In this document: piece after piece, positions 1 through 64,000 of the stretch | How positions within the stretch are numbered: position 1 is the stretch's first letter | How the letters are laid out: every line of letters starts with the position of its first letter | Origin: Candidatus Woesearchaeota archaeon | GTDB taxonomy: Archaea; Nanobdellota; Nanobdellia; Woesearchaeales; JABIAG01 | Direction of reading: 5' to 3' | Assembly (NCBI GenBank): GCA_018653365.1 | Contig: JABIAG010000002.1 | Location: forward strand, 32,001 to 96,000 | DNA length: 64,000 bases | Translations under genes and position numbers: made by a program | The notes under the pieces: model-generated | Told to the model about the DNA's origin: nothing | The model's input: only the letters and a program-made list of their open reading frames with translations | Databases searched by the model: none

Positions 1-33
1 GGCGATGTTGTAGAAATTATTAGTGGTAAGTAA
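1..33 (+). CDS. 3' end of an upstream gene (GDVVEIISGK*), possibly the TGS-domain C-terminus of a YchF/DRG-type GTPase
   Basis: In-frame from base 1 to TAA at 31-33; resembles TGS-domain ends, but only 10 aa are visible. Confidence 0.3.
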   Translation, partial: GDVVEIISGK

Positions 34-66
34 TCTTTTTAAACATAATTTCCTTCTTTTCTTATT

Positions 67-903
67 ATGACTACAAAATTAGTTGATATTGAATTACATG
101 CCCACCTGCACTTTGATCATTATAGTTTGTATGATGTAATTGAGGTAATGGAAGATAACATGTTGGATGTGCTTGTTCCATTACATTTTGGTTTTGGGTG
201 TTTTGATGAGGTGGCAATGGCTGCTAAAGATCTTCCTGAAGGGTTTTTTAAGGTGGAAAGGGATGAGTTAATGTTGAGAGTTGAACATGAGGGAATGTTC
301 TCTTATTTCTTACGAGGAGTAGAATTTTCAACTCAAGAAGCTAATTGTGATGTTGCCCACATGATTATGGTGGGGCATGATCAGTATGAAGAGAGGCAAC
401 CAATGGATGTTATGATTGATAGAGCATTAGATAAAGATGCACTAGTTATTCTGGATCATCCTTTTGTTGATGCTAAAAATTTGATGAAGGCAATAACTCC
501 TGAGATTGGTCTGGCTTTATTTGAGAGATGTAAAAGATATTCTGGTCGGGTAGCTTTGGAATATAATGGTTATTGTATCCCTTGGGTTAGAGCCCTTTTG
601 GGTGGTAAAGATGTTAATCAGTCTGTTCAGGATTTATCTTTGGCTTTGGAACTTGATGGGTCTAATGTTCCTGTTGTTTCAGGTACTGATCTCCATGCAA
701 GAACTAGAAGGTCATTAAATGCTTTAGGTACTGCTAGAACTTCTATGGATGTGGATACTTCTTCTGGGAGAGCTATGGTGGATTCGTTAAAACAGCAGAT
801 CTTTGATGGGTCACATACCAATAGATATCAAACAGTTCCTTTTTTTACTCATCTCGCACCTTGTTGGGCTATTCCTCATATGTATAGAAAGGTTATGGGT
901 TGA
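67..903 (+). CDS. PHP-family metal-dependent phosphoesterase-like protein
   Basis: ELHAHLH, GVE, DHPF and SGTDLH motifs typical of PHP domains. Confidence 0.65.
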   Translation: MTTKLVDIELHAHLHFDHYSLYDVIEVMEDNMLDVLVPLHFGFGCFDEVAMAAKDLPEGFFKVERDELMLRVEHEGMFSYFLRGVEFSTQEANCDVAHMIMVGHDQYEERQPMDVMIDRALDKDALVILDHPFVDAKNLMKAITPEIGLALFERCKRYSGRVALEYNGYCIPWVRALLGGKDVNQSVQDLSLALELDGSNVPVVSGTDLHARTRRSLNALGTARTSMDVDTSSGRAMVDSLKQQIFDGSHTNRYQTVPFFTHLAPCWAIPHMYRKVMG

Positions 904-906
904 ACA

Positions 907-1335
907 TTATTTTTTAATAAACGTTCTTATCATATTTGCTTTTTCTTTTCTTCCTGTTTTTTCATAACATTCTGCCTCTGTTTTAAGGTCAAAAACGTTT
1001 ACCTCAACTTCTGCACATTTGATTCTTTTTGTTTCATCTAATTTTCTGGAATAAATGCTAGTTTCGTAGTCGGCACAAATTTGTACTTCTACATCTTTGA
1101 TATGCACATTAAATTCTTCACATTCTTCAGAACTGTTTTTTTTGATTTCTGTGGTTTTGTAGTCTTTAAATGCACGTTTTACTTTTTGTATGTCTTTGTT
1201 TTTTATGAGAATGTCTAAATCTTTTGGTTTTGTGTTTATTCCTTGAAGTGCCAAGGAAGTGCTGCCTATTATTGCCCATTTAATGCTTAATCTATTAAGT
1301 ATTGATGCAACGTTTTTTATTACTTCAGATTTCAT
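907..1335 (-). CDS. Nucleotidyltransferase-superfamily protein
   Basis: WAIIGSTSLALQG...PKDLDIL (GS...DxD) motif. Confidence 0.7.
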   Translation of the reverse strand: MKSEVIKNVASILNRLSIKWAIIGSTSLALQGINTKPKDLDILIKNKDIQKVKRAFKDYKTTEIKKNSSEECEEFNVHIKDVEVQICADYETSIYSRKLDETKRIKCAEVEVNVFDLKTEAECYEKTGRKEKANMIRTFIKK

Positions 1336-1715
1336 TTCTTAATAAATTCTTTAAATGTATTCGGTAAATCAATCATGTATTTACCTTCAGAAAGTTTTAC
1401 TATTAATGGTTGTTTTTTAAACAAGCTAACCAGATCTAGTTCATACTTTCCTGGTTGCAATACGCGAACACTCTCAAAGTCTAGTATTACTGGGTCGTCT
1501 TTGTTCCAGTCCTGTCCTACTAAGTCAAAAACATCTTTTTCTAGTTCTGTTTTTTGTTCTTCGGATAACTTTTCAGCAAATTCTTGTTTTTTTAACTTTT
1601 CTAATTTTTCTTTTTTAATATAGAAGAATAATTTTCCACCGCAACTACATCCAGTTAGTATTGCTTTATCTCCGTCATCGTAGAAATTATTACACCGTAC
1701 ACATTGATGGGGCAT
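1332..1715 (-). CDS. oapC: OapC/ArvC (DUF2072) zinc-ribbon protein
   Basis: MPHQCVRC...GCSCGGKLFFY, ESVRVLQPGKYELDL; last gene of the GTPase/DUF2073/DUF2072 triad. Confidence 0.85.
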   Translation of the reverse strand: MPHQCVRCNNFYDDGDKAILTGCSCGGKLFFYIKKEKLEKLKKQEFAEKLSEEQKTELEKDVFDLVGQDWNKDDPVILDFESVRVLQPGKYELDLVSLFKKQPLIVKLSEGKYMIDLPNTFKEFIKK

Positions 1716-1716
1716 T

Positions 1717-2109
1717 TTATCGCTTTTTCCTCTTTTTGGTATCTTTTGTTAATAATTCGATTTTGTCAGGATTTTGTTTTATTTCTTTTACTACTGATGC
1801 TGGTCCGATTATCGTTAGTCCAGTTCTATTTTTCCAGATTGCATTCATCATACTCATTCTTAGTTTGGTTAATAGTGCTGCATCTTTTGATTCTGGATTG
1901 ATTACTGCTAGTTCGATTCCTTTGAATTTTTTACTAATCTCTTCCATTGTTATCGCAATTAGATCTTTTTCTTCTTCTTTTTTTAGACGTCCTTCTAATA
2001 ATACGATTTTGTTTTGTTTAACAATGTCAATTAGTTTTTTTACCCTCATTGCAGATCCCATATCGGAGATCTGAGTGTGTGGTACAAATTGTAGTGTTAG
2101 TCCGGCCAT
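1717..2109 (-). CDS. oapB: OapB/ArvB (DUF2073) protein
   Basis: IVLLEGRL..EE..LI..TM.EI...F.GIE and GLTIIGPA motifs; synteny. Confidence 0.85.
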   Translation of the reverse strand: MAGLTLQFVPHTQISDMGSAMRVKKLIDIVKQNKIVLLEGRLKKEEEKDLIAITMEEISKKFKGIELAVINPESKDAALLTKLRMSMMNAIWKNRTGLTIIGPASVVKEIKQNPDKIELLTKDTKKRKKR

Positions 2110-2111
2110 TT

Positions 2112-2741
2112 TTATTTTACTAGATCAAACAAGCTGTCGTAAAACTTATTCTTGTTCTTTCCATATTTCGCACTTATTCCCACAATTCCATATTGGGGAA
2201 ATGCGCTTTCTATCTTTTTTATATTTGATCTTTTTAAATCTATCTTATTTGCGACTATTAGGACGGGTATGTCTCGGGCCTGTAGATTTCCAATGATTGT
2301 TATGTTTACTTGAGAATATGGGTCTTCGGTTGAGTCTAGAACAACAATTACTGCGTCCATGTTATCTAACCATTTGATTGAGTCTATTACTCCTTTTGTT
2401 GCCTCTTTTGCTCTTTTTTTAGCTTCTTCTTTCTTCATTCCTTTTTTAATAAAGTCTTCATAATCGATTTTTGTTGCAATTCCTGGGGTGTCAACAAGAT
2501 TAAATGTTAGTTCTTTTCCATTTCTTTCTATGTTGATTTGTTCTTTTATGTGGACCTCTCTTGTTTCGTGTGCAACATTGGAGACTGATCCCATTTCTTC
2601 TCCTAGCCAATCTTTACATATCTGGTTTGCTAGAGTTGTTTTTCCGCCGTTTGGGGGTCCATAAAGTCCTAGTTTAACGTGCTTTTTCTTCTTAAATACA
2701 TTCTTCAGAAATTTGTTTACAAACCTTTTTACGAGCCCCAT
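2112..2741 (-). CDS. oapA: Era-like small GTP-binding protein OapA/ArvA
   Basis: GPPNGGKTT, HETR, DTPG, NKID, SAK motifs; synteny with oapB/oapC. Confidence 0.85.
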   Translation of the reverse strand: MGLVKRFVNKFLKNVFKKKKHVKLGLYGPPNGGKTTLANQICKDWLGEEMGSVSNVAHETREVHIKEQINIERNGKELTFNLVDTPGIATKIDYEDFIKKGMKKEEAKKRAKEATKGVIDSIKWLDNMDAVIVVLDSTEDPYSQVNITIIGNLQARDIPVLIVANKIDLKRSNIKKIESAFPQYGIVGISAKYGKNKNKFYDSLFDLVK

Positions 2742-2817
2742 ATTGATCCCCTTTTCTTCATTTTTTTATGCTGGATTGGTGCTTTATATACTTTTCTATT
2801 TTCTAATCCCATTAACA

Positions 2818-2859
2818 AGTTACCACTCACGAGTAGCACAAAAACAAAACATTTATATA
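2818..2859 (+). promoter_or_regulatory. BRE/TATA promoter with an upstream quasi-palindromic site, shared with 23820-23856
   Basis: 2823-2859 aligns ungapped to 23820-23856 at 28/37 positions and ends in the TTTATATA box. Confidence 0.55.
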
Positions 2860-2915
2860 TGAGTTATACGTTCTTACATCATATTAAATTTAAATAATAA
2901 AAAGAGGTTAAAAAA

Positions 2916-3578
2916 ATGGGACAAGCATGGAATGATTTTAAATTTGGATGCGCTTATCACCTTGGTGATTTGGGCATAGGACATTTTGCTACAGTTCTTG
3001 CTATTGCAGCAGCTGTTGGTGGATGTGCAAAGATTAGACCCGATAAACATGCAATGAATGCACTTACTGCTTTATGGCCTGAATCTGAGATAGTTCAATC
3101 TATGCCTGCAGAACCTGCAGAACCCGCTTTACCTAATGATCATTACGCTAACGAGTTAAGAAGTGCTTATAATTCTGCAATGACTTCCTTAGAAGGTAGA
3201 AAAGCAGAGATTATTCGTGCAACTGGTGCACAATCTAGTGAAGGAGGAATGTTAGCAAGTGTTTTGGGTATGGGAATTGATGCAAGACGTGCTCATGTTA
3301 ATGAAAGAAATTCTCGTTCAAGACGTAGTTCAAGACGTAAGTTTGATCATAAAAATTGGGATCGTGCTGCAAATCACGCTGTTGAAGGTGCTGATATTTA
3401 CTTTTCAGTTCCAGAAATTGAGGCAGATGTTGCTGCTTTAAGCCGAGAGTACGATCGGATTCTTGCTGATGGAGAAGTTACTAGAGCAGAAGCATCACGT
3501 TTCAGACCTAAACTGGATCTAGCAGTTGCAAGAAGTGGTTATGGTAAACGTAGACGTTCTACTAGAGGAATTTTTTAA
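2916..3578 (+). CDS. Orphan exported protein, possibly a lipoprotein
   Basis: Hydrophobic stretch ending AAAVGG-C; Arg-rich segments. Confidence 0.55.
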   Translation: MGQAWNDFKFGCAYHLGDLGIGHFATVLAIAAAVGGCAKIRPDKHAMNALTALWPESEIVQSMPAEPAEPALPNDHYANELRSAYNSAMTSLEGRKAEIIRATGAQSSEGGMLASVLGMGIDARRAHVNERNSRSRRSSRRKFDHKNWDRAANHAVEGADIYFSVPEIEADVAALSREYDRILADGEVTRAEASRFRPKLDLAVARSGYGKRRRSTRGIF

Positions 3579-3583
3579 TTTTT

Positions 3584-5074
3584 TTAAATTATTGTTTCTT
3601 TATAATTATCAGTAACCCACTTTAGTAAGGTAGTTATTTGATCGTCAGTTAATGTTGATGCCTTTGTGCTTAGTTGATTTTTAATACCTTTAACTTCTTC
3701 ACTTGTTAGTTTACAAGTTAGTTGAAATGGACTAAATTGCATTGCATTATTGTTGGGTTGTGTTACCTTGATATTTGCTCTTTGGGCCTGTTTTAAATCA
3801 TAATTGTAATCTGCTTTTAGAGTAGTACCTAACCTTCCTCCATGTTGACGTTGACTTCTTTCAAAAAACTCTTTTACAACTTCAAATAAGTTATCTCGTT
3901 TTTCTTTATTCTCTTGATCTATCTTTTGTGTACTTTCTAGTGCTTTTTTAATTGCTTCTTCTACTTGTTTCTCTCTTTGTTCGGCAGTTCTTAGGTTTCC
4001 TGCAACTTCTTTGTGTAGTGCATTTATTGCTGCGGGTTTAGCATTTACAACTAGTTTTCTTACCTTGAATTTTGTACTTGCTATTAGTGCTTCAAAAAAT
4101 TGAGCAAAACTTTTTCTGGTATTTTGTAACTTGCTAATTTGTGAGTTAAATCTGGTTATTTGTGTTGGATCAAAATCATTTGCTGCAAGGGTATTTTGTA
4201 TCGTTGTAATCATTTGATCAATATTTTGTATTTCTGCAATGTTATCTTCATTTTGTTTAAATTCTGTTTGTATATCGCTTAATTTGTGTTCGGCATTTTC
4301 TAAGACTTGTTTTCCTTCGGTACTTGTTCCGAATAGGTTTTGTATTGCTTTAAAGTTTGGGTGTGAAACATCAAATCGAGGTATGTTTCGTATTACTGTT
4401 GTTAATGCTTTTGTGTAAGCGCTTAGATTTGGTCTAATGTTGTGTGCATTTAGGTCATGTATTTTAGATGCCCCTTCTGTTAACATTCCTGAAGGGTCAT
4501 CGTTTAGAAATGCGTTGTCTCGTAAGTTTTTAACTGAAGCATTTATTGTATTTCTTGCACTGTCCATTAACTCTAGCCCTTCTGCTTCCATGGTCATTAT
4601 CGCACCCCTGTTTTTCGCCCAGACGCCTTTTAGTGCGAGTAACATTAGTACTACCACTACGACGATTGCAAATAACCCTACAATGGCCGTCATTCCAAAG
4701 AAGAATGCAACTAATCCTGCAATCATTTCTATTACTGGTGCCGCAAAGATTGATGTTAATGTTAACCCTATTGCTAGTCCTTTATGAACAGACTCTGTAT
4801 CTCCAAGTACTCTTTCTAAGAATTTTTTTGATAGTCCGAAAAATATAAAGTATAATCCAATACCCACGCCAATTGCTAACCAAATAAGAACTTTTTCACG
4901 TCCATAGTTTGCTGGGTGGGGTATTACTATCTCAAATGTTGCCACTTCATCTAACATGTCTAAAGATGGCTTTAACGGTGTTCTTCTTTCTACATCGTCT
5001 ACAGCAAATACAGAAACTGTGGATATTAAAACTAAGGTTAGAACAATCATCCACAGTAATATTTTTTTGTTCAT
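3584..5074 (-). CDS. Hypothetical membrane protein with a long coiled-coil C-terminal region
   Basis: Signal-like N-terminus, several TM segments, helical Q/K/E-rich tail. Confidence 0.6.
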   Translation of the reverse strand: MNKKILLWMIVLTLVLISTVSVFAVDDVERRTPLKPSLDMLDEVATFEIVIPHPANYGREKVLIWLAIGVGIGLYFIFFGLSKKFLERVLGDTESVHKGLAIGLTLTSIFAAPVIEMIAGLVAFFFGMTAIVGLFAIVVVVVLMLLALKGVWAKNRGAIMTMEAEGLELMDSARNTINASVKNLRDNAFLNDDPSGMLTEGASKIHDLNAHNIRPNLSAYTKALTTVIRNIPRFDVSHPNFKAIQNLFGTSTEGKQVLENAEHKLSDIQTEFKQNEDNIAEIQNIDQMITTIQNTLAANDFDPTQITRFNSQISKLQNTRKSFAQFFEALIASTKFKVRKLVVNAKPAAINALHKEVAGNLRTAEQREKQVEEAIKKALESTQKIDQENKEKRDNLFEVVKEFFERSQRQHGGRLGTTLKADYNYDLKQAQRANIKVTQPNNNAMQFSPFQLTCKLTSEEVKGIKNQLSTKASTLTDDQITTLLKWVTDNYKETII

Positions 5075-5077
5075 TCT

Positions 5078-5515
5078 CTATCTCCTTGAATTTGGACTAT
5101 TTAAACCTTGCGATTTTTCTTTAATGATTTCTTCAACTTCGTTATGTGTTGCAAAGTTTATTGGATTCCAGGCATCTAAGTATTTTCTTAAAGTATCTAC
5201 TTCTTCTCTTCGTGCAAAGTTTTTTAGATCTGCAGCCATTTCTACTATTCTTCTTTTTATTAGTCCTATTTCTTTTTCTAATTCCATCATTTTTGAATTG
5301 ATGGTTTTGAGTTCGACGTTTTGTCTTTTATTTATGCTTAGAATGTTGTTTTCAATTAGTTCAGTTTTTCTATCTAAATTTGATAAGCGTTCTTCAATTA
5401 CTTTTACTGCACGTAGTGCTCTTCCTTCTGTGGGAGAAAATGTTGGGGCTTTTTTTGGCGTTTCTTTCTTCTTGCCAAAGGATATTACCTTCTTACCATC
5501 TTTTTCTTCTATCAT
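5078..5515 (-). CDS. Hypothetical coiled-coil protein, divergent from the pilus ATPase
   Basis: 145-aa ORF with heptad character; C-terminal KYLDAWNP. Confidence 0.6.
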   Translation of the reverse strand: MIEEKDGKKVISFGKKKETPKKAPTFSPTEGRALRAVKVIEERLSNLDRKTELIENNILSINKRQNVELKTINSKMMELEKEIGLIKRRIVEMAADLKNFARREEVDTLRKYLDAWNPINFATHNEVEEIIKEKSQGLNSPNSRR

Positions 5516-5588
5516 TTTTCATAATAAAAACTTTTAAATACCCATTGATTCAATACTATATTAATGTTTTGTAAAAAGAGGTGTATTG

Positions 5589-7856
5589 ATGCCTGAGGAT
5601 AAGGAATATAGTTACGAGGTAGTGCGCGAAGGTTCTGATGTAATTCTTAAAGTGAACTATGAGAATGTACTGAGTCCGCCCTCTATAGAGGAGGATCCGG
5701 TTTGTATGTCTCGTACTATTAATATGCTTTTAGAAGCGGGTAAAGTTACAAAACTTATCTTTCAACAGAAACGTGATTTTGAGTATGATTTTGATCAGGT
5801 TCAAATTATTCAAGAGATCGCTTCATTATATAACAAGTTTGTTAAAAATCGAGATTTGATGACGTTTCTACTTGCAAAAGATAATCCTGCTTCAAAATCT
5901 AGACAGGCACTTTTACAAAAGTTTGTTTATAGTATAATGAAAAAGGATCCTTTGGGTGCTTATGTTTTAATTAGAAGGGAGAGAAGAGAACAGGAACACA
6001 TTCTTGAATCTGACCCAAATAATCTTGATAAAGAAACTATTCAAGAGTTTGCTAGAGTTTTGGATCATATGCTTGATGAGTTTGAAGCAACAGCATTAAT
6101 TAAACTTGCTCAACCTTATGTTATGGGATATAAGTTGGGTGATCGTTCAATTTATAAGAAACTTTTCCATCCTACAATTAAACCTGATTTTATGTTTACT
6201 AAGCTTATGGCTTCATATCCTCAGGAAGGGGAGGTTTTAGCTAATTATTCAATTGCTAATACGGATGTTACTATTTTTGAACTTCCTGGTTCTGTTAATT
6301 ACTTGTATCATATTGTTCCTCCTGAGTTTAAACTTACTGAAGCAAAGTATGATTTATTAGACACTGCTAGATCTATAATGGCAGAACACAAACCTACTCG
6401 TTCCGAGTTTGTTAATCCTGCATTGATGCGTGAAGTTTTCTATAATGTTGGTCATGACTTAATTGAGGAGTTAGCAAACAAGCAGGATGTAAGACTTAGA
6501 TTAAAAGAGATCGATGAACTGGCAGAAATCTTAGTTCGATACACTGTCGGTTTTGGGTTAATAGAAATCTTACTTAATGATCCTCAAATTCAAGATATCT
6601 CTATCAATTCTCCAATGGGTAATATTTCAATGTTTATTGTTCATGGCGAGTTTGGAGATTGTAAAACTAATATTATTCCTACTGCTTCTGATGGAGAGTC
6701 CTGGGCTACTAAACTGAGATTGATGTCTGGTCGTCCTTTAGATGAAGCTAACCCTATTCTTGATACTGAACTCGAACTACCAACAGTTAGGGCGAGAATT
6801 GCAGTTATTTCTCCACCGTTAAACCCGTCAGGGTTAGCGTACTCTTGGCGTCGTCACAGAATTAAACCCTGGACGTTACCATTATTTATAAAATATAAAA
6901 TGATGAATCCCTTGGCAGCAGGTTTGATGTCTTTTATTGTTGATGGTGCACGAACTATTCTTGTTGCCGGAACACGTTCCGCTGGTAAGACCTCTTTGTT
7001 GGGAAGTTTGATGGTAGAACTTATGAGGCGGACTAGAATTATTACTGTTGAGGATACTTTAGAACTTCCTTCAGATGCATTAAGAAAGTTTGGTTATAAT
7101 ATTCAACCCTTAAAAGTTGCTGCAGCTCTTTCTAAGGGGTCTAGTGAAGTTCCTGCAGATGAAGGAATTCGGTCTACTTTAAGGTTAGGCGATTCGGCTT
7201 TGTTTGTTGGTGAAGTTCGTTCCACTGAGGCCAAGGCTTTGTACGAAGCTATGAGGGTTGGAGCACTAGCAAATGTTGTTGCAGGTACAATTCACGCAGA
7301 CTCACCGTATGGTATTTATGATAGGGTTGTTAATGATTTAGGCGTTCCTAAAACCTCTTTTAAAGCTACTGATATTGCACTTGTTGCTAATCCAATTAGA
7401 AGTCCGGATGGAATTCATCGTTGGAGAAGGGTCACACAAATTACTGAAGTTAGAAAATTCTGGGAAGAGGATCCTTTGAGAGAAAACGGATTTGCTGATT
7501 TAATGAAGTATGACGCAACAACTGACGAATTACAAGAATCTGAGGTTTTAATTAATGGTGAATCTGAAATTCTTAAGGCAATTGCAGGTAATGTTAAGGA
7601 ATGGGCAGGTAATTGGGATGCAGTGTGGGATAATGTTTTGTTAAGAACTAAGATTAAAGAAAGAGTTGTCAAGGCCGCTGCACAAACGGGAGATGACAAC
7701 TTATTAGAAGCGGGTTTTGTTATTGTTGCAAATGATGAATTTCATAAGATTTCAGAAAGGGTTCGTGAGGAGGTTGGAGCTCTGGATTCAGATCGAATTT
7801 ATTTTGAGTGGGAGTCTTGGTTAAAAACTGCGTTAACTAAAAAGAAATTTTTATAA
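5589..7856 (+). CDS. Type IV pilus/type II secretion assembly ATPase (TadA/FlaI/VirB11 family)
   Basis: Walker A GTRSAGKTS, TVEDTLEL, VGEVR, GTIHADS; SD-like GAGGTG upstream of ATG 5589. Confidence 0.92.
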   Translation: MPEDKEYSYEVVREGSDVILKVNYENVLSPPSIEEDPVCMSRTINMLLEAGKVTKLIFQQKRDFEYDFDQVQIIQEIASLYNKFVKNRDLMTFLLAKDNPASKSRQALLQKFVYSIMKKDPLGAYVLIRRERREQEHILESDPNNLDKETIQEFARVLDHMLDEFEATALIKLAQPYVMGYKLGDRSIYKKLFHPTIKPDFMFTKLMASYPQEGEVLANYSIANTDVTIFELPGSVNYLYHIVPPEFKLTEAKYDLLDTARSIMAEHKPTRSEFVNPALMREVFYNVGHDLIEELANKQDVRLRLKEIDELAEILVRYTVGFGLIEILLNDPQIQDISINSPMGNISMFIVHGEFGDCKTNIIPTASDGESWATKLRLMSGRPLDEANPILDTELELPTVRARIAVISPPLNPSGLAYSWRRHRIKPWTLPLFIKYKMMNPLAAGLMSFIVDGARTILVAGTRSAGKTSLLGSLMVELMRRTRIITVEDTLELPSDALRKFGYNIQPLKVAAALSKGSSEVPADEGIRSTLRLGDSALFVGEVRSTEAKALYEAMRVGALANVVAGTIHADSPYGIYDRVVNDLGVPKTSFKATDIALVANPIRSPDGIHRWRRVTQITEVRKFWEEDPLRENGFADLMKYDATTDELQESEVLINGESEILKAIAGNVKEWAGNWDAVWDNVLLRTKIKERVVKAAAQTGDDNLLEAGFVIVANDEFHKISERVREEVGALDSDRIYFEWESWLKTALTKKKFL

Positions 7857-7857
7857 A

Positions 7858-10101
7858 ATGAATGGAAGTATAAAGGAGTTAAAAAAGAGGTATAGAGATG
7901 AGCTTGAGAAAAAGCTAACCGTTTCTTCTGATGATTTAAAACCTATTAAGACTAAAGAGTATGTTCAGTTTAAAAAAGAGTTAAAACCCAAGTCTGTTGA
8001 CTGGTATGAAAAATTATGTAACTCTTTTGAACACATTTTCAAATTTACTCCCTCTCCTAAAGCTAGACAAAAATTATTAGAACAAATTAACATAGCTCAT
8101 ATGAATGTTACGCCCGAGGGAGTTTACACCCTTTCATATTTACTTCCTCTCTCTTTACTTTTGCTTTCTGTTGTTGGTTTTGCGCTTGTTCCAATGTTGA
8201 TTGGGGGCAATATTTCCATGTTTTTCTTGGGGATGGCCATGATTGTTAGTTTATTATTGATCGTGCCTTTGCAAAAATATCCTTCTTATTTGGCCACGGC
8301 TTGGCGGTTGAAATCTTCTAATCAGATGGTTTTGTGTGTGTTTTATCTTGTTACTTATATGCGTCAATCCTCTAATCTTGAACGAGCAATAGAGTTTGCA
8401 GGCGATCATTTGGATCCTCCTCTTTCTTTGGATCTTAAAAAAATATTGTGGAACGTTGAAAACAGAACATTTAGCTCTATGACTGATGCTCTGGATGAGT
8501 ATCTAATAAGTTGGAAGCGATTTAGTGATGAATTCATTGATGCTATTCATTTAATTCAGTCCTCTTTATTGGAGGGGAATGAGAGTAGACGGTTGGCACT
8601 TCTTGACAAGTCTTTAGATGTTATTCTTGAAGGCACTTATGAAAAAATGTTGCATTATGCTCAAAATCTTAAGAACCCAATTACAACCTTGCACATGTTG
8701 GGTGTTATTCTACCTGTTTTAGGTCTAGTTATCCTGCCTTTGGCGGTTAGTTTTATGGAGGGTTTGCAGTGGTATCATCTTGCAGTATTTTATAATTTTT
8801 TATTGCCAATTGTTGTATTCTTTCTTTCTAAGAGTATTCTTTCGACGCGTCCTGCTGGTTATGGTGATTCAGATATTAGTGAGCACATTAAGGGTTTGAA
8901 GAAATATAAGAAAGTGGGTATTTTTGGTAAGAAGATTAGAATGTCTCCTGCATTAATTGGGGGCATGATTTTTGTTGTTCTTCTTTTAATTGGTTTAATT
9001 CCAATATTTGTTTTTCCTGCAGGTGTTGAAGATACGTGTTGGGATTTCAAAAATGAAGGCTTCTTTTGTAATGATATTGAGGAAGAGGCCTGTCGTATTA
9101 CTTATTGTGCTTGGCAGTATAAGCTAGTTGAAGGGCAATTTTCTCAGTTAATTCTTAATCCTAATTCTTTTGATGTTCGTGATAAGTTAGATCGTGGTGC
9201 GGACGTTATTGGACCTTTTGGGGTCATTGCAGCACTGATGAGTTTACTAATTCCAATTGGTGCAGGTGTTGGTTTGGGTTATTATTATAAGATGCGTTCC
9301 ACTCGTGTTCTAAAAGTTAGAAAAGAAACAAAGATGATGGAGAAAGAGTTCTCTACTGCACTATTTCAGTTAGGTAATCGGTTGGGTGATGGTCTGCCTG
9401 CAGAACTCGCAATTCCTCGGGTTGCTACAATTATGGAGGGTAGTATCTCTGGTAATTTTTTCTCTCAAGTAAGTATGAACATGCAGAAGTTGGGAATGGG
9501 TTTGGCACCTGCTATTTTTGATAAAGAACATGGTGCAATTAATTATTTCCCTTCTAAAATTATTGAATCCGCTATGAAAGTTTTGGTAGAGTCGGTTAAG
9601 AAAGGTCCTTTGGTGGCTGCTCAGGCAGTTAATAACATTGCACGGTATATTAAAGAGATACATCGTGTTAATGAACGTTTAAAGGATTTGCTTGCAGATA
9701 TTATCTCCTCTATGCGTCAGCAAATTAATTTCCTTGCACCTATGATTTCAGGTGTTGTTGTGGGTATCACTTCTATGATTACGTTTATTCTTGGTAGGTT
9801 AAAGACTCAGGCTGCTGGTTTTGATGTTGGTGATGCTTCCTCTTTCCTTACTATGATGGGTGAAGGAATTCCTACGTATTTCTTTCAGTTAGTTGTTGGT
9901 TTGTATGTTGTTGAGATAGTTTTCATCTTGTCTATTATGGCAAATTCTATTGAGAATGGTAATGATAAGTTGGGTGAACGTGCCACTCTTGGTAAGAACT
10001 TACTTAAGTCCACTATGTTATATGCAACTATTGCTTTCTTTGTAATGATGGCCTTCCAGTTAATGGCTGGTGAGATAATTAGTAAAACTGGTTTGATTTA
10101 A
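7858..10101 (+). CDS. Type IV pilus platform membrane protein (T2SSF/TadC/FlaJ-like, two repeats)
   Basis: Multi-TM; directly follows the ATPase; two T2SSF-like soluble domains. Confidence 0.8.
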   Translation: MNGSIKELKKRYRDELEKKLTVSSDDLKPIKTKEYVQFKKELKPKSVDWYEKLCNSFEHIFKFTPSPKARQKLLEQINIAHMNVTPEGVYTLSYLLPLSLLLLSVVGFALVPMLIGGNISMFFLGMAMIVSLLLIVPLQKYPSYLATAWRLKSSNQMVLCVFYLVTYMRQSSNLERAIEFAGDHLDPPLSLDLKKILWNVENRTFSSMTDALDEYLISWKRFSDEFIDAIHLIQSSLLEGNESRRLALLDKSLDVILEGTYEKMLHYAQNLKNPITTLHMLGVILPVLGLVILPLAVSFMEGLQWYHLAVFYNFLLPIVVFFLSKSILSTRPAGYGDSDISEHIKGLKKYKKVGIFGKKIRMSPALIGGMIFVVLLLIGLIPIFVFPAGVEDTCWDFKNEGFFCNDIEEEACRITYCAWQYKLVEGQFSQLILNPNSFDVRDKLDRGADVIGPFGVIAALMSLLIPIGAGVGLGYYYKMRSTRVLKVRKETKMMEKEFSTALFQLGNRLGDGLPAELAIPRVATIMEGSISGNFFSQVSMNMQKLGMGLAPAIFDKEHGAINYFPSKIIESAMKVLVESVKKGPLVAAQAVNNIARYIKEIHRVNERLKDLLADIISSMRQQINFLAPMISGVVVGITSMITFILGRLKTQAAGFDVGDASSFLTMMGEGIPTYFFQLVVGLYVVEIVFILSIMANSIENGNDKLGERATLGKNLLKSTMLYATIAFFVMMAFQLMAGEIISKTGLI

Positions 10102-10120
10102 TTCTTTTTAGAAAATAAGG

Positions 10121-10197
10121 TGGGGCAACCGGGATTTATGTCATCACTTCGTTCTGGACAAATCCCTATTGTTTGTAAACCAATTTAGGATAAGAAA
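10121..10197 (-). repeat. 17-bp duplication of the tRNA-Phe 3' end carried on a GAACGAAGTGA-capped hairpin
   Basis: 10121-10137 is identical to 10198-10214; hairpin 10131-10166 with loop motif at 10144-10154. Confidence 0.85.
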
Positions 10198-10302
10198 TGG
10201 GGCAACCGGGATTTGAACCCGGGACACCTGCGTCTTCAGCGCAGCGCTCTCCCAGTCTGAGCTATTGTTCTGGTTTCAAAAGCCGTAACTTCCAAAATCC
10301 CC
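10198..10302 (-). tRNA. tRNA-Phe(GAA) with a 31-nt intron at 4/5 (10268-10298)
   Basis: Removing 10268-10298 restores the acceptor stem GGGGCAA/TTGCCCC-A; canonical D, anticodon (CT GAA GA) and T arms; bulge-helix geometry fits. Confidence 0.9.
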
Positions 10303-10430
10303 AGTAAAACCCAGACAAGGTTAGGATTTATCATATATTTAAATGCTTTTCGTTTTTTTTCACTGGACATTTTTGTGCTGCACTGGACAAACGCTGCCCC
10401 AAAGTTTATAAAAAAACTTGATTCTGTTTT

Positions 10431-10573
10431 AAAAGAGCCTCGCGCAAAACTCTTTACAAAAACTTTTCCCTCAAAGAGGTCGGAACTGGTGTTCCTAAAA
10501 GTTTTTTGTGAGTTTCGCTGGTTGAGTCTCTTTTTTTGCCAAATCCAAAGTTTTGTGTAGTGAAAACTTTGGA
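10431..10573. repeat. Large branched inverted repeat (10431-10534) plus an 11-bp hairpin (10544-10573) upstream of the endonuclease gene
   Basis: AAAAGAGCCTC/GAGTCTCTTTT, GCAAAACTC/GAGTTTCGC, ACAAAAACTTTT/AAAAGTTTTTTGT, inner CCTC/GAGG and GGAAC/GTTCC; TCCAAAGTTTT/AAAACTTTGGA. Confidence 0.75.
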
Positions 10574-10583
10574 GGTTAAGAAA

Positions 10584-11330
10584 ATGAATAAAAAACCACT
10601 TTTAGTATTTGATGATGTATTAAGAACATACAAGTCTGAATATCACGGAAGAAAAGCATTTGAGAGTTACATGTCTTGGTTTCCGTTAATAGTTTCCCCT
10701 TGTCTTGCGGGAATTGTTGCAGATTTAATGTGTGATGGACATTTACAAGGTAAAAAATGGAGGTTTGATTACACTTCCAATTCTATTGAAGAGTTAGAGA
10801 GATTCAACAGAACGATTCATTCTTTATTCAAAGTTAAAGGTAAAGTAAGAAAGTGTACAACCAATAAATATGAAACTTTTAATCTAGGTGTAAATAACAG
10901 TCCTTTAGCAAGAGTGTTGAAACTTCTAGAAGTCCCTGCAGGAGCCAAGGTTTTATCTAGTTTTTCCATTCCTGATTGGATTCTTGCTGATAAGACTCTG
11001 TTTGGTAGATTCATAAATCGTTTAGTTAGTTGTGAAGGGTCTGTTGATGTAAAAAATAAATGTATTGACATTAGAATGTCAAAGTCTGAAGACTTGATTG
11101 TTGACGGTTTGTCATTCTTCAAAGATATTCAAAATTACTTGTGGAATTATTTTGAGATTAAAACAACAAACCCTTTTTTAGATCGAAGTTTCAATTTAAG
11201 AAAAGATGGGATAAAAACAAAGACGATCCGACTAAAAATAAAAAGGAAAGAATCTCTTATAACTTTCAACAAATTCATAGGTATTGATGATAAAATTAAG
11301 AATAAAAAATTAAAAAGAATAATTGGTTAA
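10584..11330 (+). CDS. Free-standing two-motif LAGLIDADG homing endonuclease (intein/DOD-like)
   Basis: LAGIVADLMCDGH and FINRLVSCEGSV motifs, IPDWIL linker; GGAGG upstream of ATG 10584; no intein splicing ends. Confidence 0.8.
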   Translation: MNKKPLLVFDDVLRTYKSEYHGRKAFESYMSWFPLIVSPCLAGIVADLMCDGHLQGKKWRFDYTSNSIEELERFNRTIHSLFKVKGKVRKCTTNKYETFNLGVNNSPLARVLKLLEVPAGAKVLSSFSIPDWILADKTLFGRFINRLVSCEGSVDVKNKCIDIRMSKSEDLIVDGLSFFKDIQNYLWNYFEIKTTNPFLDRSFNLRKDGIKTKTIRLKIKRKESLITFNKFIGIDDKIKNKKLKRIIG

Positions 11331-11711
11331 TTATTCTACAACTTCTTCTTCAACTGAACTTTCAGGTGTTTCTTCAGCTTCATCAGGTGATTCAGTTGGT
11401 GCAGCTTCTGTTGCGGGTGTATCTCCACTTACAACTTCTAACTTACCAAACTTACCTGTGGATAATTGTAATTCGCCTTGCCATTCTCCAACCCAGCCGT
11501 TCTCAATATGGATTTTGTCTCCAACGTTTACTTTGTCTACGTCTTCATTCCATAGTGTGAGTGTTACTGTTCCTGTTGAGTCTTTTACTGTTGCATTACA
11601 TACTTTGCCTGATTTTCCGAACTTTTCGAACTCTCTTGCTTCTGCTTTTTCTGCAACTTCTACTACTACATCTACATTTCCTGTTTTTGCTTTTAGATCT
11701 TTTATTTCCAT
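11331..11711 (-). CDS. Single OB-fold ssDNA-binding protein (SSB/RPA) with an acidic tail
   Basis: KDSTGTVTLTLWNE, IENGWVGEWQGELQL; acidic C-terminus. Confidence 0.85.
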   Translation of the reverse strand: MEIKDLKAKTGNVDVVVEVAEKAEAREFEKFGKSGKVCNATVKDSTGTVTLTLWNEDVDKVNVGDKIHIENGWVGEWQGELQLSTGKFGKLEVVSGDTPATEAAPTESPDEAEETPESSVEEEVVE

Positions 11712-11750
11712 TTTAAATACCTCATTGATAAAAAGAAATTAATTAGATCT

Positions 11751-13157
11751 TTATAAAAGTTTTTGTTGTAGATAATTTTTCAGCTCATCTATTTTTACTC
11801 TTTCTTGTTCGGTTGAATCTCGATCACGAACAGTCACACAGCCATCTTCTTCAAAGTCTACAGTTACACAAAAAGGAGTTCCTTCTTCATCTGCTCGTGC
11901 GTATCTCCTTCCAATTGAACCTGAAGAGTCAAACTTGCATATGAATTCGTTTCGTAATTCTTCAAACACTTCACGAGCTTCTTCTTTTAATTTATTTACT
12001 AGTGGGAATATCATTACTTTTGTTGGTGCTAGTTTATTATTGAAATGCAATACAATGTTTCCTCTTTTTTTGTCATCTTCATATGCTTCGTACATCAACA
12101 CCAAAAAGCTTCTTTCAACTCCTAGTGAGGGTTCTGCTACTACTGCGGGAATCACTTTTTCTTTTTTCTCTTCATCGTATAAGCTAAGATCTTTACCTGA
12201 TTGTTCTATGTGATTTTTTAAATCAAATTGTCCTCTGTCTGCAATTCCTTGTAATTCTTTCCATCCGAAGGGAAATTTGTATTCTAAGTCCCAACAATCT
12301 GTTGAATAGTGTGCTTTTTCATCTTTTTCGTGTTGTCTTATTCTAAAATTAGTGCCATTACATCCTAGTTCTAAGAAGAATCTTAATTCGGTTCCTAGCC
12401 AGTATGCGTGCCAGGGACTTTTTATGATGTTTTTTCCCAATGCGTCTTTTAGTTTCATTGGTTCCATTTTTTCGTTTTTTTCTTGCATTTCTGCTGAGTA
12501 AACGTTTATCTTAACATCTTCTACCTCTTTTACAAAGGGGCAGTCATTGATTGAATCTGGATGTATGAAATATTCAATTTCCATTTGTTCGAATTCTCTA
12601 TCTCGGAATATGAAGTTTCTTGGACTGATTTCATTTCTGAATGCTCTTCCTATTTGTGCTATTCCAAATGGTAACTTCATCCTGGCATTTTCAGCTACTA
12701 GTTTGAAATCTACAAACATTAGTTGTGCTGTTTCGGGTCGTAGATAGCTTTCTACTCCTTTTCCTGGGCCAACAGCTGTTTTGAACATTAGGTTAAAGTC
12801 ACCTTCAACAGCATAATCTCCCCCACATTCACATTTCACTTTTCCAACTTCTGATTTGTCGAGTTTATTTTCTTTTTTACATTTTTTACAGACTACGTAA
12901 ACGTCTGTGAAACAATCAACATGTCCAGAAGCTTTCCATACTTTTGGGTGTGTAATGATGGAACCATCTATTCCTACAATGTCTTCTCTGGATTGTACGT
13001 GGTATTTCCACCAGGCATCTTTTAAATTCTTCTTCAACTCACTTCCTAATGGTCCGAAGTCAAAGAATCCTGCCATTCCGCCGTAAATTTCAGAGTTTGG
13101 ATAGACAAAACCTTTTTTCTTACAAAAGCTTGCCATTTCATCTATTGATAATGTCAT
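11751..13157 (-). CDS. glyS: Glycine--tRNA ligase (alpha2, archaeal/eukaryotic type)
   Basis: YLRPETAQ, FRNEISPR, REFEQMEIE, EPSLGVER, SIGRRYARADE. Confidence 0.95.
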   Translation of the reverse strand: MTLSIDEMASFCKKKGFVYPNSEIYGGMAGFFDFGPLGSELKKNLKDAWWKYHVQSREDIVGIDGSIITHPKVWKASGHVDCFTDVYVVCKKCKKENKLDKSEVGKVKCECGGDYAVEGDFNLMFKTAVGPGKGVESYLRPETAQLMFVDFKLVAENARMKLPFGIAQIGRAFRNEISPRNFIFRDREFEQMEIEYFIHPDSINDCPFVKEVEDVKINVYSAEMQEKNEKMEPMKLKDALGKNIIKSPWHAYWLGTELRFFLELGCNGTNFRIRQHEKDEKAHYSTDCWDLEYKFPFGWKELQGIADRGQFDLKNHIEQSGKDLSLYDEEKKEKVIPAVVAEPSLGVERSFLVLMYEAYEDDKKRGNIVLHFNNKLAPTKVMIFPLVNKLKEEAREVFEELRNEFICKFDSSGSIGRRYARADEEGTPFCVTVDFEEDGCVTVRDRDSTEQERVKIDELKNYLQQKLL

Positions 13158-13220
13158 GTTGGTTGAGAAAGATGTTGTGTTTATAAAATTTGTGTAGAAA
13201 AAAATAAAAAAATAATGGAA

Positions 13221-13862
13221 TTACTTCCATATCCACCCAAATAGTCCTTTAGATTTCTTTTCTTTTGTTGCAACGTTGTTTAGTCTTGTTTGTTCTTGTT
13301 CCATCGCTGTTATTTGTTCTTCCATGATTGCTTTTTCTTCTTCTGTTGCTTCTTCTGTTAGAACTTTTAGTTGTTCGATTTTCTCTTTGTTTGACTTAAC
13401 TTTTTCTTCGATTTCTTTTGCTGCTTCTTCATCGCCACCGGCAAACATTCTTTTGAATTTACTTCTTTTTGCAATTTTTTCTTCTGAGTTTGTTGTGGCT
13501 TTAAGTGAGTTGTTAAAGTCTTTTGCGATTGCACTTACTTGTTTGCCAATTCCGCCCTCTCTGTTTTCCATTGTTAGTAATGATTTTACTGCATCTCTAA
13601 CTCTATTTTGGCTTTGTACTTCTGATCGTACTTGTTTTTGTACTTGCTTATTTTCTGTTGAATCTGTTTTATCTTCGTCATCATCCATTAGGTCATCATC
13701 TTCGTTATCTAAATTATCATCCATTCCCTGTCCACTTCCTGCTGCCTTTAGTTCAGGATTTTCAATTCCGGTTCCTGGTTCATGTACTCCCTCTCCTTGT
13801 CTTGCCATTGCTACACTTGCTAGCAATAGTGTAATACATAGTATTAATAATATTTTTTTCAT
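13221..13862 (-). CDS. Hypothetical secreted coiled-coil protein
   Basis: Signal peptide, acidic linker, helical C-terminus ending KSKGLFGWIWK. Confidence 0.65.
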   Translation of the reverse strand: MKKILLILCITLLLASVAMARQGEGVHEPGTGIENPELKAAGSGQGMDDNLDNEDDDLMDDDEDKTDSTENKQVQKQVRSEVQSQNRVRDAVKSLLTMENREGGIGKQVSAIAKDFNNSLKATTNSEEKIAKRSKFKRMFAGGDEEAAKEIEEKVKSNKEKIEQLKVLTEEATEEEKAIMEEQITAMEQEQTRLNNVATKEKKSKGLFGWIWK

Positions 13863-14449
13863 TTTTGTTCCTCCTTTGCAAATATTTTTGTAAAACTATA
13901 TAGTAATCGTAAAACGGTTTCAATAACGATGATCATTATTAAATAATATATTATTGTGCTTGTTAATGAAAAGCTTTGTTTTAACACCGTAATAGAACTT
14001 GATATGGTTATTAGATTGAAGTCAATAATAAAAACACCTAGTAGTGCTAAAGGTAACATTTTTGCCAAATCTTTTGCCAGGTCTTCACTTAGGTAGGCGG
14101 TTATTCTTATTGCTGCTAATATCGCGATTGAGATTAGTAGTATGTGATTTATTGTTTGATTTTGTGTTAATAAGGATAATAGTCCAACTAATATTGCGAA
14201 CCAGATGAATGCAAATATTGGGAATAGTATTATGTATTCTACAATGTAAAGAAGGATTCTTACTGTTTTTTCTAGTGTTGGGTGTTGAGCAGTGTTGTAT
14301 TTTTTTAAGTTTAATTCAAATATGTTTTTTGCTGATATTCGTTTATATAAGACAAAAACAAGTACTGCATATATTACAATTCCAATTATAAAATAGAACG
14401 TTGGTTGTAGAACGGTTATTCCTTCAGCTATGCTTAAGTTTGAAATCAT
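13859..14449 (-). CDS. Hypothetical membrane protein
   Basis: About 5 TM helices; 4-bp overlap with the next gene. Confidence 0.7.
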   Translation of the reverse strand: MISNLSIAEGITVLQPTFYFIIGIVIYAVLVFVLYKRISAKNIFELNLKKYNTAQHPTLEKTVRILLYIVEYIILFPIFAFIWFAILVGLLSLLTQNQTINHILLISIAILAAIRITAYLSEDLAKDLAKMLPLALLGVFIIDFNLITISSSITVLKQSFSLTSTIIYYLIMIIVIETVLRLLYSFTKIFAKEEQK

Positions 14450-14496
14450 GAATTTAAATTAGAAAACTACTATTTAAATGTTAAGAAAAAGAATTA

Positions 14497-15669
14497 TTAT
14501 TTTCTAAGCCAGGTTATTTCTTCTTCTGATAGGTCAAACTCTCTGAATTCTTTTCCCTTTTTTATCATGGTTTGAACATAAGGTAGTACGTCTGAAATAA
14601 CTCTTTTAGCAGAAGTATGAGTTTTTTCAGCTATCTTTCTAGCTATTTCTTTTCGCTTTTGATATTTCATGTTTGCCATCCATATTTTAAGGATGCGCGA
14701 GGTTGGTTTGTATGTTATCATTTCTTTGTATTTTTCTTTTTTCGATAGTGCAACTCCTGCACTCATTAACGTACCTGCATATACTAAGAATCTCCAGTGT
14801 TGCCATCTTCTTATTCTTCCCATGTAAACACTTGCTTTTGATAAGCAATCAAATGCATTAGCTATATCTTTTCCTTTATATTCTCTTGGAATGTTCTCTT
14901 CTAGCCATAACATTTGTTTGTCAATGTCTTCATTTACATTCCAAAATGCAGAATTTGCAACGTTGGCATCTGTTGTTTTAAACACTTTTAGTAATGCATT
15001 TAGCATGTTTTCTGTTTTGTCTCTAAATCCAATTAGTTCTAAATTGTCAAGTTTTCCCTCACCGGTTAACATTTGTAAATCGTTTATTGCTGCTCTTAAA
15101 TCTCCCCCACTTCTTCTTGCTAAATCAGATAGTAATTCTTCTTTATATTCGATTCCTTCGTTTTCACAAATATGTTTTAGTTTGTTTAAGATTGCTTCAT
15201 GGTCGAGTGTGTTGAATTCAAGTAGGGTGCATTTTTTTCTTAATCCTGAGAATTTTTTGTCAAAGGGATCATTTGCTGTGATGATCATTGGGAATGGTGA
15301 ATCAATGATTAGTTTTACTAATGCTGTTACTCCTCCGCGATCTTTTTGTCCAGATATGCCATCTACTTCATCTATTAATACTATTTTGCCCTTGTTAAAT
15401 GAGAATAGGGATTGTTGTTGGGTTGCACTTCCTACTATGTCTTCTATTTGGCTTTTATTACGTGCATCTGATGCGTTTACCTCGAATACTTCCATTTCGC
15501 TTTCTGCAGCTATGGCATATATTGCGGATGTTTTTCCACATCCTACTGGTCCGTATACAAATGCTGCTTTTCCTTTTTTGAAGTTGCTAACAAATTCTTT
15601 TAACCCTTTCAAATCCTGGCCTACTACTTCAGCAGAAGTTTTTGGCAGGTATTTATCTGTGTAGTTCAT
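14497..15669 (-). CDS. rfcL: Replication factor C large subunit
   Basis: GPVGCGKTS, EVNASDAR, LIDEVDG, GGDLRAAINDLQ, WLEENIP. Confidence 0.92.
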   Translation of the reverse strand: MNYTDKYLPKTSAEVVGQDLKGLKEFVSNFKKGKAAFVYGPVGCGKTSAIYAIAAESEMEVFEVNASDARNKSQIEDIVGSATQQQSLFSFNKGKIVLIDEVDGISGQKDRGGVTALVKLIIDSPFPMIITANDPFDKKFSGLRKKCTLLEFNTLDHEAILNKLKHICENEGIEYKEELLSDLARRSGGDLRAAINDLQMLTGEGKLDNLELIGFRDKTENMLNALLKVFKTTDANVANSAFWNVNEDIDKQMLWLEENIPREYKGKDIANAFDCLSKASVYMGRIRRWQHWRFLVYAGTLMSAGVALSKKEKYKEMITYKPTSRILKIWMANMKYQKRKEIARKIAEKTHTSAKRVISDVLPYVQTMIKKGKEFREFDLSEEEITWLRK

Positions 15670-15702
15670 TAAGAATTATTAACTTTTAATCATATATAAC
15701 TA

Positions 15703-17862
15703 TTATTGTTTCTTACTTTGTCTTTCTATGTTTCGACATTTGGGGTATGCATCGCATGCTAGGAAGTGTCCATATACTGATTTTCTTAACACCATTTTTC
15801 CTTTTTTACATTTGGGACATTTTTTGCCCTCGTTTTTTGCCTCTATTTTTTTAGAAGGGCAGTCTGTGTTTATGCAGACTTCTTGTGGTCGTTTTCCTCT
15901 TTTTATCATTGTGATCATTATTGAGTTGCATTCTTCACATATTTTTTCTGATTTTTTTACCATGCCATTTGAAGGTATGGAAAAAGTTGTCTTACAATCA
16001 GGGTATTTGTCACATGCTATGAATTGGCCAAATCTGCCTCTTCTTATTCTTAGTACTCCCTCTTTGCAGTTGGGACATTTTCCCATTGTTTCTATTTGGT
16101 CTCGAGTTTCAGTGAAGGTTTTTCTTAGTTCTCCGCCTACTTTTGCTTCTTTTAGTCCGAAGTCTTTTATTATTTCAATTATGATTTTTTTTGCTTCTGC
16201 TAATACTGATTCTGGTTTTTTCTTTTCTTTTCTTATCTTTTCCATTTCTTCTTCGAAATGTCTTGTCATCTCTTCATCAGTTATTTTTGGTACGTATTTT
16301 GCTAGAATTTTATCAACTTTAAGTCCTAATTCTGTAACCTCTAATTTTTTCCCATCAAGATAATGTCTTTGGAATAATGTATCGATGATAGAAGCACGGG
16401 TAGCTTTGGTTCCTAAATTTCTTTTTTCTAATTCTTTAATTATTGAGGCTTCTGTAAATCTTTTTGGGGGTTGAGTTTCTTTGTCTAATTTTTTTATTTT
16501 CTTGCTTTTTACTTCTTCACCGGTGGTTGTTTTTGGTAGTTCTTCTTCTTTTTGTTTTCCAAATGTTCCGTAATATTCCAGCCACCCTTTTTCTTTTGTT
16601 ACTGTTCCTTTTGTTACGAATATTTCTTCATTACAGTCTATATTGTATGTTACTGTTTCTTTTAGTGCTGGTTCTCCGAATGTTGCTAGGAATCTTCTTA
16701 CAATTAGTTCGTATAATTTTCCTTTTCTACTGTCTAGTTTCTTTGGTGAGTCGCCTGTAGGATATATTGCGGGGTGGGCTTCGTCTTTTTTCTTTCCATT
16801 ATTGGGTTTTAGACTTTTGCCCATTAATTCTGTTGCATGTTTTTCAAATTCTGCTTGATTGGCTAATTTTTTCAAAATTTTCTTGTACCCAATACTTTCG
16901 GGTAATTGTTGGGAAGAAGTTCTTGGATAAGAAATTGCTCCGGAAGTATACAGCTCTTGTGCTATTGATAGGGTTTCTTTTGGTGGAATTTTTATTTTTC
17001 CATATGCTTCAATTTGTAGTGAGGTTAAGTCAAAGGGGTGTGGGGGTTGTTGTTTAAACTCCCTACTTTTTATGTCTTTGATGTTGGCTTTTTTACCTTT
17101 TGTTTTTTCAAGAATGTCTAAAACCTCTTTTTCTTTTTCGAACTTTCCATTTTTGTGTGATGCGATTACTTCACCATTTTCTAATTTACCTGTTAGTTCA
17201 ATTTCCCAGAAGGGTGTTGGTTTGAATTTTTTTATCTCTCTTTCACGATCTGCTAATAATTTCAAAGCAGGTCCCTGAACTCTTCCTGTAGATAATAATT
17301 TGTATGTGCCTGCACTTGATATTGCTTTTGTTAGTGCTCTTGATATGTTGATGCCGTAGAACCAATCTAGTTTGTGTCTTGTCTCTCCTGCATTTGCTTG
17401 TCCCCAATCGAGATGCGATTCTTTTTTCTCGTAAGAACTAACTAGTTCGTCTTTAGTTAAAGTAGAGAACTTCATTCGGTTTGCATCTTTTTTCTTTGCA
17501 ACATATCTTACAATGTTTAGACCTATGACTTCTCCCTCAATATCAAAGTCTGTTGCAACGGTGAATGTGTCACATTGTTTTGCTAATCTTTTCAAAGTAT
17601 TCAAATATTTTTTTGAGAAGTCTGCTTGTTTTCTTAGTTCGGATGAGGGTACCCAGTCAATATCAAATAGGGGGAATCCTTTACCTTTTGCTTTTAATCC
17701 ATATAAGTGACCAACTGCACATCCTACAATTATATCGTTATTTTTATATTTTAGTTTGTAAAATGGTACTTTGTTGTCGCTTTCTTTTGTTGCTTTACCG
17801 TCGGAAAGAGCGTCTGCAATTCTTTTGGCTGCATTTGGTTTTTCTGAAATGATTAATTCCAT
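15703..17862 (-). CDS. topA: DNA topoisomerase IA with C-terminal Zn ribbons
   Basis: ISEKP TOPRIM, ATDFDIEGE, GRVQ, catalytic SYPRT, GTKATR, C4 Zn-finger repeats. Confidence 0.95.
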   Translation of the reverse strand: MELIISEKPNAAKRIADALSDGKATKESDNKVPFYKLKYKNNDIIVGCAVGHLYGLKAKGKGFPLFDIDWVPSSELRKQADFSKKYLNTLKRLAKQCDTFTVATDFDIEGEVIGLNIVRYVAKKKDANRMKFSTLTKDELVSSYEKKESHLDWGQANAGETRHKLDWFYGINISRALTKAISSAGTYKLLSTGRVQGPALKLLADREREIKKFKPTPFWEIELTGKLENGEVIASHKNGKFEKEKEVLDILEKTKGKKANIKDIKSREFKQQPPHPFDLTSLQIEAYGKIKIPPKETLSIAQELYTSGAISYPRTSSQQLPESIGYKKILKKLANQAEFEKHATELMGKSLKPNNGKKKDEAHPAIYPTGDSPKKLDSRKGKLYELIVRRFLATFGEPALKETVTYNIDCNEEIFVTKGTVTKEKGWLEYYGTFGKQKEEELPKTTTGEEVKSKKIKKLDKETQPPKRFTEASIIKELEKRNLGTKATRASIIDTLFQRHYLDGKKLEVTELGLKVDKILAKYVPKITDEEMTRHFEEEMEKIRKEKKKPESVLAEAKKIIIEIIKDFGLKEAKVGGELRKTFTETRDQIETMGKCPNCKEGVLRIRRGRFGQFIACDKYPDCKTTFSIPSNGMVKKSEKICEECNSIMITMIKRGKRPQEVCINTDCPSKKIEAKNEGKKCPKCKKGKMVLRKSVYGHFLACDAYPKCRNIERQSKKQ

Positions 17863-17904
17863 GAATTTAATGGTAACTAAAGAATCTTATAAAAAAGTAT
17901 CTAT

Positions 17905-18266
17905 TTAGTGTAAAAATTCGGTTGTAAATGCATTATTTACATCCATTCCTTCTGAAACTATTCCCTCTTCTACTAGTCGATCATATGTTTCTTTGAACAT
18001 TTCATAATCCATATGTCCGTCAACACTAGTAACTGAATTATCAATAATTAATCTTTTCATTTCTGTTTCTGCATTAAGTTTTGCATTTCTTTTCACTGTT
18101 GATTTAACTCCGTCTTCTGGATTTTCAACAACATAGTTCACTCCTTTTAATGTTGCCCTCACAAATCGTTGTACTGTTTCTGGATGTTCTTTAATCATTT
18201 CTTCTGTCGCAAATAAGGTAAGTCCGTGTGTATTAATTCCATAATTTGCAGGAGATATGATATTAA
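17905..18266 (-). pseudogene. 5'-truncated remnant of an NMT1/THI5/SsuA-type ABC substrate-binding protein
   Basis: Frame reads LNIISPANYGINTHGLTLFATEEMIKEHPETVQRFVRATLKG...AFTTEFL; a TGA lies immediately upstream and the N-terminal part is absent. Confidence 0.65.
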
Positions 18267-18316
18267 GTCAAAACAAAATGCTGAACGGTATAGAAAGTTC
18301 TTTCACTCGGTTTGGT

Positions 18317-18589
18317 CTAGGCAATCATCTTAACAAAAACTAGTATTAATGCAAGATTGATTCCTACTGCTGTTAGTCTAAACATCTTTTCTATTTTTTG
18401 TATTTTGTGAGCGTTTAATCTTTTAATGTATGCATCATACTCTTTTACTTTTGCAGAATAGAAATCTTCAGCATCATTGAAGTCATGGTAAACTCCATTT
18501 TTTCTTTTATTTTTTTCTAATTCTAAATGTGCTACATACTTGTAAGTGTGTGCTAGATGTAATCGGTTTTCAATCTCCCCCAGTTTCAT
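18317..18589 (-). CDS. Hypothetical protein with a C-terminal TM helix
   Basis: 90-aa ORF, TATA upstream. Confidence 0.55.
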   Translation of the reverse strand: MKLGEIENRLHLAHTYKYVAHLELEKNKRKNGVYHDFNDAEDFYSAKVKEYDAYIKRLNAHKIQKIEKMFRLTAVGINLALILVFVKMIA

Positions 18590-18633
18590 GCTTTTTTATA
18601 GAATCTTAACTATATAAATTTTGTGTCATTAGA

Positions 18634-19056
18634 TCAGGGAGCTTCCATTCGTGCTTTAAGATCTCTAAATGTGGTTTTTAGTCCATATGGGAGTCGATCT
18701 TGTAAGTTAAGATCTTTGCTGTGCCCTTTTGCTCCTCTTTCAATTTCTTTTCTTGCAGAGTCTGGACATCGGTCTTCCAGTTTTGCTATTATTTGTTGGC
18801 CGACTTCTCGCGATCTTCCTGAAGAACATAGGGGTTGGTAGGGACAGCGTAACGTATTGCAGATGTGGTCTGAAGTTTTAACAATCTCTATTCGGGTCAT
18901 ATCTCGAACTGAGACTGAGAATGCCAACAACCTATCATAAAAAGGACCGTATGCATGAATAAATATTGCACGGTTTTTTTCTCGCTGTCTCTGGGTTATG
19001 GTCTGAGCAGCAATTATGAATGTGATGTGGTGGGGTTTTAACCTTATGTAATCCAT
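18634..19056 (-). CDS. DUF1284-like Cys/His metal-binding protein
   Basis: IRLKPHH, IEIV...DHIC...CPY...C. Confidence 0.55.
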   Translation of the reverse strand: MDYIRLKPHHITFIIAAQTITQRQREKNRAIFIHAYGPFYDRLLAFSVSVRDMTRIEIVKTSDHICNTLRCPYQPLCSSGRSREVGQQIIAKLEDRCPDSARKEIERGAKGHSKDLNLQDRLPYGLKTTFRDLKARMEAP

Positions 19057-19148
19057 GGTCGAGGGAGGGGTTGTGATTATTTAAAGATTGAGGAATTATC
19101 GGTTTTAATGTTAGAAAAAGTTAAAAACATTCCGTTTAGAAGAGGATC

Positions 19149-20093
19149 ATGGATCAAATAATCGATGAACTCTTACAATCTTTGAGTGAGACTATTAACA
19201 AACCCAGCACTAAAGCATTGTTTCAGGGCAAAGACTATCATGAAATTCCTTTTAATCAGTCTAACTTCAATCCAATAACTCCAATAAAGGGTAAGTTGGC
19301 ATTTGTTGACGGGGGTAATGCAGAAATACTTTCAGCCGTTAACTTCTCTTTACAATTCTTCAGAATATACTATTGTATTTATGAAAATAACAAACTACTA
19401 AAACAAGATAAGAAAGAGTTCTTTGCTTTAATTAATTCTATTCCAAAAAATAATAAAATCTTTTTTCAAACTAAACTATTTCAATCAGACCTAGAAATCC
19501 CCTTAATACAATCTACTGAAGTTGAATCACTAGCATCAGTTGCAGACCTAATCAGAAGAGCAGCAGAAATAGAAATCACAAAAGAAATAAATTCAGAATA
19601 TGTTATTCTTGATGGTAATCTAAAAGCAGATGCAGAGTTCATTAGGGAATTGCTAAAAAACAAAACATTATACGCGTTATCAAAAACTAACGAATTATAC
19701 ACTGATTCAGGAAACTCATTAACCGTTGAACTTTCTACCCTTTCCCCGTTCGATTCTTGGCAGTACACCAACTTAGTTAAGATATCTTCAAAAATGCACA
19801 ACGCAGATATTGTAATAACCAAACTTCATCCATTATCAAAATACATTTTCAAACTCGAAACTCCTAAAGATACTGATTTAAACATAATTCCTGTTCTGGC
19901 TTCTAATTCAACAGATCCAGTATTTCTTGGTTATCCGTACGGGCTTGTACAAGCAGATAAACATGCAAGGGTCTCAAATCAAGAAAAAGAATATTTTAAG
20001 GTGAAACTTCTCACTTCCTCTAAAAATAAGGAGAAATTATCACAATATTTAAATACTATTAACGCGCATAATATTTTAGATAGCATATTATAG
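19149..20093 (+). CDS. nurA: NurA-family 5'-3' nuclease
   Basis: AFVDGG, VILDG, ALSK, GYPYGLVQADKHARVS. Confidence 0.85.
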   Translation: MDQIIDELLQSLSETINKPSTKALFQGKDYHEIPFNQSNFNPITPIKGKLAFVDGGNAEILSAVNFSLQFFRIYYCIYENNKLLKQDKKEFFALINSIPKNNKIFFQTKLFQSDLEIPLIQSTEVESLASVADLIRRAAEIEITKEINSEYVILDGNLKADAEFIRELLKNKTLYALSKTNELYTDSGNSLTVELSTLSPFDSWQYTNLVKISSKMHNADIVITKLHPLSKYIFKLETPKDTDLNIIPVLASNSTDPVFLGYPYGLVQADKHARVSNQEKEYFKVKLLTSSKNKEKLSQYLNTINAHNILDSIL

Positions 20094-20101
20094 AAAGTAA
20101 A

Positions 20102-20566
20102 ATGGTTAAAAAAAGGGGTGTAAAGAAAAGAGGCAGTACTAAGAAGTCTTCTGTTAAGTCTCGTTCTAAAAAAGCACCTAAACGTTCTAAAAAACAGAAA
20201 ATAATCTTAGATATTGGAAAAGGAGGTTTTGTTTTCGGTATTATTCTTGCGATTGTTGTAGGTATTTTGTTAGGCACTTCTAATGTCAAACTTGGTTTAG
20301 GCGTGGGTATTACATATTCAATTATTTTTCTATTGGGTTTAATTGTCGGTATTTTGAATATTACGGTTGATGAAATTAATGAGTTTTTAATTGCAGCCAT
20401 TACTTTTTTAGTTGCTGCTGGCGTTAACGTTTTTGTTATTAAGATGACCTTGCCTTTATTTGGGGGAGTTATTGAACAAATTTCTGTTGCGATTGGAGTT
20501 TTCGTTGCTCCTGCTGCAACCATTGTTGCGATCAAAGCAATGTATGAATTAGCAAAGAAAAAGTAA
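20102..20566 (+). CDS. Membrane protein with a highly basic N-terminal tail
   Basis: K/R/S-rich first 33 aa, then TM segments (GLIVGILNIT..E..EFL, FVAPAA). Confidence 0.7.
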   Translation: MVKKRGVKKRGSTKKSSVKSRSKKAPKRSKKQKIILDIGKGGFVFGIILAIVVGILLGTSNVKLGLGVGITYSIIFLLGLIVGILNITVDEINEFLIAAITFLVAAGVNVFVIKMTLPLFGGVIEQISVAIGVFVAPAATIVAIKAMYELAKKK

Positions 20567-20598
20567 AGTTTATAAAGGAATTCTCACTACTTTATCAT

Positions 20599-20634
20599 AT
20601 GGATGCGAAATCAATTATAGGAATGCATCATTAA
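20599..20634 (+). CDS. Putative 11-aa leader peptide MDAKSIIGMHH upstream of tRNA-His
   Basis: ATG about 25-30 nt after the TTTATAAA box; ends CAT CAT TAA 25 nt before tRNA-His. Confidence 0.3.
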   Translation: MDAKSIIGMHH

Positions 20635-20659
20635 CAACCCTTCTCATAGTTTTTACTTT

Positions 20660-20733
20660 GGTGACCATAGTGTAGCCTGGTAGCATTGAAGCCTGTGGAG
20701 CTTTAGGGGCGGGTTCAAATCCCGCTGGCCACC
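20660..20733 (+). tRNA. tRNA-His(GTG), G-1 encoded, no intron
   Basis: Cloverleaf with GAAGC-CT GTG GA-GCTTT, TTCAAAT T-loop, C73; A4.C69 mismatch. Confidence 0.92.
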
Positions 20734-20795
20734 CTCTTTTTAATTTCTTAAATAAGGAGTAGTAGAGTCATATCTATACTTCTTGGAGGACTAAA

Positions 20796-20861
20796 ATGAA
20801 ACAAAAAACAGAACAGATTAGGGAGGCTAAGGCACAGGGTGCTGGTTGTATTCACTGTTAG
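20796..20861 (+). CDS. Short ORF MKQKTEQIREAKAQGAGCIHC overlapping the GNAT start, or a frameshifted GNAT N-terminus
   Basis: GGAGGA SD 5 nt before ATG; C-terminal CxxC. Confidence 0.35.
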   Translation: MKQKTEQIREAKAQGAGCIHC

Positions 20862-21345
20862 GCCGTATGATTGCAAGGACCTAAATAGTGTGATATCTAT
20901 TTATCAAGCAGTATTTGCTGAACCGCCCTGGAATGAAAGTTGGACAAGAGAGGAAGTAATTGAAGACCTGAGAAGTGCATTAAGACAACCGCAAACAACC
21001 CGGCTTGTTGCAGAATCTGAGAAGCAAGTACTCGGATTTACTTGGGGATATCAATTGCCATCTGAAATGTTTGGTTTGTTGCCAAACTTAACTAAATTTA
21101 GTTACATGGATGAGATGGCTGTTCGCAAGGGAATAAGAAAGAGAGGAATTGGAACACTTCTTGGAGAGGCGTATATAGAAAATGTTAAAAACCAGGGATT
21201 GCCTGGAGTTGTGTTAAGAACCGATCAAAGAAATGATGCATCCATGGCATTGTTTAAACGGTTGGGTTTTTCTTCGGATTTTAATGGAAGAAAAATTTAT
21301 GACCCAAAATATCCTGACAGAGTTTATCTGTGGAGGACGACATGA
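20839..21345 (+). CDS. GNAT-family N-acetyltransferase
   Basis: PPWNESWT, YMDEMAV, RKRGIGT acetyl-CoA motif, NDASMALFKRLGF. Confidence 0.88.
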   Translation: MLVVFTVRPYDCKDLNSVISIYQAVFAEPPWNESWTREEVIEDLRSALRQPQTTRLVAESEKQVLGFTWGYQLPSEMFGLLPNLTKFSYMDEMAVRKGIRKRGIGTLLGEAYIENVKNQGLPGVVLRTDQRNDASMALFKRLGFSSDFNGRKIYDPKYPDRVYLWRTT

Positions 21346-22298
21346 ACGCAACAGAATTAACAAAGGAATTATTAAAAATTCCTTCCCCTTCTGGGGAGGA
21401 AAAAGAAATAGGTAACTACTTAGTTAATAGATTGAAAACTAATTTTGAGGTAACAACTCAAAAGGTTGATAATAATTTCAATATTTTTGCAATTAAGGGT
21501 AACCCAAAACTTGTTCTACAAACGCACATAGATACTGTTCCCAAACAATTGGAGTTAAAAGAGGATGTAGGATTTGTTTATGGTAGGGGTGCCTGTGATA
21601 CTAAAGGAATTATTGCATGTATGGTTCTTGCTGCTGAAGAAGCTGTCAAGGTAGGGAAAACTAATTTTGGATTGGTTTTTACAGTATGTGAAGAGACTAA
21701 TTTTGCAGGAATTAAGCAAGCAGTAACGCAGTTGGATCCTGAATTGGTGATTGTTGGCGAACCAACTGATTTTAAGGTTGTTTATGGACAAAAAGGAATA
21801 TTTTCTTTTAAGATTGAGTGTAAGGGTAAATCTGCTCACAGCGCAATGCCAGAAAAAGGAGACTCTGCAATAATCAAATTGTTGGATGAGTTAGATAGAA
21901 TAAGAAAAATTAAACTTCCAGAGAACGAATTAGGTAAGACTACCTTGAACATTGGGACAATCAAGGGTGGAACAGTAAACAATGTCATTCCTGATTATGC
22001 AGAAGCAGATATTTCAGTTCGAACTACTGTGAGTGCAGAAGAGATAAAAGAATTGTTGGGAATTAAAGAAGCAGTTAGTTTAGATCCCACCATAATAACT
22101 GACCAAGAATTACTCGACAAGTTTTCATATGATAAAATAACTGTTCCTTATTTTACGGAAATGTATTTTTGGAAGAAAGCAATTGTGTTTGGTCCAGGCA
22201 AAATAGAATTTGCACACAGTGATGATGAAAAAATCAGTAAGACTGATTTGGAAAGGGGAAAAGAAGAGTATTTGCAAATTATTAATTTATTGTCCTGA
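21342..22298 (+). CDS. M20 metallopeptidase/deacylase (ArgE/DapE/LysK family)
   Basis: HIDTV, GRGACDTKG, CEE, GEPT, AHS; ATGA overlap with the GNAT stop. Confidence 0.88.
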   Translation: MNATELTKELLKIPSPSGEEKEIGNYLVNRLKTNFEVTTQKVDNNFNIFAIKGNPKLVLQTHIDTVPKQLELKEDVGFVYGRGACDTKGIIACMVLAAEEAVKVGKTNFGLVFTVCEETNFAGIKQAVTQLDPELVIVGEPTDFKVVYGQKGIFSFKIECKGKSAHSAMPEKGDSAIIKLLDELDRIRKIKLPENELGKTTLNIGTIKGGTVNNVIPDYAEADISVRTTVSAEEIKELLGIKEAVSLDPTIITDQELLDKFSYDKITVPYFTEMYFWKKAIVFGPGKIEFAHSDDEKISKTDLERGKEEYLQIINLLS

Positions 22299-23762
22299 AC
22301 AAGCCTGGCGTAATTTTTCATCAAAAATATTCCCCATTTTTATGTAGTGGTTGCCCTCTTCTTCAGGTAGTGGAATTTCCATAATTAAATAATTAAGGGC
22401 ATCAATTCCTGATCTAATTGCTGCTTGGACATCCCTAGTTCTTCCCTGTCTTTGATAATATGCTGCCTTATCCATTGCTCTTTCTACTGTGGCAGCTAAG
22501 AACTCATGTAAAAAACTCTCTTCTATTTCACCTCCCTCTGTTATCACGTAATCAGCATATCTTTCGGCAGCCTCAACTTTTTCTTCCATTGTTTTGTAGA
22601 ATGGAACAAACCCGAGTATGTGAGCTGCTTCTGCAGCATATGTTGCGAGTCCTTTATCGGCAGTATCTAAAAACATAATTCCTCCCTCTTCTAATGCCAT
22701 TAGGTTGTCTGTGTGTGGGTCACGACTAACACATCTTCTTCCTTGTTCTATTGTATTGGCTAGTGTATCTGTGTGTTCAACAAGGCGTGCATCAAATTCT
22801 GCTGCATGTTTTCTTGCTTTTGTTAGATAATCATAGGGTGTAAAACTTTCTCTGGGAGTGTGTACGTTGGCTTTTGCTAGCTCTCTTAATGCATTGTCAT
22901 ATGTGTCTTCACTTAAGGCATTAGCTTTTATTAATTCAGTTAGCACTTCTCCTTCTGCAAATTCCATAACATAATATTGTCTATTTCCTGTTGTTAGTAA
23001 AATTATTTCTTGTGGGACTCTTACTATTCCTTCACTTATTCTTCTTACCTGGAGTTCTCGTTCAAATCCCTCTTCACTCTCTTTAACGGCGAGGGTTCCA
23101 ACCTCTCCCTGTCCCACTGTGCTTATTTTTGACATTGCGATTCGGTAGGTTGTGAATTGTCTTAGAAAAACCCCTTTTCTTATCATTTTTTCAACCATTG
23201 ATTGGAGTAGTGGTTGAGTGATATCGTTTCCAAGTTCTAATGTTCTGTAAATTCCAAGTAATGCTTGGAATGCCATCCAGTCTTCATTAGTTTCGTCTTC
23301 TGTCATAGCAACTAATCTTTTTATCATGCTTCTATCCTCTCTTAGAAAATAGTTTGTGTAGAGGAGTGCAGCATTTATTTTTCCCTGATTTATGGCCTCG
23401 TCTAATGTTCTTTCAGCTTTTCTGGGATCTGTTTCAAAATAGTGCAGTGCTAGTGCTTGGTATGTTTCTGGCCTGGCTTCGCCCTGTTCTTTTAGTCTTT
23501 CTAATACTTCTAGTGCCATTTCTTTGCTAAAACCTTCATCATCGTCATCGTACATTGTTAGTCGTAATTGTGCAGGAAATTCCATTCCTCTATCTCCCAA
23601 TAGGATTAGGTGATCAAGATCGTGTATTATTTCTTCACGTGTTGCGGAACCTCTTTCGATTTGTTCTTGTAATTCTGTAACTTTTTGTAGGCCTTCTTTA
23701 TTATGTTGTCGCATTCGAGATATTTCTCTTGCTGTTTCAGAATCAATTGGACTTTCATTCAT
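22287..23762 (-). CDS. Orphan protein with TPR-like repeats and a C-terminal APH/kinase-like phosphotransferase domain
   Basis: LAVKE, YVMEFAEGE, RDPHTDNLM, MFLD motifs. Confidence 0.55.
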   Translation of the reverse strand: MNESPIDSETAREISRMRQHNKEGLQKVTELQEQIERGSATREEIIHDLDHLILLGDRGMEFPAQLRLTMYDDDDEGFSKEMALEVLERLKEQGEARPETYQALALHYFETDPRKAERTLDEAINQGKINAALLYTNYFLREDRSMIKRLVAMTEDETNEDWMAFQALLGIYRTLELGNDITQPLLQSMVEKMIRKGVFLRQFTTYRIAMSKISTVGQGEVGTLAVKESEEGFERELQVRRISEGIVRVPQEIILLTTGNRQYYVMEFAEGEVLTELIKANALSEDTYDNALRELAKANVHTPRESFTPYDYLTKARKHAAEFDARLVEHTDTLANTIEQGRRCVSRDPHTDNLMALEEGGIMFLDTADKGLATYAAEAAHILGFVPFYKTMEEKVEAAERYADYVITEGGEIEESFLHEFLAATVERAMDKAAYYQRQGRTRDVQAAIRSGIDALNYLIMEIPLPEEEGNHYIKMGNIFDEKLRQACSGQ

Positions 23763-23815
23763 GCATTTGGTTAATTTCCTGGTTATTATAAAAATTTGTA
23801 TATACTTTAATGAAT

Positions 23816-23856
23816 TTCACCACTCAAAGGTAACACATAACCAAAAACTTTAAATA
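23816..23856 (+). promoter_or_regulatory. BRE/TATA promoter with an upstream site shared with 2823-2859
   Basis: CCACTCAAAGGTAACACATAACCAAAAACTTTAAATA; 28/37 ungapped identity. Confidence 0.55.
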
Positions 23857-23882
23857 CTAATTATGCTTTACTGGTCTATAAT

Positions 23883-24893
23883 ATGAGACAAATGCTTGCT
23901 AAATACAGTGGTGCACTAAGAGATTCTTTTAATTATGCTAGACGTACTTCTGTTTCTGATGCTGGTAAAGACCTTAGTTCTTATGTTGGTCGTGTTGCAG
24001 GTGATGCTAGATCTTATGTTTCTGATGCACGGGATTCTATTGGTGAATTTTCTAATGGATTTTTTTCTAATGGATTTGTTAGCTCGATGAGACGTTTAAG
24101 TGGTAATCCTATGCAATCTTTGGCTTTTGCTGGTGGTTATGCTCAACGTATGCCTGAAGATAGACAACAAGAACTTGCTGGTCGTGGTTATGATGCTTTA
24201 AGAGCTCAACACGGTAAAGGTGCGGGTAAAGCACTTGAAAAACTTCAATCTCAACATAAAGATTTCACACTTATAGAATTACTTGTAGTAATTGCAATTA
24301 TAGCAATTCTTGCAGGTATGTTACTTCCTGCTTTGGCTGGTGCTAGAGAAAAAGCAAGATCTTCACAATGTATTAATAATTTGAAACAGCAAGGACTTGC
24401 TGCAACAATGTATGCTCAAGATTATGAAGGAATGTTCCCACAAGCTTCTGGAGCAGACCCTTATGTTACGCCTACAATTAGATTGCGAGCGGGTGCTACA
24501 GCAATTATGGGGGCTGGAAGACTTATTGATGGAAATTATGGTGTTGGGCCAGAACAATTTGAATGCCCTTCTAATTCTAATAAGTGGTTTAGGGGAGGAA
24601 AAGTGGTAAGTAATTGGGGGAGTTTAGCAACTGTTGATAATGCTTACATGTGGACTGGTATGCGAAATATCCGAAGGGATAGATCTCCAACTAGTTCTGT
24701 TTTGGCTTTTGATGCCAACGTTCTTGGTGGCGGAAGTGCAAGTAATGGTCATCCTGGTGGGGTTAATTTAGTTCGTGCAGATGGTGGAGCACAACGTGAG
24801 AACGATACTGCGGGAATTTCTCGTCCATTGACTAGTTCTAGTACTAATATGGCTGATGCTTCAGATCGTTTACAAACCCAATTTGGTCAATAG
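23883..24893 (+). CDS. Bacterial-type prepilin N-methylation-domain protein (DUF1559/H-X9-DG family) with a 127-aa N-terminal extension
   Basis: [42 protein letters not shown]...MYAQDY; FECPS; [12 protein letters not shown]. Confidence 0.88.
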
Positions 24894-24937
24894 TTGGCTT
24901 TCTAAATAAAAACATTTAAATAGTTCTTTTCTGATAC

Positions 24938-24982
24938 GTTAAACATATTAACCTAATTTAACAGGTTAAACTTGTTTAACTA
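24938..24982 (+). promoter_or_regulatory. Five tandem 9-bp iterons (RTTWAMCNN), putative RHH operator
   Basis: GTTAAACAT ATTAACCTA ATTTAACAG GTTAAACTT GTTTAACTA between the TATA box and ATG. Confidence 0.7.
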
Positions 24983-25140
24983 TGAAGTCAAATAAACTAA
25001 TTAAAAATCTTGATGAACAAACCTGGAATAAGTTTGTTGCTTTCTGTAAGCTAAAGAATGTTAAGGTAGCTCCTGAACTCGAAATCATAATAAATACGCA
25101 TTTAGATAAGAATCTAAAACAATTGTTCAATAAAAAATGA
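24982..25140 (+). CDS. Small ribbon-helix-helix-like DNA-binding protein (52 aa, not in the ORF track)
   Basis: MKSNKLIKNLDEQTWNKFVAFCKLKNVKVAPELEIIINTHL...; stop overlaps the next ATG (ATGA). Confidence 0.65.
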   Translation: MKSNKLIKNLDEQTWNKFVAFCKLKNVKVAPELEIIINTHLDKNLKQLFNKK

Positions 25141-27689
25141 AAAATAGAATACTTGCATCACTAACCTTGGTTTTTGCACTTTTCGCAGTGTTTGCATTTT
25201 ATAATCAGGGGATTACGGGGTTTGTTGTTAATGTGGGGGCATGTAATTTTAATGCAGATAGTGTGGGAGAAACATACACTTTATCAGGAAACCTGGGAAC
25301 TTGCTCTGGGGAAAATGCAATTAATGTTTTAGCTAATAACATTATTGTTGATTGCAATGGTAATGAGATCATTGGAAATGGGGTGGCGGGGAGCGCAATG
25401 GGTATAAATGTGGGTGCTAGTCTGACGGGAATCACCCTCAAGAATTGCATAATTAAAGATTTTCTTTTTGGTATTTCAACTGCGGGTTCGGGGGTTTCTA
25501 TTGAAAACGTTCAGATTTATGATGATGATATGAGCTCTTGTTATACTGGAGGAAATCCCACTGAAGTTGGAGATCTTAATTACTGCGGTGCCGAAGCTGA
25601 TCTGCCGGTAACAGACAATGCTCCAACTATAACATCTTTAGATTTTCCTCCTGATGATGAAACTATTATTAATGTTCCTGTTGATTTTAATTTTACTGTT
25701 TGGGATGATTTTAATGTTTCTACCTGTGACTTGTGGTCGAACTTTAGCGGTACGTGGGAATTAAACTCTTCCATTGCTCCTGAGAATAATCACTCTGAAA
25801 CGTTTAATTTTACCCTATCGCCTTTGGATGGCGAATATATTTGGAATGTTAATTGTACTGATAATGCAACAACTCCTAATTCTGTTTGGTATGCTGCAGG
25901 TAATTATTCAGTAACTATCAACACAACTGATCCTCCTCCAACCATTACAGAATTAACTCATCCCTCTTCAACGTTTAGTGCGATTGCCGAACCTTTGGAT
26001 TTTAATTTCACTGTTCATGATAATTGGAATGTTTCAAATTGTTCTTTGTGGACAAATATTTCAACTGTTTGGGCTGAAACTGCGTTTAGAACTATTGGTA
26101 CTAATGTTTCTGCCACATATAATATTTCGTTGGTTGTTGGTGTGGGAGACTATATTTGGAATGTTAATTGTACTGATAATGCTTCTAATTCTTCGTGGTA
26201 TGTGTCTAATGCTTCAGTTGTTATTTCTGATCCTGCTCCAACATTAAGCTTATATTCTCCAAGTTCTGCTTCAACAGTTTCTGCAGTTCCTATGAATTTT
26301 ACGTTTAATGTTTCTGATAATTATAATGTTTCGAGTTGTTCTTTATTTGCTAATTTTAGTGGAGCTTGGAGTCAGAATGATTCTTTGGAAATTCAAAATA
26401 ACACTCAAGGTATTTACAACTTGACTCTTTCCCCGACTGATGGAATTTATTTGTGGGGTGTTAATTGTTCAGACAATGCATCTCAAACAACTTGGTCTGA
26501 TAATTATACTGTTACTGTCAATGCAGTGGATGATTATCCTACGGTGACTCTGGCTTCGCCAAGTAATGCAGCATCAATTACTGCATCGTCAACTACTTTG
26601 CAAATTACAACTTTGGATGATTATAATGTTACGGCTTGTACTTTGTGGACTAATTTTAATGGTTCTTGGGCAGCTAATGAAACCCTGAATGTTAGTGTTC
26701 CTGCTTCCACAACAACGTCATTTACTGTCTCTCCAGCATATGGTACTTATACTTGGAATGCTAATTGTACTGATAATGCTTCTCAGTCTTCTTGGGCAGC
26801 AGATAATTTCACATTTGCTTTACAACAAGCTACAACAACTAGTAATACTGGGGGAAGTAGTGGGGGGGGAAGCGATGACGATGATGAGGAAGAGGTTACT
26901 CCTGCTCTTGTCATTCCTGCTGTAGTTCCTGTTGAAGAAGAGGAAGAAGAAGTTGAAGAAGTCATTGAGGAAGTTGTTGAAGAAGAATTGTTTGCTCCGC
27001 CTGTTGAGGAAGAGGAAGCAGAAAAACAAGAATCAATATCAAATGCAAAAAGGTCAAAATCAGAGATAGTTGAGGTAGAGTGTGATCCTGCAGAGAGTAA
27101 TTGTGATGAATGGTTTGATAACTTAATAACAAAGATGGATCGTACTTTGGATAAGGTTGATTTGACAAAGAATGTGACTTTTGATAACGAAACTAATACT
27201 ACTAAAGTCGCGATTAGTATTGTTCCTGAAGAGGATCTTGAAGATTTCAGGTATTATCAAAGTATTCCGAAGTGTATGGCAATTTATGTTCACTTAGTTA
27301 AGTTTAAGAATACTGATTTCGAGGTATTAAAAGACGATCCTTTGATTGTTTGGAGTTTTGCAAATGTTCAAAAAGGTGAAGAATTAGATCTTGGTTTTGA
27401 GGTTATGGGTGACATTCCAGAGAATTGTTATGAATTCATTTCCGAACTTCTTTATGAAGAACAAGAAAAGTTTTCTGGTAAGCATATGTTTGGGTTGATC
27501 ACTGGTTTGTCAGTTCTTGGTTTGGTTGCTTTGGGTATTACGTATTCTTCTAAGTATTCACACCATTTAGTTGCTGCTAAGAATGTTGGAACTAAGTTCT
27601 TTAAGAAATCATCTAAGTCTGAGATAAAAGTACCTGCTAAGGTTGATAAAAAGATCGATATCATCAAAGAAAGGATGAAACAATTATAA
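25137..27689 (+). CDS. Large cell-surface glycoprotein: beta-helix-like N-terminus, four ~100-aa Ig-like repeats, acidic linker, TM anchor
   Basis: Repeated FNFTV.D..NV..C.LW.N / YIWNVNCTDNA; many N-x-S/T sequons; GITGFVV after the N-terminal helix. Confidence 0.8.
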   Translation: MKNRILASLTLVFALFAVFAFYNQGITGFVVNVGACNFNADSVGETYTLSGNLGTCSGENAINVLANNIIVDCNGNEIIGNGVAGSAMGINVGASLTGITLKNCIIKDFLFGISTAGSGVSIENVQIYDDDMSSCYTGGNPTEVGDLNYCGAEADLPVTDNAPTITSLDFPPDDETIINVPVDFNFTVWDDFNVSTCDLWSNFSGTWELNSSIAPENNHSETFNFTLSPLDGEYIWNVNCTDNATTPNSVWYAAGNYSVTINTTDPPPTITELTHPSSTFSAIAEPLDFNFTVHDNWNVSNCSLWTNISTVWAETAFRTIGTNVSATYNISLVVGVGDYIWNVNCTDNASNSSWYVSNASVVISDPAPTLSLYSPSSASTVSAVPMNFTFNVSDNYNVSSCSLFANFSGAWSQNDSLEIQNNTQGIYNLTLSPTDGIYLWGVNCSDNASQTTWSDNYTVTVNAVDDYPTVTLASPSNAASITASSTTLQITTLDDYNVTACTLWTNFNGSWAANETLNVSVPASTTTSFTVSPAYGTYTWNANCTDNASQSSWAADNFTFALQQATTTSNTGGSSGGGSDDDDEEEVTPALVIPAVVPVEEEEEEVEEVIEEVVEEELFAPPVEEEEAEKQESISNAKRSKSEIVEVECDPAESNCDEWFDNLITKMDRTLDKVDLTKNVTFDNETNTTKVAISIVPEEDLEDFRYYQSIPKCMAIYVHLVKFKNTDFEVLKDDPLIVWSFANVQKGEELDLGFEVMGDIPENCYEFISELLYEEQEKFSGKHMFGLITGLSVLGLVALGITYSSKYSHHLVAAKNVGTKFFKKSSKSEIKVPAKVDKKIDIIKERMKQL

Positions 27690-27761
27690 GCCCTTGAAGA
27701 GATTTGAACTCTCGATCTTCTGCTTACGAGGCAGATGCATTAGCCGCTATGCTACAAGGGC
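27689..27761 (-). tRNA. tRNA-Thr(CGT)
   Basis: GCCCTTG/CAAGGGC acceptor, TCTGC-CT CGT AA-GCAGA, TTCAAAT T-loop. Confidence 0.93.
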
Positions 27762-27814
27762 ACTAACTGTTCTACTTTCATAAACTATAAAAAGATTTCC
27801 TCCTAGACTTAAGT

Positions 27815-28561
27815 ATGGCTTCTATTGGATTGTGGAAAAAGGCGGCAAACATTGAGGGGGTGGGTTTACTTTCAACTACTGGTGTTTATTCCAAGATTAA
27901 AGGGATGGGTTTGAAAACAGTTCAATGGATTAAGTTTTCGCCAAGTTCTAAAAAAGATATTCTAAATATGAAAAAGCGGTGTTCAGAATTCATAACTAAA
28001 CATACCCCCTGTTTGTTTATTTGGGAGCCAAGACACACTGGTGAGAAAGGTTATATTATTGATGTGAATGAAATAAGTCAAGTTGTTGAGTCATTAGCTA
28101 GTTTGCCTGTTTTGGCTTATTCTTATTTGATCACTACACAAATATCTAATCCTAAAAAGGGATTCATTGGAAGTGTAATCTCTGATGGTAAAGGGAAGTT
28201 GTATTGCGAAACTTATCATGAACCAGGAATTTGTAGTCATCGTGTGTTAAGTCAGTCAAAAATAGATGAGAATAAATCAAGTTTTTTTGGTAGATTCTCA
28301 ACAGTAAATTTCGACCTATTTAATTTGGAAGGAAGTGTTTTATCTTCTGCTAATGTGAGAACTATATTGAATAATTATTCTGGTATGAAGGGCTATTTTG
28401 AGTTTGTTTACGGTGTCCATCTGGGAAATTGGGAGTTGTGTACAACTGGTTTTGAGAATTTGGGTTTTATCACCTTTCCCGAACACGTTGTAAGCGCAGC
28501 TTTAAGTAGTACAGGAAACCGTTGGCGTGCTGAAACATTAAGACATTATTCTGATTTCTGA
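27815..28561 (+). CDS. Hypothetical protein
   Basis: 248-aa ORF, no recognised motif. Confidence 0.55.
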   Translation: MASIGLWKKAANIEGVGLLSTTGVYSKIKGMGLKTVQWIKFSPSSKKDILNMKKRCSEFITKHTPCLFIWEPRHTGEKGYIIDVNEISQVVESLASLPVLAYSYLITTQISNPKKGFIGSVISDGKGKLYCETYHEPGICSHRVLSQSKIDENKSSFFGRFSTVNFDLFNLEGSVLSSANVRTILNNYSGMKGYFEFVYGVHLGNWELCTTGFENLGFITFPEHVVSAALSSTGNRWRAETLRHYSDF

Positions 28562-28627
28562 CAAGGTGAACGTTAGAGAGCTTTTTCAGAAATCTCTGAT
28601 TTCTGACAGAGTGAACAAATAGCTTTT
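28550..28627. repeat. Imperfect ~46-bp tandem repeat containing the palindrome TCAGAAATC-TCT-GATTTCTGA
   Basis: TCTGATTTCTGACA..GTGAAC occurs twice; palindrome at 28586-28606. Confidence 0.75.
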
Positions 28628-28817
28628 CCTTTAACAATCGTACCTTTGATTTTATTTAAGAATGTTTTTTCTATTTTTTTATTACATTTACTGCATTTCA
28701 TATTCTGTATAAATCTGGTTTGATATATAAAACTTACTCATAACAAAAACAATATTTTTGAACTTATCTGCAATAAGTACCAAAAAATATATAAGGCAAT
28801 TAATCCATTTTTTACTT

Positions 28818-29393
28818 ATGCCCGATCCAGACGTAGTTGCAGATATAAAAGTAGTTTATCAAGATCCTTTTCATTTTAAGAATTTGTACAAGCTTATTTT
28901 CCGTTTCTTATTGGATCATGGTTATTTGGATAAAAAGGTTTCTCCTGACACTAAAATGGAAATTTTGTATTCTGAACAGGTAAGATCTGGCGATGTGAAA
29001 GAGTATCATATTTGGTGGAGAACTAAGAAACAACCTAAAAATAGTTATTTTTTGTATAAGATTGATATTGATTATCTTGGATTGGGTGTTAAGAATACTG
29101 AGGTTTTACAAGGGGATAAAAAGCATAAAATGCAAATTGGCGAGATTACTATTCTGCTTAAGGGCACTTTAATGTTAGAAGCAAATGATTCTAAAGGTAA
29201 GTGGGAAACTGGTTTTTTAAGGTATTTTCGTAATTGGTTTAGAAATAAGTGGTATCATGCTAAGATTGAACAACATGAAGATGAATTGTATGAAGATGTT
29301 TACAAATTACAATCTTTTATTAAGGAATATCTTGAACTTAAACAGTTTGGTGTTTCTCCTGAGATTTTCTTTAAGAGAAAGGGTTTCGAATAA
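28818..29393 (+). CDS. Hypothetical protein
   Basis: Likely ATG at 28818 within the 28758 ORF. Confidence 0.65.
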   Translation: MPDPDVVADIKVVYQDPFHFKNLYKLIFRFLLDHGYLDKKVSPDTKMEILYSEQVRSGDVKEYHIWWRTKKQPKNSYFLYKIDIDYLGLGVKNTEVLQGDKKHKMQIGEITILLKGTLMLEANDSKGKWETGFLRYFRNWFRNKWYHAKIEQHEDELYEDVYKLQSFIKEYLELKQFGVSPEIFFKRKGFE

Positions 29394-29430
29394 TAACTTT
29401 TATAAAGTAATTATCTCTCCCCGTTATTGT

Positions 29431-29516
29431 GCCCCCGTAGCATAGTAGCTATTGCGTTTGACTTGTACGTTTTCAAGGATATCAAAAGGTCGTGAGTGCA
29501 ACTCTCACCGGGGGCC
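29431..29516 (+). tRNA. tRNA-Thr(TGT) with a ~13-nt intron at 37/38 (29468-29480)
   Basis: GCCCCCG/CGGGGGC, TTTGA-CT TGT A|intron|A-TCAAA; atypical D-loop (no GG) and TGCAACT T-loop. Confidence 0.8.
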
Positions 29517-29521
29517 TTATT

Positions 29522-29566
29522 ATAACTTGTTTTCAAGTTATGATATTCAAAAATCAGAGATTTTTG
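29522..29566. repeat. Two palindromes 3' of tRNA-Thr(TGT)
   Basis: ATAACTTG-TTTT-CAAGTTAT and CAAAAATC-AGA-GATTTTTG. Confidence 0.75.
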
Positions 29567-29576
29567 TTTTATTATC

Positions 29577-30470
29577 ATGAAACCTTTTTGTTTAGCGCCA
29601 ATGGCGGGAATTAATTCAACGGCTTTTAGACTTCTTTGTAAAGAGAACGGTGCAGATATAATCTATACTCAAATGTATGATGTTAACTTATTATGCACTA
29701 AGACAAAAGAAGAAGTTAAAAAATTGCTTAATATTAAAAAGGAAGAACATCCTGTTGTGATCCAATTAATTGGATCTAACCTGAAAAAGTTTCGACAAAC
29801 AATTCCGTTGGTGGAAGGTCTTGCAGAAGAGATTAATATTAATGTGGGCTGTATAGAAAAAAGGTATTTAGAACACGATTGTGGTGCAGCTTTGTTAAAA
29901 GATCCTGAAGAGTTGGGATATCTTGTTAAAAGAATTGTTGCATGTACTAAAAAACCAATCAGCGTAAAAATCAGAATTGGGTGGGATGGACAATCTCTTA
30001 ATGCAGTAAAAGTTTGTAATATTCTTGAAGATAATGGGGTTAAAAAGATCATTATTCATGGAAGAACGGCAATGCAGAAGTATGCGGGAAAATCTAATTG
30101 GACTATTATGAAACAGGTTAAAGAAAAATCATCCATTCCAATTATCGCTAATGGTGATGTTAAATCTTACCAGGATGGTCTGGACCTGTTAGAACGTACT
30201 GGTTGTGATGAGGTTATGGTGGGACGAGAAGCTAAATATGCGCCCTGGATTTTTAGTAACAAGCAACTAACAAAAGATGACATTATTAAACAAATCCTGA
30301 GATATATTGAACTTTACGAAACGTATGAAAATAGATGTTCCGTTAGTGAAGTTTACGATCAAGTTTTCAGAATGACGAGAGATATTGAAACTACAATAAA
30401 TAAAAGGGATGTTAAAGAATGCGCTTCCATTGCCGAGATCAAACAGTTTATTTCGGGGCTGAATTCTTAG
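29577..30470 (+). CDS. dus: tRNA-dihydrouridine synthase family protein
   Basis: LAPMAG, NINVGC, GAALL, SVKIRIGW, IHGRT, IIANGDV, VMVGR. Confidence 0.9.
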   Translation: MKPFCLAPMAGINSTAFRLLCKENGADIIYTQMYDVNLLCTKTKEEVKKLLNIKKEEHPVVIQLIGSNLKKFRQTIPLVEGLAEEININVGCIEKRYLEHDCGAALLKDPEELGYLVKRIVACTKKPISVKIRIGWDGQSLNAVKVCNILEDNGVKKIIIHGRTAMQKYAGKSNWTIMKQVKEKSSIPIIANGDVKSYQDGLDLLERTGCDEVMVGREAKYAPWIFSNKQLTKDDIIKQILRYIELYETYENRCSVSEVYDQVFRMTRDIETTINKRDVKECASIAEIKQFISGLNS

Positions 30471-30515
30471 TGAAAAACAGAAAACAATTTAAATGGTTTA
30501 GTTATTGTTGGTTAA

Positions 30516-31070
30516 ATGAACAAACAAGCGATTATGGCATGGGTTGTAGCACTTATCTTTATTTCTAGTGCATTTGGTATGGTTGCTAGTAATATGACTT
30601 CCTCAAAAATAAGATACAACGATCACGTTATTAATGTTGGAGAAGATCGATATTTCTATGAAGTTGATGATGTAGAAGTTTCTTTTTATTCTTCGCCAGG
30701 TTCTGTTGAAAATGTGGTTCTTCCTGAAGACTTTGTTGGAGTTTTAAGAAATACTAAGATGATTTATATGACTGCTGAACTTAATGATACTTTGATTGAA
30801 CCTATCAGTGTTTTAATTTTTGATGTTAGTAAGTATGTTTTTGATACTGATTCAGTGTATGTTCAACCCGCTTTTACTACAAATGAGACTGAACTTCCTA
30901 AAATAACTTGTGAAGATGCGTCTTCTTCGGTTCCAGTAGTATACCTAAAGAAGGGATTAACGAGATCTGCAAGTTTTGTAGATAATTGTTTGAATATTAC
31001 GGTTGCATCTGCTTATGATGTTGCATCATATCGTGATAGATTATTATATGGTTTTTATGGGGTAATTTAA
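30516..31070 (+). CDS. Membrane-anchored hypothetical protein
   Basis: N-terminal TM; C-terminus resembles the next gene (ITC...PVVYLK...NC...DRLLY..YGVI). Confidence 0.65.
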   Translation: MNKQAIMAWVVALIFISSAFGMVASNMTSSKIRYNDHVINVGEDRYFYEVDDVEVSFYSSPGSVENVVLPEDFVGVLRNTKMIYMTAELNDTLIEPISVLIFDVSKYVFDTDSVYVQPAFTTNETELPKITCEDASSSVPVVYLKKGLTRSASFVDNCLNITVASAYDVASYRDRLLYGFYGVI

Positions 31071-31071
31071 G

Positions 31072-31752
31072 ATGGAAGAACACGAAGTTAAAGATGTGGA
31101 AGAGCAAGAACTTGATAAAAGAAGCCAACGAAATATGATCTTTGTTATTGTTATTATTGCACTAGTGGTTATTGGCTTTATTGCGTTTAAAGCATTTCAC
31201 GAACCTGCACCTCAAACGGTTGATGATGTTTTTCAACAAGCTCTTGATGGCAAATTGGATGAGGATGTTGCATATAGTTACAATGGCTATGTTTTTGTTA
31301 ACATTATGGGTTCTTGGATGACGCGTATTCAGGTAGGAAATGAGATGATTGAAATTCCTTTACATTTCGGTCCAAGAGATTTAGAAAATAATATTAGTAT
31401 TATGGGTTCAGTTGATAACCGGTTTACTAGTAATCCTAACTTGTTTATTACTTTTGATCCTAACTCTACACAAATGAAGTATATTGCGTTGTCTGCTGCT
31501 GAACTGAGTTTAAGTCTGGCTAAAGGTATTAAGGTTAATCCTGTTGCGGCTTGTACCTCCAATGAAACAGCTTGTGAGGGTCGTCCAATTGTTACTTGTG
31601 ATTCAACTAACGCGCCAGTAATTTATATCAAGAAGGATAGTGATGCTATGATCGTTCAATCAGGTAATTGTGTTATTCTTTCAGGTAATGAGTGGGACCT
31701 GGTTAGAGTTGTTGATAGATTCTTATTGGCTTGGTATGGGATCATGCCTTAA
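31072..31752 (+). CDS. Membrane-anchored hypothetical protein, paralogous to 30516-31070
   Basis: N-terminal TM; IVTC...PVIYIK...NC...DRFLLAWYGIM. Confidence 0.65.
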   Translation: MEEHEVKDVEEQELDKRSQRNMIFVIVIIALVVIGFIAFKAFHEPAPQTVDDVFQQALDGKLDEDVAYSYNGYVFVNIMGSWMTRIQVGNEMIEIPLHFGPRDLENNISIMGSVDNRFTSNPNLFITFDPNSTQMKYIALSAAELSLSLAKGIKVNPVAACTSNETACEGRPIVTCDSTNAPVIYIKKDSDAMIVQSGNCVILSGNEWDLVRVVDRFLLAWYGIMP

Positions 31753-32096
31753 ACTTCTTTTATTTTATTTTCTTCTGTTGTTACAATTCGCATACCTACT
31801 CCTAATTTTAACACTGCACTGATTATTGCCATGTGTTCAGTTCCAGTTCCAGAAATTAAATTGACTGCGACCTCTTCAAAGCTTAATTTATTTTTTAAAC
31901 TAGCGTGGATCTGATCTCTCATCTCGTTAACATTGCCTTTCACAACTATTAGCTCTGCTTTTTCATGTGTGAATTTTTCTTTTCCGAAATCATTTGTAAT
32001 TAAGAATACTTTTTCCCATGGTTCTGAGTCTATCAGTTTGATTACTTCTGTCCAGGTTCCTTTACCGGTTGATAAGCAGGCGATTAGTTTGGTCAT
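31749..32096 (-). CDS. Small alpha/beta hypothetical protein
   Basis: LIACLSTGKGTW...VAVNLISGTGTEHMA. Confidence 0.65.
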   Translation of the reverse strand: MTKLIACLSTGKGTWTEVIKLIDSEPWEKVFLITNDFGKEKFTHEKAELIVVKGNVNEMRDQIHASLKNKLSFEEVAVNLISGTGTEHMAIISAVLKLGVGMRIVTTEENKIKEV

Positions 32097-32171
32097 TATA
32101 TAATTAATCTTCTTTTGTTTTTAACTTTTTTGCTCCAAAAAATTTATATACTCAAAACCTTAGGTATTTTT

Positions 32172-32636
32172 ATGCCTATTCAACAACCTGTTCAACCGGT
32201 TCAACAGCCAGTACAACAACCTGTTCAGCCTGTTCAACCTCCGGTTCAACCAGGTTATCAAACCGTTCAGGCAATACAACCTGTTCAACAACCTGTTCAA
32301 CAAGGGGTAGTTCAACAACCCTTGTTTAAAAGTCCTAAACAAATGGCTATTGAGTTTTTTGTTGGCTTTTTTGCTATGTGGGGAATTATGATTCTTCAGG
32401 CCTGGGCTACTCGTTCTCAGTTTGGGGGCATGATTAGTGATACGCGGACTGCATTGACTGCTTCATTAGGTCTTTCTGTTCTGCTTTTGGTTGTTTATAT
32501 TGGTTTAGTTATTTTTCTGATTTTTAAGTTGAAAAAGTCCCTTGTTGTGATCGGGTCTTTGATAGGTTTTCCTATCATTTACTTGTTGAGTGAGGGCGTT
32601 CGTGAGGGCTTTCAGATATTTTTCGCGTTTCTTTAA
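32172..32636 (+). CDS. Membrane protein with an N-terminal QQPV tandem-repeat tail
   Basis: CAACAACCTGTT-type units at about 32181-32320; 3 TM helices. Confidence 0.7.
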   Translation: MPIQQPVQPVQQPVQQPVQPVQPPVQPGYQTVQAIQPVQQPVQQGVVQQPLFKSPKQMAIEFFVGFFAMWGIMILQAWATRSQFGGMISDTRTALTASLGLSVLLLVVYIGLVIFLIFKLKKSLVVIGSLIGFPIIYLLSEGVREGFQIFFAFL

Positions 32637-32676
32637 AAAGAAAACAATTAAATACTCCCTTCTTTAAAATAAACCT

Positions 32677-34098
32677 ATGGATGGTAAGGTAAGGTTTGCT
32701 GAAGTGGTTTTAGTAATCTTAATTGTCTTAAATATTCTTGATTTTTTTAAATTTCTTCCAGAGGACCTTGATTTTGTTAAGAAGATTATTTCTTGGACAA
32801 TTCTTGCAGTTTTATTTTATAAGATTGGTTTTGTTTGGATCTTTCTTGGTAAAGATAAATGTGAAAAATGTGGGATTTTGCCTACGAGAGCCCTTGATGG
32901 ATTTATTTTAGTTTTTTATCTTCTTTTTTTAGTGAAAAACTTGCTTGCTATTACTGTGGGTACAGAGTCTAATTGGTTTCATAGTTTGTTTTTATTATTT
33001 GCCACGTATGGTGCCCAAATTGAACTGGTTTCTTTTTATGTTGGGGGGATAGGTTTGTTGGTGATTTCATTTTATTTAGCATTCTGTAAGATTAACGAAC
33101 CGAGTTTACTAGGAAATTTACATCTAACTGACAAACCATGGTTAGTAAAGTTTATTGCTATTTTTCTTGTTCTAACCTCTTTCTTGATCCTTGTTTTCGA
33201 TCTAGTTTTAGAATGGTTGGGAATTGCAGTTGATAGTTTGATTATTATTGTTGCATTAATAATTTATTTTGTTTTTATTGTAAAGAATCATCAAAGGTTC
33301 ATGCCAGGAAATTTGTTATATAGAATTGGTAATTTTGGAGAAACTTTTTACGAAAGAGTAATTAGATTTTTCCACGATAAAGAAAAAATATTCTTAGGAG
33401 TTACGGGCTTACTTATACTTCATTTGTTAACTGAAGTGGGTAATTTCTTATTACCTTATGTGTTTAATTTAACAAATTCTTTATACTTTCATAAGTTGGG
33501 TCATCAACCAATTTATTCTTTATTATCCCAAGATGTTGCTAATTTTGGTTTTTATGCTTACTTCTCTTATATCTTCAATGTTTTTGCTATTTTTGCTTTG
33601 GTAATTCTTGCAGGATTTATCTGGTTTGAAATTTACAAGAATCAACGTCGAGGGATTCCTGGTTGGGTATTGGCATTGTTCTTTGCGTCTCTTCCAAGTT
33701 TTTTATTGACGCCTTTATTTAAATTGAAAGCACTAGTTTCTGGAGAATTAGTGGGAGTAAATCTTGTTTCACAAAATATTTTCGGAAACATTCAATTAAT
33801 AGTCTTAGTGTCCATAGCGTTTGGAATTATTATTTTCTTACTTTCGTTTTCTCCATTGATTAAGAAGATGTTATATCACTTAACTATTGCATCTAGTTTA
33901 GCATTCTTGTTTTATTATTTGTTCTTATTCTATTCTAGTACTGCTGCATATTATAATGGTTCTTTAAAGTTGTTATTGGGGTCAGGAATGTTTTTAGTTT
34001 CATTTTATTTCTTAATCTTCTATCTAATTAAGATATTATTTCTTGTTTTTGCGGTTTTTAAATTGTTAATTCAGATGATAAGGGATCATTTGCTTTAG
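32677..34098 (+). CDS. Polytopic membrane protein of unknown function
   Basis: About 12 hydrophobic segments. Confidence 0.7.
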   Translation: MDGKVRFAEVVLVILIVLNILDFFKFLPEDLDFVKKIISWTILAVLFYKIGFVWIFLGKDKCEKCGILPTRALDGFILVFYLLFLVKNLLAITVGTESNWFHSLFLLFATYGAQIELVSFYVGGIGLLVISFYLAFCKINEPSLLGNLHLTDKPWLVKFIAIFLVLTSFLILVFDLVLEWLGIAVDSLIIIVALIIYFVFIVKNHQRFMPGNLLYRIGNFGETFYERVIRFFHDKEKIFLGVTGLLILHLLTEVGNFLLPYVFNLTNSLYFHKLGHQPIYSLLSQDVANFGFYAYFSYIFNVFAIFALVILAGFIWFEIYKNQRRGIPGWVLALFFASLPSFLLTPLFKLKALVSGELVGVNLVSQNIFGNIQLIVLVSIAFGIIIFLLSFSPLIKKMLYHLTIASSLAFLFYYLFLFYSSTAAYYNGSLKLLLGSGMFLVSFYFLIFYLIKILFLVFAVFKLLIQMIRDHLL

Positions 34099-34190
34099 AA
34101 AAGTTTATAACCCGTTTTTATGCTCAGAACTGAATGAAATAATGTTATGCGGTAGAAACCTTTTTATAAGACTTATTTAACATCCTTTTA

Positions 34191-34631
34191 ATGAAGTATT
34201 CCAAATTACAAGCTAAATATTCTCTTCCTGATATTGACATTCTTGACTATGAGTTTGAAATAGAAAAAGACAAGCCGTTTATTCTTAGAGAAATAAGGAG
34301 GAGAGTAAGTGATAAGTTAAATATTTATTGTGACTTGTTGCATGGCATATTACAACCTGACACCTCTTCTATCGAGCAAATGTATGAAGTTACACACTTT
34401 GATGAGAAAGCCAAAGCAGGTATCTTTAATTTGTACAAAAAATTAATGAGATTACATAGGTATTCTGTAGAGGCTGCTTTGGATGGTGAGGAATTAGAGG
34501 CCAAATTCATTAATGATGTGTTTAAAGAATGGAAAAGTATAAAAGAAAAGTTAAGAGTTATTGTTAATAAGATGAAGTTGAGTTGGGATAGCGCGGATGC
34601 AAAAGAAGAAGACTTGAGGTATTTAGGATGA
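34191..34631 (+). CDS. Hypothetical protein
   Basis: 146-aa helical ORF. Confidence 0.65.
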   Translation: MKYSKLQAKYSLPDIDILDYEFEIEKDKPFILREIRRRVSDKLNIYCDLLHGILQPDTSSIEQMYEVTHFDEKAKAGIFNLYKKLMRLHRYSVEAALDGEELEAKFINDVFKEWKSIKEKLRVIVNKMKLSWDSADAKEEDLRYLG

Positions 34632-34677
34632 TGATGAAATGTAATGAATTAATCTCAGAAGGGAGTGGAGCGTACTG

Positions 34678-35313
34678 ATGATGAAAACTGTAATTTTTAT
34701 TGGAGCACCCGGTGTGGGAAAGGGAACTTACACCTCAAAGATTGTTGATAAGTATGGATGGTTTCATGTTTCACCAGGAGAACTATTAAGAGAGAATGTT
34801 CGTGAAAAAACCGAATTAGGTAACAAAATTGCTGCAGTTATGCAATCTGGAGACCTAATTGATGATGATTTAGTTATTGGTGTTATCAAAAACGCAATTG
34901 AGGGAAAAGATAGTGTGCTTTTTGATGGTTTTCCCAGAACAGTTTACCAAGCTGAAAAACTTGATGATTTTGCTAAGCCTAGTTTGATTATTAACTTTGT
35001 TGCGGATGAAGAAAAAATTGTTGAAAGACTTTCTGGTAGAAGAGTCTGTCCTGAATGTGAAGCAATATTTCATGTTAAAAACATTCCGTCCAAAGTTGAG
35101 GGAGTTTGTGATAAGTGTAGTGGAGCACTAGTTCAAAGAAAGGATGATCTTCCAGAGGCAATTAAAGAACGATTAAGAGTTTTTCATGAGTTAACACAGC
35201 CAGTTGTTGAGTTTTATCGTGAACGTGAAGAATTTAAAGTGGTTGATGCTAATTCTGATGATGTGGATAGTATTGTTGAAAATACTATGAACATTATAAA
35301 CGTTGATCAATAA
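34678..35313 (+). CDS. adk: Adenylate kinase (bacterial/eukaryal type, Zn lid)
   Basis: GAPGVGKGT, FDGFPRT, RLSGRRVCPEC...CDKC...QRKDD. Confidence 0.93.
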   Translation: MMKTVIFIGAPGVGKGTYTSKIVDKYGWFHVSPGELLRENVREKTELGNKIAAVMQSGDLIDDDLVIGVIKNAIEGKDSVLFDGFPRTVYQAEKLDDFAKPSLIINFVADEEKIVERLSGRRVCPECEAIFHVKNIPSKVEGVCDKCSGALVQRKDDLPEAIKERLRVFHELTQPVVEFYREREEFKVVDANSDDVDSIVENTMNIINVDQ

Positions 35314-35345
35314 AATATTTAAACTCCGACCAATTATTTAAGCAC

Positions 35346-36311
35346 ATGATTCCTGAAAAGCTTAAACAAGGTGATGAAATTAGAATTATTGCTCCTTCTA
35401 GAAGTTTAGCTTTGCTTTCACAAGAAAATAAGGATTTGGCAACTAAAAAACTTGAAGAGCTTGGTTTTAAGGTTACTTTTGGTTTTAATGTTGATGAAAA
35501 AGATGAGTTTATTTCTTCTTCTATTGAATCGAGAGTTAAAGACATTCATGATGCTTTTAGTGATAAGAACGTTAAAGCAATACTCACTGTTATTGGTGGT
35601 TTTAATTGCAATCAATTACTGTCTTACCTAGATTATGATTTAATAAAAAATAATCCAAAAATATTTTGTGGGTATTCAGATATTACTGCTTTGCAGAATA
35701 CTTTTTTGAAAAAATCTGATCTTGTTACTTATTCCGGACCTCATTTTTCAACTTTCGCGATGAAGAACGGGTTTGAGTTTACTTTGGATTCTTTTAAAAA
35801 ATGTTTGATGAGTTCAGAACCTGTTGAAATAATTGCTTCTGAGAACTGGAGTGATGATTCTTGGTGGGAAAATCAAGAAGATCGAAATTTCATTCAGAAT
35901 AACGGTTTTCTTAATATTAACTCTGGTGAGGCTGAAGGAACTCTTGTGGGGGGTAACATTTGTACTTTGAATTTGTTACAAGGAACTGAGTTCATGCCTT
36001 CATTAGAAAACTCCATCTTATTTATTGAGGATGATGAAGAGTCAAAGGCAGTTAATTTTGATAGGGATTTACAATCTTTGATACATCTTCCTGAGTTCAA
36101 GGGTGTTAAAGGAATAGTTATTGGTAGGTTTCAGAAAGCATCTAAAGTAACTGATGATTTGTTAATTAAAATCATTAAGACAAAGAAAGAGTTATCTAAC
36201 ATTCCAGTAATTGCAAATGTTGATTTTGGTCATACTATGCCCCTTATTACTTTCCCTATTGGTGGAAAGGTTAGAATCTCGGATGGTAAGTTGCTGCTTT
36301 TGGAGCATTAA
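35346..36311 (+). CDS. S66 peptidase (LD-carboxypeptidase/MccF family)
   Basis: IIAPS, IGGFNCNQLL, GYSDIT, GGN, DFGHT. Confidence 0.9.
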   Translation: MIPEKLKQGDEIRIIAPSRSLALLSQENKDLATKKLEELGFKVTFGFNVDEKDEFISSSIESRVKDIHDAFSDKNVKAILTVIGGFNCNQLLSYLDYDLIKNNPKIFCGYSDITALQNTFLKKSDLVTYSGPHFSTFAMKNGFEFTLDSFKKCLMSSEPVEIIASENWSDDSWWENQEDRNFIQNNGFLNINSGEAEGTLVGGNICTLNLLQGTEFMPSLENSILFIEDDEESKAVNFDRDLQSLIHLPEFKGVKGIVIGRFQKASKVTDDLLIKIIKTKKELSNIPVIANVDFGHTMPLITFPIGGKVRISDGKLLLLEH

Positions 36312-37155
36312 TTAATTGATCAATAAATACTGTTGCATAACTTCCTTTTGGTAAGAAAAATTTGAGTTTAATTCCTTCTTTTACTTTTTCTATCTCTAAA
36401 TCTTTTACTTCACACCATACTTTTCTTATATCTCCTTCTGAACTGATTTCTGGGATTTGTCTAATTATGAAATCTCTTGGTTTTATCTCTTCACTTTTTG
36501 TTATTTGGTTTTGAAAATGGTTCCCAAACCCAATTAGTTCTACTTCCTCTTTGCTATTGTCCAGGTTTATGCTTTCATTCCATATCCAGGACTGATACGC
36601 GTGTATGTAAAGTGTTAACACTTTTTTATTTAAACCTCTTAATGATAGTACTGCATTAGAATCGTCTAGTTCTAGTAGGTTACATGCTTTTTTGAAGTCT
36701 TTTTTTACTATTGCTCTTCCAACTTCTGCATTGTTGCCCCCAAATCTTTGGGGACCGTAATAATTTACAAACTTAGTTATCTTTTCTGGAACTTCTTCAA
36801 CGTCATATATGATTATTTCAAAGTTGTTTCCATCGAGGTCTCCAAGTGATACTGGTTTGTCGCCTTTGCCAAGATATGTTAATTTGATTCCTTCTAATTT
36901 GGTTCTTTCTAGTTTATCCTTTCCGATGAATTTTACTGAACATACCTGGGATGTGATTGCTTTTTTGTCTTTGTTTCCTGCAAATCCTATGTTGCGAAAT
37001 TGTGTATGTAGTGCTTTTGCTACTGCTTCTAGTGCTCTTACTGTATTGTAATTTTCTTTTTCCATTAAGAAATAGGTGTAGTCTCCTTTTTCTCCAATTA
37101 CCACATTACTTTTCTCTTTTACAATAAAGTCTGATGGTGTTTGTTTTAGTTTCAT
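36271..37155 (-). CDS. truD: tRNA pseudouridine synthase TruD (compact)
   Basis: PSDFIVKE, FAGNKDKKAITSQ, GNNF, NYYGPQRFG, LPKGSYAT. Confidence 0.92.
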   Translation of the reverse strand: MKLKQTPSDFIVKEKSNVVIGEKGDYTYFLMEKENYNTVRALEAVAKALHTQFRNIGFAGNKDKKAITSQVCSVKFIGKDKLERTKLEGIKLTYLGKGDKPVSLGDLDGNNFEIIIYDVEEVPEKITKFVNYYGPQRFGGNNAEVGRAIVKKDFKKACNLLELDDSNAVLSLRGLNKKVLTLYIHAYQSWIWNESINLDNSKEEVELIGFGNHFQNQITKSEEIKPRDFIIRQIPEISSEGDIRKVWCEVKDLEIEKVKEGIKLKFFLPKGSYATVFIDQLINAPKAATYHPRF

Positions 37156-37283
37156 ATTAAACAATAAATAAGAATTAGTTAAAAAGGTTGTCCTCTGTTT
37201 GTTTTACACTGTTGGAGATTTCGCCCTGTCTCTGCCCAGAAGATTAGAAAGCATTATAAAATAATTCTTATTCGTTAATTCAT

Positions 37284-37402
37284 GCGCCTGTAGCTCAGCC
37301 TGGATACCGGAAAATCTTGATTTTACTGGATTGACCCGGTAGGGTAAATAGAGTGGCACCCTCCTAAGGTGAAGGTCCGGGGTTCAAATCCTCGCAGGCG
37401 CG
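37284..37402 (+). tRNA. tRNA-Arg(CCT) with a 44-nt D-loop intron (best fit 19/20; 37304-37347)
   Basis: GCGCCTG/CAGGCGC-G; BHB with central GCCU/GGGU, bulges GGA and AAA, intron helix UACCGG/CCGGUA. Confidence 0.9.
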
Positions 37403-37465
37403 TAACGGAGTGAAGCAACTGCGTAGGTGTTGGGAACGTAAGTGACCACATCTCGCAGGCGCGTA
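37391..37465 (+). repeat. 14-bp duplication of the tRNA-Arg 3' end flanking a 47-bp insert with a GAACGTAAGTGA-capped hairpin
   Basis: CTCGCAGGCGCGTA at 37391-37404 and 37452-37465. Confidence 0.85.
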
Positions 37466-37472
37466 TTTTAAA

Positions 37473-38411
37473 ATGAATGTTTTAGTAACTGGCGGGGCAG
37501 GCTTTATTGGTAGTGCCTGTGTAAGAGAATTAGTAAAGAGTCATAGTGTAATAGTAGTTGACAATCTTTCCAAAGGAAGAAAAGAATTAGTGGATTCTAA
37601 AGCTAAACTTTATGAAGTTGATTTAACAAATCAATCTGCACTAGAATCCGTTTTTGCTGAAAACAAAATTGATGCAATAATCCACTTTGCAGCTTACAAA
37701 GCTGTTGATGAATCAATGGAAGATGCAGTTAAGTATTCTGATAATGTTAATGGAACTATTAATTTACTAAACGCAATGGTAAAACATAATGTAAAACAAA
37801 TAATCTTTTCTTCTACTGCTGCCGTTTATGGCATGCCTGATAAGGACGTTATTGATGAAGACACTGAAACTAAACCAATGAGTTTTTATGGCTTTACTAA
37901 ACTTAATATTGAACAACTTCTCAAATGGTATCACGAGATACATAACATCAACTACATTGCTTTAAGATACTTTAATGTTGCAGGGGATGCGGGTTTACAT
38001 TATGTTGATCCTGCTGCTAAAAACATTTTCCCAATCATTATGGAAGTTATTGAGGGCAAAAGAGATAAACTTACAGTTTTTGGTACTGATTATCCTACTC
38101 GAGATGGGACTGCAATAAGGGATTATATTGATGTTAACGATTTAGTTGATGCTCACATTCTTGCTCTCACTACAAAGTATGTGGGAATTATTAATTTGGG
38201 TACTGGTGAAGGGTATTCTGTTAAAGAGTTAGTTGTAGCTTTCAAAGAGGTAACTGGAAAAGAGTTTATTGTTGAATATGGTGATCGTAGGCCAGGGGAT
38301 CCTGCTACTGTTCTTGCTTCTAACACGCGTGCTAAAGAAATTCTAAACTGGGCCCCTAAGCGTGATGTTAAAGAGATGATTAAGTCAACTTATGAAGCCT
38401 ATAACAGTTAG
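37473..38411 (+). CDS. galE: UDP-glucose 4-epimerase
   Basis: TGGAGFIGS, FSSTAAVYG, YGFTK, LRYFNVAG, DGTAIRDYI. Confidence 0.92.
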   Translation: MNVLVTGGAGFIGSACVRELVKSHSVIVVDNLSKGRKELVDSKAKLYEVDLTNQSALESVFAENKIDAIIHFAAYKAVDESMEDAVKYSDNVNGTINLLNAMVKHNVKQIIFSSTAAVYGMPDKDVIDEDTETKPMSFYGFTKLNIEQLLKWYHEIHNINYIALRYFNVAGDAGLHYVDPAAKNIFPIIMEVIEGKRDKLTVFGTDYPTRDGTAIRDYIDVNDLVDAHILALTTKYVGIINLGTGEGYSVKELVVAFKEVTGKEFIVEYGDRRPGDPATVLASNTRAKEILNWAPKRDVKEMIKSTYEAYNS

Positions 38412-38442
38412 TTTTTTAAATGGATGTTAAGTTCTCGTAATT

Positions 38443-38901
38443 ATGTCAGCAGGAAGATTTAATCAAAGATGCGCTACATGTAATCCACGAAATGGTACTG
38501 CACGCTATAGACCTACTGAAGAAACTTTGAGAGGATTAATAGCAGGCAGATCTGCTGTTGATCCAACACCCACATTCTATGCGGGGTGTTCAGCTCATAT
38601 GCGAGAACGTGGATGGACTGTGGGAAAGGCGGCTAAAGAATTAGCACCGGGTTTTGATTTGGCAAAAAACACTTCTGAGTATCTTGTTGAACGAGCTAGG
38701 AATGGTAAAATTTTTGTTCCTTGTATTTTAGAATCACGTTTTGATCCTGAAATTCCTTATATTAGTTTTGTTTCAGCTTTTTTCAGGTTATGTGAGGCAA
38801 CTCCTGATCTTTTACATGAGTGGGGAAAAATCTTGCCTGCTTCTTCAGGGGAAGGGTATGTACAACCTGTTACTTTTAAGGAAGTTTTGAGAGAATTATA
38901 A
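38443..38901 (+). CDS. Orphan hypothetical protein
   Basis: 152-aa ORF, N-terminal CxxC. Confidence 0.5.
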   Translation: MSAGRFNQRCATCNPRNGTARYRPTEETLRGLIAGRSAVDPTPTFYAGCSAHMRERGWTVGKAAKELAPGFDLAKNTSEYLVERARNGKIFVPCILESRFDPEIPYISFVSAFFRLCEATPDLLHEWGKILPASSGEGYVQPVTFKEVLREL

Positions 38902-40314
38902 TAATTTCTTTAGAATTTCCATTGCTTTTTTCCCGTCTACTTGTCCTTTGAATTTTGCCATTACCAACCCCATATAAGCTCCCGGATTCAAGCCAGGTTT
39001 TTCTTTTATGATTTCTGAAATTCCTTTTTCAAGATCTGCACTATCTGCTTTTTTAAATTTAGAATAGTCTACTTTTTTTCCTTCGCATTTCATTACTAGA
39101 ACATCTTCTATTGCATCTTTTGATATTTCGTCTTTATCCAACTTTTCAAGTACTTCCATGAAGTCAGTTTCGTTTAGTTTTGAACTATCAATTCCTAATC
39201 TGGATTTGATATCTTTTGGAACATTGATTATGATATTTGCTATAACGTCTGCTTTTAGTTTGAATTTTTTAACATACTTGCTTAAGTCAATTTTTTGTTT
39301 TAATACTTCTTTAGCCATAACATCTGAAATTCCAAATTCTTTTTCTAATTTCAAACTTTTTTCTGTTAGTAATTCAGGTAGTTTAATTTTTTCAATGTCA
39401 TCTTTAGTAATTCGTATGGGTAATATGTCTGTTTCTGGGTATAGTCTTGCCCCGCCCGGCATGGGCCTCATGAATGTTGTACTAAAGTCAGGATTTGCTT
39501 TTCTTACCTCTTTTTTAACCTCTTTATCTTCAGAAACTAGCTTTTGTTGTCGTTCTATTTCTTTTGCTATTACTTTGGGTATGCTTTTTAGATCTTGAAA
39601 TCCTTTTACTTCTACTCTATCTCCCTTTTTTATTGATACGTTAACGTCTTGTCTGATTGTTCCTATTCCTCTTTTTACTCTTTCTGTACTTCTTAGGATC
39701 ATTCCTATTGCTGTTGCGGTTTCTTTTACGTGTTCTGGATCTTTTAGTGATGCATCCGTTGTTATTTCAAGTAAAGCAATTCCCAACCTATCTAATTTGT
39801 ATTTTACTGTGGCATCTGGACTCTTGAGTTTTTGGGCAGCCTCTTCTTCTAAAAATATTGTTGGTATGCCCACTTTTCCTTTTGATGTTTCAATCCATCC
39901 ATTTTTTCCAATCAGCATTGTTCGTTGAAATCCTCCCACGTTTGAACCATCAACTACTGTTTTTCGCATTACCTGCAGTTCATCTACTACGTCTGCGTTT
40001 AATAGTTTACACACCATTATTGCGGTATGTAGGTGATGTTCATTTGCATTGCGAGGGGGTTCTTCATCATAGTCTATTGCACAAGTATCTTCAGAATTTG
40101 AAACATAAACAAATCTTTTTTCTTTTGCCATTTCGTGTGCTGCTGCGACATCTACCTCGCCAGTTTCTCCGACTACTGCTCTTAGTTGCCGTTCTGCTTT
40201 TAGGTCTGGTTTTTTGTCAGAATTGATTGCTGGACAGTTGCAGAATAGTTTTAATCCCTCTAATTGTTGATGAATTTCAATTCCTGCTTTGAATCCTATC
40301 TTGTTATAATCCAT
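38896..40314 (-). CDS. gatE: Glu-tRNA(Gln) amidotransferase subunit E, lacking the AspRS-like insertion
   Basis: GIEIHQQL, MRKTVVDGSNVGGFQRT, LDRLGI, GIGTIRQDVNVSI, RLYPETD. Confidence 0.9.
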   Translation of the reverse strand: MDYNKIGFKAGIEIHQQLEGLKLFCNCPAINSDKKPDLKAERQLRAVVGETGEVDVAAAHEMAKEKRFVYVSNSEDTCAIDYDEEPPRNANEHHLHTAIMVCKLLNADVVDELQVMRKTVVDGSNVGGFQRTMLIGKNGWIETSKGKVGIPTIFLEEEAAQKLKSPDATVKYKLDRLGIALLEITTDASLKDPEHVKETATAIGMILRSTERVKRGIGTIRQDVNVSIKKGDRVEVKGFQDLKSIPKVIAKEIERQQKLVSEDKEVKKEVRKANPDFSTTFMRPMPGGARLYPETDILPIRITKDDIEKIKLPELLTEKSLKLEKEFGISDVMAKEVLKQKIDLSKYVKKFKLKADVIANIIINVPKDIKSRLGIDSSKLNETDFMEVLEKLDKDEISKDAIEDVLVMKCEGKKVDYSKFKKADSADLEKGISEIIKEKPGLNPGAYMGLVMAKFKGQVDGKKAMEILKKLL

Positions 40315-40371
40315 GTTAATTATTAACTTTGTTTGTTTAATAAATGTTTTTAAAAAAAGAAAAATAAAAAA

Positions 40372-41160
40372 TTATTCAGAATTTTCAGTTGCTTCTTCTT
40401 CCTTGATTTCTTCTTCTACTTCTTCAAGGATTTCTTCAGCTTTCTCAAGATCATTGTCTTGAGCTGGTTCTTCACTTGCTTCTTCTGTTGGTGATTCTTC
40501 AACTGCTACTTCTTCTGCAACAGGTTCTTCAGCTACCTCTTCTGTTGGTGATTCTTCAATTGCTACTTCTTCTGCAACAGGTTCTTCAGTTGTTTCTTCT
40601 ACTGGTGATTCTTCAACTGTAACTTCTTCAGGAGTAGGTACTTCTGGTTCTTCAGTTGCCCCTTCTTCTGTCACTTCTACCACCGCATCTCCTGTTGGGA
40701 ATTCATCTTCAACGGCTTCAGCGGTTTCTATTGGGTCGGTTACTTCTTTTGTAATTTCTTCAGCAGGAGCTTCTGCAACAGGTTCTTCTTCAGTTTGTTC
40801 TTTTACTTCTTCTGTAACTTCTTCAGCAGGTTCTTCTTCAGTTTGTTCTTTTACTTCTTCTGCAACCTCTTCAGCTGCTTCTTCGGCCTCAGTTACTTCT
40901 TCACTTGCGTCTTCAGCAGCTTCTTCATCTCCGCTTGGTATTTCTACTGCATCTGCAGCTTTTTCTTCTTCAGGAGCTTTATCTGGTGCATTTTCCATGT
41001 CTTGGATAGTTTGATCTCTTTGTTTTTTTAGATCTTCTAATTGTGCTAGTTTGCTGGGGTTGATCTGATCTCTCATCTTATCCCATTCTAGTACTACAAT
41101 TTTTTTGTCTAATTCTTCTAATTGGGTTTTTAATTCTTGTTTTGTTTCCATGATTATCAC
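40372..41160 (-). CDS. Highly acidic low-complexity protein with EEPVAEEVA/EESP repeats
   Basis: Short coiled-coil N-terminus, then E-rich tandem repeats. Confidence 0.7.
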   Translation of the reverse strand: MIIMETKQELKTQLEELDKKIVVLEWDKMRDQINPSKLAQLEDLKKQRDQTIQDMENAPDKAPEEEKAADAVEIPSGDEEAAEDASEEVTEAEEAAEEVAEEVKEQTEEEPAEEVTEEVKEQTEEEPVAEAPAEEITKEVTDPIETAEAVEDEFPTGDAVVEVTEEGATEEPEVPTPEEVTVEESPVEETTEEPVAEEVAIEESPTEEVAEEPVAEEVAVEESPTEEASEEPAQDNDLEKAEEILEEVEEEIKEEEATENSE

Positions 41161-41205
41161 CTGTATTTATTATAAAAAACGTCTGTGCGTATTTAAAGTT
41201 TAAGG

Positions 41206-41868
41206 TTATTCGGCATCTGCTTTGGTGCTTAGTAGTGCAAATATTGTAAACAGTACTGCAAACTCACAGTATACTGATGCAAATAATATGTTTAAAGAAG
41301 GGAGTATTACTAAAAACACAAGTGCTGGAACTAAACCAACTATTATGCCCGTTAGCAAATATTTTTCTATTTTTTTCTTTTTCTTATTTTTTTCTTTTGG
41401 GAGTCTCTGGATAAGTAAAAAAATAGTATACGCAATAAATGCAAAGTACTGAGCAAAATAGATTCCCACTAACCAGGTTTGGTTTGAAAGTATTGTGCTA
41501 ATTTTGACAAACATTCTTGTGCAGGTAGCAAACACTACAAATCCTGGATTTAACAGGGCATACAAAGAAAATAGGACGGGGGGAGTATACACTAATATTT
41601 GGCTGTGTCGTTTACGCAAGTAACGTAAAACAAAATGTAATCCTATTGCAGGTAGAAAAGTATATGTGATAAATCCTGCTCTTGCCCATATGTGGGGAGT
41701 TCCAGTAGTGCATATAAGAAATTCAAATAATTGATACAAACCTAGTACGTATAGTAGTATTCCAAATCCAAGATTAGCCACACTTTTTTTTCTGAAGAAT
41801 ATAAGATAAGAAGCAACAACAAATTCGATTATGAATGTGGTTAATGAAATTATTGGTGTAAAACACAT
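41206..41868 (-). CDS. 7-TM membrane protein
   Basis: MCFTP..., YQLFEFLIC, SVYCEFA. Confidence 0.65.
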   Translation of the reverse strand: MCFTPIISLTTFIIEFVVASYLIFFRKKSVANLGFGILLYVLGLYQLFEFLICTTGTPHIWARAGFITYTFLPAIGLHFVLRYLRKRHSQILVYTPPVLFSLYALLNPGFVVFATCTRMFVKISTILSNQTWLVGIYFAQYFAFIAYTIFLLIQRLPKEKNKKKKKIEKYLLTGIIVGLVPALVFLVILPSLNILFASVYCEFAVLFTIFALLSTKADAE

Positions 41869-41872
41869 GTTA

Positions 41873-42880
41873 TCAGCCTATTCGGTTTACGCATTTTTTT
41901 CCTGCAAAACATTTTAAGTTATTAATTGTGGTATCTAATATTCTTATTATTGCTTCTTTGGAATTGAATGCGTTGTGTGGTGTTATTATTACATTTTTTT
42001 GTTCGGTTAAAATATGTTCTTCTAGTATTAACTTAATATCTTTTTCTTGTGTTTCTAGGTATTTTTGTGAAAGTAATACTGATTCTTCGGGAATAAAGGT
42101 TTCATTTTCTAATACATCTAGTGCTACGCCTGATAAAATATTCTTTTTCAAACCGGATAATAATGCGGATGTTTCGATCACTTTTCCTCTGGATGTGTTA
42201 ATAATGTAGCTTCCCTTCTTCATATATTTAATATTACTGATATTAATTAAGTGATGGGTGTGTTCGTTTAGAGGAACATGAAATGTTAGTATGTCTGCAT
42301 TTCGTAAGATGTGATCAAAGCTTTTGTAAGTTACTCCAAACTTTTTTGCAAATTTCTTATCTTGATGCAAATCAAATGCGATTATGTTCATCTCAAACCC
42401 GTATGCGATTCGTGCTACGTGTTTTCCAATGTTTCCCAACCCAATTATTCCTATGGTTTTGTCTTTTAGGTCAAATCCTCTTATTCCTTCTAGGTCAAAG
42501 TGTCCCATTCTAACCTTATTAACTGATTTGGGTATTTTACGAGAAAGTGCCAAAAGTAAAGCAAACGTGTGTTCTGCTACCGTGTTCTCACCATATGTTG
42601 GAACGTTTAGTACAGGAATGTTTCTTTTTTTACATTCTGCTACATCAATATGGTCATAGCCTGTTGATCGTGTTGAAATAACTTTTAGTTTTGGTAACAG
42701 GTCTAGTAGTTCTTTTCGTACTTTTGAATATACAAATACGCTTAGGCCTTCATAATTTTTTATTTTCTTTGCTGCGTTAGTGGTTAAATGTCCTGAAAAG
42801 AACTTTAAAGTGTGTTTTTTCATTTCTTTTTTCAAATACTCTTTTTCCCAGGGTTCCACATCAAAGAATGCTATTTTCAT
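41873..42880 (-). CDS. D-lactate/D-2-hydroxyacid dehydrogenase
   Basis: RSTGYDHID, VAEH, GLGNIG, INTSRG, LDVLE, TPHNAF. Confidence 0.9.
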   Translation of the reverse strand: MKIAFFDVEPWEKEYLKKEMKKHTLKFFSGHLTTNAAKKIKNYEGLSVFVYSKVRKELLDLLPKLKVISTRSTGYDHIDVAECKKRNIPVLNVPTYGENTVAEHTFALLLALSRKIPKSVNKVRMGHFDLEGIRGFDLKDKTIGIIGLGNIGKHVARIAYGFEMNIIAFDLHQDKKFAKKFGVTYKSFDHILRNADILTFHVPLNEHTHHLINISNIKYMKKGSYIINTSRGKVIETSALLSGLKKNILSGVALDVLENETFIPEESVLLSQKYLETQEKDIKLILEEHILTEQKNVIITPHNAFNSKEAIIRILDTTINNLKCFAGKKCVNRIG

Positions 42881-42938
42881 CTTAATATGCTTTAACAAAA
42901 AACTAGTATTTATATATTTCCTTTTTATTCATGAAACT

Positions 42939-43469
42939 ATGAAGATTACTATTGCTGGAACTCCTGGAAGTGGTAAGTCTACCGTGGGCAAACTACTCGC
43001 TAAACAACTTAATTATAGTTATTATGATGTTGGCGGGTTAAGAAGGGAGATTGCTAGGAAAAGAGGAATTACTATTGAACAACTGAATGTTATTGGTGAA
43101 ACTGAGTCCTGGACTGATACTGAGGTTGATAATTCTATCAAAGAAATGGGCAAGAAACAGGATGATATTGTTGTGGTGGGTAGGACTGCGTTTCATTTTA
43201 TTCCTGATTCATTAAAAGTTTTTTTAGAGTGTGATTTAGAGGCTGGTGCAAAAAGAATTTTCAAAGGAAAGAAACGTGCTACTGAGAATTATTACTCATT
43301 ACAATCAGCAATTAAAAAGTTGAAAGAAAGAATAGATTCTGATAAGGCACGTTATAAAAAATATTACAATTTAGATCCTTATAATAAAACAAATTTTGAT
43401 CTCATGATTGATTCTACTAATCTAACTATTAAAGAAGTGATGAATAAGATTCTTGATTTCATTGAGTAA
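42939..43469 (+). CDS. cmk: Archaeal-type cytidylate kinase
   Basis: ITIAGTPGSGKST, RYKKYY, DLMIDST; ATG at 42939. Confidence 0.85.
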   Translation: MKITIAGTPGSGKSTVGKLLAKQLNYSYYDVGGLRREIARKRGITIEQLNVIGETESWTDTEVDNSIKEMGKKQDDIVVVGRTAFHFIPDSLKVFLECDLEAGAKRIFKGKKRATENYYSLQSAIKKLKERIDSDKARYKKYYNLDPYNKTNFDLMIDSTNLTIKEVMNKILDFIE

Positions 43470-43493
43470 AAAAAGAAAAAAATAATGTTTTTT

Positions 43494-44114
43494 TTATTTT
43501 GCGTGGAATAGATAAGATTGAGCGGTCTCATGTTCTCGAGGCAAGATTTCCGTTGTAACCCTTTTAATCTCACGAGCCATTGCAGCATGTATTGCTTCTA
43601 CTGCTTCTACTTCTTCATCGCCTAACGAGTCCTTATTCGTTCTTGCATATTTAAGTGTCTGATCACTTACTGTTTGCAGCATTCTCCAACCTGCCGCTTC
43701 TGCTCGAAGGGTATCTTCTATTTCTTTAACGCCGTCTTTTATTCCGTCTTTCGAAATAGTTTTTCTCATAATTTTTGTAAGTAATCGCATTTTTAAGCTA
43801 TTTCTTCTGGTTTTTAAGTCTTCTATTGTTTCATAAACTTTACTTAGCCAGTGTCTGATATTTTTGTATTCTTCAGCTTTTGCCGCTGCACTTTTTTTAA
43901 TTTCAAGAGGTTCACTTTGGACTGGGACTTCTTTTCTGGTTCCATTCATTACTGGTTTATAGTCTTTAGCAGTTGCTTTTGCTCCCCCTAATACACTTAA
44001 TAACAGTGCAGCAATTCCAATTTGTAATGCACGATTGTGAGATTTAGAAACACGTTTAAGTTCATCTTTTACTTTTCTTGCAATTCTTTTAAAATTCATT
44101 TGATTTTCCTCCAA
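43494..44114 (-). CDS. Orphan protein with an internal signal/TM segment
   Basis: Basic N-terminus then ALQIGIAALLLSVLGG; GGAGG SD. Confidence 0.55.
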   Translation of the reverse strand: MEENQMNFKRIARKVKDELKRVSKSHNRALQIGIAALLLSVLGGAKATAKDYKPVMNGTRKEVPVQSEPLEIKKSAAAKAEEYKNIRHWLSKVYETIEDLKTRRNSLKMRLLTKIMRKTISKDGIKDGVKEIEDTLRAEAAGWRMLQTVSDQTLKYARTNKDSLGDEEVEAVEAIHAAMAREIKRVTTEILPREHETAQSYLFHAK

Positions 44115-44269
44115 GTAATGTATGTTTGTTTTTTGGTGTTAACATATTTAAATACTTCGTTTTTAAAAATTGTATTTCTGGATTAGTAAACTTTATACAA
44201 CGTCACTCTGTTCCGAGCATAAAGTTTTCTTTGAAAAACTTTATAAAAGACCCTATTTCTACAATTATC

Positions 44270-44896
44270 ATGACACATAAATTTATTGAAGTGGAATATA
44301 CGGGTAAACTTACTGATGGTACGGTGTTTGACACTACTGATGAAAAGACGGCTAAAGAGAATAATCTTCATGATCCTAAACTTTCTTATGGTCCTCTAAC
44401 TATTTGCATGGGTGAGGGACATCTTATCAAGGGTTTAGAAGAACAAATCAGGGATAAGGGAACTGGATCTTACACAATAGAACTTGAATCAGAAAAAGCT
44501 TTTGGAAAACGTGATGCTAAACTTATTCAACTTGTTCCGTTAAAGAAGTTTACAGAACAAAATATTAAACCCTTTCCTGGATTACAATTAAACGTGGATA
44601 ATGCTATGGCAACTGTTAAGACTGTTTCTGGTGGACGGTGTATGGTTGATTTTAATCATCCTTTGGCAGGTAAAGACATCGTTTATGACATAAAGATAAA
44701 CAAAGAAGTGACTGATGATCTCGAAAAAGTTAAAGGCTTATTAGAAGTTGAGATGAGAGCAAAGCCTAAAGTGGATCTTAAAGAGGACACAATAACAATC
44801 AAAGGCATAAAGAAAGAGGCTCAAGAACTTGTTAAAAAGAGGCTTTCTGAATTTGTAGACAAGAAAATAGTGTTTGAAGAAGATAAAAGTTCTTAA
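44270..44896 (+). CDS. FKBP-type peptidyl-prolyl isomerase (long archaeal type)
   Basis: EYTGKL.DG.VFDTT, AFGKRD, VDFNHPLAGK. Confidence 0.9.
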   Translation: MTHKFIEVEYTGKLTDGTVFDTTDEKTAKENNLHDPKLSYGPLTICMGEGHLIKGLEEQIRDKGTGSYTIELESEKAFGKRDAKLIQLVPLKKFTEQNIKPFPGLQLNVDNAMATVKTVSGGRCMVDFNHPLAGKDIVYDIKINKEVTDDLEKVKGLLEVEMRAKPKVDLKEDTITIKGIKKEAQELVKKRLSEFVDKKIVFEEDKSS

Positions 44897-44932
44897 ATAA
44901 ACTATCCGAGTATTTACTAGGAGAGAAATTAA

Positions 44933-46081
44933 ATGGATCAAGAAGAACCGGTTATTCAATCAGAACAAGAACAACCTGAGCAGCAGCCCGAGGAGGGTGT
45001 TGAAAATTTTGCTGAAGTAGCAGAACAGTATTCTTCTAATAGATTAGATGAAGAACTAGAAAAAGTTTTAGCTACTCATAAAGCTACCATTAAAGTTATT
45101 GGTTCTGGTGGTGGTGGAAACAACACTATTAATAGACTTACAGAAGTAGGTATTACTGGTTGTGAAACTATTGCTATTAACACTGATGCTCAAGATTTAC
45201 TTTATACTAGTGCTGATAAGAAAATTCTTATTGGACGTGAAACCACTAAAGGTCTTGGTGCAGGTTCTATGCCTAAATTAGGTGAAGAAGCTGCAAAAGA
45301 ATCTGAACATGAAATAAGAAAAGCATTAGATGGTGCAGATCTTGTTTTTGTTACTTGCGGAATGGGTGGTGGAACAGGTACTGGGTCCGTTCCTGTTGTT
45401 GCAGACATCGCTAAAAAGATGAAAGCATTAACCGTTGCAATTGTTACCATGCCTTTCACAATGGAAGGTCAAAAAAGGTATGAAAACGCAATTCAGGGAT
45501 TAGAACGTCTTGAGGGTATTGTCGATACTCTTATTGTAATTCCGAATGATAAACTTATTGAATTAGCTCCTGATCTTCCTTTACATACTGCTTTCAAAGT
45601 TTCTGATGAAATTTTAACCAATTCAGTTAAGGGAATTGCAGAGCTTGTTACGAGAGCAGGATTAGTAAACTTAGATTTTGCTGATATTCGTACTGTTATG
45701 GGTGATGGTGGAGTTGCTTTAATTGGGGTTGGTGAGGCGGATTCTGATAATCGTGCTCAGGAAGCTGTTGAGAAAGCTATTAATAATCCTTTGTTAGATG
45801 TTGATGTTTCTGGTGCAACTGGTGCATTAATTAATGTTTCTGGGGGTCAATCTATGACTTTGGAAGAAGCACGTCAAGTTATTGCTACTGTTTCTGATCG
45901 TTTGGATCAGGATGCAAGAGTTATTTGGGGCGCGCAAATTTCTGAAGATCTTAAGAACACACTTAGAGTTTTATTAATCATTACTGGAGTTAAGTCTTCG
46001 CAAATATTTGGTTCTGAAAGAACTCGTACGCAGGTAAATCAGGATGAAATAGAGGGCGATTTAGGCATCGATTTTATTTAA
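44933..46081 (+). CDS. ftsZ: Cell division protein FtsZ
   Basis: [30 protein letters not shown]; ftsZ-secE-spt5-rpl11 synteny. Confidence 0.97.
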
Positions 46082-46125
46082 AAAACCGCAACCTTTTTAA
46101 GTTAACTCTTTCTTTTTATTTAAAT

Positions 46126-46320
46126 ATGGATCATCAATATAAGCGTAGTTTATGGACTAAAATCAAAAGCTTTTTAATTGAAAGTAAAAGAGTCCTTAAA
46201 ATTACAAAGAAGCCTTCCCAAGAAGAGTTTAAAACCATTGTTAAAATGTCTGGTTTAGGGATTTTAATTATTGGGGTGATTGGTTTCGTTATTCAAATCA
46301 TTGCGACGTTAATAAAATGA
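46126..46320 (+). CDS. secE: Protein translocase SecE/Sec61-gamma
   Basis: RVLKITKKPSQEEF...GILIIGVIGF. Confidence 0.92.
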   Translation: MDHQYKRSLWTKIKSFLIESKRVLKITKKPSQEEFKTIVKMSGLGILIIGVIGFVIQIIATLIK

Positions 46321-46784
46321 AAAAAATAAACACTAAAATATTTGCTTTAAGAACTACTGCAAGTAGAGAGGATCAGGTACTAGATTTTGTTTCTGCTAAA
46401 GCTGAAAAGGAAAAGTTAGCAGTTTATTCAGTTATTAGACCGCATGGTATGAAAGGTTATATTTTTATGGAAGCTGAAGATAGACAAGCTGCTGAACATG
46501 CTGCTTTTAATGTTAGTTATGCTAAGGGAATTCTTCCTAACGAAGTTGATTATAACGAAATTGAACACATGCTTGCCCAAGTTAAAAGAGAGTATAATAT
46601 CAAACAAGGGGATGTTTGTGAGATTGTTTCTGGTCCGTTTAAGAGAGAACAGGCTAAAATTACTAGAGTTGATGCTGTTAAAGAAGAGGTTGTTGTAGAA
46701 TTATTAGAGTCTGCAGTTCCAATTCCAATAACTGTAAAGATGGATGCAGTTAAGGTTGTTCGTAGAGATAAGGATGATGAATAA
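46317..46784 (+). CDS. spt5: Transcription elongation factor Spt5 (NusG family)
   Basis: KGYIFMEA, KOW motif GDVCEIVSGPFK, VPIPITV. Confidence 0.93.
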   Translation: MKKINTKIFALRTTASREDQVLDFVSAKAEKEKLAVYSVIRPHGMKGYIFMEAEDRQAAEHAAFNVSYAKGILPNEVDYNEIEHMLAQVKREYNIKQGDVCEIVSGPFKREQAKITRVDAVKEEVVVELLESAVPIPITVKMDAVKVVRRDKDDE

Positions 46785-46874
46785 TAACATCTATTGGAAA
46801 TCAGTTTGTTTTCTTTATTCTGAGCATAAATTTTCTTAGAAAACTTTATAAACGCTCTATAAATTCTTATAATT

Positions 46875-47636
46875 ATGGGAACTGAAACTATAGAACAACT
46901 TGTACAGGGTGGTAAAGCTACTGCTGCACCGCCGCTAGGTCCTGCTTTAGGTCCAATGGGTGTTAATATAGGTGAAGTTATAGCTAAAATAAATGAGAAA
47001 ACTGCTTCCTTCAATGGTATGCAAGTTCCTGTTTCTATTATTGTTGATACTGATACTAAAGCTTTTGAGATTGAGGTGGGAACACCGCCTGCGTCTGCAT
47101 TAATTAAATCTGAAGCTAAAATTAGTAAGGGTTCTAGTAGTTCTGCTTCTGATAAGGTTGCTGATTTAAAGATTGAACAGACGATTAAAATTGCTAAAAT
47201 GAAAGAGTCGGGTCTTTTAGGTAAAACTTTGAAAGAGAAAGTTAAAGAGATTATTGGTACGTGTGTTTCTATGGGTGTTATGGTTGAGGGTGTTGATGCA
47301 AAGGATGCTATTGCCCTAGTTAATGAGGGTAAATTTGATCAAGAAATCAAAGATGAAAAAACTGAATTGTCTGCTGAAGAGTTAAAAGAGCAAGAAGCGG
47401 AAAGACAAAAATTACAAGCCGAAATTAAAGAAAGACATGCTGAGTTTGAAGCAAGAGTTAAAGCGATTGTTGCAGAAATGCCAGGTCAAACCGCTTCTGA
47501 GATCAAGAAAAGAATGCAGGAAGAAGAGATTCCTGAAGAAATCTTCAAAGAATTCTTACCTAAAGAGGAAGCTGCTGCAGAAGGCGCTGAGGGTGCTAAA
47601 GAAGGAGAAGCACCTAAAGAAGAAGAGAAGAAATAG
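46875..47636 (+). CDS. rpl11: 50S ribosomal protein L11 with a long acidic C-terminal extension
   Basis: GGKATAAPPLGPALGPMGVN, GTCVSMGV. Confidence 0.93.
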   Translation: MGTETIEQLVQGGKATAAPPLGPALGPMGVNIGEVIAKINEKTASFNGMQVPVSIIVDTDTKAFEIEVGTPPASALIKSEAKISKGSSSSASDKVADLKIEQTIKIAKMKESGLLGKTLKEKVKEIIGTCVSMGVMVEGVDAKDAIALVNEGKFDQEIKDEKTELSAEELKEQEAERQKLQAEIKERHAEFEARVKAIVAEMPGQTASEIKKRMQEEEIPEEIFKEFLPKEEAAAEGAEGAKEGEAPKEEEKK

Positions 47637-47639
47637 TAA

Positions 47640-48395
47640 CTACCACATACTTTTTGATTTTTTATATTTTATATTCATTTCATCTAATAAATTAACAATG
47701 CGTTCTTTTTCTTGTCCTAACCCTTTCCAGTCTAGTGCCACTAGTGATGGTTTTGGAATTGTTTTTTCTATTGCCTGAGTAATCATTTCTGAATCCAGAT
47801 TTGCTAGAGCATATTTTGGACAGATGTGTCCAACTGCATATTCTGTTCTTTCCATTATTTTATTTGCTGCACTATTATAATGTCCACCACCCAACAACAC
47901 ACAACTCTTTCCGGATAATTTTTTTACAAATACTTTTTTAATGCAGTCTGCGATTATTTTTCCGTATCGTTTATCTGTCCACTCTTTTTCGCTGCTTCCT
48001 ATTTCTACAAACATGCAGGCATTTCCAACGCTTGGTCCGTGATGTGTTACTTCTAAGGTTACATCACCCTCAAACTCTTCTGAATATTTTTTTAACTCTA
48101 AATAGAACTCTTTCAAGTATAATGCGGGTGCAATTCCCAACTCTCCTTCTTTCCCCCCTAATTCTGCTCTTCCCCAGTTTCCTTGGGTGTGGCAGGTTAA
48201 CGAGGCCTGTCTAGACTCACTTTGGTGACGCGTAGCAAACACAATCAAATCTGCTTCTACCTCTTCATCAATATTTTCACACTCTATGCTATCTTTATCT
48301 ACTTCATGTAAGAACATATTTGAAGGTAATTCTGTAAGAAACTCTTTAATATTCTGTGATGCTTTCTTATTAGTTATTATTATTGCTACTTTCAT
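47640..48395 (-). CDS. dtdA: D-aminoacyl-tRNA deacylase (DTD2/GEK1)
   Basis: FATRH, LTCH..GN, EVTHHGP, FVEIGS, GGGHY, GHICPKY. Confidence 0.9.
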   Translation of the reverse strand: MKVAIIITNKKASQNIKEFLTELPSNMFLHEVDKDSIECENIDEEVEADLIVFATRHQSESRQASLTCHTQGNWGRAELGGKEGELGIAPALYLKEFYLELKKYSEEFEGDVTLEVTHHGPSVGNACMFVEIGSSEKEWTDKRYGKIIADCIKKVFVKKLSGKSCVLLGGGHYNSAANKIMERTEYAVGHICPKYALANLDSEMITQAIEKTIPKPSLVALDWKGLGQEKERIVNLLDEMNIKYKKSKSMW

Positions 48396-48495
48396 TTTGT
48401 TTATTTAATTTGGTTGTGTTTAAATAACTTTTCTGTTTCTGTTGTATGTCTCACTACTACACACTTTCTTATACTTGCTTAATCAGTTTAGTTTT

Positions 48496-49407
48496 ATGAA
48501 ACATGTTATTGAATCTCAACAGTTTGACAAAGAGACTCTTATTGAAATATTCAACAAAGCCGAAGAATTAAGAACTGCTTCTTCTAATATTTTAACTGGA
48601 AAAGTTTTAGCAACTCTTTTTTACGAACCCAGTACGCGGACTAGACTTAGTTTTGAGTCTGCAATGTTGAAATTAGGGGGTGATGTTATTGGAACAGAGA
48701 ACGCAAGTGAGTTTTCTTCTGCTGTCAAAGGAGAGTCATTACAGGACACAATTCGAATTGTTTCTTCTTATGTTGATGTGATTGTTTTAAGACATTTTGA
48801 GACAGGTTCGGCCAAGGTTGCTTCTGAAGTTAGTTCAGTTCCAGTTATTAATGCGGGGGATGGTTCTGGGCAACATCCCACTCAAGCAATATTGGATTTG
48901 TACACTATTTGGAGAGAGCAAGGTGGATTGGATAATTTAACTATATTAATGGTTGGAGACTTGAAGTATGGCAGAACAGTTAGCTCTCTTTGCTATTTAT
49001 TAGGTAAATTCAAAGATAACAAGATCATTTTTATCTCCCCTTCAAACTTAAAAATAAAGTCTGGAATAAAAGAGTACTTGGAAAAACACGATACTAATTT
49101 TGAAGAAAGTTCTGAATTAAACCCTCATTTACAAATTGCAGATGTTATTTACTTGACAAGAATTCAAAAAGAAAGAATGTCTGAAGAAGAATACAATAAT
49201 GCAAAAGGATTGTATGGTATTAACCAAGACAATTTCCATTTATTGAAAGAGAGCGCGAGATTAATGCACCCTCTTCCTCATATTGAAGAAATATGTCTTC
49301 CATTGGCTGTTGAGGGTTCTGATAAGCGAGTAGCGTATTTTAGGCAAGCAGAGAATGGTTTGTATGTACGAATGGCTTTGTTGTTGCGTTTGTTAAGTTC
49401 TAGTTGA
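48496..49407 (+). CDS. pyrB: Aspartate carbamoyltransferase catalytic subunit
   Basis: FYEPSTRTRLSF, HPTQ, GDLKYGRTV, TRIQKER, MHPLP. Confidence 0.95.
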   Translation: MKHVIESQQFDKETLIEIFNKAEELRTASSNILTGKVLATLFYEPSTRTRLSFESAMLKLGGDVIGTENASEFSSAVKGESLQDTIRIVSSYVDVIVLRHFETGSAKVASEVSSVPVINAGDGSGQHPTQAILDLYTIWREQGGLDNLTILMVGDLKYGRTVSSLCYLLGKFKDNKIIFISPSNLKIKSGIKEYLEKHDTNFEESSELNPHLQIADVIYLTRIQKERMSEEEYNNAKGLYGINQDNFHLLKESARLMHPLPHIEEICLPLAVEGSDKRVAYFRQAENGLYVRMALLLRLLSSS

Positions 49408-49408
49408 A

Positions 49409-49726
49409 CTATTTACAGAAATATCTTATGCCTGCGTAAGTTAAAACCGCTGTCGTTCCTAAGAGGACAGTTATGCCTAATGTATGATCTGAAATAAAGT
49501 TCTGTACTGTTTCAACCAAAGTGGGTTCTTGAAAGGGTATGGTTGACGTTCTTCGAGTATTCAAGGTTGTTGTTGGTCTGTCCTCAGCTATATCCTTGCT
49601 GTTCTCTCTTTCGTCATCATCTTCAAATACTGGGTCACAGGGCGCACTTGGAACGTATCCTGTTGGGCCTCCTCCTCCTGGTGATGCGTAGGGTTCTCCT
49701 TTGTCTGTATATTTTAAGTGTGCCAT
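49409..49726 (-). CDS. Orphan tail-anchored membrane protein
   Basis: Low-complexity N-terminus, C-terminal TM. Confidence 0.5.
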   Translation of the reverse strand: MAHLKYTDKGEPYASPGGGGPTGYVPSAPCDPVFEDDDERENSKDIAEDRPTTTLNTRRTSTIPFQEPTLVETVQNFISDHTLGITVLLGTTAVLTYAGIRYFCK

Positions 49727-49909
49727 TTTGTTAAAGTTTGTTTTTATGATTATAAACCCTTGTTGCTGAACTCACTACAACACGTTTTTATAAAATGCCC
49801 CGTCCCTTCTAAATATAAGTATTTTTATAAGCATTTTAACTAATAAATAAACCAATCAAAACATTTATATACAACGTAGTATTTAAGTAATTAAAAAGGT
49901 AAGTATAAT

Positions 49910-50074
49910 ATGACGACAACAATTAAACGAAAACTATATCGGCGTGGTAGCTCATTTGAGACCACTATTCCCATGCCACTTCTATTTGCTCTAGATAAAA
50001 AAAAGAAACACGATGTAATCTTCACTTTTGATCCTAAGAATAATCGGTGGTACATAGACTTCAAGAAATCATAG
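49910..50074 (+). CDS. Small AbrB/MazE/SpoVT-like DNA-binding protein (54 aa, not in the ORF track)
   Basis: MTTTIKRKLYRRGSSFETTIPMPLLFAL...VIFTFD...WYIDF; TTTATATA promoter upstream. Confidence 0.7.
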   Translation: MTTTIKRKLYRRGSSFETTIPMPLLFALDKKKKHDVIFTFDPKNNRWYIDFKKS

Positions 50075-50077
50075 TTT

Positions 50078-50234
50078 TTGGCGAAACTCGGTGTTTGGAA
50101 GGGGGAAAGGTCTTCGGATCTTCCCTTCCAACTTTTAATCAAGATGTAGGCTCGACTGAAAGGAGACCTACTTCGCTTGGCATTGGCGAAAGAATGCGGG
50201 GGAAAGGTCTTCGGATCTTCCCTTCCAACTTTTA
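50078..50234 (+). ncRNA. Candidate structured RNA with two identical 37-nt repeats
   Basis: Repeats at 50101-50137 and 50198-50234; C(UUCG)G loops and two GAAA-capped stems; G.U pairs favour the + strand. Confidence 0.55.
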
Positions 50235-50287
50235 CATTCATAAAATTTATATATGAAAAAATAAAAAGTTTGGTGAGGTACATTAAA

Positions 50288-50986
50288 ATGGCATTAGGAA
50301 GATTTAAACCAATTATTTATGCAACAATAATTATTTCTGCAATGGGTGTTGCGGGATTAAGAGTTGCCGATTTTAAAGCGATTAAAAAAGCATATGGACG
50401 AACTAGTGAAATAGGTCAGGTTGCGGATGCATTCTTTAGATCTAAAGACCTAACTAAGGTAAACTTCAGCAGTTCTGTTAAACAAGCTGTTGAGAGTAGA
50501 AGTTTGGGTGTTAGATTGGTTAGAAAATTGGCTCTTGTTGATAGGGGTGTGAGAAAAGACTTACTGCATTATTCTAATAACATGTTTAAAGCGCAAGAAC
50601 AATTAATCAAAATTAAGATTAAATTAATGAATGGCCAACCAGTTACTACACAAGAATTGATTGATGCATTAAAACAGTATAGGAAGTATCGTACACGTGC
50701 AGATGATGATCTGGGCGATGCAGCAGATGGACTGCCAGGTAATGTATTGACAGCACCTTTAGCAAACACAATCCGTGATGCTGAAACTGCAGCCTTTCAC
50801 ACGATTCATGATGTGCGAACCGTTGCTGGACAAATGACGCAGATGAAGCCTGCAGCGTTAGAAGCACACATTGATAGCTTGTTATGTAATGAAGCAAGAT
50901 TTAGACCTGTTGAAACTTTGAAAAAAGGGGGCAGGGGACTATATGCTCTTACAATTGGTAATGTGGTTAAGTTAGTTACAAAATAA
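50288..50986 (+). CDS. Orphan helical protein with an N-terminal signal anchor
   Basis: GGTGAGGT SD before ATG 50288; hydrophobic IIYATIIISAMGVAGL. Confidence 0.6.
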   Translation: MALGRFKPIIYATIIISAMGVAGLRVADFKAIKKAYGRTSEIGQVADAFFRSKDLTKVNFSSSVKQAVESRSLGVRLVRKLALVDRGVRKDLLHYSNNMFKAQEQLIKIKIKLMNGQPVTTQELIDALKQYRKYRTRADDDLGDAADGLPGNVLTAPLANTIRDAETAAFHTIHDVRTVAGQMTQMKPAALEAHIDSLLCNEARFRPVETLKKGGRGLYALTIGNVVKLVTK

Positions 50987-51028
50987 TTTTTTTTATTTTT
51001 TTTAAATATTTTTTAGGATGGTGAAGAA

Positions 51029-51223
51029 ATGGACAGTAAACTTAAAGGAGTTTGGATAAATGCAGTTTGTAAAAAGTGCGGTAATAATGAACAAAAGAAG
51101 TATTATGTTAAGACTCTAAGTTGTTTTAATAAATTCTTTGATGTTAGTTGTTCTTGTGGCAACTCTGAAACCGAACACTTTGGTATTCAGGATATTGCTT
51201 TCTCTGAGGGTAAACGTCTTTAA
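51029..51223 (+). CDS. Small Zn-ribbon protein
   Basis: CKKCGN...CSCGN; GGTGA SD. Confidence 0.6.
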   Translation: MDSKLKGVWINAVCKKCGNNEQKKYYVKTLSCFNKFFDVSCSCGNSETEHFGIQDIAFSEGKRL

Positions 51224-51276
51224 ACTATATTCTATTAAAAACAAAAGTTTTTAAACGAGCAGTTCAACCCAATTTC

Positions 51277-52029
51277 ATGAGAAAAATTTGTATTATTAAC
51301 CAAAAAGGCGGTGTTGGTAAGACTACCACTACCATAAATCTTGGTGCGGGCCTTTCCCGAAAAAATAAAAAGGTATTAATTATTGATTTGGATGCGCAAG
51401 GAAATATTGATTCTTCTTTGAATTTAGAAAGTTACAAAGATGTTTATGATTTTCTATTTGAGAATGCAGAACTTAATGAGTGTATTGCTCACGTGGGAAA
51501 GAATTTAGATATTATGAGAAGTAAGGAAACTCTTACTAAATCTGAAATCTTTCTTGCAGCAGAAGAAGAGGAACGTGAATTTCTTTTAAAGCGTAAGTTG
51601 GAAGAGTTAGATTCTTATGATTATGTTTTGGTTGATTGTCCACCCTCATTAGGATTGTTAAATCAGAATGCTATGTTATTTGCTGATGAAGCAATCATTC
51701 CGGTTTCTACAGATTTTCTTGGTATGGATGCATTGAGAAAGATGGCTATTGCTATAAAAGATTTGAATCAACATTTCGACCATACGCTCAAAATTTCAAA
51801 GGTGGTTCCAACAATGTTTGATAAACGAACTAAACTTTCTCACAAGATCATGTCTGAGATTCAAAATGAGTTTTATAATATTGTGACTGATCCAATTAGG
51901 GTTGATTCCAAATTAAAAGAGTGTCCTTTAGAAAAAAAATCTATTTTTGCACATGCAAAGAGTTCTAAGGCAGCAAAGGATTATATGAAGTTAGTTACCT
52001 CTCTTTTAAGAGATGAAAAGAAGAAGTAA
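51277..52029 (+). CDS. ParA/Soj-family ATPase
   Basis: NQKGGVGKTT, IDLDAQGN, DCPPSLG. Confidence 0.9.
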   Translation: MRKICIINQKGGVGKTTTTINLGAGLSRKNKKVLIIDLDAQGNIDSSLNLESYKDVYDFLFENAELNECIAHVGKNLDIMRSKETLTKSEIFLAAEEEEREFLLKRKLEELDSYDYVLVDCPPSLGLLNQNAMLFADEAIIPVSTDFLGMDALRKMAIAIKDLNQHFDHTLKISKVVPTMFDKRTKLSHKIMSEIQNEFYNIVTDPIRVDSKLKECPLEKKSIFAHAKSSKAAKDYMKLVTSLLRDEKKK

Positions 52030-52629
52030 TTAGTTGCCCCATTCTGTTAGTAAATTTGGATGATTTTTTTGCATATATTCTCTTCCTGTTTGTAAACAAG
52101 TTCTATAACGAAACTTTTTTTCTTTCCATAATGTTGTTTGCACCCTATCAACATCCTCAAAGTCAACATACATTCTTCCCTCTCTAACTAATCTGTTCTC
52201 ATAATCTGATTTTGCTGATGCCTCAATTAGGTCAAACACCAGTTCCGAAAGTTGGAGTCCTTCTTGTGTAACAGGAAGCAATTCAGCAACATATCCTGCA
52301 AACGGGTTCACATATTGGAAGGTGAGTTCGCGACAGTGCATTATTTGCTCTCTTAGTGTTTCAACCTCCTCTTCCTCAACCCCTCCTGTTTTCTGTCGCA
52401 TTTCTGCTCGATATGCTAATAATTCTTTTGACACGTTAGTTTCAAATACTCTCCCTGAACCATAACTAATGTCTGGAAGTAATCGTTGGAACACTTTTGT
52501 AAATCCTATTCTGTCATTAACACTAAAGCCCCTTCTTCCAATAACGTGAAGTGTTGTCAATATAACTAAATCAGATTCTTTCCAAATCCCTGATTCTTCA
52601 TAATAACTAATTACTTCGTCAAAATCCAT
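52030..52629 (-). CDS. Orphan hypothetical protein
   Basis: 199-aa ORF. Confidence 0.5.
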   Translation of the reverse strand: MDFDEVISYYEESGIWKESDLVILTTLHVIGRRGFSVNDRIGFTKVFQRLLPDISYGSGRVFETNVSKELLAYRAEMRQKTGGVEEEEVETLREQIMHCRELTFQYVNPFAGYVAELLPVTQEGLQLSELVFDLIEASAKSDYENRLVREGRMYVDFEDVDRVQTTLWKEKKFRYRTCLQTGREYMQKNHPNLLTEWGN

Positions 52630-52674
52630 ATCTAATTTAAGGTAGCATTTTTAATAAGTTTTAAGAAGTAAAGT

Positions 52675-52760
52675 TTGAACAATTTTCAATTAATAAACGA
52701 CTATTTCCATCTTTCATGAATAAGTTTCAATAATTTGTTTATTTTTTGAAACTTTTTCGG
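52675..52760. promoter_or_regulatory. Three TTGAA-N5-TTCAA-like sites (putative Lrp/AsnC operators)
   Basis: 52675-52689, 52716-52730, 52746-52760; same motif at 61143-61157. Confidence 0.5.
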
Positions 52761-52812
52761 GTTTTCTAAATTCAACCTAACCTTTATATACTCTAATCTA
52801 TCTATTTAATTT

Positions 52813-54498
52813 ATGGAAAAAATTGTAAAAGAAATCATTCGAGAAATTAAGAAAAACAAAATCACAACCCAAATTCAGTTGAGTAAGTTGAAATTAAAGA
52901 TTGCTCGAAAGTATCATTTGAAGAAGGTTCCAAATAATGTTGAGCTCTCTAATCATGCTTCTGATTCAGATAGAGAAAAATTAAAACATCTATTAACAAT
53001 AAAGCCTATTCGAACTCTTGCAGGAGTTGCGCCTGTTGCTTTAATGACTCCACCTCATGAATGTCCTCATGGTAAGTGTGATTACTGTCCGGGTGGGCCT
53101 AATTCGGAGTTTGGTTCTGTTCCACAATCTTATACTGGAAAGGAGCCTGCTACTAGGCGAGCAATAAGAAACAAATATGATCCTTACTTGCAGGTGTTTA
53201 ATCGTTTAGAGCAATATGTTGTAATGAATAAAGTTCCGGATAAGGCTGAAGTTATTGTTATGGGAGGTACTTTCCCCTCTTTGCCAGTTCGAACCCAGGA
53301 TCATTTTATTAAGTTTATTTTCAAAGCCCTAAATGACTTTTCAAAAATCTTTTATAAGAATAAAAAACTTAACATAAAAAAGTTTAATACTTTTTTTGAG
53401 ATTAAAAAAGACATAAATGACCTTGCTAGGATTGATAGAATTCAGGCAAGAATATTAAAAGAAAAAAAGAAAAACAAAGTAACGCTTAAAGGAGAGCAAC
53501 TAAAGAATGAGTCTTCTAAAATAAGGTGTGTCGCGTTAACAATTGAAACGCGTCCAGATTATTGTAATCAACAACATGTTAATCAACTTCTTAAGTTGGG
53601 TTGTACTAAGGTTGAATTGGGAGTTCAAACTACTAAAAATTCTGTTCTTAAGTCAATTAAACGAGGCCATACTGTTGAGGATGCGATTACCGCAACTAAA
53701 CTTCTTAAGGATGCTTGTTTTAAAGTTACATATCATATCATGCCCGGTCTTCCAGGTGTAAATGCTAAACAAGATTTAAACAATTTCAAGGAACTGTTTT
53801 TAAACCCGGATTTTAAACCAGACATGCTAAAGATCTATCCTTGTATGGTTTTGAAAGGCACTAATTTGTTTAAGTTATACAAGCAGCATAAGTTCAAGCC
53901 ATTAACTACAAAAAAAGCAACTAGTTTAATTTCAGAAATGAAGTCATTCATTCCCCGGTATGTTCGTGTTATGCGTGTTCAAAGAGATATTCCTTCTTAC
54001 ATGGTTGAGGCAGGTGTTGATAGAACTAATTTAAGACAGTATATTGATACTTTTATGAAGAAAAAGAATTGGAGTTGTAATTGTATTAGATGTAATGAAA
54101 TTGGTAGAAAACCTGCAAAGGGCAAGGTAAGTTTTGATTATATTACGTATTCTGCTTCTGACGGAATTGAATTTTTTATCTATGCAGAAATTAAGGATTC
54201 TTTAGTTGGTTTTGCGCGCCTTAGGTTTCCTTCTGATTCTTTTAGAAAAGAAATAACGCAGAATGCTGCACTTTTAAGAGAGTTACATGTTTATGGTATG
54301 CCTGTTCCAATTGGAGAAAAGTCTAGTGAAACTCAACACAAGGGTGTTGGTAAAAATCTTTTGCACATTGCAGAAAAAATTGCAAAAACTTATTATAAAG
54401 ATAAAATGGTGGTTATTTCAGGTATTGGTGTTAGACCTTATTATAAAAACAAGTTGGGTTATAAACAACAAGGCCCATATGTGGTGAAACAATTATGA
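52813..54498 (+). CDS. elp3: Elp3 tRNA uridine(34) modification enzyme (radical SAM + KAT)
   Basis: CPHGKCDYCPGG, QSYTGKEP, IETRPD, LRELHVYG, QHKGVG. Confidence 0.95.
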   Translation: MEKIVKEIIREIKKNKITTQIQLSKLKLKIARKYHLKKVPNNVELSNHASDSDREKLKHLLTIKPIRTLAGVAPVALMTPPHECPHGKCDYCPGGPNSEFGSVPQSYTGKEPATRRAIRNKYDPYLQVFNRLEQYVVMNKVPDKAEVIVMGGTFPSLPVRTQDHFIKFIFKALNDFSKIFYKNKKLNIKKFNTFFEIKKDINDLARIDRIQARILKEKKKNKVTLKGEQLKNESSKIRCVALTIETRPDYCNQQHVNQLLKLGCTKVELGVQTTKNSVLKSIKRGHTVEDAITATKLLKDACFKVTYHIMPGLPGVNAKQDLNNFKELFLNPDFKPDMLKIYPCMVLKGTNLFKLYKQHKFKPLTTKKATSLISEMKSFIPRYVRVMRVQRDIPSYMVEAGVDRTNLRQYIDTFMKKKNWSCNCIRCNEIGRKPAKGKVSFDYITYSASDGIEFFIYAEIKDSLVGFARLRFPSDSFRKEITQNAALLRELHVYGMPVPIGEKSSETQHKGVGKNLLHIAEKIAKTYYKDKMVVISGIGVRPYYKNKLGYKQQGPYVVKQL

Positions 54499-55463
54499 AG
54501 CATAAACTTGTACCTTTCAAAAACAAGGATGATATAGAGTTCAAACCTGCTTTTATTGAACATTACTCAAAACTTACTGATTGGAATACGTTTAGCACTT
54601 ACTGTCTTTCTTTTCTAAGAAGATCACTTAGGGTTAACACTCTTAAGATCACTATTCCAAAATTAAAAAAGCGGTTAGAAGCGCAGGGTTGGATTCTTGA
54701 ACCCGTGCCCTGGTGTAAAGAGGGCTTTTTCCTTACGCATGAAACTGGTAGAAGGGATGCAGGGAATACTCTGGAACACCAACTTGGTTATTTTTATATT
54801 CAGGAAGCAGCTTCCATGATCCCGCCTTTAGCACTTGATCCAAAACCTGGAGATTTGGTATTGGATGTTGCAGCCTCTCCCGGTTCTAAAACAACTCAGA
54901 TGGCTCAGATGATGAAAAATAAGGGAACAATAATTGCTAATGATGTTGTTGGTATTAGGATGATGCCGTTATGTGTTAATTTAACAAGATTGGGGGTTAC
55001 TAATACTGTAACAACTCTTATGAATGGACAACAATTTACTAAATTCACAAATTATTTTGATAAAGTTCTTGTTGACGCTCCCTGTTCAGGTACAGGAACT
55101 ATAAGAAAATCTGTAAAAACTATTCGTATGTGGAATCCTAAAGTTCTTAAGTCAATTTCAAATGTTCAGAAACAATTATTACAAGCAGCATTTAATGCTA
55201 CAAAACCCGGCGGAACTGTTGTTTACTCTACTTGTTCTTTAGAACCTGAAGAAAATGAGGGTGTTGTTTCCGAGTTTCTTAATAATAACAAGAATGCTAA
55301 GTTGGAAAAGATCGCTCTTCCTGGTTTGATTTCTTCCAAACCAGTTACAGAATTTAATAATATTAAGTATAATCCAGAGGTTAAGAAAACCTCCCGGTTA
55401 TGGCCTCAAGATAATGATACTGAAGGATTCTTTATAACAAAAATTATAAAGGATAAAGAGTAG
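54495..55463 (+). CDS. RsmB/NOP2/NSUN-family RNA m5C methyltransferase
   Basis: QEAASM, DVAASPGSKTTQ, DAPCSGTG, YSTCS..PEENE. Confidence 0.92.
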   Translation: MKHKLVPFKNKDDIEFKPAFIEHYSKLTDWNTFSTYCLSFLRRSLRVNTLKITIPKLKKRLEAQGWILEPVPWCKEGFFLTHETGRRDAGNTLEHQLGYFYIQEAASMIPPLALDPKPGDLVLDVAASPGSKTTQMAQMMKNKGTIIANDVVGIRMMPLCVNLTRLGVTNTVTTLMNGQQFTKFTNYFDKVLVDAPCSGTGTIRKSVKTIRMWNPKVLKSISNVQKQLLQAAFNATKPGGTVVYSTCSLEPEENEGVVSEFLNNNKNAKLEKIALPGLISSKPVTEFNNIKYNPEVKKTSRLWPQDNDTEGFFITKIIKDKE

Positions 55464-55472
55464 AATAAAAAA

Positions 55473-55811
55473 ATGAACGAAGAAAGATGTCTGCTAAACA
55501 CTGATAAAGGGGATATGACTCTTATTATGAGACAGAAGCACTGGGGAAGTCGTAAGGTTTGGTCTTTGGTTATTGATAAAACAGAAGTTTTGGTAGATGC
55601 GGTTTTCACACCTAGAAGAATGATTTTTGCATCTAGTATAAAACGCGCTTCTCAGTTTAAAGCTAATGATGTTTTTTATGGTAAAGGTCCAGATAAATTC
55701 AAAAAAGAGTATAATAAAGCAAACTCGGTTGCTCTAAAATCAATATTTCTTAGACCCATTTCAAAAGTAGCTGTTAAATCAGTAAGTAGTGCGGTTAAAT
55801 CTAAAGTCTAA
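55473..55811 (+). CDS. Hypothetical basic protein
   Basis: 112-aa ORF. Confidence 0.5.
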   Translation: MNEERCLLNTDKGDMTLIMRQKHWGSRKVWSLVIDKTEVLVDAVFTPRRMIFASSIKRASQFKANDVFYGKGPDKFKKEYNKANSVALKSIFLRPISKVAVKSVSSAVKSKV

Positions 55812-56413
55812 CGCCCATAATGTCTATCAAAATCTGATTGTGAGGGTACTCTTGAGACCATTCTTCGCACTCCTCCTTTTTTCTTTATGAGATAATACCC
55901 AAATGCTAGTCCTACTGCTAGTCCAACTAGGTGTGCATAGTGTGCTATTCCTGTGTTAACTGGGACTAATAATCCGAATACTTCTATTGCTGCAAATATT
56001 ATTCCCGCAGTTCTCATTGACATTGGGATGGCAAAGAAGAATAATATTCGCAAATCAGGGAATAACATTATTACTATTCCAAGGATTCCCATTATTGCTC
56101 CGCTAGCTCCAAGTGCTGCAGAGTATTGGGGCAGTAGTGCAGCTAATATTCCTGCAAGGAAATAAACTGCTAAGAACTTTTTAGTTCCAATGCTTCGTTC
56201 AACTAATGTTCCAAATAAGTATAATGCGTACATGTTAAAAAATAAGTGTGCAAGTCCACCATGTAAAAACATGGATGTTATGATTATCCAAGGTCTTGTC
56301 CAGATATCTGCAGAAACTAACATAAAACTTTCAGTAAATCCTCTGAATGATATTTGCACAATAAATAGAATTACGTTAATTAGTACTAATGTTGTTACTG
56401 CGTTTCTTCTCAT
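55808..56413 (-). CDS. Rhomboid intramembrane serine protease
   Basis: HLFFNM, GASG, AHLVG. Confidence 0.92.
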   Translation of the reverse strand: MRRNAVTTLVLINVILFIVQISFRGFTESFMLVSADIWTRPWIIITSMFLHGGLAHLFFNMYALYLFGTLVERSIGTKKFLAVYFLAGILAALLPQYSAALGASGAIMGILGIVIMLFPDLRILFFFAIPMSMRTAGIIFAAIEVFGLLVPVNTGIAHYAHLVGLAVGLAFGYYLIKKKGGVRRMVSRVPSQSDFDRHYGR

Positions 56414-56500
56414 CTTTCGAACTTATCTTTATTTGTTTATAAACCTTATTTTTTTATTGGCCAAACTTTTATAAATTAGAGGTTAACTCTGTTTACTGGA

Positions 56501-56926
56501 ATGAACGACTTAGATGATGAATTACCTGGACGACCTGTTTTTTCGCAGTATAACATTCTTACGCCAGTTCATGTTTTTGAGGGCAGAGTACAAAAGCCAG
56601 ATTATGGTTTTCATCTTTCTATTTATTATGCTACTTGTTATTGTACTTTTGCTAATGTTATCCCTTTGATGGTCTGTCTCGATGAGGTTGCAGGCCAAAC
56701 AAAGTTTCTTGATTGGTACTCTTTTTGTGATAATGGCGAACTAATTGCTCATAGGGGGGGCGAGGCAGAGGTTAATAAACAAGTTATGTTAGGGAACGCT
56801 GACACTGATCTTTCTTCTTTAGTGGCGCGTTTAAAAACAGTGCAAGAGTTGTTAGAACTAGGGGGAGTAAATTCTTATTTGAGAACGCATGAAGCAATTA
56901 AACGAATCAGAACCGGGTCTTTCTAA
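56501..56926 (+). CDS. Orphan hypothetical protein
   Basis: 141-aa ORF with its own TATA box. Confidence 0.5.
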   Translation: MNDLDDELPGRPVFSQYNILTPVHVFEGRVQKPDYGFHLSIYYATCYCTFANVIPLMVCLDEVAGQTKFLDWYSFCDNGELIAHRGGEAEVNKQVMLGNADTDLSSLVARLKTVQELLELGGVNSYLRTHEAIKRIRTGSF

Positions 56927-56975
56927 ATGCATAACCTTTAAATAAACACAGGGAATTTTTGGTAATGGTGATAAC

Positions 56976-57419
56976 ATGTCAGTTAAAGAAGGAGATGTAG
57001 TAAAAGTTCATTATACAGGAAAAACAGAGGGAGAAGTATTTGATTCTTCAGAAGGTAAAGAGCCGTTAATATTTAAAGTTGGAGATCATAAGGTTATTAA
57101 GGGTTTTGAAGATGCAGTTATGGGAATGAAAGCTGGTGATAAAAAAACAGTTACTCTTCCTTCTGATGAAGCTTATGGAAATAGAGATGAAAAACTAGTT
57201 TCTGAAGTTCCTAAAGACCAATTGGGAAAACTTCCAGACAATGTTACTTTAGAAAAAGGGATGTCATTTCAACTTAAAGATCAAACAGGTAATGGTTGTA
57301 TTGCAACTATTTCTGAAGTTAAAGAAACTTCTGTAATGCTTGATTTAAATCATCCGCTTGCAGGTAAAGAACTAACTTTTGATGTGGAACTTGTTGAAAT
57401 TATGAAACCTAAAGAATAA
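56976..57419 (+). CDS. FKBP-type PPIase (SlyD-like, short)
   Basis: VKVHYTG, VFDSS, EAYG, LDLNHPLAGKELTF. Confidence 0.92.
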   Translation: MSVKEGDVVKVHYTGKTEGEVFDSSEGKEPLIFKVGDHKVIKGFEDAVMGMKAGDKKTVTLPSDEAYGNRDEKLVSEVPKDQLGKLPDNVTLEKGMSFQLKDQTGNGCIATISEVKETSVMLDLNHPLAGKELTFDVELVEIMKPKE

Positions 57420-57430
57420 TTTTTATTTTT

Positions 57431-57468
57431 CGACTTTAGTCGTGCCAGAAATCTTGTATTTCTGAGCA
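57431..57468. repeat. Double-hairpin intergenic repeat (CGACT-TT-AGTCG + CAGAAAT-n5-ATTTCTG-AGCAT)
   Basis: Related copy at 60143-60180; the two flank ppdK. Confidence 0.75.
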
Positions 57469-57551
57469 TTTCTTAATTTTTTTCTAACAATAAACTTTAA
57501 AAAACCCCACTTTCATGTTAAGTTCATAACTGATGGTTGTGGAGGGATAAA

Positions 57552-60140
57552 ATGGAAAAATTTGTTTACGCTTTTGAAGAAGGAAATAAAGATATGGTGG
57601 AAGTTCTTGGTGGTAAGGGTGCTAATCTTGCAGAAATGACTGTTTTAGGTGTGCCGGTTCCGCCTGGGTTTACGATTACTACTGCTGCTTGTGATGTTTT
57701 TTACAAGGATGGTAAAAAGTTAAATGATTCTATTTTGGCCGAAATTGATGAACGCTTAGTGAAGTTAGAGTCTGTTATGGGTCAAAAGTTAGGTGATGAT
57801 TCTGATCCGCTTTTGGTTTCTGTGAGATCTGGTGCGGCCGCATCTATGCCAGGTATGATGGATACTGTTTTGAATTTGGGTCTTAATGATATTTCCGTAG
57901 AGGGATTGGCTAAAAAAACAGGTAATGAAAGATTTGCTTGGGATTCTTATCGAAGATTTATTCAAATGTTTGGTGATGTTGTTATGGGTGTTCCTCATCA
58001 TGATTTCGAAGAGGCACTAGAATCTGTTAAGAACACAAAAGGTGTTGAGTTTGATACTGATCTTGATGTGAATGATTTGAAGGAAGTAGTTTCTAAGTAT
58101 AAAGATGCGATTCAGTCTGCTAAGGGAACCTCTTTTCCGCAAAATCCAAAAGAACAATTAATCATGTCTGTTGAGGCAGTGTTTGGTAGTTGGAATAATG
58201 ATCGTGCAATAATTTATAGGCGAATAAATAATATTTCTAGTTTGGTTGGTACTGCAGTTAATATTCAAACAATGGTTTTTGGTAATATGGGCGAAACTTC
58301 AGGAACGGGTGTTTGTTTTTCCAGAAATCCATCTACTGGTGAGAATAAGTTTTATGGTGAGTACTTAATGAATGCTCAGGGTGAAGATGTTGTTGCGGGT
58401 ATTAGAACTCCTAAGTCTATTGAGACTTTAGAAGAACAGAATGCTGAAGTTTACAAACAAATTGTTGAAATTAAAGATAACTTAGAAAAACATTACAAAG
58501 ATATGCAGGACATGGAATTCACAATTCAAGAAGGTAAACTGTATTTCTTACAAACTCGGGCAGGTAAACGAACAGGCCCGGCAGCGGTTAAGATGGCTGT
58601 TGATATGGTTGATGAAACCCTTATCTCAAAAGAAGAAGCAGTTTTAAGAGTGGATCCTGAAGCTCTGAATCAACTTCTTCATAAACAGTTAGACCCTGTT
58701 GCTAAGACTGAGCATGATGCTTTAACTAAAGGTCTTCCTGCCTCTCCCGGTGCAGCAGTTGGTGAAATTGTTTTTAATGCAATTGAGGCTAGAGACCAAG
58801 TTCAAGAAGGTAAAACCGTTATTCTAGTTCGTACTGAAACCTCTCCAGAGGATATTGAGGGAATGAATGCCGCAGTAGGTATTTTGACTAGTCGAGGGGG
58901 TATGACCTCTCATGCAGCTGTTGTTGCTCGTGGTATGGGTAAGTGTTGTGTTGCTGGATGTGGTGATGCTAAAATTAATGAGAAAGAAAAGTCTTTAGTT
59001 ATTGGGGATAATTCTTTTACAGAGGGTGATTTTATAACTCTTGATGGAGCAACAGGTGAAGTTTTTGAGGGTAAAATTCCTGTTGTTGAACCTACATTAT
59101 CTGGTGATTTTGGTAGGTTGATGGAGTGGGCTGATGAGTTTAGAACAATGAAGATACGAACTAATGCTGACACCCCGCATGATGCAGAAACTGCAATTAA
59201 ATTTGGTGCTGAAGGTATTGGTCTTTGTAGAACAGAACACATGTTTTTTGAAGGTGAAAGAATTAAAGCAATTAGAGAGATGATTTTGTCTAAGAATGTT
59301 GAAGAAAGAAAACTTGCTCTAAACAAATTATTGCCTTTTCAAAAAGCTGATTTTGTTGGCTTGTTCAACGTAATGAAAGGGAAACCGGTAACCATAAGGT
59401 TGTTAGATCCTCCTTTACATGAATTTTTACCTAAAGAAGAAGAGGAGATAAAGGAAATTTCCACCACCTTAAATGTTTCAGTTGAAGAGTTAAATAAAAA
59501 GATTGAAGATTTACATGAGGTAAATCCTATGCTTGGTCATCGAGGGTGTAGGCTGGGCTTAACCTATCCTGAAATTACTGAGATGCAATCTCGGGCCATC
59601 TTTGAAGCAGCTAAAGAAACTGGAGCAGTTCCAGAAATAATGGTTCCTTTAGTGGGCGATGTTGAGGAGTTCAAAAACCAAAAGGCGATTATTGTGGGTG
59701 TTGCTAAAGAGTTGGGTGTTGAGGCATATAAAATTGGAACCATGATTGAAGTTCCACGTGGCGCTTTGACTGCTGACACAATTGCTAAAGAAGCAGAATT
59801 CTTTAGTTTTGGTACTAATGATCTTACCCAAATGACTCTTGGATTTAGTCGGGATGATGTTGGTAAATTCATTCCTGAATATGTTGAGAAGGGAGTTTAT
59901 GAACGAGATCCTTTTCAGGCTTTAGATCAGGAAGGTGTTGGTCAGCTTATTTTTATTGCGGTAGAAAAAGGCAGACAGACTCGGCCTGATATTAAGTTGG
60001 GTATTTGTGGTGAGCATGGTGGTGAACCCTCCTCTGTTGAGTTTTGTAATAAGGTTGGTTTGAATTATGTGAGTTGTTCTCCATTTAGAGTTCCGATTGC
60101 AAAACTTGCTGCGGCACAGGCAGCTCTTAAACAGAAATAA
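57552..60140 (+). CDS. ppdK: Pyruvate, phosphate dikinase
   Basis: [56 protein letters not shown]. Confidence 0.97.
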
Positions 60141-60142
60141 TT

Positions 60143-64000: not shown

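Follow-up and report, generated by a model that had tools for sequence, protein, structure and literature searches.

In certain tRNAs of the Thermoproteales, acceptor-stem introns have been published at position 3/4 (PMC4090602, citing Sugahara et al. 2008). As described in that source, these are short introns without an open reading frame (ORF), recognized through a bulge-helix-bulge (BHB)-type motif and processed by the splicing endonuclease EndA and a ligase; their geometry also demands that bases of the 5' leader take part in the central helix. In the split and permuted tRNAs of Nanoarchaeum equitans, Caldivirga, Thermofilum and Cyanidioschyzon, the BHB is formed with leader sequence from beyond the mature tRNA (PMC4033280, PMC3218864). 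In Methanopyrus kandleri, tRNA termini are trimmed before intron removal (PMC3695527). Collaborative homing, in which a free-standing endonuclease gene lies beside an ORF-less intron, is known from T3/T7-like phages, a cyanophage and ICP1 (PMC10448857). For Asgard archaea, no general route of arrival has been given for ORF-less tRNA introns, and homing endonucleases are unmentioned there (bioRxiv 10.64898/2026.10.13.758758). Our literature search, which covered few subscription journals, turned up no publication about acceptor-stem introns in Woesearchaeota or a 4/5 family in DPANN archaea, about leader/D-arm guides, their covariation or a promoter shift, or about archaeal tRNA genes with a free-standing LAGLIDADG gene next to them.

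The tRNA-Phe(GAA) gene of the woesearchaeal genome studied here (G000) very probably is a working gene that contains a protein-spliced intron at position 4/5, whose splice motif is built in part from the 5' leader and which is spliced before the 5' end is trimmed. With the Thermoproteales introns it shares the short ORF-less acceptor-stem insert, the BHB-type motif and the pairing of EndA with a ligase. As those 3/4 introns already need the leader in the central helix, the principle is not categorically new. The original prediction cites a Pyrobaculum tRNA-Glu as a 3/4 example, where PMC4090602 gives only certain Thermoproteales tRNAs. The differences from them lie in the DPANN host with its single alpha-subunit EndA and in the intron position, which is mostly 4/5 and also 3/4 and 5/6; set against the Thermoproteales introns as far as PMC4090602 describes them, the present ones are further distinguished by a covarying leader/D-arm helix, a shifted promoter and a linked endonuclease gene. 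Unlike split and permuted tRNAs, the gene has its parts in normal order in a single transcript, its leader pairs with an exon (the D-arm), and the leader is proposed to be removed by RNase P after splicing instead of by EndA. As in phage collaborative homing, a free-standing endonuclease gene adjoins an intron in an essential gene, and both are absent from the sister allele. In contrast to the phage systems, this is a chromosomal archaeal tRNA gene with a 31-nt intron predicted to be protein-spliced and a putative intein-type LAGLIDADG endonuclease, and promoter and leader would need to travel too. The steps of tRNA maturation would be the same as in Methanopyrus, but their order at the 5' end must be reversed if our reading of the locus is correct.

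The window, i.e. the whole stretch of DNA analyzed, comprises 64,000 nt of the G000 genome (1.09 Mb, 34% GC, 95% complete, three contigs, from marine samples). The following features belong to the locus; G001 and G002 are related genomes, the latter from the same genus.

10121 to 10137, minus strand: second copy of the 17-nt 3' end of tRNA-Phe, 60 nt downstream of the gene; absent in G002
10198 to 10267, minus strand: tRNA-Phe(GAA) exon 2, C5 to A73 (ARAGORN and Rfam)
10268 to 10298, minus strand: 31-nt intron at position 4/5 with a 10-bp inner hairpin; absent in G001 and G002
10273 to 10270, minus strand: 3' strand of the central helix inside the intron, assigned by pairing
10299 to 10302, minus strand: tRNA-Phe exon 1 (G1-G4); restores 7/7 acceptor pairs and matches the intronless G002 gene
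10303 to 10316, minus strand: 5' leader; bases -2 and -1 finish the central helix, bases -14 to -6 form the outer helix with tRNA bases 17 to 9
10336 to 10343, minus strand: TATA box, 41 nt upstream of G1, by comparison with other tRNA genes and with relatives
10361 to 10389, no strand assigned: two copies of a 9-nt box (10361-10369 and 10381-10389), from sequence recurrence
10536 to 11330, plus strand: free-standing two-motif LAGLIDADG endonuclease gene (weak PF14528 match, E 1e-3; structure model)
11331 to 11711, minus strand: ssb, single-stranded DNA-binding protein gene, host flank

ARAGORN and Rfam place the tRNA at 10198-10271, with a wrong 5' end (10271) and with acceptor pairs 1, 3 and 4 mismatched; the acceptor stem thus fails in the unspliced gene, as stated in the original prediction. 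Its claim that removal of 31 nt repairs the stem also holds. G1-G4 are located at 10302-10299, followed by the insert (10298-10268) and exon 2 (10267-10198), and joining the exons gives seven of seven Watson-Crick acceptor pairs at a junction that allows no sliding. The spliced 74-nt product, whose CCA end is not encoded in the gene, folds into a cloverleaf of -32.2 kcal/mol and is identical at 74/74 positions to the uninterrupted tRNA-Phe of G002, so that intron removal yields a canonical tRNA equal to the intronless ortholog. By every sequence feature except the strict form of its motif, the insert is an EndA-spliced tRNA intron. Contigs from the DNA runs X7, X8 and X5 (the last of which may be the source of the assembly) span the intron and show it unchanged, so it is no assembly error. 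A search of G000 revealed no second tRNA-Phe(GAA) gene, in line with single-copy status, no separate tRNA-Phe 5' half and no second copy of the intron, and thus no sign of copying between tRNA genes. ARAGORN in relaxed mode with long introns gave mostly noise; tRNAscan-SE 2.0, which lengthens candidates by 60 nt in search of terminal introns (PMC8450103), may be able to detect the intron.

In the proposed splice motif, C(-2) U(-1) G1 G2 pair with intron bases 10273-10270. Each of the two bulges has 3 nt and is predicted to be cut behind its second base; both points agree with the original prediction. The same 4-bp central helix and cut positions recur across the related loci with varied pair types, although up to one mismatch was tolerated in the helix when introns were called. 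The motif as a whole had been described as more perfect than it is: it is a relaxed BHB in which A6 faces A(-3) and U8 faces base -5 as U·U. The A·A mismatch at 6/-3, in the outer helix next to the 3' bulge, makes it BHL-like, whereas the strict hBHBh' motif, with pairs closing both bulges on each side, is present in some relatives, e.g. at locus L035. The intron hairpin does have 10 bp, but four of them are G·U and its folding alone is not significant (z -1.1); the UACG tetraloop, to which attention had been drawn, is closed by U·G and not conserved in relatives. The 5' region of the precursor folds better than 200 of 200 shuffled sequences (z -3.6); neither the whole precursor nor the intron hairpin alone does so. 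Random G000 flank restored the acceptor stem in 6.5% of trials, stem and central helix in 0.4%, and both together with an in-register outer helix in 7 of 200,000.

Genes for EndA, RtcB, RNase P RNA and Rpp29 are all present in G000. EndA is a single 177-aa alpha subunit (contig C1:14506-15036; L031:1474-2007), and neither a protein search nor a search with the N-terminal family revealed a second subunit in this genome. The protein, aligned with its M. jannaschii counterpart, lacks the insert of N. equitans and ARMAN-2 and shows no obvious specificity-loop insert. As a loop-less alpha4 EndA is reported to require a strict BHB (PMC5829648), the A·A site found here is in real tension with that rule. 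Among the canonical introns of G000, as assigned automatically, 8 of 13 have mismatched central helices, so its EndA probably tolerates relaxed sites. Several further introns of G000 are non-canonical, which, in combination with a loop-less EndA, is likewise at odds with the published rule.

The leader at 10316-10308 complements tRNA bases 9-17 with 9 bp, two of them G·U, in exactly the register that the BHB requires; this central element of the original prediction was confirmed. Compared to the other tRNA genes of G000, in which the TATA box starts at -29 to -34, that of tRNA-Phe is located at -41, about 10 nt farther upstream, which implies a leader about 10 nt longer than usual. Standard TATA spacing, combined with the TATA positions of this genome, predicts a start near -11, +/-3, which makes G000 borderline for the full leader helix. 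A start near 10316, as suggested earlier, is allowed by the spacing, but at the extreme edge of the range. In equilibrium folding, a 14-nt leader forms the motif with a probability of 0.7-0.9; with a leader of 12 or 10 nt a competing fold wins and the motif is absent, and at 8 nt or less G1-C72 pairing reaches 0.45-0.86. Co-transcriptional folding should favour the motif at the 5' end.

The uninterrupted gene of G002 is not alone in the family, as G001 and two other members are also without the 4/5 intron. Introns homologous to that of G000 occur in other families, and intron stems of separate families resemble each other more than shuffled hairpins do (0.43 vs 0.28). When metagenome and genome collections were searched for tRNA-Phe with a broken 3:70 pair as the sole requirement, 15 hits were obtained, all of which regained 7/7 stems once a BHB-flanked insert was removed. 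With order-wide searches added, 22 distinct loci were obtained, carrying the intron at 4/5 (18 loci), 3/4 (three) or 5/6 (one). An acceptor-stem intron is present in at least 10 of 401 sampled genomes, from nine families; these counts are lower bounds, since genes that have extra D-arm introns or G at position 3 escape the pattern searches. At nine loci (L051-L054, L061, L062, L067, L079 and L081), tRNA-Phe contains further introns in the D-loop, at 37/38 or in the T-loop, in varied combinations. At locus L057 (G134), the first 15 nt of the tRNA occur a second time about 100 nt upstream of an intact tRNA-Phe, resembling a 5'-end integration scar.

The LAGLIDADG gene beside the intron, which goes unmentioned in the original prediction, is oriented divergently from tRNA-Phe. 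It encodes 264 aa from the first TTG, and its true start is probably later. Its structure model (pLDDT 92.5) matches the folds of intein endonucleases, PI-PfuI and I-DmoI, with WhiA also among the matches. Gene and intron differ together between G000 and G002: 1063 bp (11330-10268, from the ssb stop codon to the intron end), comprising the LAGLIDADG gene, promoter, leader and intron together, stand in place of 21 bp in G002, and the sequence to either side is about 83% identical. In G002, ssb ends 17 nt before tRNA-Phe. Of 17 informative intron loci, 9 have a close homolog of the endonuclease gene next to them, compared with none of 33 intronless ones. From the protein side, the subfamily was found in 7 of 401 genomes; all six with a visible tRNA-Phe carry the 4/5 intron, and in the seventh the contig ends first. 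The 9-nt box precedes most free-standing LAGLIDADG genes of G000 and is present at six related intron loci. Thus, a free-standing endonuclease gene with an intact active site adjoins an ORF-less intron, both are absent from intronless alleles, and their distribution is patchy, as in collaborative homing. Gain or loss of the intron together with the neighbouring gene suggests a route by which tRNA introns spread. In such a scheme, LAGLIDADG gene, promoter, leader, exon 1 and intron would move as one cassette; the enzyme would cut the 5' end of an intronless tRNA-Phe, and the intron would shield the host copy. Collaborative homing would explain the joint appearance of intron, guide leader and promoter, and we consider it evenly balanced whether the cassette moves in this way.

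An explanation that competes with the homing scheme only, and which we place slightly below an even chance, is that intron and endonuclease gene are co-located by history, with many losses producing the patchiness, and that ssb or the spacer is the target of the nuclease, unless the latter has become a domesticated regulator like WhiA. The match to the WhiA fold would fit this explanation, as would the eight of 17 intron loci without the endonuclease and a subfamily tree that is nearly a star. Furthermore, G000 shares bases -3 to -1 with the intronless G002, and no other intron locus has C(-2); together, these observations fit a loss in G002 or an origin in two steps. On the other hand, no intronless tRNA-Phe adjoins the subfamily (0/33, and 0/6 from the protein side), and both acidic active-site residues, D67 and E167, are invariant. 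The spacer varies between genomes, so that the tRNA 5' end would be the obvious conserved target. Intron-bearing and intronless genomes are interspersed on the ssb tree. G000 groups as sister of the intronless G002, and the intronless G001 and G003 branch outside this pair with good support; a single gain is more parsimonious here than three losses.

Six further free-standing LAGLIDADG genes are encoded in G000 (C2:81058-81840, C2:126606-127457, C2:78189-79166, C1:751114-751746, C1:458208-458834 and C1:717945-719057). Five of them abut tRNA genes (Leu, Arg, Gly/Val, Asn and Leu-like), two overlapping the tRNA, and most of these tRNA genes are visibly intron-bearing. With nuclease genes next to five other tRNA genes of G000, cassette homing would be a general intron route. 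We propose only tentatively, and with some doubt, that the cassette homes into tRNA-Phe 5' ends across the Woesearchaeales and represents a general route for ORF-less archaeal tRNA introns; the intron would then protect its host gene against cutting by the nuclease, and thanks to the leader it could be removed again.

A second alternative concerns the leader. The intron could be real and the leader/D-arm pairing dispensable. EndA would then need no more than the central helix and the inner hairpin, and the outer helix would be left over from the cassette's origin or would only accelerate folding. Some types of EndA cleave hBH-type sites in which one helix is missing (PMC4090602, PMC4033280), and the transcription start in G000 may leave only part of the helix transcribed. 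At locus L049, a 4/5 intron occurs with a leader that has no D-arm complement and an outer helix of only 4 bp; an endonuclease ORF in the same direction reaches to about 18 nt from the tRNA at this locus. Against dispensability stands the comparison of the loci, none of which had been chosen for leader pairing. For the duplex of the leader with bases 6-21, the median energy is -16.0 kcal/mol across the 22 intron loci, compared with -4.8 across 34 loci without an acceptor-stem intron. A 5-bp leader helix on D-arm bases 11-15 is found in 20 of the 22, spread over many families, and in none of the 34, and its register tracks the intron position to within one base. Base 16 and its leader partner form A-U in 5/6 and C-G in 13/16 cases (p 2e-4), U opposite C16 is never observed among intron loci, and the leader/D-arm covariation check of the original prediction was thereby passed; p-values from these leader comparisons are overstated, as the loci are kin and do not represent independent samples. 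Because MAFFT misaligned leader and intron by one base in three rows, the pair counts are based on anchored positions. The promoter is shifted as well, with the TATA box starting at -41 to -46 in most intron loci vs -32 to -35 in intronless ones, and leader bases -2 and -1 are needed regardless. We therefore regard dispensable pairing as rather unlikely; the comparative evidence points to a leader selected as a structural guide and to a promoter shifted to supply it.

That the gene is a pseudogene broken by an insertion, with the functional tRNA-Phe hidden in an assembly gap, is very improbable. The assembly is 95% complete in three contigs, and the 3'-end duplication downstream indicates that mobile DNA has acted at the locus. 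However, exon 2 is identical at 70/70 positions to the G002 gene where the flanks show about 83% identity, and the motif recurs with covariation in other families. In edited organellar tRNAs, mismatches are limited to the first pairs, and the full-length tRNA called by ARAGORN and Rfam at 10198-10271, mismatched only at pairs 1, 3 and 4, could be read as such a case, but trimming of the transcript at 10271 and rewriting of its first four bases by a Thg1-like 3'-5' polymerase is the least probable explanation, as no Thg1-family gene (PF04446) was found in G000 and the exact missing bases (10302-10299) are encoded 31 nt upstream in BHB geometry, here and at 21 other loci. HARP also gave no match in G000. 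A split (trans-spliced) or permuted tRNA was rejected, as the exons are colinear, 31 nt apart, and no second 5' half was found.

The 17-nt copy downstream of tRNA-Phe is probably unrelated to the intron. It was rejected as an att site of the cassette, because it is found at the opposite end of the tRNA from the cassette and because such repeats also occur behind unrelated tRNAs. Similar 3'-end duplications with a shared spacer motif follow tRNA-Lys(CTT) and tRNA-Leu(GAG), and the motif also occurs downstream of tRNA-Ser(CGA) (sites of duplication or motif at C1:350246, C1:230079 and C3:96029) and in a 33-nt tandem repeat at C1:592184-592264. Duplication and spacer motif (window 10121-10197) possibly represent a tiny mobile element or its remnant. 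On the same side, window positions 5586-10101 (plus strand) encode a secretion/pilus-type ATPase (PF00437) together with a protein of 747 aa that belongs to no known family; both recur downstream of tRNA-Phe as conserved neighbours in many relatives. A tRNA-Arg(CCT) with a D-loop intron is located at window positions 37283-37403 (plus strand); relaxed ARAGORN calls it Leu(TAA), and the default run misses it. Between a TATA box and tRNA-Ile(GAT), about 80 nt at C1:748630-748720 (minus strand) are possibly structured.

Our preferred reading of the tRNA-Phe gene, leader-dependent splicing by EndA, starts from boundaries, helices, promoter positions and enzyme genes that can be read from the DNA and adds a predicted start, cleavage and order of steps. 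The promoter, set back by about 10 nt, would yield a leader of roughly 11-14 nt, which would pair with the 5' strand of the D-arm, opening the arm, and provide half of the central helix, in which G1-G2 would be held. A relaxed BHB would form and keep G1-G4 off the 3' acceptor strand. EndA would cut in both bulges, after G4 and before C5, and RtcB would join G4 to C5. The cloverleaf would then displace the leader, which RNase P would remove. As the energy of the spliced cloverleaf (-32.2 kcal/mol) is level with that of the best leader-containing fold (-32.5), tertiary folding can release the leader for RNase P. The unspliced RNA has no acceptor stem for RNase P, and early trimming would destroy the splice motif; from geometry and folding, we infer that splicing must precede 5' trimming. 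The intron can probably be removed only while the leader pairs with the tRNA.

Overall, these results would turn acceptor-stem introns from an 'extreme case' of the Thermoproteales into a recurring family of DPANN archaea (at least 10/401 genomes, nine families). The filled and empty alleles of G000 and G002 form a pair suited for a direct test of homing. Splicing that depends on the leader and comes first would reverse the order of trimming before splicing described for Methanopyrus.

What the first reader, a model, noticed from the sequence alone, without database searches (positions are those of the whole stretch)
10350..11330. Free-standing LAGLIDADG endonuclease with a structured leader beside the intron-bearing tRNA-Phe
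Seen: a two-motif LAGLIDADG ORF, not in an intein or intron, divergent from tRNA-Phe. Upstream are a CACTGGACA direct repeat, a ~105-nt branched inverted repeat (10431-10534) and an 11-bp hairpin (10544-10573) overlapping the GGAGG ribosome-binding site. Known: phage homing endonucleases can be repressed by RBS-sequestering hairpins, and free-standing ones can home collaboratively with an intron that disrupts their target. Inference: the enzyme may cut intron-less tRNA-Phe alleles, with the 4/5 intron giving immunity. The structured region may be a cis RNA or an element end.
Basis: partly seen in the sequence, partly recalled or inferred. Interest (0 to 1): 0.72.

Follow-up and report, generated by a model that had tools for sequence, protein, structure and literature searches.

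The report
Homing nuclease, shielded tRNA, borrowed leader
A selfish DNA-cutting gene in a tiny (DPANN) archaeon sits at the front of the phenylalanine-tRNA gene, almost always together with a small intron that breaks its probable cutting site, and here it is kept quiet by a control region also used by DNA-repair genes and IS200 transposases; this gives a testable route by which odd archaeal tRNA introns spread.

Summary
Observation confirmed. ORF 10584-11330 is an intact, free-standing two-motif LAGLIDADG enzyme (D51 and E151 invariant), and the divergent tRNA-Phe has a true 31-nt intron at 4/5. In 73 dereplicated homologous loci the gene abuts tRNA-Phe. 64 carry an intron within tRNA positions 2-15; the 9 intron-less alleles all differ from consensus at position 3, 11 or 13. 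In one sample of 301 genomes, 5/5 carriers have the 4/5 intron versus 8/296 others, and a congener has the empty, intron-less site. Collaborative-type homing is likely (0.7) but cleavage is untested.

The leader is not specific to this gene. Its CACTGGACA box precedes TATA boxes of radA, repair and other mobile genes across the order. The long stem-loop plus RBS hairpin is a covarying module (not in Rfam) found before unrelated homing nucleases and IS200 tnpA, and is absent from most close homologues. It folds better on the antisense strand in 33/33 copies, so an art200-like RNA is possible.

The scan reported the tRNA-Phe pairing and the box before, in other genomes.

The parts
10584..11330 (+). 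Free-standing two-motif (monomeric) LAGLIDADG endonuclease gene, 248 aa, catalytic D51 and E151
   Evidence: (D51, G52, E151 invariant in 49 homologues)
10299..10302 (-). tRNA-Phe(GAA) exon 1 (positions 1-4)
   Evidence: spliced alignment; coordinates
10268..10298 (-). 31-nt ORF-less BHB intron at tRNA position 4/5, the inferred shield of the cutting site
   Evidence: splicing endonuclease gene present in the genome
10198..10267 (-). tRNA-Phe(GAA) exon 2 (positions 5-73)
10308..10316 (-). tRNA 5' leader segment that pairs with the D-arm 5' strand and supplies the outer helix of the BHB motif
   Evidence: median duplex -12.4 kcal/mol in 39 4/5-intron alleles versus -2.5 in 95 controls; the leader sequence changes together with tRNA positions 15-17
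10334..10343 (-). Probable TATA box of the tRNA gene
   Evidence: sequence; inference
10361..10389 (+). Two CACTGGACA boxes, 20 nt apart: order-wide promoter element upstream of TATA at repair and mobile genes
10405..10412 (+). TATA box of the endonuclease gene; predicted start of transcription near 10431
   Evidence: TATA-like site 14-27 nt before the modelled motif start in most copies; start site inferred
10431..10534 (.). Long branched stem-loop ending in a T tract; covarying motif shared with other homing-nuclease leaders and IS200 tnpA leaders; functional strand unresolved
10544..10575 (+). 11-bp hairpin burying the GGAGG ribosome-binding site (10571-10575)
   Evidence: P(SD paired) 0.97 here; over 0.5 in 22 of 26 copies
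10121..10197 (-). Duplicated 17-nt tRNA 3' end (10121-10137) behind a spacer holding a conserved 20-mer (10140-10159); separate feature, not linked to the endonuclease
   Evidence: same insert behind tRNA-Lys and tRNA-Ser of this genome; 3' duplicates in 3 endonuclease loci and 3 control loci

Best explanation
The gene is an optional, mobile homing endonuclease whose DNA target is the 5' end of the tRNA-Phe gene (inferred span: about positions 2-15, possibly reaching into the D-loop). It sits on the 5' side of that tRNA, contiguous with the tRNA promoter, the 5' leader and the 4/5 intron. When its DNA meets an uninterrupted allele, the enzyme cuts it and recombinational repair copies endonuclease, leader and intron together (inferred). 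The resident allele is immune because the intron splits the site; the host splicing endonuclease removes the intron from a BHB motif that the leader completes, so the tRNA still works (structure shown in silico, splicing inferred). Other lineages escape by introns at 9/10, 14/15, 3/4 or 2/3, or by point changes. Expression is tied to a host promoter box shared with radA and repair genes, so the enzyme would be made when recombination is active (co-occurrence shown, induction inferred). In this copy an IS200-type leader module, a long stem-loop plus an RBS hairpin, further damps expression (homology shown, repression inferred).
For: Fold and invariant catalytic acids. Patchy presence: 5 of 301 genomes, in five families; empty intron-less site between ssb and tRNA-Phe in a 96%-complete congener. 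Homologues in Woesearchaeota, Aenigmarchaeota and Iainarchaeota records. tRNA-Phe adjacent in 73 dereplicated loci, on the 5' side in 70; intron positions 4/5 x47, 9/10 x11, 3/4 x3, 14/15 x2, 2/3 x1, none x9. Same-sample contrast for the 4/5 intron: 5/5 versus 8/296. Introns at 37/38, 53/54 and 56/57 are common in controls too, so only the 5' introns track the gene. The 9 intron-less alleles (about six separate branches) all deviate at position 3, 11 or 13, versus 5 of 95 and 12 of 128 controls in two orders. The spliced target sequence occurs nowhere in the host genome. Box plus TATA in 96 of 101 genomes, far above the reversed control, before radA, Nre, a Hef-like helicase, a photoproduct-lyase-like enzyme, an integrase and LAGLIDADG genes, and before all six free-standing relatives found in this genome.
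Against: The 'deviation' rule for intron-less alleles was defined after seeing them, and kin are not independent. Five GGA-type alleles tested lack the gene, so deviation does not imply the enzyme. Eight genomes keep the 4/5 intron with no endonuclease remnant nearby. Three other tRNA genes of this genome begin GGGC-NNN-TAGCTCA, so the target must be discriminated by position 4-7 or the D-loop. The control pattern could not see 9/10 or 14/15 introns, so their background is unmeasured. The tree is a quick one with weak deep support. How DNA passes between these cells is unknown.
Confidence: 0.7

Rival explanations
1. Hitch-hiking: the enzyme cuts elsewhere near the locus (or is now a passenger) and the 4/5 intron merely travels in the same block of DNA, giving no immunity.
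For: Physical contiguity of gene, leader and intron in 70 of 73 loci would co-convert the intron regardless. Orphan introns in 8 genomes. Free-standing phage enzymes often cut hundreds of bases from their own gene (PMC2988022).
Against: Flanking genes and gene orientation vary while tRNA-Phe stays constant. Five different intron positions and three kinds of point change all fall within tRNA positions 2-15, which one inherited passenger does not explain.
Confidence: 0.15
2. The protein acts at RNA level or as a regulator: a maturase-like helper for splicing the acceptor-stem intron, or a WhiA-like domesticated DNA binder of the tRNA promoter.
For: Tight association with awkward acceptor-stem introns. 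WhiA is among the structural matches. Some LAGLIDADG proteins are maturases (own knowledge).
Against: Both catalytic acids are invariant. The gene is absent from 296 of 301 genomes. Eight genomes carry the intron without it, and nine loci have it without a 5' intron. The host has its own splicing endonuclease.
Confidence: 0.08
3. For the leader only: the long stem-loop works as a cis-antisense RNA (like IS200 art200) transcribed opposite the nuclease mRNA, not as a 5'UTR attenuator.
For: The antisense strand folds more stably in 33 of 33 copies (mean 7.4 kcal/mol; G-U pairs 86 versus 31). A conserved sense-strand A.C opposition alternates with A-T (16 and 9 copies), i.e. G-U/A-U on the other strand. 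The same test picks the transcribed strand for 67 of 90 tRNA introns. The motif occurs in IS200 tnpA leaders, and art200 is complementary to the tnpA 5'UTR (PMC4513863).
Against: No conserved antisense promoter was identified (the test was not completed). The motif starts at the predicted sense start site and ends in a T tract in the nuclease copies. A-rich bulges on the sense strand are typical of folded RNA (own knowledge). The second hairpin shows little strand bias (16 versus 9).
Confidence: 0.4
4. For the leader only: it is a DNA-level relic, an internally deleted IS200 fragment (MITE-like) that landed between promoter and start codon and has no regulatory role.
For: Clear homology to IS200 left-internal sequence; missing from most close homologues and from one paralogue in this genome.
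Against: The terminal hairpins seen at the IS200 ends are not part of the nuclease copies. All 22 non-IS copies lie in one orientation directly before a ribosome-binding site and ORF, mostly LAGLIDADG or HNH-repeat and mostly behind box plus TATA. 22 of 28 pairs covary. This genome has no Y1 transposase match.
Confidence: 0.15

Closest known systems
Collaborative homing: F-CphI and the psbA group I intron of cyanophage S-PM2 (PMC6083498)
   Same: Free-standing endonuclease next to a gene whose ORF-less intron is proposed to block self-cleavage; intron and gene can spread together.
   Different: Here a cellular archaeal chromosome, a LAGLIDADG monomer, a tRNA target and a 31-nt protein-spliced BHB intron that needs the 5' leader. 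Several intron positions and point changes substitute for one another. Cleavage is not shown.
Intronless homing by T4 SegB/SegF/MobE and RBS-sequestering hairpins of phage homing endonucleases (PMC2988022)
   Same: Optional gene between conserved genes, SegB in a tRNA cluster; hairpin over the Shine-Dalgarno.
   Different: GIY-YIG or HNH enzymes in phage under late promoters; here a repair-gene promoter box and a fixed tRNA isotype.
Archaeal monomeric LAGLIDADG enzymes I-DmoI, I-Tsp061I and intein endonucleases PI-PfuI, TliVMA
   Same: Two-motif fold with an acidic residue at each motif end.
   Different: Those are encoded inside introns or inteins; this gene lies outside its partner intron and has about 35 extra N-terminal residues.
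IS200 tnpA leader: terminator repeat, SD-sequestering stem-loop and antisense RNA art200 (PMC4513863)
   Same: Long stem-loop and RBS hairpin in front of a selfish gene; the motif is found by covariance model in archaeal IS200 tnpA leaders (54-66 bits in the intact-looking copies).
   Different: No sequence comparison with the Salmonella leader was made; here the module has moved in front of many unrelated homing nucleases and behind a host promoter.
Non-canonical BHB tRNA introns and the mobile-element model of tRNA gene disruption (PMC3293823)
   Same: Intron gain at a tRNA locus linked to a mobile element.
   Different: That element encodes a recombinase and splits the gene; here a nuclease gene co-occurs with introns confined to one 15-nt stretch.

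Membership tests
Monomeric LAGLIDADG homing endonuclease | Two LAGLIDADG helices with the alpha-beta-beta-alpha-beta-beta-alpha fold twice | tested here: met
   AlphaFold model pLDDT 96; Foldseek E 3e-10 to 4e-6 to TliVMA, PI-PfuI, I-Tsp061I, I-DmoI
Monomeric LAGLIDADG homing endonuclease | Acidic catalytic residue at the end of each motif | tested here: met
   D51 and E151 invariant in 49 homologues
Monomeric LAGLIDADG homing endonuclease | Pfam LAGLIDADG score above curated cut-off | tested here: inconclusive
   20.1 bits versus cut-off 22.5; many homologues carry PF14528
Monomeric LAGLIDADG homing endonuclease | Site-specific double-strand cleavage | not testable with these tools
   needs an assay
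Collaborative homing unit | Optional free-standing endonuclease gene with an empty allele in relatives | tested here: met
   5 of 301 genomes; empty site in congener G001
Collaborative homing unit | Adjacent ORF-less intron co-occurs with the gene | tested here: met
   64 of 73 loci with a 5' intron; 5/5 versus 8/296; 9 exceptions carry point changes
Collaborative homing unit | The intron interrupts the recognition site and prevents cutting | not testable with these tools
   inferred from the clustering of introns and substitutions only
Archaeal BHB tRNA intron | 4-bp central helix between 3-nt bulges, flanking helices, removal restores the cloverleaf | tested here: met
   central helix 4/4, intron helix, acceptor 7/7; outer helix from the leader, offset by a few unpaired bases
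Intron- or intein-encoded endonuclease | ORF lies inside an intron or in frame within a host protein | tested here: not met
   own RBS, start and stop between tRNA promoter and ssb; 281 nt from the tRNA, opposite strand
IS200/IS605 element or its MITE | Subterminal end hairpins and a Y1 transposase in cis or trans | tested here: not met
   end hairpins seen in L280/L287 are not in the window leader; no PF01797 match in this 95%-complete genome
Known Rfam RNA (including LAGLIDADG-associated motifs) | Match at gathering score | tested here: not met
   only tRNA; other hits E 0.29 or higher
DNA-damage (SOS-like) regulon box | Shared element at fixed distance before TATA of repair genes | tested here: met
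DNA-damage (SOS-like) regulon box | Bound by a regulator and induced by damage | not testable with these tools
   no regulator identified, no expression data

The most novel reading that the evidence does not exclude
tRNA-specific homing nucleases are a cause, not just companions, of non-canonical archaeal tRNA introns: cutting at the tRNA-Phe 5' end repeatedly selects or generates new BHB introns (4/5, 9/10, 14/15 and others), which persist after the gene is lost. The nucleases are switched on through the host repair regulon and held down by an undescribed, IS200-shared antisense or leader RNA that moves between unrelated selfish genes.
Probability: 0.35. Interest if true: 0.85.

Novelty: new variant of a known kind. 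Interest (0 to 1): 0.7.

Why it matters
Why archaeal tRNA genes gain introns at odd positions is an old open question. This locus family turns it into a direct experiment, because matched natural alleles exist: intron-less consensus (congener G001), 4/5, 9/10 and 14/15 introns, and point variants. It would extend collaborative homing from phages and group I introns to cellular archaea and protein-spliced mini-introns. It also offers a family of compact nucleases with a predictable target, a new covarying RNA motif shared between IS200 transposase and homing-nuclease genes, and a promoter box that may mark a DPANN DNA-repair regulon.

Tried and rejected
Rfam at gathering and E-value thresholds: nothing beyond tRNA. 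Single-protein genome scan found no loci; the alignment did. 'Leader conserved in this protein family': rejected; most homologues with a box have it about 50-80 nt before the start codon and no hairpin, and only L041 and L083 share the long stem-loop. 'Direct repeat is an element end or integrase arm site': rejected; it precedes TATA boxes of host genes. 'Duplicated tRNA 3' end marks the endonuclease insertion': rejected; it is on the far side, occurs at two other tRNAs of this genome and is as frequent in controls. Apparent control introns in L188, L200 and L229 were parser errors corrected; control L205 was a neighbouring tRNA and was excluded. No endonuclease remnants near orphan introns. 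Five GGA-type alleles lacked the gene. The antisense-promoter scan failed and was not completed. Fisher tests overstate significance because of relatedness and are not relied on. Literature searches for LAGLIDADG with DPANN or Woesearchaeota gave 0 and 1 papers, the latter on group I introns; the 2026 Asgard tRNA-intron preprint does not mention homing. Longer or fused homologues were not searched.

Full report
Host and observation. The window lies in a 1.09-Mb genome; named homologues come from Nanoarchaeota/Woesearchaeota, so the host is a DPANN archaeon (inference). The ORF runs 10584-11330 with its own GGAGG and ends flush against the convergent ssb gene. Pfam is only suggestive. An alignment of 49 homologues keeps D51 and E151 invariant, the AlphaFold model is confident, and its nearest solved structures are two-motif LAGLIDADG enzymes of archaeal inteins and introns. 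It is neither in an intein nor in an intron.

The tRNA. Standard finders report tRNA-Phe with an unpaired acceptor stem. A spliced alignment places a 31-nt intron after base 4; removal gives 7/7 pairs, and the BHB central helix is perfect. The upstream leader at 10308-10316 pairs with the D-arm. Across 39 alleles with the 4/5 intron this duplex has a median of -12.4 kcal/mol against -2.5 in 95 controls, and it changes in step with tRNA positions 15-17. Intron and leader therefore form one unit. The genome encodes a splicing endonuclease.

Link between gene and tRNA. Ninety-nine related loci were fetched. After removing duplicates and loci cut by contig ends, 73 show tRNA-Phe beside the gene; one frameshifted copy (L089) shows none in the flanks held. 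The gene lies on the tRNA's 5' side in 70, divergent or in tandem; the three on the 3' side are intron-less. Intron positions are 4/5 (47), 9/10 (11), 3/4 (3), 14/15 (2) and 2/3 (1); nine have none, and all nine differ from consensus at position 3, 11 or 13. Such deviations occur in 5 of 95 controls of the host's order and 12 of 128 in a second order. This comparison is post hoc, and five such control genomes lack the gene.

Unbiased sample. Among 301 genomes of the order, five in five families carry a close homologue (over 320 bits; next 137) and all five have the 4/5 intron. Eight of the other 296 have it, in four families, with no endonuclease remnant nearby. That fits loss of the gene after fixation (own knowledge of the homing cycle) but also shows that the intron does not need the protein. 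A 96%-complete congener has ssb running directly into an intron-less tRNA-Phe with the same acceptor sequence. On a quick tree, 9/10 introns and intron-less alleles are scattered among 4/5 carriers, suggesting repeated escapes; deep support is weak.

Mechanism. Shown: intact fold, patchy presence, empty allele, isotype-specific docking, and clustering of introns and substitutions in positions 2-15. Inferred: the enzyme cuts there, the intron protects, and repair copies gene, promoter, leader and intron as a block. This matches collaborative homing as defined for F-CphI (PMC6083498). The uninterrupted site is absent from the host genome, but three other tRNA genes share GGG-N4-TAGCTCA with C at position 4, so specificity must use positions 4-7 or the D-loop.

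The direct repeat. CACTGGACA followed 12-18 nt later by a TATA box precedes all six free-standing genes of this genome that the family profile finds, and also the radA operon and a nucleotidyltransferase-helicase operon. The pattern occurs in 96 of 101 genomes (11 matches here versus 1 in the reversed control). In 30 sampled loci it precedes the small-gene/radA operon five times, a Hef-like helicase twice (name from own knowledge), Nre, a photoproduct-lyase-like enzyme, Cas4-like, integrase, KilA-N, Bro-N, IrrE-like and LAGLIDADG genes. It is best read as a regulator site of a repair and mobility regulon; its position upstream of TATA suggests activation (inference).

The structured leader. 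Most homologues that have the box place it 50-80 nt before the start codon, without hairpins; here about 150 nt are added. The long stem-loop recurs before two non-homologous LAGLIDADG genes in this genome, and the RBS hairpin before two. A covariance model from ten copies finds it in 26 of 150 genomes; 22 of 28 pairs show double-sided changes in the model-fitted alignment and 16 of 28 in the seed. Of 30 loci inspected, 22 lie before an ORF that is mostly LAGLIDADG or HNH-repeat (four have no or only a weak HTH match), usually behind box plus TATA. Eight are IS200 copies: four before tnpA (Y1_Tnp, E 1e-34 for the two scanned) and four decayed. The IS end hairpins are separate and absent from the nuclease copies, and this genome has no tnpA match. 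A second hairpin buries the Shine-Dalgarno in 22 of 26 copies, as known for phage homing endonucleases (PMC2988022) and IS200 (PMC4513863). The long stem-loop begins near the predicted transcription start and ends in a T tract, which suggests attenuation. It folds better on the opposite strand in all 33 copies, a test that favours the transcribed strand in 67 of 90 tRNA introns, so an art200-like antisense RNA is an equal rival. No expression data could be obtained.

Novelty. Each principle is known. Their combination in DPANN archaea was not found in the papers searched; the library lacks most subscription journals. The scan's own notes already describe the tRNA-Phe pairing and the promoter box in other genomes. 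I reached both before reading those notes and tested them here; they are not counted as support. The IS200-shared, possibly antisense, leader did not appear in earlier notes. Verdict: new variant of a known kind, interest 0.7.

Noticed in passing
window 10121-10197 (-); G000 C1:350257 and C1:230098: Three tRNA genes (Phe, Lys, Ser) are followed by a duplicate of their 3' end, preceded by a shared insert and a short arm complementary to the T-loop end; looks like a family of tRNA-targeting mini-elements or integration scars.
   Followed up: partly
L046, L047, L088, L090, L117, L124, just downstream of the endonuclease stop: Tandem-layout loci with the 9/10 intron carry an extra copy of the first 6-7 tRNA bases between the gene and the tRNA; possibly the stub of the invaded allele.
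   Followed up: no
L019:721-966 (G000 C1): An 81-aa protein with no Pfam match lies between the promoter box and radA; homologues head the radA operon in L317, L322, L323, L326, L327.
   Followed up: partly
L020:1250-1700 (G000 C1:142175 and 142239): Divergent pair of box-like sites with TATA, one before a GyrI-like gene (by eye), the other before an apparent short ORF or RNA.
   Followed up: no
L022:709-1335 (G000 C1:458208): A further free-standing LAGLIDADG gene of this genome has neither the box nor a hairpin.
   Followed up: partly
G000 C1:750850-751150 (L024): A heavily interrupted tRNA-like gene that ARAGORN did not list follows the LAGLIDADG gene at C1:751722.
   Followed up: no
G000 C1:592184-592264: Three tandem 33-nt repeats contain the same CATCACTTCGTTCTG core as the tRNA 3' insert.
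   Followed up: no
L148:3100-3894 (G003): A same-family genome has a different LAGLIDADG-like gene on the 3' side of an intron-at-38/39 tRNA-Phe, next to ssb.
   Followed up: no
L280, L287, L289, L283, L293, L295: An IS200 family with a 184-aa TnpA and AAAG-loop end hairpins, including decayed copies, occurs in several Woesearchaeales genomes.
   Followed up: partly
window 63839-63970 (+): tRNA-Leu with an intron of about 56 nt at the window edge.
   Followed up: no

Follow-up and report, generated by a model that had tools for sequence, protein, structure and literature searches.

A bacterial-type pilin with a conserved N-terminal domain in a woesearchaeal genome looks like a borrowed part rebuilt for the archaeal cell surface

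The window analyzed here, a stretch of 64,000 nucleotides from a Candidatus Woesearchaeota genome, encodes on its + strand (positions 23883–24893) a bacterial-type pilin-like protein of 336 amino acids with a long N-terminal domain, P0001. The protein looks like a borrowed bacterial part that was rebuilt for the archaeal cell surface, a reading to which we are led by the conserved front domain, the probable loss of a working cleavage site and the native surface-protein gene that adjoins the pilin-like gene in several relatives. DPANN archaea rely on contacts with other cells, yet next to nothing is known of the apparatus by which they attach. DUF1559, the family type of the pilin head, ranks among the largest families of bacterial proteins whose function is unknown. 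Our literature search returned no link between DUF1559 or prepilin-type N-terminal domains and DPANN archaea.

P0001 has three parts, all encoded on the + strand. The N-terminal domain (residues 1–127; 23883–24263) is predicted to be cytoplasmic and helical. The hydrophobic segment of a class III signal peptide, alpha1-N, follows at residues 128–160 (24264–24362), and a globular DUF1559-type pilin head, assigned from a Pfam match, the AF2 model and structural matches, occupies residues 161–336 (24363–24890). The segment opens with FTLIELL, placing Phe128 at pilin position +1 and Glu132 at +5, both invariant in alignments with homologues; it is preceded by ...QSQHKD, so that Lys stands at –2 and Asp127 (codon GAT) at –1. 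Further on the protein reads MYAQDY and CPS, and its head contains the conserved residues Cys163 and Cys228 and a literal H290-x9-D300-G301 (24750–24785), which aligns with the H...DG columns of homologues; an alignment of 68 sequences shows H290 conserved at 90% or more. The open reading frame, the FTLIE at residue 128, the KD before it and the MYAQDY, CPS and H-x9-DG motifs had been pointed out in a preliminary description of this DNA, and all are read in the sequence. An internal start at Met90, the nearest in-frame ATG, was rejected, as the leader would still be 38 residues long and residues 1–89 are conserved in homologues.

Profile searches support the DUF1559 and prepilin assignment made in that description. 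Pfam DUF1559/SBP_bac_10 (PF07596) scores 41.7 bits against a gathering cut-off of 23.3 (E 1.9e-10), the match covering P0001 residues 154–198 and only profile positions 3–46 of 268, and TIGR02532, the prepilin N-terminal domain, scores 21.5 bits against a cut-off of 16.3. N_methyl (PF07963) is borderline on the protein (21.1 bits, cut-off 21.2) and reaches 24.6 bits in a six-frame search of the genome, in which this gene is its sole match and PF07596 gives 38 bits at the same place. The TIGR04294 (H-X9-DG) model is silent on the gene, despite the literal H-x9-DG spacing. A hydrophobic alpha1-N with Phe(+1) and Glu(+5), together with the TIGR02532 score, identifies a class III signal segment. 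What stands before it is not a hydrophilic leader ending in Gly or Ala; it is 127 residues long and has Asp at –1. Nor does P0001 have the short signal, the [KR][GA] motif and the PF07790 match of archaeal pilins.

The AF2 model has the lollipop shape of a pilin, with the long alpha1 (helix 130–180) set against a beta-sheet head, and pLDDT values of 74–95 over most of residues 130–310. A loop at 191–208 is of low confidence, and the model breaks at residues 125–129, where the front domain joins alpha1-N. VIA-align superimposes the model on PilA4 (6xxd_A; Z 6.8, rmsd 3.1, 123 aligned), 9iuf_A (Z 6.0) and EpsG (4lw9_A; Z 5.2), structural Z values below 8 being moderate. The top ranks are held by PilA4, an ETEC type IVb pilin, EpsG, ComP, PilV, PilE, TcpA and PulG, and the alignments to bacterial pilins begin at the mature Phe1. 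Foldseek, run with the full model, found nothing at E <= 0.001, though pilins ranked first.

Comparison with known systems shows what has been kept and what has changed. Alpha1-N is near-identical to that of the DUF1559/SBP_bac_10 H-X9-DG proteins of Planctomycetota, Verrucomicrobiota, Lentisphaerota and Omnitrophota, with which P0001 also has in common an A(R/K)..A....C.NNLKQ..LA...Y..D stretch, the second Cys and a C-terminal H...N....DGH-like strand. It differs from these proteins in its archaeal host, in its single copy per genome (they number tens to hundreds), in a conserved N-terminal domain of 127 residues where they have a leader of 4–30, and in that the first 44 profile positions alone align, with no TIGR04294 match. 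With bacterial type IV pilins and T2SS pseudopilins (IPR012902, TIGR02532, PF07963) it shares Phe+1, Glu+5, the hydrophobic alpha1-N and the lollipop fold; unlike type IV pilins, it has the long leader with an Asp end, in a genome where no methylase-bearing PilD was found. Archaeal class III proteins (FlaFind-type; substrates of PibD, FlaK or EppA) are resembled in the predicted N-in orientation, in the Lys at –2 and in the genomic setting of A24 peptidases, an archaeal-type ATPase and many class III-like candidates, whereas the sequence affinity of P0001 is entirely bacterial.

The gene encoding this protein is a real, long-resident archaeal gene. The genome comprises three contigs and 1.09 Mb, its completeness is 94.9% and its contamination 0.24%, and the window comes from the middle of a 106.6-kb contig. 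The GC3 of the gene is 0.155 (genome mean 0.239 +/- 0.040), its codon fit lies at the 96.7th percentile of 843 genome ORFs, and its raised total GC stems solely from the first and second codon positions. A TATA-like box, TTTAAATA, is read at 23848–23855 (+ strand), ~28 nt 5' of the ATG; it fits an archaeal promoter that would yield a leaderless or short-leader mRNA from the ATG at 23883, and the gene is predicted to be probably well expressed. The window also carries archaeal markers (an RFC-type clamp loader, NurA, ELP3 and an intron-bearing tRNA). An independent JGI metagenome contig, L003, has the same order of pilin, ribbon-helix-helix (RHH)-like ORF and surface protein, and a LysRS that NCBI names 'Nanoarchaeota archaeon' is encoded on the contig of a homologue, the flanking genes of which share 50–70% identity with those of this genome. 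No att-like direct repeats were found around 20–29 kb, between tRNA-His and tRNA-Thr, and thus no sign of an integrated element.

Contamination does happen in this archaeal group, as two other MAGs of the order have pilins of this sort on contigs whose composition is foreign (L014, GC 0.68; L017, GC 0.58). For the present gene, an assembly chimera, a binning contaminant or a decaying, functionless remnant of a transfer is so improbable as to be effectively refuted: GC3, codon usage and promoter are all host-like, the gene lies inside a long contig, the genome is nearly closed, and syntenic copies occur in independent assemblies. The open reading frame is intact, with purifying selection on two of the three protein parts, which speaks against a remnant. 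The worry about a chimeric assembly that the preliminary description had raised against itself fails on the same evidence.

Inter-domain transfer from PVC/Omnitrophota-type bacteria is the best reading of the origin of alpha1-N and the DUF1559-type head, given the sparse spread in archaea, the abundance of PVC and Omnitrophota matches and the bacterial fold matches. Such pilins occur in 10 of 401 sampled genomes of the order, or ~8 of 401 (about 2%) without the two probable high-GC contaminant contigs, and in 6 of 401 genomes of the phylum sample. One carrier belongs to another order. Against this, 7975 of 8000 scored candidates matched; those with a name belong to Omnitrophota, Victivallales and Verrucomicrobiia, most matches having none. 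A genome collection gave at least 486 confirmed stretches among 600 candidates, the matches listed being bacterial loci only, and the best 80 of these at least 486 come from PVC or Omnitrophota MAGs with few exceptions. The proposal that a PVC-style DUF1559 pilin had entered an archaeon is supported, inter-domain transfer being the best account. The opposing possibility, a broad clade inherited vertically in archaea, fails, as the carriers are scattered and form no such clade. One correction to the preliminary description is that P0001 does not stand alone: other small-genome archaea of the class carry such proteins in a scattered set, in which the pilin always sits behind an N-terminal extension, of 63–372 residues.

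Trees of the pilin domain are poorly resolved and group P0001 only with the L003 copy (98–99 SH-aLRT). An AU test rejects the grouping of all long-extension rows in one clade (p-AU 0.00013) but not that of the window-type rows (p 0.138). The donor that phylogeny was expected to reveal was not identified from these trees, in which most short-leader rows are without confirmed origin. Several long-extension pilin parts pair, in this poorly resolved setting, with different short-leader sequences. Such varied pairings, with the rejection of a single clade, fit repeated exchange with bacteria, and would suit a protein that targets or mimics the type IV filaments of a PVC/Omnitrophota-type partner, its alpha1-N kept bacterial and a bacterial host or neighbour implied; mimicry of a partner's pilin and a bacterial host had been suggested in the preliminary description. 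The alpha1-N does have the bacterial consensus, yet neither a second N_methyl-type protein nor a bacterial methylase domain turned up in the genome, and the window encodes an ATPase of archaeal or Tad type. We consider such targeting very unlikely all the same, for there is no sign of a delivery route, shared habitat alone explains gene flow, the tree carries the limits just given for its short-leader 'bacterial' rows, and the conserved partner gene encodes a native archaeal surface protein and nothing bacterial.

The preliminary description had taken the first 127 residues for a leader. Judged from the sequences compared, they are instead a conserved functional domain family, under purifying selection and known only on such pilins. 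Its motifs are Y..TSV(S/T)..DL, AFAG.YA, Q..LA..GYD.L and a KHK just before Phe128. A profile search of 1.84e9 representative proteins returned 12 matches, some 11 of them credible and one a fragment, and all the full-length ones are fused to an FTLIELL pilin; the repeat protein P0140 (E 8e-4) was judged spurious. Between P0001 and P0004 the front part is 72% identical and the head 27%. AF2 builds residues 60–125 as three helices (pLDDT 79–89) and leaves residues 1–55 at low confidence, and a fold search with the front-domain model gave non-specific helical matches only (best Z 5.0). Extensions in relatives reach 281–372 residues with conserved motifs of their own, and no Pfam family matches any of the N-terminal extensions. 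Profile comparison detected no homology of the window-type front domain (A4) to the longer type A3 (G001, G165, G079) or to the extensions of G003 and G176; the extensions thus fall into two or three unrelated kinds at the least.

In archaea, selection acts on alpha1-N, since its amino acids are kept (69–88% identity across the archaeal copies) while third codon positions are saturated (31–73% identity, or 0.31–0.58 without the closest pair). Conservation extends to the Lys or His-Lys at –2/–3. At –1 the relatives show G, A, D, N, K, H and P, the last in the same-family genome G003, and the codons GGT, GAT and AAT in three relatives amount to single-step drift. According to a review, the last residue of a leader peptide is invariably Gly or Ala, and the peptidase cuts behind it (PMC10191384). 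As to the type of prepilin peptidase, a check proposed in the preliminary description, the genome has two A24 peptidases (L009:1489–2313 and L010:823–1869), and the A24_N_bact methylase domain was not found in it at 94.9% completeness. With Asp at –1 here and Asn or Lys in the closest relatives, the A24 peptidases probably do not cut P0001, and because incorporation into a pilus needs cleavage, its incorporation is doubtful. Native signals look different. A crude motif scan of the genome gave 21 candidate class III-like N-termini, P0001 not among them; these are short, mostly with K/R-G just before the hydrophobic stretch, and have no Glu5. The sole PF07790 Pilin_N match in the genome is weak (17.8 bits, cut-off 25.2) and belongs to a different locus, in contig C1.

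The same junction could belong to a genuine prepilin with a very long pro-domain, from which a relaxed A24 peptidase removes 127 residues to leave a minor or tip subunit of an archaeal type IV pilus, which corresponds to the pilus display suggested in the preliminary description. Near-invariance of Phe1–Glu5 and the whole of alpha1-N under saturated synonymous change is what such a protein would show, as are the conserved basic residues at –2/–3 and the break of the model exactly at the junction. Gly stands at –1 in 7 of 12 aligned members of the front-domain family, which argues that the ancestral form, at least, was probably processed; it does so in just 60 of 121 database matches in general, so the pilin family may use peptidases that tolerate other residues. 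The two A24 peptidases, a type IV pilus (T4P) ATPase with a platform-like gene and the many native class III-like N-termini would supply the setting. The Asp, Asn, Lys, His or Pro found at –1 goes against the Gly/Ala rule, however, and a pro-peptide that is discarded is unlikely to be better conserved than the exposed head, as the front part is. Pro-peptides of the length and motif content seen in relatives are not expected either, no bacterial-type methylase domain was found, and the native candidate signals differ. On balance we regard a long-pro-domain prepilin as possible and clearly the less probable account. The strict conservation of Phe1 and Glu5, taken by itself, is most simply understood as true pilin behaviour, that is cleavage and filament packing, and favours that account.

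We lean, by somewhat more than an even chance, to the reading that a bacterial pilin was transferred in and then converted: probably uncleaved, it would be anchored in the membrane in N-in orientation and would act together with the surface protein encoded next to it. Alpha1-N would act as an internal signal-anchor, so that the N-terminal domain would face the cytoplasm and the head the exterior, and P0001, if not cut by an A24 peptidase, would stay a bitopic membrane protein. Alpha1-N would have been kept pilin-specific presumably for docking to a type IV pilus-like platform or to pilins, and the head and the co-located large surface glycoprotein may form part of a cell-surface or attachment apparatus. 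Bitopic platform proteins of the GspL and PilN/PilO type have a cytoplasmic N-domain, one TM and an outside domain, and the predicted architecture of P0001 (cytoplasmic helical domain, single TM, extracytoplasmic alpha/beta domain) resembles theirs. No sequence or fold similarity to them was detected and, unlike theirs, the TM and outside domain of P0001 are those of a true pilin.

The suggested partner, P0142, is a surface protein of 850 amino acids (25137–27689, + strand). From its N-terminus it comprises a signal peptide, about four 100-residue repeats rich in N-x-S/T, an acidic linker, a C-terminal domain, a TM anchor and a Lys-rich tail. The conserved, membrane-proximal C-terminal domain (residues ~637–790; 27045–27506, + strand) is matched by no Pfam family and is present in 142 of 401 genomes of the order, which makes it a common native module. 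In six loci (G000, L003, G003, G176, G079 and L108) the gene directly 3' of the pilin-like gene, in the same orientation, encodes a P0142 homologue, a conserved pairing that the preliminary description had overlooked; besides the window, three genomes of known family have the pair, and they represent three families (f1, f76 and f77). The adjacency is absent in G001, L001 and G565, the 745-residue protein downstream in G565 having been rejected as a homologue as it is without that C-terminal domain. Where present, the adjacency could partly mirror shared descent of one insertion and not function. A complex prediction for P0001 and the C-terminal 221 residues of P0142 scored 0.00, which speaks neither for nor against binding. 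A small RHH-like ORF of 52 residues (24982–25140, + strand) lies between the two genes, its stop overlapping the start of the surface-protein gene; it is 76% identical to a 51-residue ORF at the same position in L003, and similar small ORFs or N-terminal extensions are found at this position in G079 and G176. An interval of 88 bp divides the pilin gene from the RHH/surface-protein pair, which has its own promoter-like region.

A hallmark bacterial block (type IV pilin with Phe1/Glu5 and DUF1559 head) has thus entered several lineages of these archaea and has long been kept under selection. Genes of the P0001 type mark gene flow between ultra-small archaea and PVC/Omnitrophota bacteria, and a genome with a single copy offers a testable handle on DUF1559, free of paralogue noise. 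They also provide a natural experiment on the role of the pilin alpha1-N once the cleavage-site glycine is lost. More speculatively, and with little confidence, one could see in the long-extension pilins a new class of archaeal surface component, in which an uncleaved alpha1-N would dock into the archaeal T4P platform, a cytoplasmic domain specific to the lineage would link it to the inside of the cell, an exchangeable DUF1559- or GspG-type head would have been re-acquired repeatedly from PVC/Omnitrophota, and the unit would organise or anchor a giant surface glycoprotein for attachment. If this were true, the repeated inter-domain exchange would mark a physical association of these DPANN archaea with bacteria.

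The window holds possible pilus machinery 14 kb upstream of the pilin-like gene, tied to it solely by lying in the same genome. Of the pilus ATPase and platform pair named in the preliminary description, which spans 5586–10101 on the + strand, the ATPase is upheld: an archaeal or Tad-type T4P ATPase of 756 amino acids (5586–7856, + strand) with a T2SSE domain (E 5.8e-14). The large polytopic protein of 747 amino acids that follows is platform-like on a weak T2SSF signal (E 0.09). The best PDB relatives of the ATPase are 2oap ('Type II secretion system protein'), the Archaeoglobus GspE homologue, and then CpaF and FlaI.

The pilin-like gene lies exactly where the preliminary description had placed it (window 23883-24893, + strand, 336 aa), and the observation made there, a bacterial-type DUF1559 pilin with an H-x9-DG motif in an archaeon, is confirmed. 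The segment that begins at residue 128 is preceded by Q-S-Q-H-K-D and followed by A-R-E-K-A-R..C-I-N-N-L-K-Q, a stretch typical of DUF1559 proteins. The Pfam profile DUF1559/SBP_bac_10 scores 41.7 bits (cut-off 23.3), over profile positions 3-46 only, and TIGR02532 scores 21.5 against a cut-off of 16.3. PF07963 falls just short on the protein (21.1 vs 21.2); in a six-frame search it reaches 24.6 bits, above the cut-off, and is the sole N_methyl-type match in the whole genome. The literal H-x9-DG (H290...D300-G301) aligns with conserved columns of the homologues, and the TIGR04294 model returned no score on this protein. In the AF2 model (mean pLDDT 71.7), a break at residues 125-129 separates the helical front from a 50-residue alpha1, to which a beta head is attached. 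Its top structural matches, at moderate Z-scores, are bacterial pilins and pseudopilins (PilA4, Z 6.8; ETEC type IVb pilin, Z 6.0; EpsG, Z 5.2), followed by ComP, PilV, PilE, TcpA and PulG. Several of the alignments begin at model residues 124-128, corresponding to chain residue 1.

Chimerism or recent contamination is ruled out, as far as sequence can show, by the quality of the assembly, host-like codon usage, an upstream element and synteny on an independent contig. The source contig, of which the window covers positions 32001-96000, measures 106.6 kb and belongs to a genome of 1.09 Mb in 3 contigs (GC 0.340), 94.9% complete with 0.24% contamination. The window also codes for an RFC-type clamp loader, NurA, ELP3, a T2SSE-family ATPase and an intron-bearing tRNA, and a related contig, whose LysRS is labelled 'Nanoarchaeota archaeon' by NCBI, has genes 50-70% identical to those of the window's genome. 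The total GC of the pilin-like gene (0.403) stands at the 97th percentile, with the excess coming from first and second codon positions only (Ala, Gly, Arg); GC3 is 0.155, the genome mean being 0.239 (sd 0.040), and the synonymous-codon fit to the genome is at the 96.7th percentile among 843 ORFs. The element TTTAAATA is found 28 nt upstream of the ATG. The independent JGI contig L003 carries a pilin-like copy at 54% identity, and after it come the same 51-aa ORF (at 76%) and the same large protein (at 66%). A tRNA match at window 63839-63970 (+) went unreported by ARAGORN; at 132 nt it is far longer than a normal tRNA and presumably contains an intron.

Among 8000 scored candidates, 7975 match the window protein, nearly all being proteins of 190-290 aa with N_methyl and DUF1559; the few that are named come from Omnitrophota, Victivallales or Verrucomicrobiia. 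At least 486 of 600 candidate stretches (one genome per species) were confirmed, and the best 80 of these are nearly all from MAGs of Verrucomicrobiota, Lentisphaerota, Planctomycetota, Kiritimatiellia or Omnitrophota. This affinity to N_methyl + DUF1559 proteins of PVC-type and Omnitrophota bacteria supports the inter-domain transfer proposed earlier. The gene is no isolated case. It is a member of a small, dispersed archaeal family, with matches in 3 of 41 close relatives (the window's own genome G000, same-genus G001 and same-family G003), in 10 of 401 genomes of the order sample and in 6 of 401 of the phylum sample, two of which (G565 and G499) belong to a different order within that class. 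The tallies take in five genomes flagged unpublished (G004, G135, G186, G210 and G212), on which only counts depend. Two of the matches, pilin genes on contigs L014 (G392, GC 0.68) and L017 (G086, GC 0.58), differ widely in composition from the remaining archaeal loci that were looked at (GC 0.29-0.37), and both contigs are probably bacterial contamination of two archaeal MAGs. A second kind of bacterial-type pilin occurs in the same order (L015 1195-1740 in G109; L016 1201-1758 in G254): these proteins of ~180-190 aa read G-E-(R/K)-G-M-T-L-I-E-L-L, with leaders of 44-49 aa, Gly at -1, a locus GC of 0.44 and a head unlike DUF1559.

With the two contigs of foreign composition set aside, all archaeal DUF1559-like copies carry a long extension before FTL(I/V)ELL, whereas 98 of 121 database matches have fewer than 20 residues ahead of the motif. 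The extension comprises 127 aa in the window protein and 281 aa in G001 (both with Asp at position -1), 143 aa in G003 (Pro), 147 aa in G176 and 372 aa in G079 (both Ala), 363 aa in G165 and 120 aa in L003 (both Asn), 119 aa in the homologue P0004 (Lys), and 63 aa in G565 and 148 aa in the homologue P0005 (both Gly). In G001, G165 and G079 the longer extensions constitute a second, unrelated family with the motif K-W-A-Y-D-M...F-G-x-E-A-A-(R/K)-N-P. A profile built from four window-type front parts and searched against 1.84 billion representative proteins gave 12 matches, about 11 of them credible; one weak repeat-protein match was judged spurious. In every full-length credible match the front domain stands directly ahead of FTL(I/V/A)E(L/I)L, and one further match is a fragment. 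What had been described as a leader of 127 aa is a conserved, family-specific domain, with the motifs Y-(L/A)-x-x-T-S-V-(S/T), A-F-A-G-x-Y-A, Q-x-x-L-A-x-x-G-Y-D-x-L and, just before the Phe, K-(K/H)-K. AF2 on a 13-row alignment folds its residues 60-125 into three helices (pLDDT 79-89) and leaves residues 1-55 unconfident; the domain matched no family in Pfam and gave no specific hit in a fold search. A 16-nt direct repeat within it (window 23947-23962 and 24013-24028), coding twice for (T/S)-(S/Y)-V-S-D-A, is a trace of internal duplication. A 220-aa Ala/Arg-rich ORF with one hydrophobic segment near its N-terminus (window 2916-3578, +), adjoining the pilus ATPase region, resembles the front domain in composition and has no Pfam match.

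Between the window protein and P0004, identity is 72% in the front domain, 94% in alpha1-N and 27% in the head; with the homologue P0003 the values are 54%, 91% and 48%. Extension and head have been recombined in evolution, since two proteins, P0134 and P0138, join a window-type front domain to a different, GspG-like head (they group with the G079 protein at 97 SH-aLRT). Pilin-domain trees are poorly resolved, and in them the window protein pairs only with the L003 copy. Grouping all long-extension rows in one clade is rejected (p-AU 0.00013); grouping the window-type rows in one is not (p 0.138). Some archaeal proteins pair with short-leader proteins from contigs that look bacterial; the G165 protein pairs with P0031 (from a contig of GC 0.545 with PVC-like neighbours), and P0009, from an array of pilin paralogues, stands nearest in the tree to the G003 protein. 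Several transfers or head swaps would fit this picture. In the array (L104, ENA contig ctg8628l, 374-7642; contig GC 0.327), six or seven paralogous genes encode pilins of ~215 aa whose leaders are very short.

Across the six window-type copies for which DNA is available, alpha1-N is 69-88% identical in amino acids and 31-58% identical at third codon positions (closest pair 73%). Because the amino acids are conserved while third positions have diverged, the bacterial-type alpha1-N has been kept by purifying selection inside archaea and not by recency. Position -1 is excepted from this conservation: GGT (L001), GAT (window), AAT (L003) and the Lys of P0004 form a chain of single-base steps. A recent review (PMC10191384) gives Gly or Ala as the invariable last residue of the leader, directly followed by the peptidase cut. 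Two archaeal A24 peptidases are encoded in the genome, and one of them bears an Arc_PepC domain; a bacterial methylase domain was looked for in the genome and not found, and in a crude scan the genome's own candidate class III-like N-termini are short, mostly with K/R-G ahead of the hydrophobic stretch. Taken together, these features suggest that the window protein is probably uncleaved, with the chances close to balanced. The chief alternative reading is a genuine prepilin that carries a giant pro-domain; cleavage may still occur, because Gly is retained at -1 in 7 of the 12 family members aligned and other residues are frequent there among database matches. In the mechanism that fits best, the protein would probably stay uncleaved, N-in, signal-anchored and pilin-like, acting together with the adjacent surface glycoprotein, and would still use alpha1-N for pilus-machinery-type contacts. 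The literature that we searched holds no description of such a long-extension bacterial-type pilin in these archaea. A gene cluster with short archaeal class III-like N-termini, mostly K/R-G ahead of a hydrophobic stretch, including a 7512-aa ORF (C1:59697-82232), occupies 34.6-88.9 kb of contig C1 of the same genome, outside the window, and is probably the organism's native pilin or surface-protein locus.

As context, the surface-protein gene next door (window 25137-27689, +) is more informative than anything else, including the distant pilus ATPase. In six loci (G000, L003, G003, G176, G079 and L108; besides the window, three are of known family, f1, f76 and f77) the gene of a large protein lies directly downstream on the same strand; the C-terminal region of that protein is homologous to residues 637-848 in the 850-aa protein of the window, and in some loci a small RHH-like ORF separates the two genes. 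This adjacency is absent in G001, L001 and G565. Shared descent may explain some of this signal; even so, the pairing has been kept across families, which speaks for a functional link, and the pilin-like protein may work together with the neighbouring surface glycoprotein. The 850-aa protein has a signal peptide, four ~100-aa repeats rich in N-x-S/T and an acidic linker, then a membrane-proximal domain (I-P-K-C...D-P-(L/V)-I-x-W-x-F...(E/D)-D-C), a TM segment and a Lys-rich tail. Among 401 genomes of the order, 142 encode its C-terminal domain, frequently more than once and in proteins as long as ~5100 aa (open-frame length). The domain is a native, widespread anchor module, so the pilin-like gene is a rare addition ahead of one such gene. 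The C-terminal 215 aa (window 27045-27689), comprising the membrane-proximal domain and TM anchor, recur in L110, L111, L113, L108 and L003, lack a Pfam match, and look to be an as yet undescribed module that anchors surface proteins in this order of archaea. Small genes flanking the cassette of pilin-like and surface-protein genes (L110 7667-8860 in G003, L113 7249-8569 in G079, L111 1-629 in G176) resemble by eye toxin-antitoxin modules of AbrB/MazE-like, HEPN + nucleotidyltransferase-like and PIN + HicB-like types; if this reading is correct, the cassette sits in variable islands.
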